A stretch of 49,839 nt of DNA from Planctomycetota bacterium (GCA_038213805.1 JBBQSO010000035.1:1-49839); one strand, 5' to 3'. Shown: positions 1-49,839, counted from the first letter of the stretch. Made by a program: numbers and translations. Notes: a model not told the origin generated them from the letters alone.

Positions 1-697
1 GGTGCACGCGCGGCGCAATTTCTACGACCTGATCGCCATGGAGCCCGCGGCGCTGGCCATGGTCCGTCGCATCGCGGTGCTCTACGGCATCGAGAAGCGA
101 CTGCGCGACGCGCACGCCGATCAGGACGCCATCCGCGCTGCTCGCCAGCGCGAAGCCAAGCCCCACTTGGCGGACATCCGCGCCGAACTTGATCGCCTGG
201 TGCTGGCCACGACGCCGAAGAGTCCGCTCGGCAAGGCCGCCAATTACGCGCTCACCTGCTGGAACGCCCTCATCCGCTACGCGGACACCGGGTTTCTGCC
301 CCTCGACAACAATCTCGCGGAGCGCTCCATCCGCCCCGTCGCCATCGGCCGCAAGAACTACCTGTTCCTCGGCTCAGGCGAAGAAGGCGGTGGAGACTGG
401 GCCGCCATCGCCTACTCGGTAATAGGCTCCTGCGCCCTCAACCACCTCGATCCGCATCGCTACCTCACCGAGATCGCGCCGCATCTGGCCGACTGGCGGT
501 TCACGGACTACGCCAGCCTGACGCCACGAGCCTGGGCCAAGCGCAACGCTAACGCTGTGGCCTGAACCACAACGCAGTATCGGGCGGATTTGATCTAAGC
601 TAGTGGGCTACTTCGGACGGATACGAACATGGTGCCTCCAAACGGCACCATCTATGAAAGTCCGATGGGAGGCTAGTTAGGGCGGCTGAACGCTTAC
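1..697 (+). mobile_element. IS66 family insertion sequence, right portion
   Basis: TnpC is followed by GGCTGAACGCTTAC ending at 697 (reverse complement GTAAGCGTTCAGCC, an IS66-type terminal IR). An alternative IR-like end lies at 624. Confidence 0.8.
2..565 (+). CDS. tnpC: IS66 family transposase TnpC, C-terminal part (5' truncated by window edge)
   Basis: HARRNF, LGKAANY, DNNLAERSIRPVAIGRKNYLFLGS and the SC-LNHLDP-YL tail are characteristic IS66 DDE transposase motifs. Confidence 0.95.
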   Translation: MHARRNFYDLIAMEPAALAMVRRIAVLYGIEKRLRDAHADQDAIRAARQREAKPHLADIRAELDRLVLATTPKSPLGKAANYALTCWNALIRYADTGFLPLDNNLAERSIRPVAIGRKNYLFLGSGEEGGGDWAAIAYSVIGSCALNHLDPHRYLTEIAPHLADWRFTDYASLTPRAWAKRNANAVA

Positions 698-833
698 GGA
701 CGGGGATCGCGTCCCTCGGCCATCTGGGACTTCTCATGACGCTGGGATTCCGCAGTCCACGGAGCGGTGTCGGCGCGGAGTCAACGGTCGACCACAACGA
801 GGTTTCGATTACGCAAACATCCACTTCGAACTT

Positions 834-1163
834 TCATCCAGATTTTCTGAATTTCTCCGGGATTTTATCAACAAGCTCAGACAGGTCTGCTGAATCTGAG
901 ACTTCCAGTTTCAAGTCATCTACCAGGAATTCGCGGAGATCGGCGGCTATTCCTCCAAGGTCACTTATGGTCGGATTAAATCGTATTTGACCGTTGACGT
1001 TGACCAAATTCCACGCACTTCCAGATTCCGAGAACGCATACCACTGGAACTTTCCAACAACGCAATGCGGTTCGATCTGACGTATGAATGTAGAACTGGA
1101 CTCATAAACCCAGAATCCATCATCTGCCCTGACGATGAGCGGTTGAACGTCATTCTCAGTCAT
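834..1163 (-). CDS. Putative Rhs immunity protein (109 aa)
   Basis: ATG (1161-1163) overlaps the Rhs TGA (TGATG coupling), with a GGAAGGAGG RBS upstream. Small, acidic, lower-GC ORF directly after an Rhs C-terminal domain. Confidence 0.8.
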   Translation of the reverse strand: MTENDVQPLIVRADDGFWVYESSSTFIRQIEPHCVVGKFQWYAFSESGSAWNLVNVNGQIRFNPTISDLGGIAADLREFLVDDLKLEVSDSADLSELVDKIPEKFRKSG

Positions 1164-4100
1164 CACCAGCCTCCTTCCAACGGTCGATGATTTCCCATGC
1201 CTTGTCCGGGTGCGGATTCCCCCTTGGCCGCCCTTCTCGGATTGGGATGAGGTTGGGCCCGATGATAATGCGGTGATGTACCAATATTATTTCCAGCCCG
1301 GTTTCCAGTAGGTGCAATCTTGATTGGACCGACTTGATACTCTGAACCATGAGCGCCCCAGAGGCCCCCGAGAGCGGCCGACATGGCGAGCTCACGCCAA
1401 TCGAAGCAATCTTGCAATCCATTGTCGATGAATGTGCCCTGAGCCGCCAAATCGCCGTAAGCGCCAGTCGCAGCGCCAACACCAGCACCGACCAGGATCG
1501 GCACGAGCTTGGACCCTCCTCGGTTGACAACTTGCATGGCCCAGGCTCCCGCTGCTGGAGCGACGAGACCAAAAGTAGCTCCGGCGATTGCGCCAGCAAG
1601 CGCCCCCTTGCCCGCCTCAAGGCCTGCCCGTCTCCAATCGACATTCCGGCCATTCCACAGGTCGCCAACGACACTGATTCCTCCGCTTACGACTGCCCCA
1701 AAAATCGCTCCCACGGCGCCGCTGATCAACCACGCGAATCTACCATCCGGATCGCTTGCCATCGTTGGCATGTTATTCACATAGGCATACAGGTTCGCGC
1801 CCCCCAATTCTCCCACCGGATCACGGCTGAGCCAACCTCCCGCGGAGGGATCGTACGACCTGGAGAACGTCAACCAGAGATTCGAAGTAGAATGCCGGAA
1901 ATGACCAGTGAAACCAATGTCGAATTCCAAGATTCCTGATATGTTGGATCGCGCGCCGTATGGATCGTAGTCGTAACGGACGGTCAACCCTCCCGAAGCA
2001 TCGGTGACCTCGCGAACCGAACCGAGGTGATCCTTCGCGTAAAAATAGTTCACACCAGATATCTGGATTCCATTTGCAAAATAACGCTTCATGACAGTGG
2101 CGCCAGACGAGTCGCGCTCTTCCAAGAGCCTGCTCTCATGCCAAATGTACCTGCGATCTGAAAGCGTCGACCCATTGGCTGATTCGAGGATGCGGACTCG
2201 CCTTCCAAAGCCGTCGTAGGTGAATTCACTGCGCTGATTCCCTGCAGTAATCGATACCAACCTGTCTTCCGCATCCCAGGAAAACGTCCTGACTCCATCA
2301 GTCGTCAAATTCCCATTATCGTCGTATTGCCGCGCGGATCCCGATCCGGTGATGTCCACGGATTTCCAGGCAGTGGACTTGGTGTTTCCCTTCAAGTCCT
2401 TCGCGACGATGGCTATTGAGTTTTGACCGGGCGCAAAGGTGGCCGAGCCGGTGAAGGTCAGGTCGCCATGCACTTCGGCCGGGTTTCCAGCGATCGTCAC
2501 GGTTCCGGGCTCGCTGATCGTCCCGATGATGGGAATCGTCCCGCCTGGGGCGGCACTGGTCAGCTGGTTCAAGGTGTTGTGAGTCCAAGTGGAGATTGCG
2601 GAACCGTTCTGGAAACCCGTTCGGTTACCGTTCACATCGTAGCGGTAGGCCTGTTCGATCCCAGGAAGGCCGGACCCCACATTTCGACGAGCTGAGATCA
2701 GCCGGTCGAGGCCGTCATAGGCGAACTTCCAGGTACTAGGAGCCTGGCCGTCCGCGCTGATGCCCCACTCCTGGATCCGGCCACCAGCGTCACTGACGTA
2801 GGTGTGAGCAGAGATTTCCGCACCCGCGGCCCGCCGATAGTGGATGCCGGCCAGGCGGCTGTCGGAGGAGACCGGAAGGTAATCGAAGCTGGCTGTCATG
2901 CCGTTGGGATAGAGAAGACCGAGCAATCTATCGGTGTTCCCGACGTAGGACGGCGTGAAGGCGCCGAGGGCGTTGGCGATACCCGATGGGCGCCCGAGCG
3001 TATCGTAGGTCACTGATTCCGTGGGTCCGGAGCCGATCTTGCGGGAAACCTGACGCATGAGGGCATCGTAACCGAGAGTGATGGTGTCGTTGTTCAAGGG
3101 GCCATCGATGGTGGCCAGTCCTCCGGCTCCGACCGTGCCGGTCGCGATCGGATAGTAGGTGAACTGGGTCGTTCCCGTGCCATCGACCATGGACGCCACA
3201 CGTGGGTAGATCGGATCGTAGACCACCGAGATCCCCGCCGTGGCGACCACCGCATTCTGGTACGAAGTCGTGAGCACGCGATCATCCTGAGCATAAGTCG
3301 ATTTGGTGATTTGGCCCTTCGGATCGGTGATGGAGTCGATCCGGCCAGAAACCGGCAGGTAGGCCAGCAGGTACCGCTTGCCGTCTGGGAGGTGCTTGGC
3401 CGTCAAACGCCCCATGATGTCGTAGTCCCACCGGGTCATCGCCCCAGTCGCCGACGTGAGGACCTGCAGCTTCCCGCATTTGCACCACTCGTAAAGTGTG
3501 ACGTTCTGGGCGCTGTCCACCACCGCAGTCGGTTGGCCGAGCGCGTTGTGGACGATGTCCGACCAGCGTCCGAGCCGGTCTTTCACGTGCTCGACGTCGA
3601 GACGGCTCCAGACGGTCTGCTCGAACGTGCCATCGGGATAGGTGGTCTTGGTCGGGCGGTCGAGAGCGTCGTAGTCGAAGGTCAGGGCGTGGCCGTCGAC
3701 ATCGGTCGACGTCCTCAGCCGCCCGTAGCCATCGAACGTCACCACCTGCTCGGTGCCGAGCGGATCGCGGACCCGGTCCAAATAGCCGCTCGCGCGGTAG
3801 AGGTAGGTGGTCTTCTCGTTCTTGACGTTGGTGACCGTCTCGATCTGGTTCTTGGCGTTATACGTGAATTTGGTGACGTTGCCCGCAGCGTCCGTGGTGG
3901 TCAGGGGCAGGTGGGCGGCATTGTAGGTCGCCGAGCACAGGACGACGAAGGTGCTGGTACCGGTGCGCTGGCGGACCTCCTTGATGTCAATGCCGTTGGC
4001 ATCTAGCACCGTGTCGGTCGCCCGGCCCAGCGGATCGATGGTGGTGATCGGGATGCCCAGGGAGCTGTAGGCGATCTGGTAGGTCTGGGTGCTCCTGTCA

Positions 4101-6487
4101 TCGAGCAGCCTCGAAATCACCCGGGGCGAGGCCACGGTGGTACCGGTCTCATAGACCGAGGCACTGTTCTGTCCCGGGTAGTGGAACCAGGTCCGCCCGG
4201 TCAGGGGCGGCTTGATGCTCTCGAGCAGGCGGCCGCGCATCCCGTTATTGAGACCGCTGTGCAGCCAGTGGTAGATAATCGCCGCCGTGTAATCACCCGG
4301 GGCCTTGCGCATCGCCTTCTTGTCCCAATAGAAGGTGTTGCGGTAGCTCAGGTACGAATTCCACCACGGCAGATCGCCGGGCAGGAGCGCCGGAGGGCCG
4401 ATGGGATCGGCATCAGGGATGCCGGGCGGGGTCTGGACGAACTCGGCACGCTCGATGTCGCCCTGCGGATCGACCGCTTCGATGTAGGTCTGGTAGTTCA
4501 CGCCGCTGCCGCGGCGGAAGGTGGTGGTTCCGTAGGGCGTGGTCAGACCCGTCATGATGTCGGTGGTGCCGTCGTAGGCGAAGGAGGAGACCATCGCGAG
4601 CGGATCGGTGATCGATGCCAGGTTGCTGCCGTTGTAGGCAAAGCCGGCGGTCCGACCGAAGGGATCGCTGATGTGGTCGACCTTGAAGACATCGTCGCTG
4701 CGGTAGGAGAACGTCGTGACTTGGCCGACGGCGTCGGTGATCTTCTGGATGCGGAAGCCGGAACCCGCGGCCTCATAGGTGATGTTAACGACGTTGCCGC
4801 TGGGGTCGACCATCTGCGACAGATAGATGCGCCGGCCTGCGCCGAGAGCTCCATCACTTTGGGCATAGATCAACCGCTCGCCGTGCGCCAAGGCCAGTTC
4901 ATAGCGCGTCGGTGCGGTCTGCTTGAGGATGCCGCCAGTGTAGGCCTGCGCGGGAGAGGTGCCGGCGGTCAAGGCGTACTGGTAGCTGCCGCCTCCTGAC
5001 TGGTAGACCTCGACAGTCTGCGTCCCGTTGGTCACCGCGGCGCTGTCGATGACGCAACTGATCCAACCGCACGTCCACTTCGACCCGAAGTTGGTGGAGG
5101 TGAAGACCGCCGGCTGCATCGCCTCCTTGTCGCAATAAGCGAGGAGCACCTCGATGTCTGGACCGAGGGGCGGATGATAGGCCAGCGGGATGTCGCTGAC
5201 GCTCAGCGCGGTGAGCATGAGCTGGAAACTGTAGGAAGCCATGCCGCGGTTCGTGCACGAACCGGGCGACCTCATGTCCGCCAGGCCGGTGCCGCGCGGG
5301 TCCGCGGCGGACCCGGTGTTGCCCTTGCCCCAGATGGTGGCGGCCTCGGCGTCGTCCACCGCACTCCACCCGGCCTGCAGCGGGCCGGACGGCACCAGGT
5401 AGGCGCCGCTCGCCTCCTGCTCGATCGCGGCCAGGGGGATGCGCCGCTCCTGGCCCTCGAAGACGTCCATGGTGCGGTCCTGGATGATCGCCTCGTCGCC
5501 GTCGATGCGCATCAGCGCGCTGAAGTGGCCCAGCTTCCAGTGGATGACGGCCGGCGCGATCAGGGCGGCGCCGGGGGCGCGGCGGGCGGCGCGGTAGTCC
5601 AGCTTCAGCTTGTGGGCCAGGTCTCGGACCTGCAGCAAGGACGTACCCTGCTCGGTGGAGGCGAACGCCTCGATCTCGACGAGCTCGGCGGCGTGCGGGT
5701 CGACCAGGCGCTTGAGGTTGGCCACCGCGTACGGACCGCAGCGGAACGACCACTGCGGGTGCGCGCGCATGGTCTCGCGCCCCTCCCGGGCGGCCCGGTA
5801 CTTGTCGCCGCCGGTGCCGCGCAGCTGGCGGTCCCCGACCTCGGCGGCGATCCGGTCGAGCTCTTCGTAGCGGCCGACCCAGGCGTTGAGCAGCGCGTAC
5901 TCGCCGAGCGCGCGGTCGATCAGCGGGTCGGCGGCCGAGGGTTGCTCGCTGCGCCCCGCTTCCCACGCCGCTCGGAAGCGCGCCATGGAACGCGTGTAGA
6001 AGCCGCGCTCGCGGTCGACCAGGCCGAGGTCGAGCAGCAGCGCCGCCCGCCACGGCGAATCAGGGTGGGCGCTCAGGAAACCATCGAACACCGCGCCGTC
6101 ACCGCGCTCGGGCTGGGCCGCGTAGACAACCAGGGCCTGCGCCAGGGCGCGGTTGTCGTCAGCGCCCGCCGCGTGGCTCGGGAACAATGTTTCACGGAAG
6201 ACGCGGGCGCCCGAGATCTCTTCGACGGTGGGCAGGTCAGAGAAGCTCAAGCCCCCGACCACGACCGGGGTGATCACGCCGGCCTGCGCCGGTTCCTCGC
6301 GGACGATCGCGGCCGGTTCCACCGTGGCGACCGGCTCCGGCCTGGACCTGGCCGCCTCGGAGCGCACGCGCGCGGCGAGCGCGCCCGGGTCCTCCTCGGC
6401 CGCCAGCCCGCCCTGACACGAGAACGCCAGCGCCAGCACCCAGGCCGGAGCGGAGAAACGACGCGGGGAACGCTGGGGGGAAGTCAT
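1163..6487 (-). CDS. Rhs/YD-repeat polymorphic toxin with signal peptide, N-terminal C39-like cysteine peptidase, Ig-like insert and C-terminal toxin domain (~1774 aa)
   Basis: Start MTSPQRSPRRF at 6487, 11 nt after the upstream stop, followed by a hydrophobic signal. C39-type triad CGPYAV...HWKLGHF...IQD. Many YD repeats. Rhs core YFYAKDHLGSVR...DPVGELGGANLYAYVNNMPTMASDPDG. The C-terminal domain has Gly-rich hydrophobic helices and a PHYHR...GQGMGNHRP tail. Confidence 0.92.
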   Translation of the reverse strand: MTSPQRSPRRFSAPAWVLALAFSCQGGLAAEEDPGALAARVRSEAARSRPEPVATVEPAAIVREEPAQAGVITPVVVGGLSFSDLPTVEEISGARVFRETLFPSHAAGADDNRALAQALVVYAAQPERGDGAVFDGFLSAHPDSPWRAALLLDLGLVDRERGFYTRSMARFRAAWEAGRSEQPSAADPLIDRALGEYALLNAWVGRYEELDRIAAEVGDRQLRGTGGDKYRAAREGRETMRAHPQWSFRCGPYAVANLKRLVDPHAAELVEIEAFASTEQGTSLLQVRDLAHKLKLDYRAARRAPGAALIAPAVIHWKLGHFSALMRIDGDEAIIQDRTMDVFEGQERRIPLAAIEQEASGAYLVPSGPLQAGWSAVDDAEAATIWGKGNTGSAADPRGTGLADMRSPGSCTNRGMASYSFQLMLTALSVSDIPLAYHPPLGPDIEVLLAYCDKEAMQPAVFTSTNFGSKWTCGWISCVIDSAAVTNGTQTVEVYQSGGGSYQYALTAGTSPAQAYTGGILKQTAPTRYELALAHGERLIYAQSDGALGAGRRIYLSQMVDPSGNVVNITYEAAGSGFRIQKITDAVGQVTTFSYRSDDVFKVDHISDPFGRTAGFAYNGSNLASITDPLAMVSSFAYDGTTDIMTGLTTPYGTTTFRRGSGVNYQTYIEAVDPQGDIERAEFVQTPPGIPDADPIGPPALLPGDLPWWNSYLSYRNTFYWDKKAMRKAPGDYTAAIIYHWLHSGLNNGMRGRLLESIKPPLTGRTWFHYPGQNSASVYETGTTVASPRVISRLLDDRSTQTYQIAYSSLGIPITTIDPLGRATDTVLDANGIDIKEVRQRTGTSTFVVLCSATYNAAHLPLTTTDAAGNVTKFTYNAKNQIETVTNVKNEKTTYLYRASGYLDRVRDPLGTEQVVTFDGYGRLRTSTDVDGHALTFDYDALDRPTKTTYPDGTFEQTVWSRLDVEHVKDRLGRWSDIVHNALGQPTAVVDSAQNVTLYEWCKCGKLQVLTSATGAMTRWDYDIMGRLTAKHLPDGKRYLLAYLPVSGRIDSITDPKGQITKSTYAQDDRVLTTSYQNAVVATAGISVVYDPIYPRVASMVDGTGTTQFTYYPIATGTVGAGGLATIDGPLNNDTITLGYDALMRQVSRKIGSGPTESVTYDTLGRPSGIANALGAFTPSYVGNTDRLLGLLYPNGMTASFDYLPVSSDSRLAGIHYRRAAGAEISAHTYVSDAGGRIQEWGISADGQAPSTWKFAYDGLDRLISARRNVGSGLPGIEQAYRYDVNGNRTGFQNGSAISTWTHNTLNQLTSAAPGGTIPIIGTISEPGTVTIAGNPAEVHGDLTFTGSATFAPGQNSIAIVAKDLKGNTKSTAWKSVDITGSGSARQYDDNGNLTTDGVRTFSWDAEDRLVSITAGNQRSEFTYDGFGRRVRILESANGSTLSDRRYIWHESRLLEERDSSGATVMKRYFANGIQISGVNYFYAKDHLGSVREVTDASGGLTVRYDYDPYGARSNISGILEFDIGFTGHFRHSTSNLWLTFSRSYDPSAGGWLSRDPVGELGGANLYAYVNNMPTMASDPDGRFAWLISGAVGAIFGAVVSGGISVVGDLWNGRNVDWRRAGLEAGKGALAGAIAGATFGLVAPAAGAWAMQVVNRGGSKLVPILVGAGVGAATGAYGDLAAQGTFIDNGLQDCFDWRELAMSAALGGLWGAHGSEYQVGPIKIAPTGNRAGNNIGTSPHYHRAQPHPNPRRAAKGESAPGQGMGNHRPLEGGW

Positions 6488-6498
6488 GGCACGCCTTT

Positions 6499-9400
6499 TC
6501 AGGGAGTCTGGACGAGGAAGGAGGGCGACGTGATGGTGATCGTCGGAGGAGTCGTGTCGGTGGGACTGGGCGCTGGCCACGAGGAGACGCGCGGATCGAG
6601 CGGCAGCACGTCGACGCCGTCGGGAACGCCATCGCCATCCGAATCGGCGTTGAAGACGCTCGTCCCCCGTTGGCGCTCGACCAGGTTCGACACGCCATCG
6701 CCGTCCGCGTCGGGGTTGACGGGGTCCAGCCCGGTGCCCGCGTAGCCATCGTCGGGGATGCCGTCGTCGTTGGTGTCGACCTTGTGCGGGTTGGTGCCCA
6801 TCGCGTACTCCTCCCACCCGGCCAGGTTGTCGCCGTCCGCGTCGAAGGACGTGGCGTCGCCCTGGACGACGAAGAGGGCGCCGTTCCTGACGATCAGGCT
6901 GAAGTCCTTCGGGCACTTCGGCTGCGTCCCGGCCGCGGCGGAGCGGTCGCCGTACCAGATCGGGGTCGCGGACGACGCCGGCTGGCCGGCGTTGTCGAGC
7001 AGCAACGTCCCGAACACCGTCCCATTCTTCTGCACGTAGATCGTGCCAGCTCCGCCGACACCGACCGCCGACCCGGCGATCGAGCCGCCCGCTGCCGAGA
7101 ACTTCGCGACATCGACGGTTCCGCTGGCGTAGGTCAGCGCGATGCGCCCACCCCCACCGCTCAGATCGGAGCAGGATCCCCCCCGCGCGCTGATCGTCCC
7201 CGCCCCGCTGAAAGTCGTCACCGACAGGTTCACCCCGCCCCCAGCTCCGCCGCCGTACCTGCCCCCGCCCTGACCATCGGCCACGATCGTTCCTGCGAGC
7301 ACCAGGCTGCTGGCGCTGATGCGGACGAGACCGCCGCCCGCCATCAGGTAGTCTGCCGCGCCTCCCGAGCCGTTCATCTGCGGATCGTCGAAGGCCCCGT
7401 ACACCTCATTGTAGACGTCGGGAACGTATTGCGCACCATATCCTCCATGACCGGCCGCGTTGTACCGTACGCTCGCGCCGAGCGTCGTCGGACCGGCGGC
7501 GCTCCAGGTGTAACCAGGGCGCAGACCACAACCGGTCGCATCGATGCGGCTGGTCGCATCGATGGAGACCGCGCCGACCACGGTGAGTCGGAGCGCGGTG
7601 GCGACCGTGGGAGTGCAAGGGCTCTGGAACAGGGCAGAATTGTTGCTGATGGTGATGGAGGTAGCAGAGAAGACATCGGTCGAAGCGGCGGCGAAATCCC
7701 GCACGGTCAGGTTTCCGGGCCAGGCGGCAGGATCGTCGGCCAGGGTCGCACGGTCGCCGAACCACAACGGCGTCGGCGCCGCCATGGGCGCCAGCGTTGC
7801 ATTGGCGACGATGAGCTGGCCGCCAGCATCGCTGGATTTCTTGAGGTAGATCGTGCCGGCGCCGCCGACGCCGCTGGGCGACCCGGCGATCATGCCACCC
7901 GCCGCGGAGATCCTGGTGATGTCCACGGTGCCGCTCGTGTAGTTCAGTGCGATGCGTCCGCCACCACCGCTGAAGTGCATGCACGAACCACCCTTCGCAC
8001 TGATGGTCCCGGAATTTGCGAACGTGCTCACGGAGATGGCGATGCTTCCCCCAGCGGCACCCCCGTCGTAACCGGTACCCTGACCATCCGCGAGGATGCC
8101 TCCTGCCAGATTCAGGGTGCCTGCGGTGATTCGTACCACGCCGCCGCCCGCCTGCGCGTTCTCCACCGCACCTCCAGACCCGTTGGTGTCCGGATCGAGG
8201 AACGATCCGTACGCCTCATTAACCACACCCGAGGAGTATTGGCATCCGAAGCCTGCGTGCGTTCCAGCTGAGTGGTTGGTGCTGGCCCCGATCGTCGTCG
8301 GCCCACCGACGCTCCAGGTGCAACCGGCGCGCAGCCCGCAGCCGGTGGCATCGATCCTGCTGGTGTTGTCGATGGCGACCGTTCCGGCGATCACGAGCTT
8401 CAACCGGGTGGCGGTGGTGGCGGTGCAGAGGTACGGGCGCAAGACGCCGCCCGTGGCGAGAGTGAGCGAAATCGCGGAGAAGGCGTCGGTGGCAGCTGCT
8501 GCGGAATCCTTCACCAACAGGCTCCCGGACCACGCAGCCGGATCGTCCGCGAGCGTCGCCCGGTCGCCGAACCACAACGGCGTCGGCGGGGCGGCGGGCA
8601 CTTGCAAATCGTTGGACACGATCAGTTGGCCGCCCGCGTCGCTGGTCTTCTTGAGGTAGATCGTCCCTGCACCGCCCGTGTACGTGGGAGAGCCAGCAAG
8701 ACACCCACCCGCCGCCGTGACTTTGAGCGTGGAGGGCGAGCCACCGGAGTAGGTGAAGGCGATCCGACCGCCGCCGCCGCAACTCTTGTTGCAGGTGCCG
8801 CCCTTGGCGCTGATCGTCCCCGTCCCGATGATCGCGCCGGCGACGAGGCTGATGCCGCCACCCGCCCCTCCGCCGGAAAGGGCCCCGCCCTGGCCGTCGG
8901 CCACGATCTGCCCGGATAGGTTCAGGGTCCCGCAGACGACGCGCAGCAACCCTCCGCCATCGCAGTGGAAGCTGGCGCCACCACCCGCTCCGCAGAACGC
9001 GGGGTCGAGGAAGGAGTCGTAGACCTCGCTCTGCACCTCGGTGGTGTAGGGGACGCCGTAGCCGCCATGGCTCGCGCCCGAACTCCCGAGGCTACCTCCG
9101 GTGGTGGTCGGGCCGAGCGGACCCCAGGTGTATCCGGCCGGAAGACCGCATCCGGTGGCGTCGATCGCGCTGGACGCGTCGATGGCGAGCTCACCGGTGA
9201 CGGTCAACTGCAGCCGCGTCCCGTCCGAGATGGTCGCGGGCACCGGCCGGATAGCCCCCCCGGTGGTAAGGCTGACCGATGCCGCGGTGAGGTTCGCAAA
9301 CGAGGCCCGAGCAGACGTGGTGACTGAAAGCTGACCGCTCCAGGGCGTGGGATCATCGGCGGCGACCCCGCGCTCACCGAACCAGATCGGCGTGGACTTG

Positions 9401-12400
9401 GCACCGGCGACCAGTCCGCTCCCGGCGATGAGCAGGACGCCAGCGGGCGCCGCAGGGGTGCGCAGAAAGATGCTGCCGGCTCCGCCTGAACCGAGCGCAT
9501 ATGCCGCGCCCATGCTGCCGCCCGCCGCGCTGATCCGGGTCGCGTCGATCGTGCCCGTGGTGACCGAGACGGCGATGCGCCCGCCACCTCCGCTCGAGTA
9601 GTACACCGATCCCCCCTTCGCGGAGATCGTTCCGGACCCCCCCAGTGTACCGAGGGTGAGTGCGATGCTGCCACCCGCGCTTCCCGCATAACGATCGGAA
9701 CCCTGGCCATCGGCCAGTATGCGGCCGTTGAGGGTCAAGGTGCCAGCGCTGACTCGGACAACCCCTCCTCCGCTGAAGCCGAAGCCGACCGATCCACCGC
9801 CACCGCTGGTGCTCGGATCCTGGAAGTCTCCGTAGACCTCGGCCAGGTTGCCGTTGGGATCGTTGTTGTAGCCATAGCCTCCGTGGCTCCCCGCGTTGTA
9901 GATGGTCGCCGCACCGTTGGTGGTGGGTCCCGAGGGACTCCTGGTGTATCCGGGCAGGTACCCCTTGCCGCTGGCGTCGATCTTGCCGTTCGCGTCGACG
10001 AAGACCTGAGACGCCACGGTCATCTGAACCGCCCCGGTCGCCGTGGCGGTGGGAGGGACGGGGACGATCGCGCCGGTCCCCAGGATGCGCACGCCGAAGT
10101 ACGCGTGCGCGCCGTCCATGGTCACCGTGGTGCTGTCGACGATCAGGATGCCGCCATCTTCCGGCGCGTCGGCCGGAGTGATCGCGAGGGGCGTGGTGAT
10201 GACCTGGATCGGGTACTCCCGCACCACCTTGTGCTTGCCGTCGCTGACGGTCAGCGCGAGGACCTTGCCGGCGTACGTGCGCAGGTCCGCGGTCAAGGTG
10301 GCGGTGGTCGACAGCACGCCGACGTAGTAGATCTCCCACTTGTAGGTGAGGGTGTCGCCATCCGGGTCGGTGCTGGCGCTGGCGTCGAAGGTGGCGGTGG
10401 TCGTGGCGGTGGTGATCGGGGCGAGGGTCACGCGCACGTCGGGGGCGCGGTTCTCGTAATCGATGACCGTGACCACGCCGCCCGATCCGGCGGCCACCCA
10501 GTAGGACGGATCGGTATGCACCGTGACCGCGGTGACGGTGTCGCCCTTCCACACCGCGTCGCCGACCGCGACCAGCGGCAGGACCAGGGCCGCTGTTCCG
10601 GCGGGGAGGACGACGGTGGCGGGCATGGCGACCAGGTTGACGCCCGCCTGGGCGGTGCCGCTGTAGCCGAGGTGGACGGTCAGCGCCGCGGCGGTCGAGC
10701 CGGTGCGGCGCAGGGTGAGCAGGGCCGGATCGCCACCTTCGCGAGCGGTGCCGCGAGTGACCGCCAACGCCACGCCGGTGGCCGCGTCGACGATCACGAC
10801 CTGCGCGGACGAGGGCGCGGACACCGCGTAAACTGTTCCCGACAGGACGGTGGCGATCACCGTCTCGTCGCCCTCGACCAGGCTGTCGGCGAGTGGTGCG
10901 ACGGGGACGGGCACGCTGGTGACGTTGGCGGCGAAGGCGACGATGGTGGGCAGCGCGGCGTAATCGCTTCCGCTGGTGGCGGTGCCGCTGATGGCCAGGT
11001 TGACGGTGATCGCCGCGTTCGGGTTGCCCAGCCGGGTGAGCGTGAAGACCCCCGCGTGCAGGCCCTGTTCGAGCGCCTGCGGGTCGCTGGCGGCGATCGC
11101 GATGGCGGCCGGTTCGTCGTCGAGGATCGCGACGGTCGCCGTGGTCGCGGCGCCCAGGGTGTACCCGGACCCGGCCACCAGGCCCAGGACCACCGTCTCG
11201 GCGGGCTCGAGGACGGCATCGTTGAGCGGCGACACGGTCACCACCGCGCTCGCGGCGCCGGCGGGGATGGTCACGGAGGTCGGCGGGGCCGCGTAGTCGG
11301 CCCCAGGCACCGCCGTTCCGGAGACCACCAGCGGGATGGTGATGGCGGTGCGGAGGTCGCCCAGGCGCGAGACCGTGAAGGTGCCGGTGCCGAAGCCGGC
11401 GCCGGGCTCCGACGCCTGGGCGTCGGTGGCGGCGATGGTCACCAGCGGCAGGTCGTTGTCGTTGATGGTCACGGTCGCCGACGGCGTGGCGCCGAGGGTG
11501 TAGTCGCCCTGCGCCAGGGCGGTGAGGACGACCGTCTCGGGACCTTCGACGAGCGCGTCGTCGACCGGGGTGATGGCCACGGTGGCGGTGGCGGCGTTGG
11601 CCGGGATGGTGACCGACCCGGTGGGGGCCAGGTAGTCGGCGCCGGGGGTGGCGGTGCCACCCACCGCATAGGCCACGGTGAGCGGGGTCGCGGCCGCGGG
11701 GCTGCGCGTGAAGGTGACGGTGCCGCTCGCGCCGCCCTCCAGGGCGGTCGGCGCGGTGGCGGTGGCGGAGAGGGTCGGCAGGGTCGCCGAGGCGTCCAGC
11801 AGCTGTACGGTGGCTTGGCTCTGGCCGATGATCGCGTAGCCGGGCTGCGCGGTGAGCGTGACCACCACCGTCTCGATCGGCTCGGCCGCGGCATCGGTCT
11901 TCGGCACCACCGCGATGGTCGCGCTCGCCGCGTTGGCCGGGATGGTGATCGACCCGGACAGCGCCGTGTAGTCGGTGCCGGCGGTCGCCGTCCCCGTGAC
12001 CGCGTACAGGACGATGAGGGCGGCGGTGAGGTTGGTCGAGGTGCGCACCACCGTGATGGAGCCGATGTCCGCAGTGCCTTCGCGCGCCGCGTCGTTGGCC
12101 ACGGCGAGCGAGACCGCCTGCTCGTCGTCGGCGATGGTGACCGTCGCAGTGCTGGAGGCGCCGAGCGTGTAGCCCGCACCGGCGGCGACCTGCACCACCA
12201 CCGTCTCCGGCCCCTCGGGGAGGGCGTCGTCGAGCGGCGTGACCGCCACCGTGGCCGATGCGGCGCCCGCGGCGATGATCGCGGTCGCGGGCAGCGCCAG
12301 GTAGTCCGTGCCCGGGGTCGCCGTGCCGCCGACCGTCAACGCAACCGTCAGCGCGGCGGCGAGGGAACCAGTGCGGGAGACCTTCACCTGACCCGCGTGC

Positions 12401-13176
12401 AGCGGACCGGCTTCGCGGGCGTTGGCGTCGCTCGCGACGATCGTGACCACCTGCGCATCGTCGTCCTTGATGGTGATCGTGCCGCTGATGGTGCTGCCGA
12501 GGGCGTAGCCCGCGCCGGCGAGCAGGGTGGGGACCACGGTCTCGGACGGCTCCGACTCCTGGTCGTCCAGGGCGGTCACGACCACGCTCGCCGAAGCGGC
12601 GCCCGGAGCGAGGTAGACCAGCGGCTCCGGCGCCTGGTAGTCGCGGCCCGGGGTCGCGGTGCCCGTGAAGGCCACGCCGACGTACAGGGCCCCGGCGAGG
12701 TCGCCGGTGCGCGTGACGGTGAACCGGCCGGTGTCGGTGCCCGGCTCGCTGGCCGTGCCGTCGGCGATGGCCAGCGTCACCACCGGCAGGTCGTCGTCGA
12801 GCAGGGTGATGGTCGCCGCCGCTGGCGTCCCGACGGTGTAGGCGGCATCGGGCTGGACGGTCAGCACCACCGTCTCGCCCGGCTCGGCCACCGCGTCGTC
12901 GATGGGCAGCAGGTCGACGGTGACGCTGGTGGCGTTGGCCGGGATCGTCACCGTCGCGGGCAGCGCGACCGCGTCGACACCCGGCGACCAGGTGCCGCTG
13001 GCGGCGAGCTTGACGACCAGAGCCGCGCTGGTGGCGGCGGCGCGGGCCACGCTGTAGTGACCCGTCACCGCCCCCGACTCGGGGATGCTTGGGGTGGTCG
13101 TGGTGACAGAGACGGTTTCCACGCCGTGCGCGCTGGGTGCGCATGCCAGGAGCACGAAGGCGAGCATGCGCATCAT
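6499..13176 (-). CDS. Giant secreted surface protein/adhesin: 8 Calx-beta-like domains, PKD/Ig domain, 4 Gly-rich ~270-aa repeats, C-terminal DxDGDG Ca-binding repeats (~2225 aa)
   Basis: Likely start MMRMLAFVLLACAPSAHG (GAGGTG RBS, signal peptide). Repeated 'A-E...F-V-R...V-GTATPG-DY...DD-E-ETVV-T...Y--G...ATVTI-DDD' units, TFDASASTDPDGDTLTYKW (PKD-like), and DTNDDGIPD/DADGDGVSN/DSDGDGVPDG repeats. Alternative start at 13266. Confidence 0.88.
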   Translation of the reverse strand: MMRMLAFVLLACAPSAHGVETVSVTTTTPSIPESGAVTGHYSVARAAATSAALVVKLAASGTWSPGVDAVALPATVTIPANATSVTVDLLPIDDAVAEPGETVVLTVQPDAAYTVGTPAAATITLLDDDLPVVTLAIADGTASEPGTDTGRFTVTRTGDLAGALYVGVAFTGTATPGRDYQAPEPLVYLAPGAASASVVVTALDDQESEPSETVVPTLLAGAGYALGSTISGTITIKDDDAQVVTIVASDANAREAGPLHAGQVKVSRTGSLAAALTVALTVGGTATPGTDYLALPATAIIAAGAASATVAVTPLDDALPEGPETVVVQVAAGAGYTLGASSTATVTIADDEQAVSLAVANDAAREGTADIGSITVVRTSTNLTAALIVLYAVTGTATAGTDYTALSGSITIPANAASATIAVVPKTDAAAEPIETVVVTLTAQPGYAIIGQSQATVQLLDASATLPTLSATATAPTALEGGASGTVTFTRSPAAATPLTVAYAVGGTATPGADYLAPTGSVTIPANAATATVAITPVDDALVEGPETVVLTALAQGDYTLGATPSATVTINDNDLPLVTIAATDAQASEPGAGFGTGTFTVSRLGDLRTAITIPLVVSGTAVPGADYAAPPTSVTIPAGAASAVVTVSPLNDAVLEPAETVVLGLVAGSGYTLGAATTATVAILDDEPAAIAIAASDPQALEQGLHAGVFTLTRLGNPNAAITVNLAISGTATSGSDYAALPTIVAFAANVTSVPVPVAPLADSLVEGDETVIATVLSGTVYAVSAPSSAQVVIVDAATGVALAVTRGTAREGGDPALLTLRRTGSTAAALTVHLGYSGTAQAGVNLVAMPATVVLPAGTAALVLPLVAVGDAVWKGDTVTAVTVHTDPSYWVAAGSGGVVTVIDYENRAPDVRVTLAPITTATTTATFDASASTDPDGDTLTYKWEIYYVGVLSTTATLTADLRTYAGKVLALTVSDGKHKVVREYPIQVITTPLAITPADAPEDGGILIVDSTTVTMDGAHAYFGVRILGTGAIVPVPPTATATGAVQMTVASQVFVDANGKIDASGKGYLPGYTRSPSGPTTNGAATIYNAGSHGGYGYNNDPNGNLAEVYGDFQDPSTSGGGGSVGFGFSGGGVVRVSAGTLTLNGRILADGQGSDRYAGSAGGSIALTLGTLGGSGTISAKGGSVYYSSGGGGRIAVSVTTGTIDATRISAAGGSMGAAYALGSGGAGSIFLRTPAAPAGVLLIAGSGLVAGAKSTPIWFGERGVAADDPTPWSGQLSVTTSARASFANLTAASVSLTTGGAIRPVPATISDGTRLQLTVTGELAIDASSAIDATGCGLPAGYTWGPLGPTTTGGSLGSSGASHGGYGVPYTTEVQSEVYDSFLDPAFCGAGGGASFHCDGGGLLRVVCGTLNLSGQIVADGQGGALSGGGAGGGISLVAGAIIGTGTISAKGGTCNKSCGGGGRIAFTYSGGSPSTLKVTAAGGCLAGSPTYTGGAGTIYLKKTSDAGGQLIVSNDLQVPAAPPTPLWFGDRATLADDPAAWSGSLLVKDSAAAATDAFSAISLTLATGGVLRPYLCTATTATRLKLVIAGTVAIDNTSRIDATGCGLRAGCTWSVGGPTTIGASTNHSAGTHAGFGCQYSSGVVNEAYGSFLDPDTNGSGGAVENAQAGGGVVRITAGTLNLAGGILADGQGTGYDGGAAGGSIAISVSTFANSGTISAKGGSCMHFSGGGGRIALNYTSGTVDITRISAAGGMIAGSPSGVGGAGTIYLKKSSDAGGQLIVANATLAPMAAPTPLWFGDRATLADDPAAWPGNLTVRDFAAASTDVFSATSITISNNSALFQSPCTPTVATALRLTVVGAVSIDATSRIDATGCGLRPGYTWSAAGPTTLGASVRYNAAGHGGYGAQYVPDVYNEVYGAFDDPQMNGSGGAADYLMAGGGLVRISASSLVLAGTIVADGQGGGRYGGGAGGGVNLSVTTFSGAGTISARGGSCSDLSGGGGRIALTYASGTVDVAKFSAAGGSIAGSAVGVGGAGTIYVQKNGTVFGTLLLDNAGQPASSATPIWYGDRSAAAGTQPKCPKDFSLIVRNGALFVVQGDATSFDADGDNLAGWEEYAMGTNPHKVDTNDDGIPDDGYAGTGLDPVNPDADGDGVSNLVERQRGTSVFNADSDGDGVPDGVDVLPLDPRVSSWPAPSPTDTTPPTITITSPSFLVQTP
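6950..10000 (-). repeat. Four intragenic ~810-bp (270-aa) glycine-rich repeats
   Basis: The TP(L/I)W(F/Y)G anchor recurs near 6954, 7761, 8571 and 9381. Each unit has IDA(S/T)G(K/C)G..HGG/HAG..YG-F-DP..GSGG..GGGGRIA..GGAG(T/S)I(Y/F). Boundaries are approximate. Confidence 0.85.
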
Positions 13177-13609
13177 GCCGCACCTCGACCCCGCACACGC
13201 GGCATGGACGGGCCCGCGCTGATCGCGGAAGCCCGGACGATCAGCCACACCTGCGCATAGTTTCATTGGAGGTTCTTTCTGCCGTTCGCTCGCGGGAAGG
13301 CGGATCCCGCGGCAACATATAGGATCATTGTGGATGGCAAGTAGCTTTCTCGGTCGTGTCTTATGTGGATCCCGGAGGCAGTCCTGCCAGGTTGACGCGG
13401 CGCGCGAATCTCTCTTCGCCGCGCCCACGGCGCGCTCCCGCTCCACCCCGTCAGCTGCGGGTGCGCCGGTGCACGGCACCTTTCCACCCACGATGCGGAC
13501 GGCTGCGCACCCCGGGGCGGGAGTGCGGCGGGACTCCTCCCGACCACGGTGCACCGCCCCCCTTCTTGACCGCGCCCGGCGCCGCTGAAGGTGCCGGGCC
13601 GAGGTAGCC

Positions 13610-14959
13610 ATGGCCGGAGATGCCGCGATCGAGAGCCTGCGCGCCGCGCTGGCGCTGTCCCCCGACAACCTGCCGCTGCACCGCCTGCTTGCGGACAGCC
13701 TGCTCGGCCAGGGGCGGGCGGAGGAGGCCGAGCAGGAGTACCGCCGCGCGCTGGCGCGCTGGGCCGACAACCAGGACTTGAAGGTCGGCCTGGCCACCGC
13801 CTTCGAGCAGCAGGGCAAGGCCAGCCACGCCCAGGTGGTGCTTGAGGAGCTGTGCGGGCGGCCCGACGCGCAGGCCAAGGGCCTGGTGCTGCTGGCGCGG
13901 CTGCTGGCGCGCGGCGGCGAGGCGGAGGCCGAGCGCGCGGCGCGCACCTACCGCCGCGCCGTGGCGGCCGACCCCGCGGTCGCCGACGACACCCTGGCGG
14001 GGCAGTTGGGCGTGCGCGCGGCGCCGGCCCGCGGTCCGGACGACGACGGCCGCGAGCGCCTGCGCCACGTCGAGGGCGGGGACGGCGCCCACGTCGAGGT
14101 CGAGCGCCCGCGCATCGCCTTCGCCGAGGTCGGCGGTATGGAATCGGTCAAAGAGGAGATCCGCCTCAAGATCATCCACCCGCTCAAGCACCCCGAACTC
14201 TACAAGGCCTATGGCAAGAGCACCGGCGGTGGCATTTTGATGTATGGGCCGCCTGGCTGCGGGAAGACCCACCTGGCGCGCGCGACCGCCGGCGAGATCA
14301 AGGCCGGTTTCATGGCCGTGGGCATCGACGAGGTGCTGGACATGTACATCGGGCAGAGCGAGCGCAACCTGCACGAGCTCTTCGAGCAGGCGCGACGCAA
14401 CCAGCCATGCGTGCTGTTCTTCGACGAGGTCGACGCGCTCGCCGCCAGCCGTACCGATCTCAAGCAGAGCGCCGGCCGCCAGGTCATCAACCAGTTCCTT
14501 GCCGAGCTCGACGGCGTGCAGTCCTCCAACGATGGGGTGCTGGTGCTGGCGGCGACCAATGCGCCCTGGCACCTTGACGCCGCCTTCCGCCGGCCGGGGC
14601 GCTTTGATCGCATCCTGTTCGTGCCGCCACCGGACGAGACCGGGCGGGCCGAGATCCTACGCGTGCTGTTGCGCGGCAAGCCGGTGGATGCGCCCGACCT
14701 TGCCGCAATCTCGAAGCGTACAGCGGAATTCTCGGGGGCCGATCTCAAGGCGCTGCTCGACCTCGCCATTGAGGACAAGCTGACCCAGGCGATGCGCGAC
14801 GGTGTGCCGCGACCGCTCACCACCAAGGACCTGATCGCGGCGGCCGGACGGCTCAAGCCGAGCACGCGCGAATGGTTCTCGTCAGCGCGCAACTACGCGC
14901 TCTATGCGAACCAGGGCGGCGCCTACGACGACGTCCTGAAGTATCTGGGCCGCAAGTGA
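13610..14959 (+). CDS. AAA+ ATPase with N-terminal TPR region
   Basis: Walker A GPPGCGKT, Walker B LFFDEVD, SRH AATNAPWHLDAAFRRPGRFD, TPR-like N-terminus, GAGGT RBS. Confidence 0.92.
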   Translation: MAGDAAIESLRAALALSPDNLPLHRLLADSLLGQGRAEEAEQEYRRALARWADNQDLKVGLATAFEQQGKASHAQVVLEELCGRPDAQAKGLVLLARLLARGGEAEAERAARTYRRAVAADPAVADDTLAGQLGVRAAPARGPDDDGRERLRHVEGGDGAHVEVERPRIAFAEVGGMESVKEEIRLKIIHPLKHPELYKAYGKSTGGGILMYGPPGCGKTHLARATAGEIKAGFMAVGIDEVLDMYIGQSERNLHELFEQARRNQPCVLFFDEVDALAASRTDLKQSAGRQVINQFLAELDGVQSSNDGVLVLAATNAPWHLDAAFRRPGRFDRILFVPPPDETGRAEILRVLLRGKPVDAPDLAAISKRTAEFSGADLKALLDLAIEDKLTQAMRDGVPRPLTTKDLIAAAGRLKPSTREWFSSARNYALYANQGGAYDDVLKYLGRK

Positions 14960-16251
14960 GCGGCAGTGCCCAGCGCGCCCGGCTGCTGCTTGGTCAGCAG
15001 CGCTACGACCTCGCCGAACAAGAATGGCGCAAGGTCCTGGGCGAGGATCCGGACGACGCCGAGGCGCACGCCGGGTTGGCGCTGTGCCTGTGCGAGCGCG
15101 AACGCTTCGACGAGGCGGAGGCCGAGTCCCGCTTGGCACTGGCGGCTGCGCCGCGCGCGGACTTCGTCCACTACGTCAGTGCCCACGTGCTGCGCGCGCG
15201 CAAGCGCTTCGCCGAGGCGCACGCGGCCATCGCAGAAGCCATCGCGCTCGACCCGCACGACGCCGACTATCGCGCTTTCCTCGCTGGGCTGCATGCGCAG
15301 CGCGCGGAGTGGTCTGAATGCCTGGTTGCCGCCGACGCCGGATTGGCACTCGATCCCGAAAGTGACGGCTGCGCCAACTGGCGCGCCCTCGCTCTCACCC
15401 ATCTCGATCGCCGCGACGAGGCCGGCGAGGCCATCGCTGGCGCGCTGGCGCGTTCACCCGAAAATTCCCTGACCCACGCCAACCAGGGCTGGGCGCTGCT
15501 GCACCGTAGCCAGCCGAAGGAGGCGCTGGGCCACTTCCGCGAGGCGCTGCGGCTGGATCCAAGCAACGACTGGGCGCGCGAGGGCCTGCTGACTGCGCTC
15601 AAGGCGCACAACCCGCTCTACCGCCAGGTCCTCGCCTTCCTGCTGTTCATGAGCCGTCAGGGTGCGCTCGCGCGCTGGGGCATCGCCATCGGCCTGGTAT
15701 TCGGCCAGCAGCTGCTCGACGGCTTGGCCAGGGCGAACCCCTCGCTGGCGTTGGTGCTCTACCCGTTGTTCTACCTCCTGCTCGCCTGCATCTTCCTGAC
15801 GTGGCTCGCCAACCCGTTGATGAACCTGGCAATGCGCGCGCACCCCGACGGCCGCCATGCCTTGACCGCGGACCAGCGTGGACAATCGACCCTGATCGCG
15901 CTGTGTCTCTGCGTTGCTGCGCTCAGCCTGATCTTCGAAGTCCTGCACGGGATCCCCCATCGCCCCAGCATGATGCTGATGTTCCTGACCATTCCGATCA
16001 TCGCGGTGCACAATGGCGAGCGCGGCTGGCCACGCCTGGTCGCTGGCGGCGTGGCCACGGCCTTTGCCGTCATGGCCGCGATCGTTGCGACCACCTACCA
16101 TATCGGGGACTGGCTGCAGGAGCACCATCAGCGTGCAACCGTGGCGGTGCTGCTGGCCATGTCCGTGCGCATCATCGGCTTTTACTTCATCGGCATCCTG
16201 GCGTGGTCGTTCCTTGGGCCGATGCTGAACCGCGTCGAGCCGACGCGCTAG
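14956..16251 (+). CDS. TPR-repeat protein with C-terminal multi-pass membrane domain
   Basis: GTG start overlaps the AAA stop (GTGA). TPR motifs (AIALDPHDA, ALRLDPSN) are followed by about 6 hydrophobic segments. Confidence 0.88.
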   Translation: MSGSAQRARLLLGQQRYDLAEQEWRKVLGEDPDDAEAHAGLALCLCERERFDEAEAESRLALAAAPRADFVHYVSAHVLRARKRFAEAHAAIAEAIALDPHDADYRAFLAGLHAQRAEWSECLVAADAGLALDPESDGCANWRALALTHLDRRDEAGEAIAGALARSPENSLTHANQGWALLHRSQPKEALGHFREALRLDPSNDWAREGLLTALKAHNPLYRQVLAFLLFMSRQGALARWGIAIGLVFGQQLLDGLARANPSLALVLYPLFYLLLACIFLTWLANPLMNLAMRAHPDGRHALTADQRGQSTLIALCLCVAALSLIFEVLHGIPHRPSMMLMFLTIPIIAVHNGERGWPRLVAGGVATAFAVMAAIVATTYHIGDWLQEHHQRATVAVLLAMSVRIIGFYFIGILAWSFLGPMLNRVEPTR

Positions 16252-16367
16252 CGGTTCGCGAGCACGCGGCGGAAATATGAGCGATCGTATGGAAGAATTC
16301 ACGGAAATAGCAGTGCGGCACGACTGACGGCCTGGTCACTGGAGGCTTTGTCCGGGCAGGCACCTCA

Positions 16368-18929
16368 TCATCCCGGTCCCAACCGCTTCTCGAGCGCCTC
16401 AAGCCGCACGTCCTGCGCCTTGTGCTGCTTCTCCAGCTCGTCGACGCGCTTCGCCAGCTCGGCGGTGGCGGTGATCACCGCGCGCGCCTTGGCGAGCTGA
16501 TCGAGGACCTCGCGCAGCACGCGGCGCACGTTGCCGAAGACCTCGCGGCCGTCCTGGGTGGCGACCGCGCCGGCGGCGGCGGGGTCGGCGAGCGCGCCGA
16601 GGGCGCGCGCGGCGGCGACGCGCAGGTGCAGGGACGGTGCGTGGAGGCAGGGCTCGAGGGCGCGCCGCACGCGGTCGCGCGCGGGCAGCAGGCGGGCGCC
16701 GAGCTGGCCGGCGGCGGCGGCGGCGGCGCAGCGCACGGCGTCGACCTGGGCAGGGTCGGCGAGCAGCGCGAGGGCCTCGTCGAGCGCCGCCGGTTCACCG
16801 CTATCGCCGAGGCCGCGCAGCACGGCGGCGCGCAGGCGGTCGTTCCAGCTTGGCTGGGCGAGGCGCGCGCGCAGCAGTGACGTCGCGCCGGGGTGCTCGA
16901 GTGCGCCGCGCGTGGCGAGCAGCTCGCCGGCGGTGAGGCGGCTGGGCTCGGCATCTGCGAGCGCAACCACGCGCTCGGCCAGGGCGCCGACCGCGACGGT
17001 GCCGCGGAACTGCGCGAGGGCCCTGGCCAGGGCGCGGCGCAGGCGCGGTTCTGGCGTCGCCGACCACGCTGTGAGCAGTGCCTCCTGGGCGGTGGGCGAG
17101 CGCAGGCGGCCGAGGGCAGCGATGGCTTCGATGCGCACGAGTTCCGGCGCACCGGGGATGGCCAAAACGGCCAGGCCGACGACCAGAGTGCCGCCCGGAA
17201 CGGTGGCACCGACCGCGACCAGGGCGCGGGCGCGCGCCTGGGCGCCAAGCGCGGCATCGCCGGCGCGCGCGAGGATCTGCGCGCTGTCGCCCGCCTCATC
17301 CCACTCGCCGGGGATGGTGCCGTCGGGGTCGAGCGCGACCCAGCGCGGTGCGGTCGCCAGTGCCACGACCAGGGTCTGCTTGGCCTTGGCAAGATCGACG
17401 GCGATGCGCGCCGCGCCGCCGTCGGCCGCACCCCAGGCGAGCGCGGTGGGCAGGCGGAAGACCTGGTCGGGGCCGGTGGCCTGGGTCTGCTCGACCTCGA
17501 CGATCAGCTGGCCGCGGGCCGGGTCGTGGCGCCAGCGGATCTTCAGGCAGGGATGGCCGGCGCGCTGCACCCACTGATCGAAGAACCAGTCGAGCGGCTC
17601 GCCGGTGGCATCCTCGAGGGCCTGACGCCAGTCGGCGGTCTCGACCAGGTCGTGGGCGTGGCGGCGGGTGTAGAGCGCGAGCGCGGCGCGGAAGCGCTCC
17701 TCGCCCAGGTAGCAGCAGAGGTGGTGCAGGACCAGGCTGCCCTTCTCGTAGGCGACGCGATCGAAGAGCTCGTAAGCGTCGACGTAGCGGTTGGTCACCA
17801 GAGCGCGGCGATAACGGCCGGAGTCCTCCTCGAGGTAGGCGGCGCGGTTGCCCCACAGCTCGAGGGCGAGGTGGTCGGCGGCGTCGAAGCCGGCGCTGTG
17901 CGCCTTCCACGCCGCGGTGCCGCGCGCCTCAAGGTAGGTGGCGAAGCTCTCGTTCAGCCAGATGTCGGCCCAGCCCTTCATGGTCAGCAGATCGCCGAAC
18001 CATTGATGGACCAGCTCATGCACCACCAGGCTGTCGGCGTCGACGTCCTCGCGCGCCTGCACCGCAGCGTCCATCAGCACGCGGTCGGTGATGGTGGTCA
18101 GGGTGGTGTTCTCCATGCCGCCCCACATGAAGCCGTGCACCACCACGTGGCCATAGCGCGACCAGGCGAACGGCACGCCGATGTAGTCGCCGAGCCAGCG
18201 GATGGCGAAGGCGGTGGCGCGGAACATCGCGCTCGCGCCGTCCTCCTTCCCGCGCGGCAGCCAATGCGCGATCGGCACCGAGCCCGAGCCATCGGCGACC
18301 GCAACAAGGTCGCCAACCACGACGTTGACCAGGTACAGCACGTGCGCCTTGGCCTGGTTGTAGGTGGTGGTCGCCCAACCGTCGCCGTGGTCGGTGATCC
18401 CGGCCGGCTCACCGTTGGCAACCGCGGCCATGCCACTGCGGTGGCGGATTGAAAAATGGTAGGTTGAGAGGTTGTTGGGACTGTCAAAGCACGGGAACCA
18501 ATGCGAGTGGTCCTCCATCGCGCCCTGCGTCCAGCACATCGCGACCTGGCCGCGCGCGGGGTCGGCGGGGATGAAGAACATACCCTTGGCCGGGGCGGTG
18601 GCGCGGAAGGCGATGCGGAGCGAGAAAGCCGCCGCGACTTCCGTCGGCACGGCGACAGCCAAGCCTCCGGGCGAGACGCTGAACGGCACCGCGGCGCCAT
18701 CGATCCACGCACCAAGGATCTCGAGCCCGTGCTGGTCGAGCTCGACCAGCCGCTGCCCGTCGCCATGCGGTAACAACGCGACGGCGTGGGTGACGTTGCC
18801 CTCGACGCGGCGGGCGTCGAGATCGATGGCCACTGCGAGATCGACGTGGTCGATGCGGAAGCGGCGCGGGCGCACCCACTGCGGCGGCGTGTCGGGGCTG
18901 CAGAATGGGCGGGCGTCGGCGTCGAGCAT
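16368..18929 (-). CDS. pepN: M1 family aminopeptidase with C-terminal HEAT repeats
   Basis: GGMEN motif, HELVHQWFG...WLNESFA zinc motif, AYEKGSLVLH, HEAT-like repeats and a coiled-coil tail. Confidence 0.92.
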   Translation of the reverse strand: MLDADARPFCSPDTPPQWVRPRRFRIDHVDLAVAIDLDARRVEGNVTHAVALLPHGDGQRLVELDQHGLEILGAWIDGAAVPFSVSPGGLAVAVPTEVAAAFSLRIAFRATAPAKGMFFIPADPARGQVAMCWTQGAMEDHSHWFPCFDSPNNLSTYHFSIRHRSGMAAVANGEPAGITDHGDGWATTTYNQAKAHVLYLVNVVVGDLVAVADGSGSVPIAHWLPRGKEDGASAMFRATAFAIRWLGDYIGVPFAWSRYGHVVVHGFMWGGMENTTLTTITDRVLMDAAVQAREDVDADSLVVHELVHQWFGDLLTMKGWADIWLNESFATYLEARGTAAWKAHSAGFDAADHLALELWGNRAAYLEEDSGRYRRALVTNRYVDAYELFDRVAYEKGSLVLHHLCCYLGEERFRAALALYTRRHAHDLVETADWRQALEDATGEPLDWFFDQWVQRAGHPCLKIRWRHDPARGQLIVEVEQTQATGPDQVFRLPTALAWGAADGGAARIAVDLAKAKQTLVVALATAPRWVALDPDGTIPGEWDEAGDSAQILARAGDAALGAQARARALVAVGATVPGGTLVVGLAVLAIPGAPELVRIEAIAALGRLRSPTAQEALLTAWSATPEPRLRRALARALAQFRGTVAVGALAERVVALADAEPSRLTAGELLATRGALEHPGATSLLRARLAQPSWNDRLRAAVLRGLGDSGEPAALDEALALLADPAQVDAVRCAAAAAAGQLGARLLPARDRVRRALEPCLHAPSLHLRVAAARALGALADPAAAGAVATQDGREVFGNVRRVLREVLDQLAKARAVITATAELAKRVDELEKQHKAQDVRLEALEKRLGPG

Positions 18930-19191
18930 GGGGGCGATCGTGGGCGGGGGCTGGGCGGGTCCAGGGGGACAACCGTGACCAACGGGGAGTCGGCGTGCTG
19001 AATGGTATCCATCAGATGGTCGAGCTGGCGCCCCCCCAGCGGCTTGTCACGTGTCCAATGGCACGTCTCGCCCACCGTGCTGTCCGCTGCGAGGCGTCGA
19101 GCGCCAGCTCGACCATGTCCACCGGTACCGTCCGCTGGCATCTGCAGCCCCGATCGCCACGCCAGAGCTCCAGAATGAACGCGACGGTCCC

Positions 19192-19215
19192 GCCATCAGC
19201 CATCAGCCATCAGCC
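19192..19215 (-). repeat. Heptamer tandem repeat (TGATGGC)n downstream of the xylR-like stop codon
   Basis: GCCATCA x3 plus GCC on the + strand. Confidence 0.9.
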
Positions 19216-20351
19216 TACCGCTGCTCGCGGAACGCACTGGGCGTCATGCCGGCCTTCTTCTTAAATACCACGCTCAGGTATTCCGCGTGGATGAAGCCGC
19301 TGCGCTCGGCGATGGCGGTCAGCGGCAGGTCGGTATCGCGCAGCAGCTCCTTCACGCGCGCCAGCTTGGTGCGCAGGATCTGTTCGTGTGGCGTATGCCC
19401 AAACAACGCCTTGAAGCGGTTCTCGAGCACGCGCCGGGTCAGCTTCGTGCGCAGCAGCAGGGTGCCGACGTCGATGCCGTCGCAGGCGTTGTCGCGGATG
19501 AAGCGCACCAGCGCTGAGATCTCGGCGTCATCGATGGCCAGCACCTCGCTGGAGCGGCGCGTGGCCACGCCGCGCGGCGGAACGCGCACCGTGCGCTCGT
19601 GCGGGTCGGTGCCGGACATCAGCCCGTCAAGCAGGCGCGCCGCCTCGTAGCCGGTGCGCACTGCCTCGGGCTGGACGCTGGTCAGCGGCGGGTCGCAGAG
19701 TTCGCAGATCAGCTCATCGTCGTCGACGCCGACCACCGCGACCTCGTCAGGGACGGCGATCTCAGCCTCGCGGCAGGCGTCGAGGACCTGGCGGCCGCGA
19801 AGGTCGTAGCAGGCCATCATCCCGACCGGCTTGGGCAGGGCGGCGATCCACGCGCCGAGACGGGCGAGTTCGCGGTCGGGCTCCTCCTTGCGGCGGGTGG
19901 GGAAGACGGCGCAGTCGTGACCGAGCGCGCGCAGCGCACCAACGAAGGCCTCCTGGCGCCAGGTCGACCACTGGAAGCGCGCGTCGCCGCAGAAGGCGAA
20001 GCGCCGGAAGCCGCGCTCGCGCAGGTGGTCGCAGGCGAGGCGCGCGATCGCGATGTCGTCGGTCTCGACCCACGGCAGGTCGGACACCAGGCGCGCCGAG
20101 CTGACGTCGACCGCGGGCACGCGCGCCGCCTGCACGGCCTTGGCGATGTCCTGATTCTCGATGCGCGCAATGATGCCGTCGCCCTGCCAGCGCCCCAGCC
20201 AGGCAGGCGGGGCCTCGCCGCGGCCGTGCTCGGAAAGGAAGATCGACCATGCGTGATGCTCGCGCATGTAGCTGATCACCCCCCGCAGCAGGTTACGTGC
20301 GTAGCCATTACTGGTCTCGACGAGCAGGGCGACACGGAGGCGGCGAGGCAT
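19215..20351 (-). CDS. xylR: XylR-type transcriptional regulator (LacI-type ligand-binding domain + C-terminal AraC HTH)
   Basis: RVALLVETSNGYAR..., VAVVGVDDDELIC--CDPPLTSV, and AraC HTH LLRDTDLPLTAIAERSGF...YLSVVFKKKAGMTP. The start may extend to 20372. Confidence 0.9.
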   Translation of the reverse strand: MPRRLRVALLVETSNGYARNLLRGVISYMREHHAWSIFLSEHGRGEAPPAWLGRWQGDGIIARIENQDIAKAVQAARVPAVDVSSARLVSDLPWVETDDIAIARLACDHLRERGFRRFAFCGDARFQWSTWRQEAFVGALRALGHDCAVFPTRRKEEPDRELARLGAWIAALPKPVGMMACYDLRGRQVLDACREAEIAVPDEVAVVGVDDDELICELCDPPLTSVQPEAVRTGYEAARLLDGLMSGTDPHERTVRVPPRGVATRRSSEVLAIDDAEISALVRFIRDNACDGIDVGTLLLRTKLTRRVLENRFKALFGHTPHEQILRTKLARVKELLRDTDLPLTAIAERSGFIHAEYLSVVFKKKAGMTPSAFREQR

Positions 20352-20586
20352 GTGCGCGAGCGTCGTCTGCAATGCGGATTGGACAAGGGTTCACGGGTGA
20401 AAATCAGAAGGATAGGTGCCGCACTCCACTGGGCCTAGGTCGGCCGAGGCGAGCGCGGCCGCGGCAAAGGCAGCGCTCTTAGGCACGGTTATGAATACGT
20501 ATGACGCTTCTCAATATGGTCTTAGATGCACAGAAGAAGTCGCGGCCCCGGCCGGACGCGAACACACGACCTGCCAATGCCCGGTG

Positions 20587-20646
20587 AAAAACCTCATCAT
20601 GCAGGCTAAGGACCTCATAGACGACCAGACCGCATCCGGCTAGGAT
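20587..20646 (+). promoter_or_regulatory. Candidate XylR/AraC direct-repeat site abutting a sigma70-like promoter
   Basis: ACCTCAT at 20591 and 20612 (21-bp period). TAGACG (20618-20623) - 17 nt - TAGGAT (20641-20646) lies upstream of the ATG at 20679. Confidence 0.55.
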
Positions 20647-20678
20647 GGCGTATCCTTCCCCATCCCGGAGTGCCTACC

Positions 20679-23600
20679 ATGTGGAACCACCTGCGCCCTG
20701 CCCCCGCGCGGCAGACCGTACTGACGCGCTGTGCGGCCGTGCTGATCCTGGCGCTGACCGCGGCCCAAGGCGCGCAGGCGGCAGATGGCCTGCCCATCCT
20801 CTTCCTCGGCGATCAAGGCCATCACGAGCCCAGCAAGCGCTATGGCTGGATAGCGAACCACCTGCTCGCGGCGGGCTTCGCGCCCACCTACACGGAGAAC
20901 GTCGACGACCTCACCGGCGGTAAGCTTGACCATTACGACGCTTTGCTGGTCTATGCCAACATCGGCAGCGCCTCGCCGGCGCTGGAAAAAGCGCTCGTCG
21001 ACTACGTCGAGTCCGGCCACGCCTTCGTGCCGCTCCACTGCGCCTCGGCCTGCTTCGGCAACTCCAAGCCGCTCATCGCGCTGATGGGCGCAAGCTTCCG
21101 TAGCCATATGACCGGGGTGTTCGCGCCCACGATCATCGATCACGAGCATCCGCTGATGCAGGGCTTCAATGGCTACTCGACGTGGGACGAGACCTACGTG
21201 CATGCAGACCACAATCCTCTCGGCCGCACCGTGCTCGCGGTGCGCAAGGATCCGGCTGGCGACGAGCCGTGGACGTGGGTGCGCACCCAGGGCAAGGGCC
21301 GCGTATTCTACACCGCCTCGGGCCACGACGAGCGCACCTGGTGCGACCCCGCCTTCCAGGACCTGATCGTGCGCGGCACCGCCTGGGCGATCGGCGACAA
21401 GGCCAAGCCCATCCTCGACGCCACCGTCGCCGACGCCGCGCGCCGCGCCACGCGCGTGCCGCTGGTCATGGAGCCGCGCCCGACGGTGCAGAACTACGAG
21501 AAGCGCACCCCCTACCCCGAGTACCAGCTGCCACTCGCGGCCAAGGACTCGATGGACTACATCCACACCGAGACCGGCTTCGATCTGCAGCTGTTCGCCG
21601 GCGATCCCGACATCGTGCGGCCGATCGCCTTCACCTGGGACCACCGCGGCCGTCTGTGGGTGGTCGAGACCACCGACTACCCCTCGGTTTTCACCGACCG
21701 TGACCAGGGTCACGACCGCATCCTGATTTGCGAGGACACCAACGGCGACGGCAAGGCCGACAAGTTCACGGTCTTCGCCGACCACCTCAACATCCCCACC
21801 GGCATCGTGCTGGTCAACGGCGGCGTGCTGGTCTCGCAGGCGCCGGACTTCATCTTCCTCAAGGACACCGACGGCGACGACAAGGCCGACGTGCGCGAGC
21901 GCGTGTTCACCGACATGTGGAGCAAGGGCGACACCCACGCCGGGCCGTCGAACCTGCACTACGGCTTCGACAACCACGTCTACGGGTCGGTCGGCTACGC
22001 CGGGTTCAAGGGCAAGGTCGATGGCGACGCGCTCGAATTCCGCATGGGCATCTACCGCTTCTCGCGCACCTACGGCGGCATGCAATTCCTTGGCCAGTAC
22101 AACAACAACACCTGGGGTATGGGCTTCAACGAGGCGGGCGAGCTGTTCGGATCGACCGCCAACAACGCCCACCACTTCTACACGCCCATTCCGCAGCCTT
22201 ACGCGCGTGGCGTCGTGGGCATGGATGATCCGGCGGTACTGAACTCGGTGAAGATGGACTCCCACTACACGGCACACGCGCTGACCGAGCGGATTCGCCA
22301 GGTCGACGTCATGGGCGGATACACTGCGGCGGCCGGCCACAACCTGTACACCGCGCGCGCCTTTCCGCAGCGCTACTGGAATCGCGCCGCATTCGTCAAT
22401 GAGCCGACCATGCACCTCGTCCACCAGGGCTTCCTGGTGCGCGACGGGTCGGGGTGGACCGAGGGCCCGGACGGCATCAACCTGCTCGCCAGCGAGGAGC
22501 AGTGGGTCGCGCCGGTGTTCAGCGAGGTCGGCCCGGACGGCGCGCTGTGGGTCAGCGACTGGTATAACTTCGTCGTCCAGCACAACCCCACGCCCAGCCC
22601 CGACCACGGTGGCTTCGCCGCCACCAACGGCGCTGGTGGCGCGCATGTCAATCCGCTGCGCGACAACCAGCACGGCCGCATCTACCGCGTGGTGTGGCGC
22701 GGCGCCAAGCCGGCGCCGCAGCTGAAGCTGGACCCTGCTGACGGGGCGCAGCTCGCCGCGACGCTGGCCAACGACAACCTGTTCTGGCGCCTCACCGCGC
22801 AGCGCCTGCTGGTCGAGCGCGGCAAGACCGACGTGGTGCCGGCACTGATCGCGCTGGCCAAGGACCAGGGCATGGACCAGATCGGCATCAACGGTGGCGC
22901 GATCCACGCGCTATGGACCCTGCACGGGTTGCATGCGTTGAGTGGCGACGCGTTGGCCGTCGCAGTCGCCGCACTGAAACATCCCTCGGCCGCGGTGCGC
23001 CGCAATGCCGTGCAGGTGTTGCCACCGGGCGCAGCCAGCGCTGCGGCGATCGTCGCGTCCGGCATCCTCGCCGACGTGGACCTCAATGTGCGCCTGGCCG
23101 CCTTCCTGGCCGCCGCCGATCAGCCGGCCGATGCCGCGCTGGGCGCCGCGTTGGCGGCACAGACGCGGCGTCCCGAGGTGCAGGGCGACAAGTACCTGCC
23201 GAACGCACTGGCGATCGCCTCCGCCCACCACGCCGACGGCTTCCTGACGGCGGAGCTCAAGGGCGGCGTCACCATGCCCATCGCTGACGATGACGGCACC
23301 AGCGGCCTGAATTTGTCGCCGAGCCGCGGCTTCGAAGACGTTTCCGACGGCAAGCCACTCGGCTGGGCGCCGCATACCTACGGCGGGAAGGCCGACTTCG
23401 CCATCGACCAGGGCCGCCACGGCAACGCGGTGCGGATCACAGCGCAGGACGGCGCGGATGCGAGCTGGATGACCACCATCCCGGTCAAACCGCACACCGC
23501 ATACCGGCTGACCGGCTTCATCAAGACGAAGAGCGTGGCCAAGGCGACCGGCGCGCTCTTCAACCTCAATCTCAATCCCGCGAAGTCGGCGGCCGTCACC

Positions 23601-24455
23601 GGCACCAGCGACTGGAAACGTGTGACCATGGACTTCAATTCCGAGCAGGCCACCACACTGGAGGTCAACTGCCTGTTCGGCGGCTGGGGCCAGTCCACCG
23701 GCATCGCCTGGTACGATGATGTCACCATCACCGAGCTGGCCGCTGGCGGTCCGACCGGAGCGATCGAACGCATGGTGGCGCGCAATTTCGCGCACCACGG
23801 CGTGCTCGCTGACCAGACCGCGCTGATCGGCAGCTTGGCCGATGCGGATCGTGGCTTGGCCAAGGCCATCCTGGATGGCCTCGCCGCGGGCTGGAATGAA
23901 CGCGACCTGCCGACCGACCTTGGCGCCAAGGAGCAGGGCGCGCTTGCCATCGCCGCGAGCCGGCTGCCCACCGTGCTGCAGGCGCCGCTGGGCGCGCTGA
24001 CCACGCGCTGGGCGGGTGGCGCGGCGTCGCAACCGGCGGTGGCCCACGCCGCGCCGCTGCCTGTGGCCGAACAGCAGCGCTTCGAGTCCGGCAAGGCGCG
24101 CTACATGCTGCTGTGCGTCGCCTGCCACCAGCCGAACGGCATGGGTCTGGCCGCGGTCGCGCCACCGCTGGCGAAATCGGAATGGGTCAACGGCCCGGAG
24201 AGCCACCTCGCGCGCTTCGTCCTGCATGGCGTGAAGGGCCCGATCACCGCTGCAGGCGTCAGCTTCACCCTCGAGATGCCACCCTGGAAGGACGCCCTCG
24301 ATGACACCGCCATCGCCGAGATCCTGACGTATGTGCGCCACGAGTGGGGCAACGACGCGCCGCCGGTGCAGGTCGCTACCGTCACGGCAATCCGCGCTGC
24401 CGAGCAGGCGCGCAAGATGCCGTGGACGGTGGATGAGGTGAAGAAGGTTCGGTGA
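20679..24455 (+). CDS. PVC-type heme-binding CxxCH protein (ThuA-like domain, sugar-dehydrogenase-like beta-propeller, HEAT repeats, CBM-like domain, cytochrome c)
   Basis: Signal peptide; ThuA-like FVPLHCAS...GKGRVFYTASGHD; propeller WDHRGRLWVVET...DTNGDGKAD...GPDGALWVSDWYN; HEAT repeats; CBM4_9-like segment ending AWYDDV; C-terminal CVACH...MPP. GGAG RBS. Confidence 0.9.
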   Translation: MWNHLRPAPARQTVLTRCAAVLILALTAAQGAQAADGLPILFLGDQGHHEPSKRYGWIANHLLAAGFAPTYTENVDDLTGGKLDHYDALLVYANIGSASPALEKALVDYVESGHAFVPLHCASACFGNSKPLIALMGASFRSHMTGVFAPTIIDHEHPLMQGFNGYSTWDETYVHADHNPLGRTVLAVRKDPAGDEPWTWVRTQGKGRVFYTASGHDERTWCDPAFQDLIVRGTAWAIGDKAKPILDATVADAARRATRVPLVMEPRPTVQNYEKRTPYPEYQLPLAAKDSMDYIHTETGFDLQLFAGDPDIVRPIAFTWDHRGRLWVVETTDYPSVFTDRDQGHDRILICEDTNGDGKADKFTVFADHLNIPTGIVLVNGGVLVSQAPDFIFLKDTDGDDKADVRERVFTDMWSKGDTHAGPSNLHYGFDNHVYGSVGYAGFKGKVDGDALEFRMGIYRFSRTYGGMQFLGQYNNNTWGMGFNEAGELFGSTANNAHHFYTPIPQPYARGVVGMDDPAVLNSVKMDSHYTAHALTERIRQVDVMGGYTAAAGHNLYTARAFPQRYWNRAAFVNEPTMHLVHQGFLVRDGSGWTEGPDGINLLASEEQWVAPVFSEVGPDGALWVSDWYNFVVQHNPTPSPDHGGFAATNGAGGAHVNPLRDNQHGRIYRVVWRGAKPAPQLKLDPADGAQLAATLANDNLFWRLTAQRLLVERGKTDVVPALIALAKDQGMDQIGINGGAIHALWTLHGLHALSGDALAVAVAALKHPSAAVRRNAVQVLPPGAASAAAIVASGILADVDLNVRLAAFLAAADQPADAALGAALAAQTRRPEVQGDKYLPNALAIASAHHADGFLTAELKGGVTMPIADDDGTSGLNLSPSRGFEDVSDGKPLGWAPHTYGGKADFAIDQGRHGNAVRITAQDGADASWMTTIPVKPHTAYRLTGFIKTKSVAKATGALFNLNLNPAKSAAVTGTSDWKRVTMDFNSEQATTLEVNCLFGGWGQSTGIAWYDDVTITELAAGGPTGAIERMVARNFAHHGVLADQTALIGSLADADRGLAKAILDGLAAGWNERDLPTDLGAKEQGALAIAASRLPTVLQAPLGALTTRWAGGAASQPAVAHAAPLPVAEQQRFESGKARYMLLCVACHQPNGMGLAAVAPPLAKSEWVNGPESHLARFVLHGVKGPITAAGVSFTLEMPPWKDALDDTAIAEILTYVRHEWGNDAPPVQVATVTAIRAAEQARKMPWTVDEVKKVR

Positions 24456-24487
24456 TGGCTGATGGCTGATGGCTGATGGCTGACAGC
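24453..24487 (+). repeat. Heptamer tandem repeat (TGATGGC)x4 + TGACAGC starting at the stop codon
   Basis: Read directly from the sequence. Confidence 0.9.
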
Positions 24488-24564
24488 CTTTTCGCTCACC
24501 GTTCATTCGTTTCTCGCAACTCGTAACTGCAGCCCAACCTGGCTGCCCGCATTCAAGGAAGACC

Positions 24565-25707
24565 ATGCCCCGCAAACCCCGCGTCGCCATCATCGGCCTC
24601 GGCTTCGGTGCCGAGTTCATCCCCATCTACCAGCGCCATCCGGACGTGGAGATGTACGCGATCTGCCAGCGCGATCCCGCCAAGCTCAAAGCCGTCGGCG
24701 ACGCCTTCGGCATCGCCAAGCGCTACACCGAGTACGCCGACGTGCTCAAGGATCCGGATGTCGACTTCGTGCACATCAACACGCCCATCCCCGAGCACGG
24801 CCGGCAGACCATCGCGGCGCTACAGGCCGGCAAGCACGTGATGTGCACCGTACCGATGGCGACCACGGTCGAGGAGTGTCGGCAGATCGTCGAGCTCTGC
24901 GAGCAGACCGGCAAACGCTACATGATGGCGGAAACCGTGATCTACGCGCGCGAATACCTCTTCGCCAAGGAGCTCTACGATAGCGGCGAGCTCGGCCGCG
25001 TGCAGTTCCTGCAGGCCAGCCACCAGCAGGACATGGACGGCTGGCCCAACTACTGGCCCGGCCTGCCGCCGATGCATTACGCGACGCACTGCGTCGGACC
25101 GGTACTGGCGCTGACCAATGCCGAGGCAGAGACGGTGTCGTGCTTCGGCTCCGGGCGCATCCGCGAGGATCTCATTCCCAAGTACAACTCCTCGTTCGCG
25201 GTCGAAACCTGCCACATCAAGCTGCGCGACAGCGACGTGGTCGGGCGCATCCACCGCTCGCTCTTCGATACCGCGCGCCAGTACCGCGAGAGCTTCGACG
25301 TCTACGGCTCGAAGAAGTCCTTCGAGTGGCAGCTGATCGAGGGCGAGGATCCGGTCATCCACACCGCCAAGAAGGCTGAGCACGAGATCGCCCAGCGCGT
25401 CAAGGTCCCGGACTACGCGCACCGCCTGCCGGAGGCGATCCGCGGCTTCACCACCAAGGGCGTCTACGACGGCGACGGCCAGCAGCACCTGTCGTTCATC
25501 CAGGGATCGGGGCACGGCGGCTCGCACCCGCACCTGGTGCATGAGTTCGTCTCGGCCCTGAATCAGGATCGCGAACCGTATCCGAATGCCCGCCAGTCCG
25601 CGAACTGGACCTGCGTGGGCATCCTCGCCCACCAGTCGGCGCTGGCCGGAGGTGAGCTGATCAAGCTGCCGGAGTTCACCTTGGCGAAGCGGGCGAAGCA
25701 GGCCTGA
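24565..25707 (+). CDS. Gfo/Idh/MocA family oxidoreductase
   Basis: Rossmann RVAIIGLGFG, DPDVDFVHINTP...H...ALQAGKHVMCTVPMA; AAGGAAG RBS. Confidence 0.92.
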   Translation: MPRKPRVAIIGLGFGAEFIPIYQRHPDVEMYAICQRDPAKLKAVGDAFGIAKRYTEYADVLKDPDVDFVHINTPIPEHGRQTIAALQAGKHVMCTVPMATTVEECRQIVELCEQTGKRYMMAETVIYAREYLFAKELYDSGELGRVQFLQASHQQDMDGWPNYWPGLPPMHYATHCVGPVLALTNAEAETVSCFGSGRIREDLIPKYNSSFAVETCHIKLRDSDVVGRIHRSLFDTARQYRESFDVYGSKKSFEWQLIEGEDPVIHTAKKAEHEIAQRVKVPDYAHRLPEAIRGFTTKGVYDGDGQQHLSFIQGSGHGGSHPHLVHEFVSALNQDREPYPNARQSANWTCVGILAHQSALAGGELIKLPEFTLAKRAKQA

Positions 25708-25713
25708 GAGGGC

Positions 25714-25755
25714 TGTCGCTGATCCGGTCCTCGTCTGCCGACCGGATCAGCGACA
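25714..25755 (+). terminator. Perfect 16-bp stem-loop after the oxidoreductase (terminator-like, no U-tract)
   Basis: TGTCGCTGATCCGGTC (25714-25729) pairs with GACCGGATCAGCGACA (25740-25755); 10-nt loop. Confidence 0.6.
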
Positions 25756-25800
25756 TCGCACTTGCCTGGATAACCGGCCTGGACTAGCGTACCCGCATAC

Positions 25801-26196
25801 ATGTCGCGTCGCGTGCACCTGCCGACCGTCCCCTGCCGCTGGCCCAGCCTGCTCGGCGCCGTGTTGGCCCTGCTGGTGGCGGTGCATGGACTGTTGCCGG
25901 GCCTTCACCAGCTGCTCGCGCACGGAGCACATCAAGCTGGTGACACCACGTCGGAATCATGCTTTCAGCACGGTGATCCGGTGGTCAGCACGCGCGCAGG
26001 CGACCTGAACGAGGAAGCCGGCTGCCCGATCTGCCACCAGCTTCAGGTCAGCGGGGATATCGCCCTGCCCACGCCTGCGGCCGGCACCTGCGTCAGCGGG
26101 AACGAACCGGTCGCAGCGCTGCGCTGGCTGATCCGCCAGGTCCGCGGGCGTCCGGATGTCACGGGAATCTCCGCACGGGGACCGCCGCCAGCCTGA
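25801..26196 (+). CDS. DUF2946-like upstream ORF (N-terminal TM/signal, CxxC, C-terminal RGPP)
   Basis: Hydrophobic N-terminus, His-rich segment, CPICHQ, ends SARGPPPA. Preceded by TTGCCT-17-TAGCGT. Lies directly upstream of a metal-uptake operon. Confidence 0.75.
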   Translation: MSRRVHLPTVPCRWPSLLGAVLALLVAVHGLLPGLHQLLAHGAHQAGDTTSESCFQHGDPVVSTRAGDLNEEAGCPICHQLQVSGDIALPTPAAGTCVSGNEPVAALRWLIRQVRGRPDVTGISARGPPPA

Positions 26197-26334
26197 CCCG
26201 GGCTGCGGGCCACCGCGCGCTCATCGGCTGGAGCCGGTGGCAGCGCCGTGCCCCGCGCCCCGGGCGCGCGCGTCGCTCCACCACGCCGCCGCCGCCTCCG
26301 GGCCGCGCTGCCGGCGCTACTCCACGGATCTCCC

Positions 26335-27705
26335 ATGCGCTCACGGCACGCCACCATTGGTGGTCTCCTCCTGCTTGTCGCGGCCATGTCGGCCGAAGAC
26401 GTTCCCACCGCCACCCAGACCAAGCTCGACGAGCTGATGCGGCAGAACGCCGAGCTCGCAGCTCGCCTCGACGCCGTCGAGCAGCGCCAGGCGCAAGCGC
26501 CCTCCGCACCGCCGTCGCAGCTGCGGCTCATCGATCTGTCCCTGGATATCATCTCGACCGCTGGCACCTCGACCGCAAATGACGCGCTGATCCCAACCCT
26601 GCAGGGCGGCGGCCACGATCCCAAGCGCCGCGGCTTCACCTTCCAGAACGCCGAGCTCAGCCTGGGCGGTGCGGTCGATCCGTTCTTCACCGCCGAGATG
26701 CACCTGATCGCCTTCCGGAACGAACCCGATGGCACCACCAGCGTGGAGCTTGAGGAGGCCTATGCGCGCAGCACCTCGCTGCCCGCGGGGCTGGAGCTCA
26801 AAGTCGGTCAATACCTCACCGAATTCGGCCGCTTCAATCCCACGCATCCCCACGCCTGGCAGTTCATCGACCAGCCCATCATCCTGACCCGCGTCTTCGG
26901 GGGCGACGGCCAGCGCAGCCCGGGTGCACGCCTGCTTTGGAGCCTGCCGACGGCATGGTTGTCGGAAGCGATCGTCGGCATCCAGGACGCGAATGGCGAG
27001 ACGTCGCCGAGCTACCTTTCATCCCCTGATGTGGGCGCGGCGGGGGGCCGCCCCTTCCATGCGCGCGGCACCCGCAGCCTCGGCGACATGCTGGTCAATG
27101 CACGCTGGGTGAACGCGCTCGACGTCGGCGACGGCATCATCAAGGCCGGCGTCTCGGCGGCGGGCGCCAGCAACGCCGCCGGCGACGACACCCGCACCAC
27201 CATCTGGGGCGCGGATATCGCCTACCGCTGGCATCCGGCCGGCGGCGAGCGCGGCTGGCCCTTCGTGCTGATCGAAACCGAGTACATCGAACGCGCCTAC
27301 CAGGTCGGCGCCGCCGATCTGGTGGACAGCACGCTGGGCGTGGTCGGCCAGGCCGGGCGAGAGACGCTGCGCGACCGCGGCGGGATCGCGCAGATCATCT
27401 GGGGTTTCCACCCCGGCTGGGCCGCGGGCCTGCGCGGCGAATACTGCACCGGCAGCGGCAGCGACATCGTGACCGTCGCCAACGGCACCGGCGGCACGGT
27501 GACCACGGTGGGCGGCCGCAGCGGCGACCCTCTGCGCGACGACCGCACGCGCTACGCAGCACTGCTCAGCTGGCAGCCCAGCGAATTTGCGCATTTCCGC
27601 CTGCAGTACGACCAGGATCATGCGGCACGGCTTGACCGCGCGGAGCACAGCGTGTGGCTCGGCGCGGAATTCCTGATCGGCACCCACCCCGCGCACGTGT
27701 TCTGA
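26335..27705 (+). CDS. Outer-membrane beta-barrel protein associated with a metal ABC transporter
   Basis: Signal peptide, coiled coil, GGHDP...AVDPFF...ELEEAY...FGRFNPTHPHAW, C-terminal PSEFAHFRLQY...IGTHPAHVF. Confidence 0.8.
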   Translation: MRSRHATIGGLLLLVAAMSAEDVPTATQTKLDELMRQNAELAARLDAVEQRQAQAPSAPPSQLRLIDLSLDIISTAGTSTANDALIPTLQGGGHDPKRRGFTFQNAELSLGGAVDPFFTAEMHLIAFRNEPDGTTSVELEEAYARSTSLPAGLELKVGQYLTEFGRFNPTHPHAWQFIDQPIILTRVFGGDGQRSPGARLLWSLPTAWLSEAIVGIQDANGETSPSYLSSPDVGAAGGRPFHARGTRSLGDMLVNARWVNALDVGDGIIKAGVSAAGASNAAGDDTRTTIWGADIAYRWHPAGGERGWPFVLIETEYIERAYQVGAADLVDSTLGVVGQAGRETLRDRGGIAQIIWGFHPGWAAGLRGEYCTGSGSDIVTVANGTGGTVTTVGGRSGDPLRDDRTRYAALLSWQPSEFAHFRLQYDQDHAARLDRAEHSVWLGAEFLIGTHPAHVF

Positions 27706-27716
27706 GGAGCGTCACC

Positions 27717-28769
27717 ATGAACACCTTTCATCACCTCCTGCTTTCCGTCGCCTGTGCTCTGGCGGCAGGCGCACTGACCACGGCCGCCACGGCCGAGCCG
27801 CTACGCGTCTGTGCCACAGTCCCGGACCTCGGCGGGCTGGTGTCTGCTGTCGGCGGCGATGCAGTCACCGTCACAGTCTTCGCGCGCGGCGGCGACGATC
27901 CGCACTTCGTCGATCCACGGCCGGGCTTCGCCAAGGCGCTGTCCAAGGCCGACCTGGTGGTCTCGGTCGGCGTCGAACTGGAGATTGGTTGGCTGCCGGT
28001 GGTGTTGACGCAATCGCGCAATGTCGCGCTGGCGCCTGGACAGCCGGGCTACTTCGAGGCGGCCGGTGCGGTGCGCCTGCTCGGTGCGCCGGGCGGCGCG
28101 GTCGATCGCTCGCACGGCGACGTCCATCCCGGCGGGAATCCGCACTTCCTCACCGATCCGGTGTGCGGCGTCCAGGTCGCCAAGGCGCTGGCGCAGCGTT
28201 TGGGCGATCTGCGCCCGGAACTGGCCGGCGCCATGACCATGCGCTACCACGCCTTCGCGCTGGACGTGGCGCACCGCCTGCTCGGTGACGCGGTGGTCGC
28301 GCGCATCGGCGACGAGTCGGCAGTGACCGCGCTTGAACGCGACAGCTTGGCGGTTGCGATCGGCGACGCCCACGACCTGGGCGGATGGCTGGGGCGCTTG
28401 CGACCGGCGCTCGGGGCGACACTGATCGCTGACCATGACCTGTGGCCCTATGTGGCGCGGCGCTTCGGCTTCACCATCGTCGGTTTCCTTGAGCCCAAGC
28501 CGGGGGTGCCCCCAACCACCCGGCACCTCGCGGAGATCATCCAGCTCGCCAAGGCTCAAGGCGTGAAGGCGATCATCACCGTGCCGTACTTCGATCCGCG
28601 GCATGCGACCCTGGTGGCGGAGCAGACCGGGTTGCCGGTCGTACACCTCGCTCATCAGGTGGGAGCGCTGCCCGCGGCGACCGATTGGCTGGCGCTGATC
28701 GACAGCAACGTCACGGCGCTGGCGATCGGACTGGGGCTGGGCAAGGACGCGGCGGGAACGGGCAAGTGA
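27717..28769 (+). CDS. Metal (Zn/Mn/Fe) ABC transporter substrate-binding protein, ZnuA/TroA family
   Basis: DPHFVDPRP, GDVHPGGNPHFLTDP, LEPKPGVPPTTRHL; GAGGAG RBS. Confidence 0.9.
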   Translation: MNTFHHLLLSVACALAAGALTTAATAEPLRVCATVPDLGGLVSAVGGDAVTVTVFARGGDDPHFVDPRPGFAKALSKADLVVSVGVELEIGWLPVVLTQSRNVALAPGQPGYFEAAGAVRLLGAPGGAVDRSHGDVHPGGNPHFLTDPVCGVQVAKALAQRLGDLRPELAGAMTMRYHAFALDVAHRLLGDAVVARIGDESAVTALERDSLAVAIGDAHDLGGWLGRLRPALGATLIADHDLWPYVARRFGFTIVGFLEPKPGVPPTTRHLAEIIQLAKAQGVKAIITVPYFDPRHATLVAEQTGLPVVHLAHQVGALPAATDWLALIDSNVTALAIGLGLGKDAAGTGK

Positions 28770-29539
28770 GCTTATTCTCTTCATCTGCCGACGAGGCTGT
28801 GCTGCCGCTGGTCACGGCCAAGGATGTTGCGCTTGCCTATGGCGGGCGCGGTATCCTGGCCGGAGTCGGCTTCCGCATCATGCCCGGTGAGTCGTGGTAC
28901 GTCATCGGGCCAAACGGCGCGGGCAAGAGTACCCTGCTCAAGGCCATTCTTGGCCTGCTCGCGCCGGTGACAGGCGGCATGGCTCTGGCGCGCGCGCTCG
29001 ACGACCGCCGGCGCCTTGGGTTCGTGCCGCAGCGGCTCGACCTGGCCGCGGGCGTGCCGACCACGGTGCGCGAGTTTGTCAGCCTGGGCTTTACTGGCCT
29101 GGGCCACGACCGGGCGACGCGGCGCCGGCTGCTCGATGCGGCTCTGGTGCGCGTCGGGCTATCCGGGCGCTGCGGCGCCGCGCTGATGGAGCTGTCCGGG
29201 GGTCAGCGTCAGCGTGCGGCGATCGCCCGCGCGCTGGTGCGCGAGCCGTTGCTGCTGGTGGTCGACGAGCCGACCACCGGCCTCGACCTGGTAGCGGAGC
29301 GCGACCTGCTCGCGCTGCTGGCCGCCCTCAACCGCGAGCAGGGCCTGACCATCGTCTTCGTCGCGCACGACTTGAGCATGGTGGCGCGCCACGCCAGCCA
29401 CGTTGCCCTGGTCGCCGGTGGCGCGGTCGCGGTCGGCACCGCCGCCGAGATCCTTACTGGCGAGCGCCTGAGCCAGGCCTTCGGCATCCCCATCAGTGTG
29501 CATCTGGACGACGGCGAGCGCGCCATCCGCATCGGGTAG
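28766..29539 (+). CDS. Metal ABC transporter ATP-binding protein (ZnuC-like)
   Basis: GPNGAGKST, LSGGQRQR, VVDEPTTGLD, VAHD; GTG overlaps the upstream stop. Confidence 0.92.
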   Translation: MSLFSSSADEAVLPLVTAKDVALAYGGRGILAGVGFRIMPGESWYVIGPNGAGKSTLLKAILGLLAPVTGGMALARALDDRRRLGFVPQRLDLAAGVPTTVREFVSLGFTGLGHDRATRRRLLDAALVRVGLSGRCGAALMELSGGQRQRAAIARALVREPLLLVVDEPTTGLDLVAERDLLALLAALNREQGLTIVFVAHDLSMVARHASHVALVAGGAVAVGTAAEILTGERLSQAFGIPISVHLDDGERAIRIG

Positions 29540-29546
29540 GACCACC

Positions 29547-30374
29547 ATGCTCAGCGACTTCATCTCCTCCTGGGCACTGTTCGCTGACGCCTGGGTGTCG
29601 GCGTGGCTGATCGCGGCGCTGCTCGGCCTGCTCGGTGTGGCAGTGCTGGCGCGGGGACAAATGTTCCTGGGTGCGGCGATGAGCCAGGCCGCGACCGCCG
29701 GCGTGGCCCTGGTGCTGGCGCTGTCAGGTGCGGTCAGTGCAGCATGGATCGCGAACGCCGACGCGATCATGGCGGTGGCAGGTGCCACCGCGACCGCACT
29801 GGTGTGCATGCTCGGGCGCGGGCACCGCGAGGCCATGCCGGCGTGGATCTTCCTGGCCTCGTCGGCGGACTCGGTGCTGCTGGTTGCGCACAGCGCGCAC
29901 GGCCTGGATGAGGTCAACCGCCTGCTCGCCTCAAGCCTGGTCGGCGCCACCCGCGGCGATGTGACGATGTTCTCTGGGCTACTCGCCTTGACCGTGGCGG
30001 TGGCGCTGATCTGCGGCCCGCAAATCAAGACCATGCTGCTGGACGTGCCCTTTGCGCTCGCCATCGGCATCCGCGTGACGCGCTGGGAAGCGCTGCTGGC
30101 CGTCGCCCTGGGCTGCGCAGTGGGCTGGTCGCTGCACGTCTCAGGCCTGCTCTACACCTTCGGCTGCCTGGTACTGCCCGCGATGACGGCGCGCGAACTG
30201 GTCGGCGAGGTCGGCGCCATGGCCAAGCTCGCCCCCCTGCTGGCCCTCGCCGCCGCCGCCGTCGCCACGGTGCTGGCCAACAGCTGGGACCTGCCCCCGG
30301 CGCAGGTCGCGGTGGCCATCCTCACCGGCATGGTCATGGCGGCCAAAGGCTGGCGGGCGCTTTCCCGACGGTGA
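29547..30374 (+). CDS. Metal ABC transporter permease (ZnuB/ABC-3-like)
   Basis: Multiple TM segments, F-GAAMSQAA--GVAL, GLLYTFGCLVLPA; operon position. Confidence 0.85.
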   Translation: MLSDFISSWALFADAWVSAWLIAALLGLLGVAVLARGQMFLGAAMSQAATAGVALVLALSGAVSAAWIANADAIMAVAGATATALVCMLGRGHREAMPAWIFLASSADSVLLVAHSAHGLDEVNRLLASSLVGATRGDVTMFSGLLALTVAVALICGPQIKTMLLDVPFALAIGIRVTRWEALLAVALGCAVGWSLHVSGLLYTFGCLVLPAMTARELVGEVGAMAKLAPLLALAAAAVATVLANSWDLPPAQVAVAILTGMVMAAKGWRALSRR

Positions 30375-30382
30375 GTTCGGAA

Positions 30383-30498
30383 GGATAGAACCGCAAAGAC
30401 GCCAAGACGCCAAGGCGCGAGCTACGCACAAACCCGCAGCGCCGCGCGAAAGGAGCAGCCCTGCTTTCGCGAACCTTGGCGTGTTGGCGCTTCTATCC
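30383..30498. repeat. Intergenic palindromic REP/MITE-like element
   Basis: GGATAGAA...CGCCAAGACGCCAAGG (30383-30415) pairs with CCTTGGCGTGTTGGCG-C-TTCTATCC (30474-30498). Inner hairpin CGCGAAAG/CTTTCGCG. Confidence 0.6.
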
Positions 30499-30547
30499 GT
30501 CTCCTGCGGGTTGAGTGTCGCTAACGACTCCTAGATTGTCATGGACG

Positions 30548-31531
30548 ATGATCTCCTCCCTGGCACTGGCGAAGCTCTGCGGGGTGTCGCAGGGCACCGT
30601 TGACCGCGCGCTGCATGACCGGCCGGGGATAAGCGCGGCGACGCGCGAGCGCATCCTGGCAGCGGCGCGGCAGCACGGCTATCTGCCCAATCCGGCGGTG
30701 CGCGAGATGCTCGGTCTGGCGGCCTCGACCACGGTCGGTGCGGTGGTGCCGGCCTGGTCGCTGCGCGCGCCCTTCTTCATGGAGCTGCTCAGCGGCATCG
30801 CCGAGCGCATCGCTGCTGACGGCCTGCGCCTGTCGCTGCACCTCGCCGATGCCGATCCGGCCGGCTTCGCTGCGGCCTGCACCGAGGTCGCCGCACGCCG
30901 CCCGCGCGGCCTGGCGGTGGTGCTGCCACCGACCGGCCTTGAGCTGCCGGCAAACGTGGTGCGTAGCCAGAAAGTGATCTCACTGCTGCTGCCCTGCGTG
31001 ACGCTGGGCGTGATCAACCTGCTGCCCGATGAGCAGGCGATCGGCGCAGCGGCGACCGGCCATCTGATCGCGCTCGGCCACCGCCGCATCGCCCATCTAC
31101 CCGGCCCTGCGCCCGGCCACTGGGCGACCCGTGAGCGTCTCGCCGGCTACCAGCGCGCGATGGCGAGCGCGCACTTGGATCCGCTGGTGATCCACGGTGC
31201 GGTGGAAGACGAGGTCGTGCTCGACCAGCTGCGCGGCGCCGGTGCGACGGCCGCGTTCTGCCATAGCGATCCCATGGCGCTCTCGTTGATCCGCCGCCTG
31301 CGTGTCGCGGGGATGCGCGTGCCCGAAGACTTGGCGGTGATGGGCGTCGATCGCAGCCCACTGGTCGCCGCGTTCGCTCCAGAGTTGGCCAGCATCGCCT
31401 TCCCCTTCGCCGCGCTCGCAGCGCAGATGGCCGCCACGCTGATGGACCGGCCGCTGCCGCCACTGCCAGCGCCGGTGGTGGTGCCGGGGGCGACGGCGGC
31501 TGCGCCTTCACCCGCCGCGCCGGGCCGCTAG
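30548..31531 (+). CDS. LacI family transcriptional regulator
   Basis: HTH LAKLCGVSQGTVDRALHDRPGIS..TRERIL, HLIALGHRRIAH, RVPEDLAVMGVD. The start may be 30515. Confidence 0.9.
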   Translation: MISSLALAKLCGVSQGTVDRALHDRPGISAATRERILAAARQHGYLPNPAVREMLGLAASTTVGAVVPAWSLRAPFFMELLSGIAERIAADGLRLSLHLADADPAGFAAACTEVAARRPRGLAVVLPPTGLELPANVVRSQKVISLLLPCVTLGVINLLPDEQAIGAAATGHLIALGHRRIAHLPGPAPGHWATRERLAGYQRAMASAHLDPLVIHGAVEDEVVLDQLRGAGATAAFCHSDPMALSLIRRLRVAGMRVPEDLAVMGVDRSPLVAAFAPELASIAFPFAALAAQMAATLMDRPLPPLPAPVVVPGATAAAPSPAAPGR

Positions 31532-31541
31532 CCTGCACTGC

Positions 31542-31964
31542 GTGCAACGCCCGCCCCTGCTCCGCCTCGGCGCCCTGCTGCTGGTCGCGCTGCTGACGAT
31601 CGGCCACGCCGCGGGCGTGCAGCTGGTCGCGTGGGCCTGCATGTTCGCCAGCCAGCTGCCGACCGCCTCGGTGGGTCAGGCGCTGACCAGCACCCTGGAT
31701 GGGTCGCGGCCCTGCGGCCTGTGCTTGGTCGCGAAATCGCTGGCGACCCAGGAGCAGACGGCGCCCAGCGCTGGCGGTACGGCGGGCAAGCAGTCGCTCC
31801 TGACCGTAAAGATCGTGAAGACGCCGGATTGGCATCTGGGCGAGACCCTGCTGCCGCCGCCGGGAACCGGGTCTGCCGCGGTGGAGACGCGCCCAGCGGC
31901 GACCGTGGTCCTTGTAGGTCACGAACCCCAGCCGCCGAGCCCGCCACCACGGATAGACGGCTAG
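31542..31964 (+). CDS. DUF2946-like upstream ORF (TM/signal, CxxC, C-terminal polyproline)
   Basis: Hydrophobic N-terminus, LDGSRPCGLC, ends PQPPSPPPRIDG; upstream of a beta-barrel transporter. Confidence 0.7.
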   Translation: MQRPPLLRLGALLLVALLTIGHAAGVQLVAWACMFASQLPTASVGQALTSTLDGSRPCGLCLVAKSLATQEQTAPSAGGTAGKQSLLTVKIVKTPDWHLGETLLPPPGTGSAAVETRPAATVVLVGHEPQPPSPPPRIDG

Positions 31965-32108
31965 CAGCGATCGTCGCGCCGTCCGCCACCACTGGGCCGG
32001 CGCCCCTGCCGCTCACGCGGCGACGCTCCCGGGAATGGCGCCCCGAAGCAACACCACCATGCCCATTTACCCAGCGCCCGGACCCGCTCCGCAGGCGCCA
32101 AGGTTCCC

Positions 32109-33095
32109 ATGCACATCTCCCCCGCCACCACGCCCTCCCACCTGAAGTGCCTCCGGCTGCAGCACATGCTGACCGCCAGCCTTGCCGCGTTCGCGGGCGG
32201 CGCAGCGGCCTGCGACTCGTGCGGCTGCCATCTGCCGCCCGAACTTGGTATGCCGCACGCCGGGCTCAGCCTCGGGATCTTCGAGCAGTACACCGACTTC
32301 AGCACCCTCCAGGAGGAAGGCCGGAAGATCGACAATCCCCACGGCCAGTGGATGCACAGTTCGACCACCCAACTGATCGCCGGCTGGCGCTTCGATGACG
32401 CCTACGCGCTGAACCTGTTCGTGCCCTACATTAGCCGCTCATTCAGGCGGCCTAACAACGGCGTGGAGGAGACCGGCACCATCGCCGGCCTGGGCGACGT
32501 CTCACTGCTTGGCACGGCGCGCGTCTGGCACGTGCAGAATGGCGACAGCGCGGGCTCGCTCTCGCTGCGCGCGGGGGTCGAGGCGCCGACCGGCGACCCT
32601 GGGCAGCTGCAGTCGGAACGCGATGGTGGCGGCGATGAGGATCCAGACAACGCGATTGGCGGTCACGATCTCGCCCTGGGCAGCGGTTCGTGGGACGCTG
32701 TCGGCGGCGCTACGGCGATCGGGCGGGTAGACGCCTGGTACGGAGTAGTGCAGATCCTGGGCACCTGGCACAGCGAGGGCGCCTACCAGTACCGCATGGC
32801 CAATGAAATCAGTGCCACCGTCAGCGCCGGCTACTACCTGTGGCAAGATGGGCGCAGCCATGTCGCCGCCCAGATCAACCTGGAAGGCGAGAGCAAGGGC
32901 CAGGACACCGTCGCCGGTGAGGCGACCGACGATACCGCTAACCACAACCTGTTCATCGGCCCCGAGATCGCAGCGCTCATCGCTGGGAAGTGGTCGGCGA
33001 TCGTCGCCGTCGACCTGCCGATAAGCGCGCGCAACTCGGCCGTCCAGCTGGTGCCGACCTGGCGCCTGCGCGCGGGCGCCAGCTGGGCGTTTTGA
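32109..33095 (+). CDS. Outer-membrane beta-barrel transporter (MetA-pathway-like) with N-terminal CxxCxC
   Basis: Signal peptide then CDSCGC; GLGDVSLL, GVEAPTG, LGSGSWD; C-terminal aromatic residue (SWAF). Confidence 0.8.
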   Translation: MHISPATTPSHLKCLRLQHMLTASLAAFAGGAAACDSCGCHLPPELGMPHAGLSLGIFEQYTDFSTLQEEGRKIDNPHGQWMHSSTTQLIAGWRFDDAYALNLFVPYISRSFRRPNNGVEETGTIAGLGDVSLLGTARVWHVQNGDSAGSLSLRAGVEAPTGDPGQLQSERDGGGDEDPDNAIGGHDLALGSGSWDAVGGATAIGRVDAWYGVVQILGTWHSEGAYQYRMANEISATVSAGYYLWQDGRSHVAAQINLEGESKGQDTVAGEATDDTANHNLFIGPEIAALIAGKWSAIVAVDLPISARNSAVQLVPTWRLRAGASWAF

Positions 33096-33316
33096 ATCCG
33101 CGCTGCACCCGACCGAAGCGGATCAGCGCCGCATCACTGCGGTCATCCGCCGTGCGGTCTGCCGCAGGCGCGGAGAGTCTGGCGCATGGACTCGGCGGGC
33201 GTGTTGCCGGAGACCCACGCGCCCCAGGCCATCGTGTGGATATTCAAGGTCGGCGTCCCTTCTGTGGCATGCACTGCCGACGAGGGAAGCTCAGCGCGGG
33301 CGTACGTGCCATCCAC

Positions 33317-34945
33317 TCACCAGAGCCGGAACACCGGCACCAGCACGAACCACATGATGTAGGACAAGGTCGCGGCCAGAAGACCGTCCATGCGTCCGAC
33401 CGGCGCCGTCGCGCGCAGGTAGCGGATCAGCAACCACGCGATGAGCACCAGGTGCGGCGCACTCATCGCCCAGATCCCATGATAGACGTGGGCGGTGGAC
33501 GCCAGGTCGCCGAGCACCGCCGCGGCTATGCCTGATGCGACGATGCTGGTCAGCGCGAGCGCCGCAGCGCGACGGGTGCCCAGGCGCACCGCGATGGTAC
33601 GCTTTCCGGCCAGGCGGTCGGCCGTCAGGTCGGGGATGCCGGCGATGACGATGGCCGGGAAGATCGCCAGGACCAAGGGCAGGCCCAGCAGCCACGGGAC
33701 TGGCGCCGACCACGCGCCCCCCTGCAGCATGGCGCCGAGGATCAGCACGAACCAGCCGTGCGTGATCGCAACGTCCACCTCGCCCAGGCCACGGTAGCAC
33801 AGGCGCAGTGGGCGCGCGGTGTAACCGAGGCAGAGCAGCGCACCTGCGGCGAACCAGATGATCGCGTCCCAGCGCCAGCCAGCGGCATTGCTGGCTGCCA
33901 TAGCCATCGCAGCCGCCCCAGTCGTGACGCAGACCGCCGCGACGCCCCTGAGCGACCCAACGCGCAGACGCCCCTCGACCAGCACGCGCGAACCCCCCGT
34001 GAAGGGCCCGTGGTTACCATTGATGCGGTCGCTATCTTGATCTTCGAGTTCATTGATCAGCACGGTCCCCACCTCAAGCAGGAAGATCGCAACGTAACCC
34101 ATGAGGTAGCCGCGTAGATCAAGCACCCCGCGCCCTTCACCGCGCGCCGCGATCAGCGCCCCGAGGGTGTAGGCCAACCAGGACATCGGATAGAATTGCA
34201 GGCGTAACGCCGCCAGCCATACCCGCAGCACCCGCACTATGCGCGCGAGATGCGTTTCAATGGTTCCGGGAAGCCCGCGGCCAAGCGACTCGCAACGCGC
34301 CAGCCAAGCTGCTCGCTGGGTTGGTGATGAATGGCTGACCGGACCGAAGCGTTCCACGCCGATGGGTCCAATGCCGCAGAATCCGAGGGTATCGCGGCGC
34401 AGCGCGACGGCACCGGGTCCACGCAGGATCCAGCGGTAGGCCCACGGCGGCGTGTCCATGGTCATGAGCAGCTGGGCGGACCGCCCGCGCAGCAATCCCG
34501 TGAAACCCTGTCCACCCTCCCGCTCGGCGAAGGCGAAGCCCGGTGCGAGCAGGCGGTCGAGAAACCCCTTGAGCAGCGCTGGCATGCTGCCCCACCACAC
34601 GGGATACACGAAGACTACGTGCTGGGACCAGAGCAGATGCTCACGTGCGAGACGGACATCCGGCTCGACCATTTGCAGAGCGAATTCCCGCTCGCGGACG
34701 CTGAGGTCGTATACCAGAGACGCGAGATCCATGCGCCGAACGTCAGCCCCGGCGGCAGTCGCACCGCGCTCGAAGGCATCAGCGAGTGCGGTGCACAAGC
34801 TGCCCAATCGGGGGTGTCCGACAATGATGAGGGTGCGGAATGCGATGACACCGGGGCCAGAGTGCTCACCTCCACCCCCTGTCGGATGCGCATGCACACC
34901 TGACTCAGGCTCGCCTGAATCCACTGCCGGGTTGCTGCGCTGCAC
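33317..34945 (-). CDS. Fusion of flavodoxin-fold NAD(P)H:quinone oxidoreductase and UbiA/MenA-family prenyltransferase
   Basis: N-half IVGHP...FVYPVWWGSMPALLKGFLDR; C-half NELEDQDSD...GPFTGGSR and PDLTADRLAGKRT with TM helices. Exact start uncertain. Confidence 0.85.
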   Translation of the reverse strand: MQRSNPAVDSGEPESGVHAHPTGGGGEHSGPGVIAFRTLIIVGHPRLGSLCTALADAFERGATAAGADVRRMDLASLVYDLSVREREFALQMVEPDVRLAREHLLWSQHVVFVYPVWWGSMPALLKGFLDRLLAPGFAFAEREGGQGFTGLLRGRSAQLLMTMDTPPWAYRWILRGPGAVALRRDTLGFCGIGPIGVERFGPVSHSSPTQRAAWLARCESLGRGLPGTIETHLARIVRVLRVWLAALRLQFYPMSWLAYTLGALIAARGEGRGVLDLRGYLMGYVAIFLLEVGTVLINELEDQDSDRINGNHGPFTGGSRVLVEGRLRVGSLRGVAAVCVTTGAAAMAMAASNAAGWRWDAIIWFAAGALLCLGYTARPLRLCYRGLGEVDVAITHGWFVLILGAMLQGGAWSAPVPWLLGLPLVLAIFPAIVIAGIPDLTADRLAGKRTIAVRLGTRRAAALALTSIVASGIAAAVLGDLASTAHVYHGIWAMSAPHLVLIAWLLIRYLRATAPVGRMDGLLAATLSYIMWFVLVPVFRLW

Positions 34946-34954
34946 GCAGCACGC

Positions 34955-35479
34955 TCAATTGCTGTCAGCGATCTTCCTAACGTGCTGAAGGTGCGCTTCG
35001 AGGGTGGGCAGGGTCTCCGCGGCGAAGCCGCGCAGTTCAGTATCCTTGCCGTCTTTGCTCTCGTCGGTGAACAGTTCAACGGCCTGCTTGTGACCTTTCA
35101 GCTGCGCAGCAACGTACTCCTTTCCAAAATCCTTGTCGGTGGCGGTGCCAAGGGCGTCGAGCATCTCCTGGTGCTGCTTGTCCAAGTCGCTCGCGATGAC
35201 GATGCCTTTCTTCCCTGCCACCGCGGCGAGTTCGGCGTTCGCCTTGGTATGGTCGGCAATCATCTGGCGAGCGAATGCCTGCTCGGCACTGCCGACGCCG
35301 CGTTTGATGGCCAGTTCAGAACTCCGCACCTCGAACATACCGGCCTGTGAGGCCTTCTCGACGAAGGCGAGATCGCCCTTGTCAACGACTGGCTTCGCAG
35401 TGGGGAGGACGTCGGCTCCTTGCATGTGCGCGGCGCAGGCGAACAGAGCGGCAACAAGGGCAGTGGAGAGGATTTTCAT
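34955..35479 (-). CDS. DUF4142 domain secreted protein
   Basis: Signal peptide; FVEKASQAGMFEV..S.LA, FARQMIADHTKAN, H--AV-LF, FAAETLPTLEAHL. Confidence 0.9.
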   Translation of the reverse strand: MKILSTALVAALFACAAHMQGADVLPTAKPVVDKGDLAFVEKASQAGMFEVRSSELAIKRGVGSAEQAFARQMIADHTKANAELAAVAGKKGIVIASDLDKQHQEMLDALGTATDKDFGKEYVAAQLKGHKQAVELFTDESKDGKDTELRGFAAETLPTLEAHLQHVRKIADSN

Positions 35480-35545
35480 GGGTATTTTCCTAGTGAATGA
35501 GACTTAGATACGGACGAACCGCGCCCGGCTCTCTCATGAAGGGAG

Positions 35546-35562
35546 AGCCATGCGTGTGCCAA
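35546..35562 (-). promoter_or_regulatory. sigma54-type -24/-12 promoter (DUF4142 operon)
   Basis: TTGGCACACGCATGGCT (GG-N10-GC). Confidence 0.75.
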
Positions 35563-35673
35563 TGAAGAGTCAGCCCATGTGCCGTGCCTGAAGGGCATGA
35601 CATTGCAGAGCGCATGTACGAGTCTAGCCGTCTCCCGCGTTCTGCATGGGACGTGCGACCAAGTCCGCGCTGG

Positions 35674-37776
35674 TCAGCGCCCCCAGTGCCGATGCATGCC
35701 GATGGCCGCGATGAAGAGCGCATTGAACTCTTTCCCGACCGCGCCGAAGACCACGCCGGGATCCGCCGCCGGGTCACCGACTACCGCACTCTCCTCCTTC
35801 GTTCCCCAAACAGCACTGAAGCGCCGGGCGTTACCGGCAAGGGCGATGGCCTTGCCGTGACGATATGCCTCCAACACGAAGCGGCGCGCCTGCGGGTCGG
35901 CATAGAGCGCAGTGAGTCCCACCTCGCCTGAGGGTACCGCGACGCCATCGTACATGACCGACGCGGCGGTAAGGAAGCTCTTGTCGACCACGACCGCCTT
36001 ACCGTCCTCGTCGTCGATCGCGCCCAGCGTTCCCGCGATGATCTCGACCACCGCCCCACCGGCCACCATTACCTTACGCAAGGTCGCGATATCCCGACCG
36101 GACGAACCCTCTGCCGCCAATATCGCGACCTTGCGGGTGGCGATGCTGCCAGGCACTGTGATCGCAAGGCTGAGGGCCGGTGACGTGGTCGGCTGCCCGG
36201 GTAGCTGCGCAGGCGCATGGAGTCTGCCTGCCGGGGGCGGGACGCCGATCGCGGCCGCCACCTCGCGCGCCACCTCAAGCGACGCCGGGGCGAGGATCTC
36301 GTTGATCACGCGACTGCGGATTTCGGGCCGCTCGACCTTCCCCAGTTCGAAGCGGAAAGCGTCGACCAAGTGCTGCCGTTCCGGGGCAGAGAGGCTGTTC
36401 ACGAACAGCGTGGCTTGGCTGAAGTGGTCCGAGAAACTGCCGCTGCGCTTGCGCAGCTTCTGCCCATCGATGCGTTCGCGCACGTGGGCGAAGGCACCGG
36501 GCCCGGACGCCGCCTTGGGCATGCCACCGGCGATGGAGTTCGGGTGGTAATTGGCCTCAGAGGTCGGGATCGTCTGCCTTCCGAAGCCGTCCTGCTGGTG
36601 GTTGTGCACCGGCACGATGGGGCGATTGATCGGCAGTTCGGCGAAATTAGGACCGCCCAGGCGGGTGAGCTGGGTATCGAGGTAAGAGAACAACCGCGCC
36701 TGCATGAGTGGATCGTCCGTGACGTCGATGCCCGGCACCAAATTCGCAACGCAGAAGGCCACCTGTTCGACTTCCGAGAAGTAATTGGAGGGGTTGCGCG
36801 TCAGAGTCATCTTGCCGACCAGCCGCACCGGGACGAGCTCCTCGGGCAGCAGCTTGGTCGGGTCGAGCAGGTCGAAGCCGTAACGCAGCGCATCGGTCTC
36901 CGGCACCACCTGCATGCCGAGTTCATATTCGGGGAACGCCCCGGCGGAGATCGCGTCCCACAGATCGCGGCGGTGGAAATCGGGGTCGCGACCGGCAATC
37001 AGTTGCGCCTCGTCCCACACCAGCGCATGGGCACCCAACTTCGGTTTCCAGTGGAACTTCACCAGGTGGGTCTCGCCCGCGGCGTTGACCAGGCGGAAGG
37101 TGTGGACGCCGAAGCCCTCCATCATGCGGTAGCTGCGCGGCAGGGCGCGGTCCGACATCACCCACATCACCATGTGCGCGGTCTCGGGCATCAGCGACAC
37201 GAAGTCCCAGAAACTATCGTGTGCCGAGGCCGCCTGCGGGATCTCCTTGCGTGGATCCGGCTTGAGCGCGTGCACCAGGTCGGGGAACTTGATGCCGTCC
37301 TGGATGAAGAATACTGGCATATTGTTGCCGACGAGGTCGAAGTTACCCTCGGTGGTGTAGAACTTGGCGGCGAATCCACGCACATCGCGCGCGGTGTCCG
37401 CAGAGCCGCGCGACCCGACCACAGTGGAGAAACGCACAAACACAGGTGTCGGGACCTTCGGGTCCTGCAGAAATGCGGCTGAGGTCAAGCCGGCCAGCGA
37501 CTCGTAGACCTGGAAATGGCCGTGTGCGCCCGCGCCGCGCGCGTGCACGACGCGTTCGGGGATGCGCTCGTGATCAAAGCGCATGATCTTCTCACGCAGG
37601 TGGAAGTCCTCGAGCAGCGTCGGTCCGCGCTCACCGGCCTTGAGCGAATCCTCGGTGCCGGCGATGCGCAGGCCCTGGTCGGTGGTCTGCACGGCACCCT
37701 GCGCATCCTCGTGGAAAATTTCGAGCTGCTGCTCCTTGGCATCGGTCGGAGAGGGTTTGCGCGGGGATGGGCTCAT
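35674..37776 (-). CDS. katE: Catalase HPII (large-subunit clade 2, C-terminal DJ-1-like domain)
   Basis: [41 protein letters not shown]; 700 aa. Confidence 0.97.
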
Positions 37777-37848
37777 CGGATTTCCGAGGTATGTGGTTTG
37801 CGAGGTATGAGAATCGCGCGGAGGTCGGCGGCGATCCTCTACCAGCCT

Positions 37849-37865
37849 AGCCCGCGGTGTGCCAA
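37849..37865 (-). promoter_or_regulatory. sigma54-type promoter (katE)
   Basis: TTGGCACACCGCGGGCT. Confidence 0.75.
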
Positions 37866-38220
37866 GGATGCCGAGCGGCCGTCAGGCATCGGATGTCCAC
37901 CTCGACCAGGTATAGTACAGCGCCTCGGCCGCGAACTTCAGCAAATCAGATACTCTCACGGATGTGCCGTCGTGCAAAATTACTGGTCCGGCAACGGTGC
38001 TCACCAGCATCATGCATTCCACGCGCGTACGCTTCGCATCGCGTGTGAATTAATGATTAATAAAGGGTTAGCAGGCGTGCGGGTTATAGCGGTCCGGAGT
38101 TGGTCAATAGAGTATGATCCGCAAATCACAGGTGCGCGCCATCACCGTGCGAAGCTCTTCCGAACGGTCAGAGTCGTTCCGTCAATGTGAGACATCCCCT
38201 AGTCAAGGCGACGGGCGCAT

Positions 38221-38237
38221 TTGGCACAGGACGGGCT
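38221..38237 (+). promoter_or_regulatory. sigma54-type promoter (membrane protein gene)
   Basis: TTGGCACAGGACGGGCT. Confidence 0.75.
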
Positions 38238-38283
38238 TACAGGCCTGGACTTGAGATCCTCTCCCAAACCCCCCGGAGCTCCC

Positions 38284-39240
38284 ATGAACATCGTCGTCCC
38301 TCCCGCCGCGACCACTCACCATGAGGTGGTACAATTAAGCAGCGCCAACCGCCCGACCATCTCCTGGGCCGCCGTGCTCGGAGGCATGGCGGTATCCATC
38401 GCGGTACAGGTCGCACTCGCAGAGGCCTGCATCGCCGCCGGTCTCTCGCTCTACACCCCCTTCGACCCCGCCAGCAGCCCGGGTAAGGCAGGTGCAGTCG
38501 CCGCTATCGCGGGGCTGGTGTGCGCGGTGCTGGCTCTATTCCTCGGTGGCTGGGTCGCTGGTCGCCTTGCCCACTACCAATCGCGCGTGGTCGCCGCCCT
38601 GCACGGCACCCTGGTCTGGGCGCTAGGCGCGCTCATCGCCGGCGCGCTTATCGCCACTGCCCTGGGCATGCTCGCCGGCGGCGCGATGTCGATGGTGGGC
38701 GAAGGCCTCAAGGGCGCCGCCACCGCGGTCCCCGCCATCGCCCAGATCGCCGCCCCCTCGTGGGACGAGATCCGCAAGCAGGTGCAGGATGGTGTTGCCA
38801 AGGCGAACGCCGCTGCTGCCCCGGGCAGCAATGATACGCGCTTCGCCGACCAGGCGCGCCTTGGTGAGCTGCTCACCAACTCCTTCACCATCGATGGCGC
38901 CAAGGGTCTGCCTGATGACCAGCGCAACGAGCTGACCGGCCTGCTTTCGTCGCAGCTGGGCATCAGCCGCGAGGCCGCGCAGAAGGCACTGGCCCAGTGG
39001 CAGTCGACGTGGAAGCAGGCGGTCGACAAGTACACGGCCGCCAAGCAGGAAGCGGAGGACAAGGCCAAGGCTGCCGCCGTCGCCGCGCGTGATTACACCA
39101 TGCGCGCCGCCGCGGCCGGCTTCGCGCTGATGCTGATCGGTGCTGCAGCTGCGACTGTCGGTGGCCTGTGCGGCGCTGCGGTCAACCGCCGCCGCGATGA
39201 GGCCATCGCTGTCGTGCACGGACGCGCGATTCCTACCTGA
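38284..39240 (+). CDS. Conserved membrane protein of the stress-associated 'ISW-AV-GG...AGRLA...HG-LVW' type
   Basis: ISWAAVLGG, LFLGGWVAGRLA, LHGTLVWAL; several TM segments with a helical soluble insert; GGAG RBS. Confidence 0.8.
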   Translation: MNIVVPPAATTHHEVVQLSSANRPTISWAAVLGGMAVSIAVQVALAEACIAAGLSLYTPFDPASSPGKAGAVAAIAGLVCAVLALFLGGWVAGRLAHYQSRVVAALHGTLVWALGALIAGALIATALGMLAGGAMSMVGEGLKGAATAVPAIAQIAAPSWDEIRKQVQDGVAKANAAAAPGSNDTRFADQARLGELLTNSFTIDGAKGLPDDQRNELTGLLSSQLGISREAAQKALAQWQSTWKQAVDKYTAAKQEAEDKAKAAAVAARDYTMRAAAAGFALMLIGAAAATVGGLCGAAVNRRRDEAIAVVHGRAIPT

Positions 39241-39264
39241 GCTGATTCGAATTCAGGTGAAATG

Positions 39265-39297
39265 ACCCCGGGCGCTTGCGCCCGGGGTTTATGTTTT
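39265..39297 (+). terminator. Rho-independent terminator
   Basis: ACCCCGGGCGC-TT-GCGCCCGGGGT followed by TTATGTTTT. Confidence 0.8.
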
Positions 39298-39328
39298 GGC
39301 GCGCTCGCGGAATTCTGCAGCCGTTTTG

Positions 39329-40951
39329 TCAGCTCGTACCTGCCTGCTGTCCAGAGCGCCGCAGGCTCGCGAGCAAGGTCCGCAACCCATCCAGGGTATC
39401 TGCCTCGGCCGGGGGCTTGTCACGCCGCCAGCGCGATATGCGTGGGAAGCGCAGGGCCAAACCCGATTTGTGCCGAGGTGAAGCCTGAACGCCCTCAAAC
39501 GCCAGTTCGAAGACCAGCTTGGGCTGAACCTGACGAACCGGACCAAATTTTTCAAGGGTATGTGCGCGCACAAAGCGGTCGACCTCAGCGATCTCGTCCT
39601 TGCTCAGTCCGGTATAAGCCTTGGCGATCGGGACCAGGGTTGGACCGTCCCACAGCGCGAAGGTGTAGTCGGTATAAAGGCCAGCGCGCTGTCCGTGGCC
39701 ATAGTGCGCGTACACCATCACCGCATCGACATGCATGGGGTCGATCTTCCATTTCCACCAATCCCCGACCACCCGCCCAACCCGATAGGGCGACCCCTGG
39801 CGCTTCAGCATCAGGCCTTCAACACCAAGATCGCGCGCCTGGTGGCGCAGACTGGCAAGATCGTCCCAACTGGTCACGTCAAGCGTGGGCGACACGCATA
39901 AGCACGTTGGCTCCTGAGTAGCGAGGAGCGCCGTAAGCATAGCACGACGCTCGCCCAGCGGGCGGGAACGCTGGTCCACCCCCTGCCATTCCAGCAGATC
40001 GTAGGCCATGTACATGAGCGGTACCTCCGCTTGCAGGTTCTCCGAGACGTGCACCCGCCCCAGGCGGCGCTGCAGGTCGGCGAATGGGCGCGGCCGTCCG
40101 TCCTGCCAAGCCAAGATCTCGCCGTCGAGTACGCAGCCGTCCGGGAACGCCGCCGCGGCCGCGATGAGCTCGGGAAACTGCGCCGTGACGAGGTCCTCGC
40201 CGCGCGACCACAAGGCGGCGGTTCCGGATCTACGGATGAGCTGGGCGCGAATGCCGTCCCACTTCCACTCCGCCTGCCATTCGGCGCGCGATCCAAGTTC
40301 CTCGGGCGCACCCGGCAGCGGGTGCGCGAGTGAAAAGGGATACGGACGCGCAGGATCCGCGGCGTGACCCTCATTGGAGGCGATGAGATTACGGTAGCCC
40401 TCCGCATCGGGCGTCCACTCGCCAAGCATGCGGTGCGCAATGACCGCGGCTGGCACCCCCGCCACCTGGGCGAGGGCACGCGCGACCAGGTTCTTCGCCA
40501 CACCCAGGCGGAATTCCCCGGTGAGCAGCTTGTGGTACACTAGGCGGGCCCGCACGTCGAGTTCGCCCCAGGTGCGTTCCACCAGCGCGCGGCGTTGGGA
40601 TTCGTCCAGGCCAACCAGAGGCAGCAAACGCTCGCGAACCACCACGGCGAGGGACAGCGCCTGCGGCGCCGCAGGAGCGGGCAGCAAAAGTGCCACGGTC
40701 TCGGCGAGATCACCAACGCGGTGATAGCACTCCTCGACCAGCCAGTCGGCAAGGCCAGCGGCTGCTGCCGCCCAATGCAGCAGCAGTCGGCCGCTGACCG
40801 CGCGCGCCGGTCGCCGACCGCTGAGGAATCGCAGCGCCCACGCAGCGTCCGCGGGCGGCGCGTCGGTGAAGTAGCCGACCAGCGACGCGACCTTGTCGGC
40901 CGTACGCGTGCTGGCGTCGAGATCGAGAAACAAGCGGGTGAAACGTTGCAT
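39329..40951 (-). CDS. ATP-dependent DNA ligase
   Basis: EWKWDGIRAQ (motif I), LDGEI, EGLMLK, WWKWK, LRFPRI; start MQRFTRL. Confidence 0.95.
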   Translation of the reverse strand: MQRFTRLFLDLDASTRTADKVASLVGYFTDAPPADAAWALRFLSGRRPARAVSGRLLLHWAAAAAGLADWLVEECYHRVGDLAETVALLLPAPAAPQALSLAVVVRERLLPLVGLDESQRRALVERTWGELDVRARLVYHKLLTGEFRLGVAKNLVARALAQVAGVPAAVIAHRMLGEWTPDAEGYRNLIASNEGHAADPARPYPFSLAHPLPGAPEELGSRAEWQAEWKWDGIRAQLIRRSGTAALWSRGEDLVTAQFPELIAAAAAFPDGCVLDGEILAWQDGRPRPFADLQRRLGRVHVSENLQAEVPLMYMAYDLLEWQGVDQRSRPLGERRAMLTALLATQEPTCLCVSPTLDVTSWDDLASLRHQARDLGVEGLMLKRQGSPYRVGRVVGDWWKWKIDPMHVDAVMVYAHYGHGQRAGLYTDYTFALWDGPTLVPIAKAYTGLSKDEIAEVDRFVRAHTLEKFGPVRQVQPKLVFELAFEGVQASPRHKSGLALRFPRISRWRRDKPPAEADTLDGLRTLLASLRRSGQQAGTS

Positions 40952-40958
40952 GGCTGAC

Positions 40959-42059
40959 TCACGCCGGCAGGGCTGAGGGGTCGACTGCGCCATGCGCCGC
41001 CGGGGTGCGCTGCGCCCCGGCGCCCTCCTCGGCTTCGAGTTCCGCCTCGATCAGCGCCTCGCCATCGCCGCCATCGTCGAAGTCGCCGTGCAGCAGCTCC
41101 GCGTCGAAACCCTGCTCGCGCAGCCAACGCTCCAGGGTCGGCGCCTGTCCATGGGTAAGCAGGACGCGCGCCGCGCCGGTGGCGCGGATCACCTCGATCA
41201 GACCATTCCAATCGGCGTGGTCCGAGAGCGCGAAGCCGCGATCAAGGTTGCGGCGGCGGCGGTTCCCGCGCACCTGCATCCAGCCGGAAGCGAAGGCGGT
41301 GGAGATGGCGCCGAAGCGGCGCAGCCACGGCGACCCGGCGGCCGACGGCGGAGCGATCACCAGCCCGCGCCCACGTACGCTGACGGTAGCCTCGCTGCCG
41401 ACCACGGGCGGCAGCGGGCAACCGGCGGCCCGGTACGCCGGCAAAAATCTCGCCACCGCGCCGTGTACCAGCAGCGGGCCGATCCCGGCGTCGACACCGG
41501 CGAGGACGCGCTGGGCCTTGCCGAGCGCGTACGCGAACAACACGCTCGTGCGTTCGCGCGCCTGGTTGCCCCGCCACCACGCATCGATCTCGGCGAACAG
41601 CTCCGCAGGTGGGGCCCAGCGGTAGATCGGCAGCGCAAACGTGGACTCGCTGACGAAGACGTGGCACCGCACCGGCTCGAGCGGGGCGCAGGTGGGATCG
41701 GGCCCGGTCTTATAGTCGCCGCTGACCACCCACACCTGGCCGCGATGCTCAATGCGCACCTGCGCGGAGCCGAGCAGGTGACCGGATGGGTGGAACGAGA
41801 CCTGCACGTCACCCAGCGTCACGCGCTCGCCATAGGGCACGCCGCTCACCGCTGAGGTCCCCACGCGCAATGCAACGACAGCAACCCCCGGCGCTGCGGT
41901 CAGGTACGATGCTGAACCAGGACGTGCATGGTCGGCGTGGCCGTGGGTCAGCACGGCGCGCGCCACCGGTCGCCACGGATCGATATGGAAGCCACCTGCG
42001 GGACACCACAACCCCTCGCGGGTGGATACCAGCAGCGGTTCGCCAAACGCGGCGGGCAT
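40959..42059 (-). CDS. Ligase-associated DNA damage response exonuclease (metallo-beta-lactamase fold)
   Basis: THGHADHARPG, GHLLGSAQ, SGDYK, ESTFALP, YALGKAQR, LSDHADW. Confidence 0.93.
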   Translation of the reverse strand: MPAAFGEPLLVSTREGLWCPAGGFHIDPWRPVARAVLTHGHADHARPGSASYLTAAPGVAVVALRVGTSAVSGVPYGERVTLGDVQVSFHPSGHLLGSAQVRIEHRGQVWVVSGDYKTGPDPTCAPLEPVRCHVFVSESTFALPIYRWAPPAELFAEIDAWWRGNQARERTSVLFAYALGKAQRVLAGVDAGIGPLLVHGAVARFLPAYRAAGCPLPPVVGSEATVSVRGRGLVIAPPSAAGSPWLRRFGAISTAFASGWMQVRGNRRRRNLDRGFALSDHADWNGLIEVIRATGAARVLLTHGQAPTLERWLREQGFDAELLHGDFDDGGDGEALIEAELEAEEGAGAQRTPAAHGAVDPSALPA

Positions 42060-42070
42060 GTACTGAGAAC

Positions 42071-42352
42071 CTATTTGTCGTTGCCGGGGCCGGGGCTGTC
42101 GACCGGCGCCGTCGCGGGTGCAGGTGTCGCATGCGTGCTCGACGCGCCGGCATCGGCCGGCGTCGGGGACGCGTGGACCTGCCCGGGAGCGGGTTCAGGT
42201 TGGGCAGTATCGATGCGTGGCGTCGCTGGTGTCGAGGGGATGGGCGCAGGTGTTGGCGCGGCATCCTTATTCGGCTTCAACGGTTCACCGCATCCGCCCA
42301 AGGCAATGGCGATGAGGGCGATCATGACGGCGGCGGGGCGGGGATGGCGCAT
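42071..42352 (-). CDS. Small Pro/Ala/Thr-rich lipoprotein
   Basis: MRHPRP-hydrophobic-LGGC lipobox followed by a low-complexity tail; ends 11 nt before the exonuclease start. Confidence 0.65.
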   Translation of the reverse strand: MRHPRPAAVMIALIAIALGGCGEPLKPNKDAAPTPAPIPSTPATPRIDTAQPEPAPGQVHASPTPADAGASSTHATPAPATAPVDSPGPGNDK

Positions 42353-42396
42353 GACGATATTTTCCGGGTTTTTTTGGAGGAAGGTCGAGATTTCCC

Positions 42397-42413
42397 AGCA
42401 AGTACCGCTCCAG
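42397..42413 (-). promoter_or_regulatory. Possible sigma54-type promoter (lipoprotein-exonuclease-ligase operon)
   Basis: CTGGAGCGGTACTTGCT (canonical -12 TTGCT, weaker -24). Confidence 0.5.
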
Positions 42414-42474
42414 GAACGCATGCAGTGCGGATGGGGATCCCATGGAGCGCCGCGATGCGCCCCCGGTTCACATC

Positions 42475-42936
42475 TCAGCGCGTGAGCGGCAAGCCGGCGA
42501 CTGCAGCCGCGCGCGTGGCCTGGTAGCGCGACGCGAGTTCGCGCAGCATGCCGTCAGTCATCATGCGGCGCAGGCGCGGCAGGATCATCGCCTCCTCCTC
42601 GGCGAAGTGGCGCCGCATGGCCTCCGACAGGGACCCGACCAGCACAGGCCAGGGATCGTCGGAACCCGACCCCCGGCCAAGTCTGGCGATCAACGCGTCA
42701 ATCTCGCGATGCTGGGCACTCGCCCGGGCACCCATGGAGCTCGCGTCGACGTGCAGCATCAGCAGTGGGTAGAGGGTCTTCTCCTCGAACTGCATGTGGT
42801 CGTCCAGCAACCCGGTGAGTTCAGTGAGATGGCGCGACCGCGATTCAGGGTCGGTACCCGTGTCGCCAGCGAGGCGCACCAGATGCGCGAGCAGGTCGGC
42901 GTGGTCCTGGCAGAGGAGGGTCAGGATGCTGATCAT
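42475..42936 (-). CDS. Hemerythrin HHE domain protein
   Basis: L-QDH, HMQFEEKTLYP, QHREID, HFAEEEAMILP. Confidence 0.88.
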   Translation of the reverse strand: MISILTLLCQDHADLLAHLVRLAGDTGTDPESRSRHLTELTGLLDDHMQFEEKTLYPLLMLHVDASSMGARASAQHREIDALIARLGRGSGSDDPWPVLVGSLSEAMRRHFAEEEAMILPRLRRMMTDGMLRELASRYQATRAAAVAGLPLTR

Positions 42937-43010
42937 CGTCGTCCGTCCGCGGTGGTGCCCGTCGATCGCGCAACAGCGCTGCTGCGCATGCCGGGTTACA
43001 ATGACTCAAG

Positions 43011-43027
43011 AGCACGGAGGATGCCAA
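43011..43027 (-). promoter_or_regulatory. sigma54-type promoter (hemerythrin gene)
   Basis: TTGGCATCCTCCGTGCT. Confidence 0.75.
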
Positions 43028-43165
43028 ACATACAATGGCGCTCACGCACCAAGCACTTGTATTGATGCGCCAATTACAGGCTGCGCGCGCATTGCACCGC
43101 TGCGAGACTGGTCGGAGGCGACCGTGCGGAATGCACGAGGATCACGGCGATCCGGCCGGATAGAA

Positions 43166-43182
43166 CCGGCATGAAGCGCGCT
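43166..43182 (+). promoter_or_regulatory. Possible sigma54-type promoter (PurD-like gene)
   Basis: CCGGCATGAAGCGCGCT, 30 nt before the ATG at 43213. Confidence 0.55.
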
Positions 43183-43212
43183 CGGCCCCGCAACCCAAAC
43201 CTGGATCCCCCC

Positions 43213-44550
43213 ATGCGCATCCTCGGTATCGGCGATTACCTCGACCTTGGTGACATGTATCTGCGCCTGGCAGCAAGCGGTCATGACGTGCGCGTACACG
43301 TTGCTGACCCCGCTTACCACGGCGTGATGGCGGGCATGGTGCGCCGTGTCGCGGACTGGCGAGCCGAGCTGTCGGGGGTTGGGGCAGCCGGAAATGATTG
43401 GCTCATCCTCTATGAAGGGGCGGGTCACGGTCACGAGCAGGACGCGCTGCGCCAGGCCGGCCACCAGGTCATCGGTGGTTGCGCTTGGGGCGACCGACTG
43501 GAAGGCGATCGCGCCTTCGGTCAGGAGATGATGCGCGCGGCCGGGATGCGTACCGCCACGGTCAAGGAATTCAGCGATTTCGCCGCGGCCATCGCCTTCA
43601 TCCAGACGCGTCCGCGGCGTTATGTGTGCAAGCACAACGGGCATCACCTGCCTTCGACGCGGAATTACGTGGGATTGCTCGAGGACGGGTCGGATGTCGC
43701 GCATCTGCTGCGCGGCTACACCCGGACCTGGCCGGCCGAAGTGCCGGTCTCGTTCGTGCTGATGGATCACCTCGCTGGCGTCGAGACCGGCGTCGGCGCA
43801 TACTTCAACGGTGATGCCTTTGTAGGGCCCGCCTGCCTGGACTGGGAGCACAAGCGCTTCTTCCCCGGTGACCTTGGCGAACTGACCGGGGAGATGGGCA
43901 CCGTGGTGACCTACGAGGGCGGTGCCCGCCTGTTCGCCGAGACCCTGGCGCCGCTCGCCCCGCGCATGCGTGAGGCCGGCTATCGCGGTTACATCAACCT
44001 GAACTGCATCATCAACGAGGACGGCGTGTGGCCGCTGGAATACACCTGCCGCTTTGGCTATCCCGGCTTTGCCATCCTCGATGCGCTGCAACCGGGCGGT
44101 TGGGACGAGGTTCTGGGCGCGATGCTCGGCCGGAGTGACGGCTTCTCCACCACTCCGGGCTACGCGGTGGGCGTGGTTTTGACCACGCCACCATTCCCCT
44201 ATGCGGGCGACAGCTCGTGCCACGCCGAGGGGCTGCCGATCACCATCCGCGGCACGCTTTCCGCCGCGGAACGCGGACACCTCCACTACGCCGAGGTCGC
44301 AATGGACGACACTGGTGCGCTCGTCACAAGCGGCGCATCGGGTTACATCCTGGTCGCCACCGGATGCGGCCCGGACATCGTCACGGCGCAGCGCGTCGCC
44401 TATGGATTGCTGGACCGGGTGGTGGTGCCGAATGCGCGCTGGCGCGTCGACATCGGTGACCGCCTGCGCGACCGCGATCTCGCACGCTTGGCGCGCATCG
44501 GCTACGGGGCAGGCGCGACCATGCCGTCGCCCCACAAGGAGCGACGATAG
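43213..44550 (+). CDS. Divergent PurD-like (GAR synthetase-like) ATP-grasp ligase
   Basis: RLEGDRAFG..M, EHKRFFPGDLGELTGEMG, LEYTCRFGYP. Lacks the canonical PurD GSGGREH N-terminal motif. Confidence 0.8.
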   Translation: MRILGIGDYLDLGDMYLRLAASGHDVRVHVADPAYHGVMAGMVRRVADWRAELSGVGAAGNDWLILYEGAGHGHEQDALRQAGHQVIGGCAWGDRLEGDRAFGQEMMRAAGMRTATVKEFSDFAAAIAFIQTRPRRYVCKHNGHHLPSTRNYVGLLEDGSDVAHLLRGYTRTWPAEVPVSFVLMDHLAGVETGVGAYFNGDAFVGPACLDWEHKRFFPGDLGELTGEMGTVVTYEGGARLFAETLAPLAPRMREAGYRGYINLNCIINEDGVWPLEYTCRFGYPGFAILDALQPGGWDEVLGAMLGRSDGFSTTPGYAVGVVLTTPPFPYAGDSSCHAEGLPITIRGTLSAAERGHLHYAEVAMDDTGALVTSGASGYILVATGCGPDIVTAQRVAYGLLDRVVVPNARWRVDIGDRLRDRDLARLARIGYGAGATMPSPHKERR

Positions 44551-45431
44551 GCGCGGAAGCACTGCTCGCCCGCGCGCAGGCGCAGTAGCGCGCCCTCGGC
44601 CAGCCACGGCGCGAGCCCTGGAGCTGCCTCTACGAGGGGCGCCAAAACTTCGGCGTTCCAACCCTGGGAGTGCTTGACGTCCAACACCGCATGGAGCTCA
44701 AAATAGCGGCGCTCAGCAGCGCCCAGCCCCAAGCGGCGCAGCCCTGCATCCACCTGCGCCACACGACCTGGAGCGGTCAATTCGATGACGCCGAGCGCCC
44801 CGAGCGCGTGGTAGGCGTATCTGCGGTCGGTGGCGAAAGCGACCATCAGGTTGCCGAGCGCCAGCGCCGGCCACAGGGTGGTGCCGATCTCCGGTTGGAG
44901 TCCGAGGTGGGCCACCAGTTCGTCCAGGAGGCGGCCGTGCATGCCCTGGGTATGGCCTCGCCCCATCTCATCCCAGTAGTTGCGTGCGAGCTCGACCTTC
45001 ACCCGGTCCGGCATTTTGATCTGGCTGAGCGCGACCAGGTCGTCGAAGCCGGCCTCGCCGGCAGCCTCCTGGGTGAGGAACCAGCGCATCTGCTCCATGG
45101 TGGCGTGGTGCGCGAGCCATGGGAAGAGCGCATCGCCCTGCCCAGGACCGTGCTCTGCGAGCCCAGCAAACCAGGCAACGAAGCCGCGCACGTCCCGTGG
45201 CACGCGCGCGGCCTCGACAGCGACCAGGGCGCGCTCCGCCTCGACGAAGGCATGCTCGCGGCGGCGCAGGTCGAGCTCGTCGCGCTGGCGCTCCTCCCAA
45301 TCGTCCACGTCACCCGGGCCTTGCGGCGCCAGTCGGCGTGCGTTGAAGCGCGCGAGTCCGCGGTGCAGGTGGTCCTGGTCGCTGACGGCGCACGCCGGCG
45401 GTGCGATGTGATCGAGCAGCATGGGGGTCAT
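44502..45431 (-). CDS. Iron-containing redox enzyme (heme-oxygenase-like diiron oxidase, HDO)
   Basis: EAGFDDLVA, ELARNYWDEMGRG...H, LGVIEL, YFELHAVLDVKHS. Confidence 0.9.
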   Translation of the reverse strand: MTPMLLDHIAPPACAVSDQDHLHRGLARFNARRLAPQGPGDVDDWEERQRDELDLRRREHAFVEAERALVAVEAARVPRDVRGFVAWFAGLAEHGPGQGDALFPWLAHHATMEQMRWFLTQEAAGEAGFDDLVALSQIKMPDRVKVELARNYWDEMGRGHTQGMHGRLLDELVAHLGLQPEIGTTLWPALALGNLMVAFATDRRYAYHALGALGVIELTAPGRVAQVDAGLRRLGLGAAERRYFELHAVLDVKHSQGWNAEVLAPLVEAAPGLAPWLAEGALLRLRAGEQCFRAYRRSLWGDGMVAPAP

Positions 45432-46441
45432 GGCGTGTCCTCGCCGGTGGCTACGGTGCTAGAGGGCAGGGTCACGGTAAGGCCGATCACCGCGATGCGA
45501 TCGATGCCCTGGTAGGATTCCTGCGCGAGTTCCTCGGAAAATACGTCGACATCAAGTTCTTCGTAGGTGTAGGCGAGACCCAGGCCACCGAGCACCGGTG
45601 CAACCGCCTCGTGAAATCGATCTGCGCCCTGCACCACCGGGCTTCCGGTGTACAGGACGAAAGTGCCACCCGGTCGCAGATGCAGGAGCGACTCCGTGAC
45701 CATGCGCAGCGCCAGCTCAAGGCCGAGAGGTCCGCCGCCATCGCGGTACCAGCGGCCGGTCGCATCGATCATGTACGGCGGATTAGCGATGATCGCGTCG
45801 TAGGTGCCAGGCGCAGCTGCAAACAAGTCGCCGACCGCCACCTGGGCGTCGATAAGGCACGCAAGCGCGGCATTGATGCCCGCGTGGCGCGCCGCCAATG
45901 GGTTGATGTCAGTCATGGTCACGCTGGCGAAGCGCGGTGCGAGGCAGATGGCCGCGGCGCCACTGCCGGCGCCGAGTTCCAGCAGGTCGCCACCACCGGG
46001 CAGGGCGCGCTCGAGCAATCGCACGAAGCGATAGGTGTCTGGTCCGAAGAACACCGCATCGTGGGCGGTTGTCGGAAAGGCCGAGTGCAGGATGAGGCGC
46101 TCGATGTTCGCCGCGGAAATGGTCGAGAAGCGTACGCGGCTGCGCAGATGCTCGCCTTCCTCTTCCACCGCATCCGCAGCCTTGAGCAGGTCCAGCATAG
46201 CCGGCGCCAGCAACCACGGCCGGAAGGGCCGGCTCCATCCAAACACATCGCGCAGATCGGTCGCCACCGCGTTGCCGGGGCGCGCATTGACCAGGGCGTG
46301 GCCGCCGGGGGTGATGGTGGTGAAGCGATAGCCGTTCTCTACCAGCATGCGACCGAGCGCAACCAGGGCCTGATCCGCAGGCAACAGCTTCTGGGTGTTG
46401 AAGGCAGTGTCTGATGCGACGGGCAGATGGATGAGAGTCAT
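45428..46441 (-). CDS. Class I SAM-dependent methyltransferase (HemK/MTS-like, NPPY)
   Basis: VFFGPDTYRF, ELGAGSG, DINP, IIANPPY; stop overlaps the HDO start (ATGA); GGAAGG RBS. The start may be 46477. Confidence 0.9.
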   Translation of the reverse strand: MTLIHLPVASDTAFNTQKLLPADQALVALGRMLVENGYRFTTITPGGHALVNARPGNAVATDLRDVFGWSRPFRPWLLAPAMLDLLKAADAVEEEGEHLRSRVRFSTISAANIERLILHSAFPTTAHDAVFFGPDTYRFVRLLERALPGGGDLLELGAGSGAAAICLAPRFASVTMTDINPLAARHAGINAALACLIDAQVAVGDLFAAAPGTYDAIIANPPYMIDATGRWYRDGGGPLGLELALRMVTESLLHLRPGGTFVLYTGSPVVQGADRFHEAVAPVLGGLGLAYTYEELDVDVFSEELAQESYQGIDRIAVIGLTVTLPSSTVATGEDTP

Positions 46442-46594
46442 GAACGCCTTCCCGCGTGGTGCCCTAGCGATGGCCATGTCCGCAGACGAACCCCGGCTGA
46501 TGCAGCGCTGCTACCCTGCCAGATCGCCTGATTGCGGTCTGCGGTTGCTCACCCTGGGTGCGTGCCGTGATTCCGGATGGCCATGTGGTGGATT

Positions 46595-46611
46595 AGCCGC
46601 AAGCATGCCAA
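46595..46611 (-). promoter_or_regulatory. sigma54-type promoter (methyltransferase-HDO operon)
   Basis: TTGGCATGCTTGCGGCT. Confidence 0.7.
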
Positions 46612-46657
46612 TGGGCGGCGTCAACCTGGGCCGCGCATGGCCTCGCGCAATACAAGA

Positions 46658-46685
46658 ATCCACAGCAGCGTACGCTGCTGTGGAT
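46658..46685 (-). terminator. Perfect 28-bp palindrome, probable terminator of the Cys-repeat gene
   Basis: ATCCACAGCAGCGTACGCTGCTGTGGAT, followed on the minus strand by TCTTGTATT. Confidence 0.55.
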
Positions 46686-46748
46686 GCAAGAATCAGTGTT
46701 TATGACTGGTTCACTCGAATCTGCCCGGCCAGCGTGCGATGCGAATTC

Positions 46749-46982
46749 TCAGGTCCCTTTGCAACCGCCCTGGCCCTTGCAGGAATTCATGCCCTTGCAA
46801 GCGTGGGCCTCAGTCTTGCAGCCGCCCTGGCCCTTGCAGGCATTCATGCCCTTGCAGGCGTGCTTGCCATCGGTGGCAGTCGGGGTGCCGCCGCTGCGGC
46901 TGCTGGAATCGTCACAACCGGCCATGGCGCCGGCCATGATGCCAGCGACGGAAGCTGCGAGGAGGATGTTGGAGATCTTCAT
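46749..46982 (-). CDS. Small Cys-repeat lipoprotein, bufferin BufA2-like precursor (77 aa)
   Basis: MKISNILLAASVAGIMAGAMAGC lipobox; two HACKGMN(A/S)CKGQGGCK units (57-bp DNA repeat at 46759-46805 and 46816-46862). Confidence 0.8.
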   Translation of the reverse strand: MKISNILLAASVAGIMAGAMAGCDDSSSRSGGTPTATDGKHACKGMNACKGQGGCKTEAHACKGMNSCKGQGGCKGT

Positions 46983-47434
46983 GTGGTGCTTTCTGGGCTG
47001 ATCGGATGAGGGGCATATGCCCCATGGATCGGGCGACGGGGAACATCCCCGCCGCACGCAGGTACGTGCTTCCGAAAACGATGTTTGCAGCGTGTCGAAG
47101 GCAGGATGAATAAAGCCGCGGTGCAATCCGCATCCTTGGGTCTGTGCAGATCAGGTGGAGTGCAGGAGCGTGCGCCCAGGGCCCGCGTTGAAGATGTGCA
47201 AAACGTCCTTCCACGGCGTTCGCGCCGCAGACCGCGTCAGCGACACGCCGCGGCGGCGGATTTTGATGGATGTCGCAAAAGGCCATGATCCCGTCCTTCA
47301 CAGCCCACCGGCGGATCCTGCGAAAGCATTCCACCCCCGGTGTGAGCCCGGTCCGCGCCAGCAGGTGATGCAGTCGCCGGTGGGCCTGGTCGTTTTCCTG
47401 AACACCCGCGAGGAGCGCAGGGTCGGAAATGCGT

Positions 47435-47451
47435 AGCACCGGGCATACCAA
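47435..47451 (-). promoter_or_regulatory. Possible sigma54-type promoter with no immediately adjacent gene
   Basis: TTGGTATGCCCGGTGCT. Confidence 0.55.
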
Positions 47452-47579
47452 AAATCGGGTACTTTGGGCGCAGTGCGCCGCCTACGCCTCAGTTCTGGAA
47501 ATAGTTCTCTTCAAGCGCGCAGCCCATTACGCCAACACCCATTGCACATCCCCGGCACACACTCAGGTCGGGGCACCCC

Positions 47580-47912
47580 CTACTCTTGGACGCCCCCCTG
47601 CTCGCGACGCACGAGGCGACGCAGGCGCTCGACCTCATCGAGGAGGTCCAGCACCAGCGGCATGCTGTCCAGGGCCACCGCGAGATCGCGGTGCAGCCGC
47701 CAGGCGCGCTGGAGCTGCAGCAGCTCGAGGTCGGAGAACACCCAGGACTCGGGCGCGGGGCCGCGGGGTACGATGACGCCCACGGAGACCAGGCTGACGA
47801 TCACCTCGCGCTGCACGCCGCTCAGGCGGCTCGCCTCGACGAGGGTATATCGCGTGGACCCGACAACGACCTCGCCGGCCTGCGCTTCGCCCGGCCCCTG
47901 GTCGGCACTCAT
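47580..47912 (-). CDS. cbpM: Chaperone modulator CbpM (MerR-like HTH)
   Basis: YTLVEASRLSG...LVSVGVI...W-F...RAWRLHRDL...LVLDLLDEVERLR; ATGA overlap with cbpA. Confidence 0.88.
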   Translation of the reverse strand: MSADQGPGEAQAGEVVVGSTRYTLVEASRLSGVQREVIVSLVSVGVIVPRGPAPESWVFSDLELLQLQRAWRLHRDLAVALDSMPLVLDLLDEVERLRRLVRREQGGVQE

Positions 47913-48862
47913 GGCTGACTGCCCAGGTGGCTGCGGGGATCGTAGGCGGACTCCTTCGCCAGCTCGCGCCACAGCTCCTCGGCCTTGGCGCTGGCGCCCG
48001 GCGGGACGGTGAGGCGCAGGCGCACGTGCTGGTCACCGGGCGGCGTGCCGGGCAGGCCGCGCCCGCGCAGGCGCAGGATCTGGCCATCCTTGCTGCCGGC
48101 CGGGACGGTGACCTGGGCGGGACCGCCCAAAGTCGGCACGCTGACCTGAGCGCCAAGGACCGCCTCCCACGGGGCGAGGGGCAGATCGAGGGTGACGGTG
48201 CGGCCATCGGCAGTGAAAAGGCGATGAGGCGCAATGGTCGCCTCCAGGTACAGGTTGCCGTTCAGGTCAGGGGTCGCCCCGGGCGTGCCCTGCCCGCGCA
48301 GGCGGAAGACTTCGCCCTCTACGAGTCCTTTGGGGATGGTCACGCGCAGGCTGCGCCGCACCGTCTGGCCGTGCTCATCCGACGGCAGTTGCAGCTGCAG
48401 TTGCCGCTCCCCGCCGGCGTAAGCCTCCTCCAGGGTGATCTCGATGCGGTGGTGGATGTCCTCGCCGCGCTGCGGGCCGGCCTCGCGCCGACCGCGGCCG
48501 GCGCGCTGGCCGAACAGCGAAGAGAAGAAGTCGCTGAACTGGTCCGCATCCATGCCGTCGCCACCGCCGGCGAAGGGACCACGGCGCGGATCGCCGCCAG
48601 CGCGCGCCCCCTGCGGCGGCGCGTGGAATTCCTGCCCCTCGCGCCAGCCCTGCGCGCGCAGTTCGTCGTAGCTGGCCCGCTTCGGAGCATCGCCGAGCGC
48701 CTCGTAGGCCTCGCCCAGTTCCGAGAACCGCGCCTGCGCATCCTTGGCCTTGTTGACGTCGGGATGCAGCTTGCGCGCCAGGGCGCGATAGGCGGTCTTG
48801 ATCTGGTCGGGCGAGGCGTCAGGGGCCACGCCCATGATTTTATAGTAGTCTTTGAATTTCAT
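47909..48862 (-). CDS. cbpA: Curved DNA-binding DnaJ-class co-chaperone CbpA
   Basis: J domain MKFKDYY...HPDVNK, FSDFFSSLFG, DnaJ C-terminal domain, no zinc finger; paired with cbpM. Confidence 0.93.
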   Translation of the reverse strand: MKFKDYYKIMGVAPDASPDQIKTAYRALARKLHPDVNKAKDAQARFSELGEAYEALGDAPKRASYDELRAQGWREGQEFHAPPQGARAGGDPRRGPFAGGGDGMDADQFSDFFSSLFGQRAGRGRREAGPQRGEDIHHRIEITLEEAYAGGERQLQLQLPSDEHGQTVRRSLRVTIPKGLVEGEVFRLRGQGTPGATPDLNGNLYLEATIAPHRLFTADGRTVTLDLPLAPWEAVLGAQVSVPTLGGPAQVTVPAGSKDGQILRLRGRGLPGTPPGDQHVRLRLTVPPGASAKAEELWRELAKESAYDPRSHLGSQP

Positions 48863-48944
48863 GGGACCCAGGTGGAGGCGGGGCGGGGGCGCACGGGATC
48901 AGTCTCGGCTTGGATGACGGCTGACGCGCGCGAGTCTGGCGGCA

Positions 48945-48961
48945 AGCATCCGCCATGCCAG
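48945..48961 (-). promoter_or_regulatory. sigma54-type promoter (cbpAM)
   Basis: CTGGCATGGCGGATGCT. Confidence 0.7.
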
Positions 48962-49231
48962 CACCTGCCCTCGCTCGCGCGGGACCCGCCATGCGCATGA
49001 CATGCGATCGCAAATGAGGCGCGGACCATCAGAGACCGGAGCCGGACCGTTGGTGAAGGACTATCATCGTAGCCCCAGCCAGCCACTGCGCGCGCCATCT
49101 TCGCCGCGCCTCCTGCCCAACCAAACGTCATCTGGCGAGGTGAAACCGGTAAGGGACACGCTCATAGGAGCGCGTGCGCAACCTGCCGAAATCCGTGCGC
49201 GCAGCGAAAGGCGCGTCGGAAAGTGACCCCC

Positions 49232-49741
49232 TCAGTTCCACCCCCCTTTGCGATGTCGGGTCTGACGCTGATGCAGGGCGCGCGTCTCGCGCCCATGGCA
49301 GATCAGGCAGAGCGTGCGCAGGTTTCCCAGTCCGCACCCGCCACCGCCCTCGACCACCGCAGTGCGGTGGTCCATGTTCCAGACCGACACCACGCGCTTG
49401 CGGAGGCCGAAGCCAAGTTCCGCAAGGGTCTGCACGGCCATGGTGTCGATGCGGGCACCATCCTCCGTACGTTCGCGCAATGCCGCGATCACCCGATCAA
49501 GCCGCCCCCCATCGAGCCGGCAGTGGCAGCACACGCCGTGGTCGCGCGCGAAGACCTGATGCCGGGCGTAGCTGGGGCTGACGCGCAGCTTGAACTCGTG
49601 CAGGCACTGCGGCCCACAGAAGTCACGGCGACGCTCCGGCAACTCATGCAGGCACCAGCGGCAGAAGGGACGCCCCTCCGGTCCGACATCGCCGGGATCA
49701 TAGGCGGGATGCTCGGCATCGCTCACGCGCAGTCTAGGCAT
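49232..49741 (-). CDS. HNH endonuclease with zinc-binding CxxC motifs
   Basis: CRWC...CGPQC, RDHGVCCHC, WNMDH...GGG--GLGNLRTLCLICH; purine-rich RBS before the ATG at 49741. Confidence 0.85.
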   Translation of the reverse strand: MPRLRVSDAEHPAYDPGDVGPEGRPFCRWCLHELPERRRDFCGPQCLHEFKLRVSPSYARHQVFARDHGVCCHCRLDGGRLDRVIAALRERTEDGARIDTMAVQTLAELGFGLRKRVVSVWNMDHRTAVVEGGGGCGLGNLRTLCLICHGRETRALHQRQTRHRKGGWN

Positions 49742-49839
49742 CGCGTCCCCCTCTTGTAAGTTCTCTTCACCCACCCGCGAGGCGAAGTGGCAGCCTGGGG
49801 GCCCTCCGCCCCCAGGCAGTCCCGGCCCCTCCAAGGCCG

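Follow-up and report, generated by a model that had tools for sequence, protein, structure and literature searches.

An Ig-like insert in an Rhs toxin shell and the C-terminal tail of a neighboring giant protein as candidate parts of one split domain

In chaperone-usher pili, an Ig-like fold that is short of one strand obtains it from a second polypeptide, and strand exchange also occurs in type V pili. The strand absent from the pilins is the last (G) one, and an N-terminal extension takes its place. In Tc (ABC) toxins, the Rhs-type TcB-TcC cocoon is interrupted by a beta-propeller domain of TcB onto which the large TcA, a pentameric helical translocator, docks. To our knowledge, the targeting of Rhs toxins that lack T6SS, PAAR, or VgrG parts is largely unknown. 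Within the T6SS, excerpts of PMC11461821 describe an effector strand, modeled or shown, that is added edge to edge to the Ig-like/TTR domain of VgrG (VgrG15-Tse15 model; VgrG-Tle1). Sec-dependent Rhs/YD toxins, including WapA and bacterial teneurin-like proteins, possess a signal peptide, a YD shell around a polymorphic toxin, and a downstream immunity gene, and carry their binding domains (BIG, TTR, FN-plug, NHL) in the same chain (excerpts of PMC13018210). A word search of PMC13018210 returned neither a C39 domain nor a Calx-beta partner.

Here we analyze a 49,839-nucleotide stretch of DNA from a Planctomycetota bacterium (GCA_038213805.1 JBBQSO010000035.1:1-49839), hereafter the window, in which a gene for a giant protein lies directly upstream of a gene for an Rhs toxin. 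An earlier interpretation made from the DNA alone (the sequence-only reading) had held that the two genes each encode part of one Ig fold. We see an about even chance that the locus is a two-protein, T6SS-independent polymorphic toxin in which the tail of the partner completes an Ig-like insert in the Rhs protein and so links the toxin cage with a long binding protein.

The Rhs toxin gene (1163..6487, minus strand; 1774 aa) begins with an ATG at 6487, 11 nt past the stop codon of the giant, and ends with a stop codon at 1163-1165. Its product contains RHS/YD shell repeats (PF05593, E 1.6e-37 in five stretches; TIGR01643, 93.5 bits) and is similar to 24 solved Rhs/Tc sequences. An RHS repeat-associated core domain (residues 1507-1582; 1742..1969, minus strand; TIGR03696, 61.3 bits versus a cut-off of 32.5) ends in a DPxG-type motif that precedes the toxin and was aligned to the ends of solved Rhs/TcC shells. 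The variable C-terminal region (residues 1583-1774; 1166..1741, minus strand) is the presumed toxin. This region is Gly/Ala-rich with low GC3 and matched no family; relatives carry Colicin_M, PAD, Peptidase_M91, DUF6973, and LHH after the core. A 110-aa acidic ORF (834..1166, minus strand), which overlaps the Rhs stop codon by 4 nt and likewise matched no family, is a candidate immunity gene by position only. At the opposite end of the Rhs protein, the sequence suggests a signal peptide, and an AlphaFold2 model of residues 30-600 (mean pLDDT 78.3) contains a helical repeat region at approximately residues 88-262 (5702..6226, minus strand). Promoter and terminator scans performed no better than on shuffled sequence.

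Several known toxin types were considered for this protein. Given that no PAAR, VgrG, or other T6SS-loading family was detected in the Rhs protein by Pfam and no T6SS genes occur among the 49 other window ORFs scanned, we rejected assignment as a T6SS cargo. The homologous shell and C-terminal core resemble those of Tc toxins, with YenC2, TccC3, and TccC2 matching residues 1473-1586. The similarity is confined to the shell end, however, and Pfam detected no TcA-type translocator or beta-propeller family in either protein, the partners here being arrays of beta-rich binding domains; a Tc (ABC) toxin was thus rejected. A teneurin-like protein was also rejected: there is no NHL or related Pfam match, the N-terminal model consists of helices and a C39 fold, and 9ifo matches weakly. 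In contrast to WapA and teneurin-like toxins, the binding part here is a separate gene product.

That product is encoded by the giant partner gene (6499..13176, minus strand; 2225 aa from MMRMLAF..., within an ORF open up to 13947). The protein contains six Calx-beta stretches, a PKD domain, and TSP3 repeats preceding the tail, and four Gly-rich modules of ~190 aa matched no Pfam family. The domain families suggest an adhesin role, and the N-terminus, judged by eye, appears signal-peptide-like. A C-terminal cassette (residues 2098-2225; 6502..6885, minus strand) comprises TSP3 calcium-binding repeats, a Pro-rich linker, and the tail DTTPPTITITSPSFLVQTP (6502..6558, minus strand), which we propose to be a donor strand. 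Translation of 6499-6558 on the minus strand places this tail at the true C-terminus, with the stop codon (6499-6501) directly after it. The sequence-only reading was therefore correct that the giant ends in this peptide without a following domain. It had also described the peptide as a typical first strand of Ig-like domains, and the same motif indeed opens a complete Ig-like domain at nine places in homologous giants. We propose that the tail corresponds to the A/A' strand of an Ig fold of the Big/Glucodextran_B type, left without the rest of its domain. Searched against Pfam Ig families, the tails were too short to match, and only TSP3 appeared (E about 0.01).

The Ig-like insert (residues 1315-1380; 2348..2545, minus strand) lies in the shell with a YD hairpin on either side, some 130 residues N-terminal to the RHS-associated core. 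The nucleotides translate exactly to the 66 residues quoted in the sequence-only reading, and YD repeats flank them on both sides (TIGR01643 at residues 1404-1434), bearing out its claim that the shell is interrupted. An AlphaFold2 model of residues 1231-1420 (pLDDT 90.8) gives the insert six strands. Searched alone, the insert matches Glucodextran_B (PF09136) at 29.7 bits versus a cut-off of 27; within the whole protein, the score is 21.5 bits. The match covers only positions 18-75 of the 83-position profile, and among 14 Rhs relatives scanned, all eight with a match start at profile positions 18-22. The stand-alone copy in P0089 spans positions 4-82. The insert is thus an Ig-like fold one strand short, with the first strand absent rather than the last, as had been claimed; the profile coverage indicates that exactly the A/A' strand is missing. 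A missing strand need not imply a donor, since an Ig domain inserted in a loop requires both ends on the same side, and dropping strand A achieves this.

The insert was present in all of the best 149 cluster representatives, although 121 of those rows had been used to build the insert profile. A word-indexed search with Rhs residues 1270-1420 returned the query alone among 1911 candidates. Against solved structures, the insert gave no significant sequence match (best E 0.082), the complete P0089 domain gave none, and a fold search with the 190-residue model retrieved YD-shell structures only, which is uninformative on the insert.

In sequence terms, the tail and insert together appear to tile one Ig-like domain. 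The first 19 residues of the P0089 domain align with the tail. Using hhalign on an alignment of complete domains, the insert profile was placed at columns 19-83 and the tail profile at columns 1-15, the latter placement being partly circular because nine of ten template rows had been chosen with a tail-derived regular expression. Each element occurs once in the whole window by profile search. Complex prediction, the check suggested by the sequence-only reading, scored 0.50 for tail plus insert; the best of three controls reached 0.19. The verdict was "weak support," with no interface given; contact agreement between runs was at least 94%, and partner pLDDT was at least 61. Of 157 solved complexes, 116 scored above the pass mark or at it, as did 2 of 215 mismatched pairs; these counts apply only approximately here, as custom alignments were used. 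Among those passing, 18 of the 157 solved complexes and both mismatches scored 0.60 or below, and a score of 0.50 falls in a zone where wrong calls are rated to outnumber correct ones unless the pairing was likely beforehand. The result stands above its controls, in the weak zone.

The insert also folds without a partner at pLDDT 80-98 in AlphaFold2. Together with the weak complex score, this confident solitary fold fits a different account, in which a complex does form via the TSP3-plus-tail cassette, with the tail docked at another site on the Rhs protein (the C39-fold domain, the helical N-terminus, or the shell). The insert would then be a self-sufficient six-stranded domain that serves some other function, for instance in binding a ligand or gating the cage. 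We consider this account unlikely. The Peptidase C39-fold domain was identified by Foldseek at approximately residues 269-384 (5336..5683, minus strand), with target-normalized TM values of 0.60-0.69 to 6mpz, 3b79, 5xe8, and 3zua. C39 domains bind extended peptides; 6mpz, which matches best by fold, shows a C39 protease together with its leader peptide. The Pfam C39 score is 18 bits in the window Rhs, below the cut-off of 22, and reaches 24-32 bits in three of six full-length relatives scanned. The Cys (RCGPYAV), His (GHFSAL), and Asp (QD) residues are all present in the window Rhs, so that the modeled domain qualifies as a C39 fold with a predicted Cys-His-Asp set. Across 19 relatives, the catalytic Cys is replaced in four, whereas His and Asp are kept in all 19, a pattern that recalls non-catalytic C39-like binding domains. 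Arguing against docking at such a site, C39 peptidases recognize a double-glycine motif, which is present in none of seven tails, and the tail sequence corresponds to just the piece absent from the insert. We regard donor-strand completion of the insert as the likeliest way in which the two proteins would dock.

The tail is found at the extreme C-terminus of seven proteins, the giant and six others from at least three phyla. These tails are 17-19 residues long with D, T, P, I, and P invariant, and always end 5-7 residues past the invariant Pro. This bears on the possibility that the tail has no function and is left over from a truncated Ig domain, or stems from misassembly or a frameshift, and lies next to the insert by chance. 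Upstream of the Rhs ATG, the frame has no stop for 143 codons and overlaps the end of the giant, which might point to a frameshift; in translation, however, that stretch is Arg-rich, as GC-rich DNA read off-frame, and the Rhs N-termini are signal-peptide-like in all five insert-plus-tail pairs. Because the position of the stop codon relative to the motif recurs in the six other proteins, a frameshift or truncation artifact was rejected, and we regard this possibility as very improbable.

Insert and tail are present or absent together in full-length loci. A locus scan with a narrow eight-row alignment yielded 76 loci, among which an N-terminal profile picked out eight with an Rhs of this type; seven of these have readable upstream DNA (L007 does not) and, with the window, make up a sample of eight full-length Rhs genes. 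In all five insert-bearing loci (the window, L003, L004, L006, and L013), a TSP3-plus-tail ORF lies 7-34 nt before the Rhs start, supporting a conserved, tightly spaced gene pair. L013 is a divergent pair, with a tail that lacks the DTTPP motif and an insert detected only at relaxed thresholds (iE 1e-5). The three insert-less loci (L044, L038, and L024) have a clean gap at the insert site, and no TSP3 or tail was found in any of them among six-frame ORFs within about 10 kb. The co-occurrence proposed as a test by the sequence-only reading thus appears at full-length loci (5/5 versus 0/3) but does not extend to truncated or orphan insert-bearing Rhs pieces (L002, L005, L008, and later L007 copies) or to the weak case L009, for which no tail-bearing neighbor was found. 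In a quick tree, L038 and L024 group together (support 99) and L044 falls beside the insert-bearing P0265 (support 97). Given these two places in the tree, at least two changes are required, i.e., the insert was lost at least twice, and the comparison has a base of eight loci and about two independent losses. All three insert-less genes retain the C39 domain and the helical domain, yet have no tail-bearing partner, which argues against a docking site on either. An identical co-occurrence pattern would result if entire operons had been gained or lost, or if docking took place at some other surface specific to the clade.

With about two independent losses linking insert and tail, it can also be argued that no direct tether exists: the two proteins would be co-expressed and act in one process, the tail would serve as a sorting, secretion, or envelope-anchoring signal or in self-association of the giant, and joint loss would reflect exchange of operon variants. 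The separate signal-peptide-like N-termini of giant and Rhs fit such an arrangement, as does, as weak evidence, the lack of a fused giant-Rhs protein among proteins of 3106-5000 residues. We nevertheless find it improbable. The tail resembles no C-terminal sorting signal known to us, having neither a hydrophobic helix and basic tail nor an aromatic last residue. The partner bodies are unrelated and have just the C-terminal TSP3-plus-tail cassette in common, always directly upstream of an Rhs of this type; blastp overlap of the window giant with the L003, L004, and L006 partners is confined to residues 2098-2199. In addition, the complex score exceeds all three controls by at least 0.31.

Returning to tail-insert complementation, gene 1 would encode a Sec-exported multidomain binding protein with a body exchangeable between lineages and a sole conserved part composed of TSP3 calcium-binding repeats, proline-rich linker, and tail. 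Gene 2 would encode a Sec-exported Rhs cage bearing the N-terminal helical region and C39-fold domain, the six-stranded Ig-like domain, and a variable C-terminal toxin. The partner tail would fill the vacant edge of the insert, by donor-strand complementation or beta-strand addition, and the cage would thereby be tethered to the long binding protein, which would provide recognition of the target. We infer that the two proteins dock physically, at this site, following export to the cell surface, where the giant would act as an adhesin; neither protein has an evident path through the outer membrane. For the original claim of one Ig fold encoded by two genes, the conserved pair, the sequence tiling, and the joint presence of both elements hold, whereas entry of the strand into the insert is a proposal.

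As in chaperone-usher and type V pili, the proposed link involves a one-strand-short Ig-like fold, and a strand supplied in trans would give a stable, non-covalent connection between secreted subunits. Here, by contrast, it is the first (A/A') strand that is absent, and a C-terminal tail is the proposed donor; the acceptor belongs to a toxin cage rather than a pilin, no polymer is implied, and no PapD-like chaperone or usher was found among 49 window ORFs scanned at E <= 1e-5. The nearest precedent comes from the T6SS, in that excerpts of PMC11461821 place Rhs or other effectors on a carrier by a strand on a small Ig-like sandwich. The polarity is reversed, since in those excerpts the carrier contributes the Ig-like domain and the effector N-terminal clade domain the strand, whereas here the Ig-like domain lies inside the Rhs shell and the strand would be the carrier C-terminus. 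VgrG, PAAR, and T6SS genes are also missing here, and both proteins look Sec-exported. The suggestion that this coupling had not been described for Rhs delivery is accordingly qualified. Our literature searches retrieved no description of the tail-plus-insert arrangement, and donor-strand complementation appeared with Rhs only incidentally in reviews, but the excerpts of PMC11461821 describe strand addition, modeled or shown, between an Ig-like/TTR carrier and an Rhs or other effector in the T6SS. If true, a trans-completed Ig domain would explain how the toxin cage is aimed and why unrelated partners share only a 60-120-residue cassette; plug-and-socket coupling of this kind would be a new way to aim an Rhs toxin. 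It would also provide a compact, testable peptide-domain pair that might serve as a protein-coupling tag.

An exhaustive search matched the insert region to 4893 clusters at 50% identity (E <= 0.001), which marks a large family. A broader generalization, to which we assign somewhat less than an even chance, is that T6SS-independent Rhs delivery of this type is widespread in Acidobacteriota, Verrucomicrobiota, and other little-studied phyla. Interchangeable giant receptor-binding proteins would end in one short strand, the plug, that completes a split Ig domain in the cage, the socket, so that targeting modules and cages could be recombined separately from each other. A cage that has lost the socket would instead carry its own binding insert, as L044 hints. 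The bodies of the tail-bearing partners are composed of Calx-beta domains (window, P0008, and P0026), RCC1 propellers with FN3/CHB_HEX_C (L004 and L003), PA14/LamG (L006), LamG (L013), or cadherin/Ig/PKD domains (P0010).

Translation of the window placed both halves of the proposed split Ig fold where the sequence-only reading had located them, namely an Ig-like insert within the YD-repeat shell of an Rhs protein and a putative donor strand (the tail) at the C-terminal end of its giant neighbor. The giant is a 2225-aa minus-strand protein (stop 6499-6501, likely start 13176) that begins MMRMLAF... with an N-terminus that reads as signal-peptide-like, carries six Calx-beta stretches, a PKD domain, and TSP3-type repeats, and ends in ...WPAPSPTDTTPPTITITSPSFLVQTP. 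It also contains four Gly-rich modules of ~190 aa each that matched no Pfam family (window 7200-9700, minus strand, residues about 1160-1990; ..GYTW..GGGVVRV..ADGQG..ISAKGGS..GGGGRIA..GGAGTIYLK). These repeats have hundreds of homologues within giant proteins of many phyla. RHS repeats occur in the same polypeptide in 13 of the 120 listed homologues of the modules (P0043, P0049, P0059, P0065, P0072-P0075, P0084, P0085, P0089, P0094, and P0121); thus, the Gly-rich modules are elsewhere also fused to Rhs shells. The giant is preceded, on the opposite strand (window 13610-16251, +), by divergent genes for a TPR-containing AAA ATPase and another TPR protein. The ATG of the 1774-aa Rhs protein (6487) lies 11 bases past the giant's stop and is preceded by 143 open codons that represent an Arg-rich off-frame reading of GC-rich sequence; the Rhs N-terminus is also signal-peptide-like.

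The insert (Rhs residues 1315-1380, minus strand) is flanked by YD repeats and precedes the RHS-associated core domain (residues 1507-1582). Scanned alone, it matched Pfam Glucodextran_B at 29.7 bits (cut-off 27), covering only profile positions 18-75 of 83. The Pfam scan retrieved the same family in 8 of 14 Rhs relatives, starting at positions 18-22 every time, and AlphaFold2 modeled six strands (26-row alignment, pLDDT 90.8), both as anticipated for a domain that lacks its first strand. A stand-alone copy of the domain in P0089 spans positions 4-82. At E <= 0.001, an exhaustive search with Rhs residues 1231-1420 retrieved 4893 cluster representatives, 1217 of which also passed E <= 1e-10; 121 of the best 149 cover the whole query. 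The insert profile matched all 149 of these best representatives, a partly circular count given that the profile was built from 121 of the same rows. The best matches to solved Rhs structures begin past the insert, at residues 1383-1397. Together, profile coverage, conservation in relatives, and the six-strand model identify the insert as a conserved Ig-like sandwich without the N-terminal A/A' segment. An inserted Ig domain without strand A also has a geometric explanation, since both chain ends then emerge on the same side. This explanation fits with the docking model but makes the missing strand, by itself, a weaker argument.

The same ending was found in the upstream ORFs of loci L003, L004, and L006 and, among 120 homologues listed for the final 526 residues of the giant, in the three that cover 97-99% of the query (P0008, P0010, and P0026). 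A 7-row tail alignment shows strict conservation of D, T, P, I, and P, with each protein ending 5-7 residues past the last Pro. The tail motif was expected to resemble a typical first strand, and it indeed opens complete Ig-like domains at nine places inside homologous giants. The complete domain of P0089, for example, starts PLVVDITSPAAGSLTNSPT, aligning with PTITITSPSFLVQTP. An hhalign comparison with an alignment of complete domains assigned columns 19-83 to the insert profile (E 5.8e-7) and columns 1-15 to that of the tail (E 7.9e-5), although tail placement is partly circular, as 9 of 10 template rows were chosen by a tail-derived regex.

A scan of genome contigs yielded 76 loci, of which 12 matched the insert profile and eight matched the Rhs N-terminal profile (L003, L004, L006, L007, L013, L024, L038, and L044). 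The window was compared with seven of the latter, L007 being left out because its upstream DNA lies outside the locus. The predicted co-occurrence of insert and tail-bearing neighbor was borne out: an upstream partner ORF ending in TSP3 repeats and tail accompanies all five insert-bearing Rhs genes (window, L003, L004, L006, and L013, the last with a divergent insert, iE 1e-5) versus none of the three with a clean gap at the insert site (L044, L038, and L024), where six-frame ORFs gave no TSP3 or tail matches. At the five insert-bearing loci, the partner ORF ends 7-34 nt ahead of the signal-peptide-like Rhs start; the L013 tail is a variant, ...NYGVLVTEPKLNLNLP. The partner bodies are unrelated (Calx-beta; RCC1 propellers with FN3/CHB_HEX_C; PA14/LamG; LamG; cadherin/Ig/PKD), and similarity to the window's giant is confined to residues 2098-2199. 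Upstream of the insert-less genes lie a 2065-aa ORF without a Pfam family (L038) and housekeeping-like ORFs (L024), while a search for a large ORF upstream in L044 found none. Insert-less genes occupy two places on a quick tree, which therefore requires at least two changes. Partner-type neighbors are absent beside the insert-bearing truncated or orphan pieces in L002, L005, L008, and the later L007 copies, and likewise in the weak case L009. Given the common cassette, tight spacing, and joint loss, the giant and Rhs genes very likely form a functional pair.

Two of these loci have further features. The L044 Rhs gene (L044:6050-11455, +) has another beta-rich insertion without a Pfam family at residues about 1380-1545, about 70-230 residues past the usual site, and lacks a partner gene; the insertion may be a binding module within the same chain. 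L007:30-12225 (+) carries an Rhs gene of the window's type in several broken frames, followed by two more insert-bearing Rhs pieces, and looks like an orphan-cassette array.

The N-terminal region of the Rhs protein was also modeled (residues 30-600, pLDDT 78.3), revealing a helical repeat region, a C39-fold domain (TM 0.60-0.69 to 6mpz, 3b79, 5xe8, and 3zua), a disordered linker, and the start of the shell. Among 19 relatives, the C39 His and Asp are present in 19/19 and the catalytic Cys in 15/19, being replaced by Ser or Ala in P0174, P0223, P0170, and L003 (Rhs residue ~251 in A5, the alignment of these relatives). In passages of PMC3482391, C39 appears only as a toxin domain. All three insert-less genes keep the C39 region.

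For complex prediction, the insert was represented by residues 80-155 of the insert-side alignment A1 and the tail by residues 25-59 of the tail-side alignment A4. The tail-insert pair scored above all three controls (0.50 versus a best of 0.19), a result graded as weak support, and no interface was reported. Contact agreement across the complex runs was at least 94%, with partner pLDDT of at least 61. Of 157 solved complexes, 116 attained the pass mark, as did 2 of 215 mismatched pairs; passing scores of 0.60 or less comprised 18 of the 157 solved complexes and both passing mismatches, counts that hold only roughly for the insert-tail prediction owing to its custom alignments. Sequence complementarity and the persistence of the C39 region without a partner favor the insert as the site at which the tail would dock.

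The Rhs-giant arrangement would work in the manner of donor-strand complementation. It falls outside the chaperone-usher family: no chaperone or usher was found among the 49 window ORFs scanned, and both the strand that the fold lacks and the terminus that would donate it are the opposite ones. The arrangement resembles the strand addition between VgrG Ig-like/TTR domains and effectors described in passages of PMC11461821, with reversed polarity and no T6SS parts. Literature searches found no description of the tail-insert arrangement.

After its core domain, the Rhs protein ends in a Gly/Ala-rich, glycine-zipper-like region, and a 110-aa acidic ORF (834-1166) overlapping the Rhs stop is a candidate immunity gene; neither matched a family (window 834-1741 for the two together). 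GC content drops at window 601-2400 from about 0.62-0.75 to 0.51-0.59, and GC3 of the Rhs gene falls from 0.71-0.99 to about 0.6 beyond codon ~1400, just past the insert; window 2-565 holds a fragment of an IS66 transposase. The region thus resembles an exchanged C-terminal toxin/immunity cassette with its junction adjoining the insert. The variable toxin ends of relatives (P0174, P0210, P0242, P0149, and L013) include Colicin_M, protein-arginine deiminase, Peptidase_M91, DUF6973, and a weak LHH nuclease match, with the Colicin_M domain suggesting bacteria as targets.
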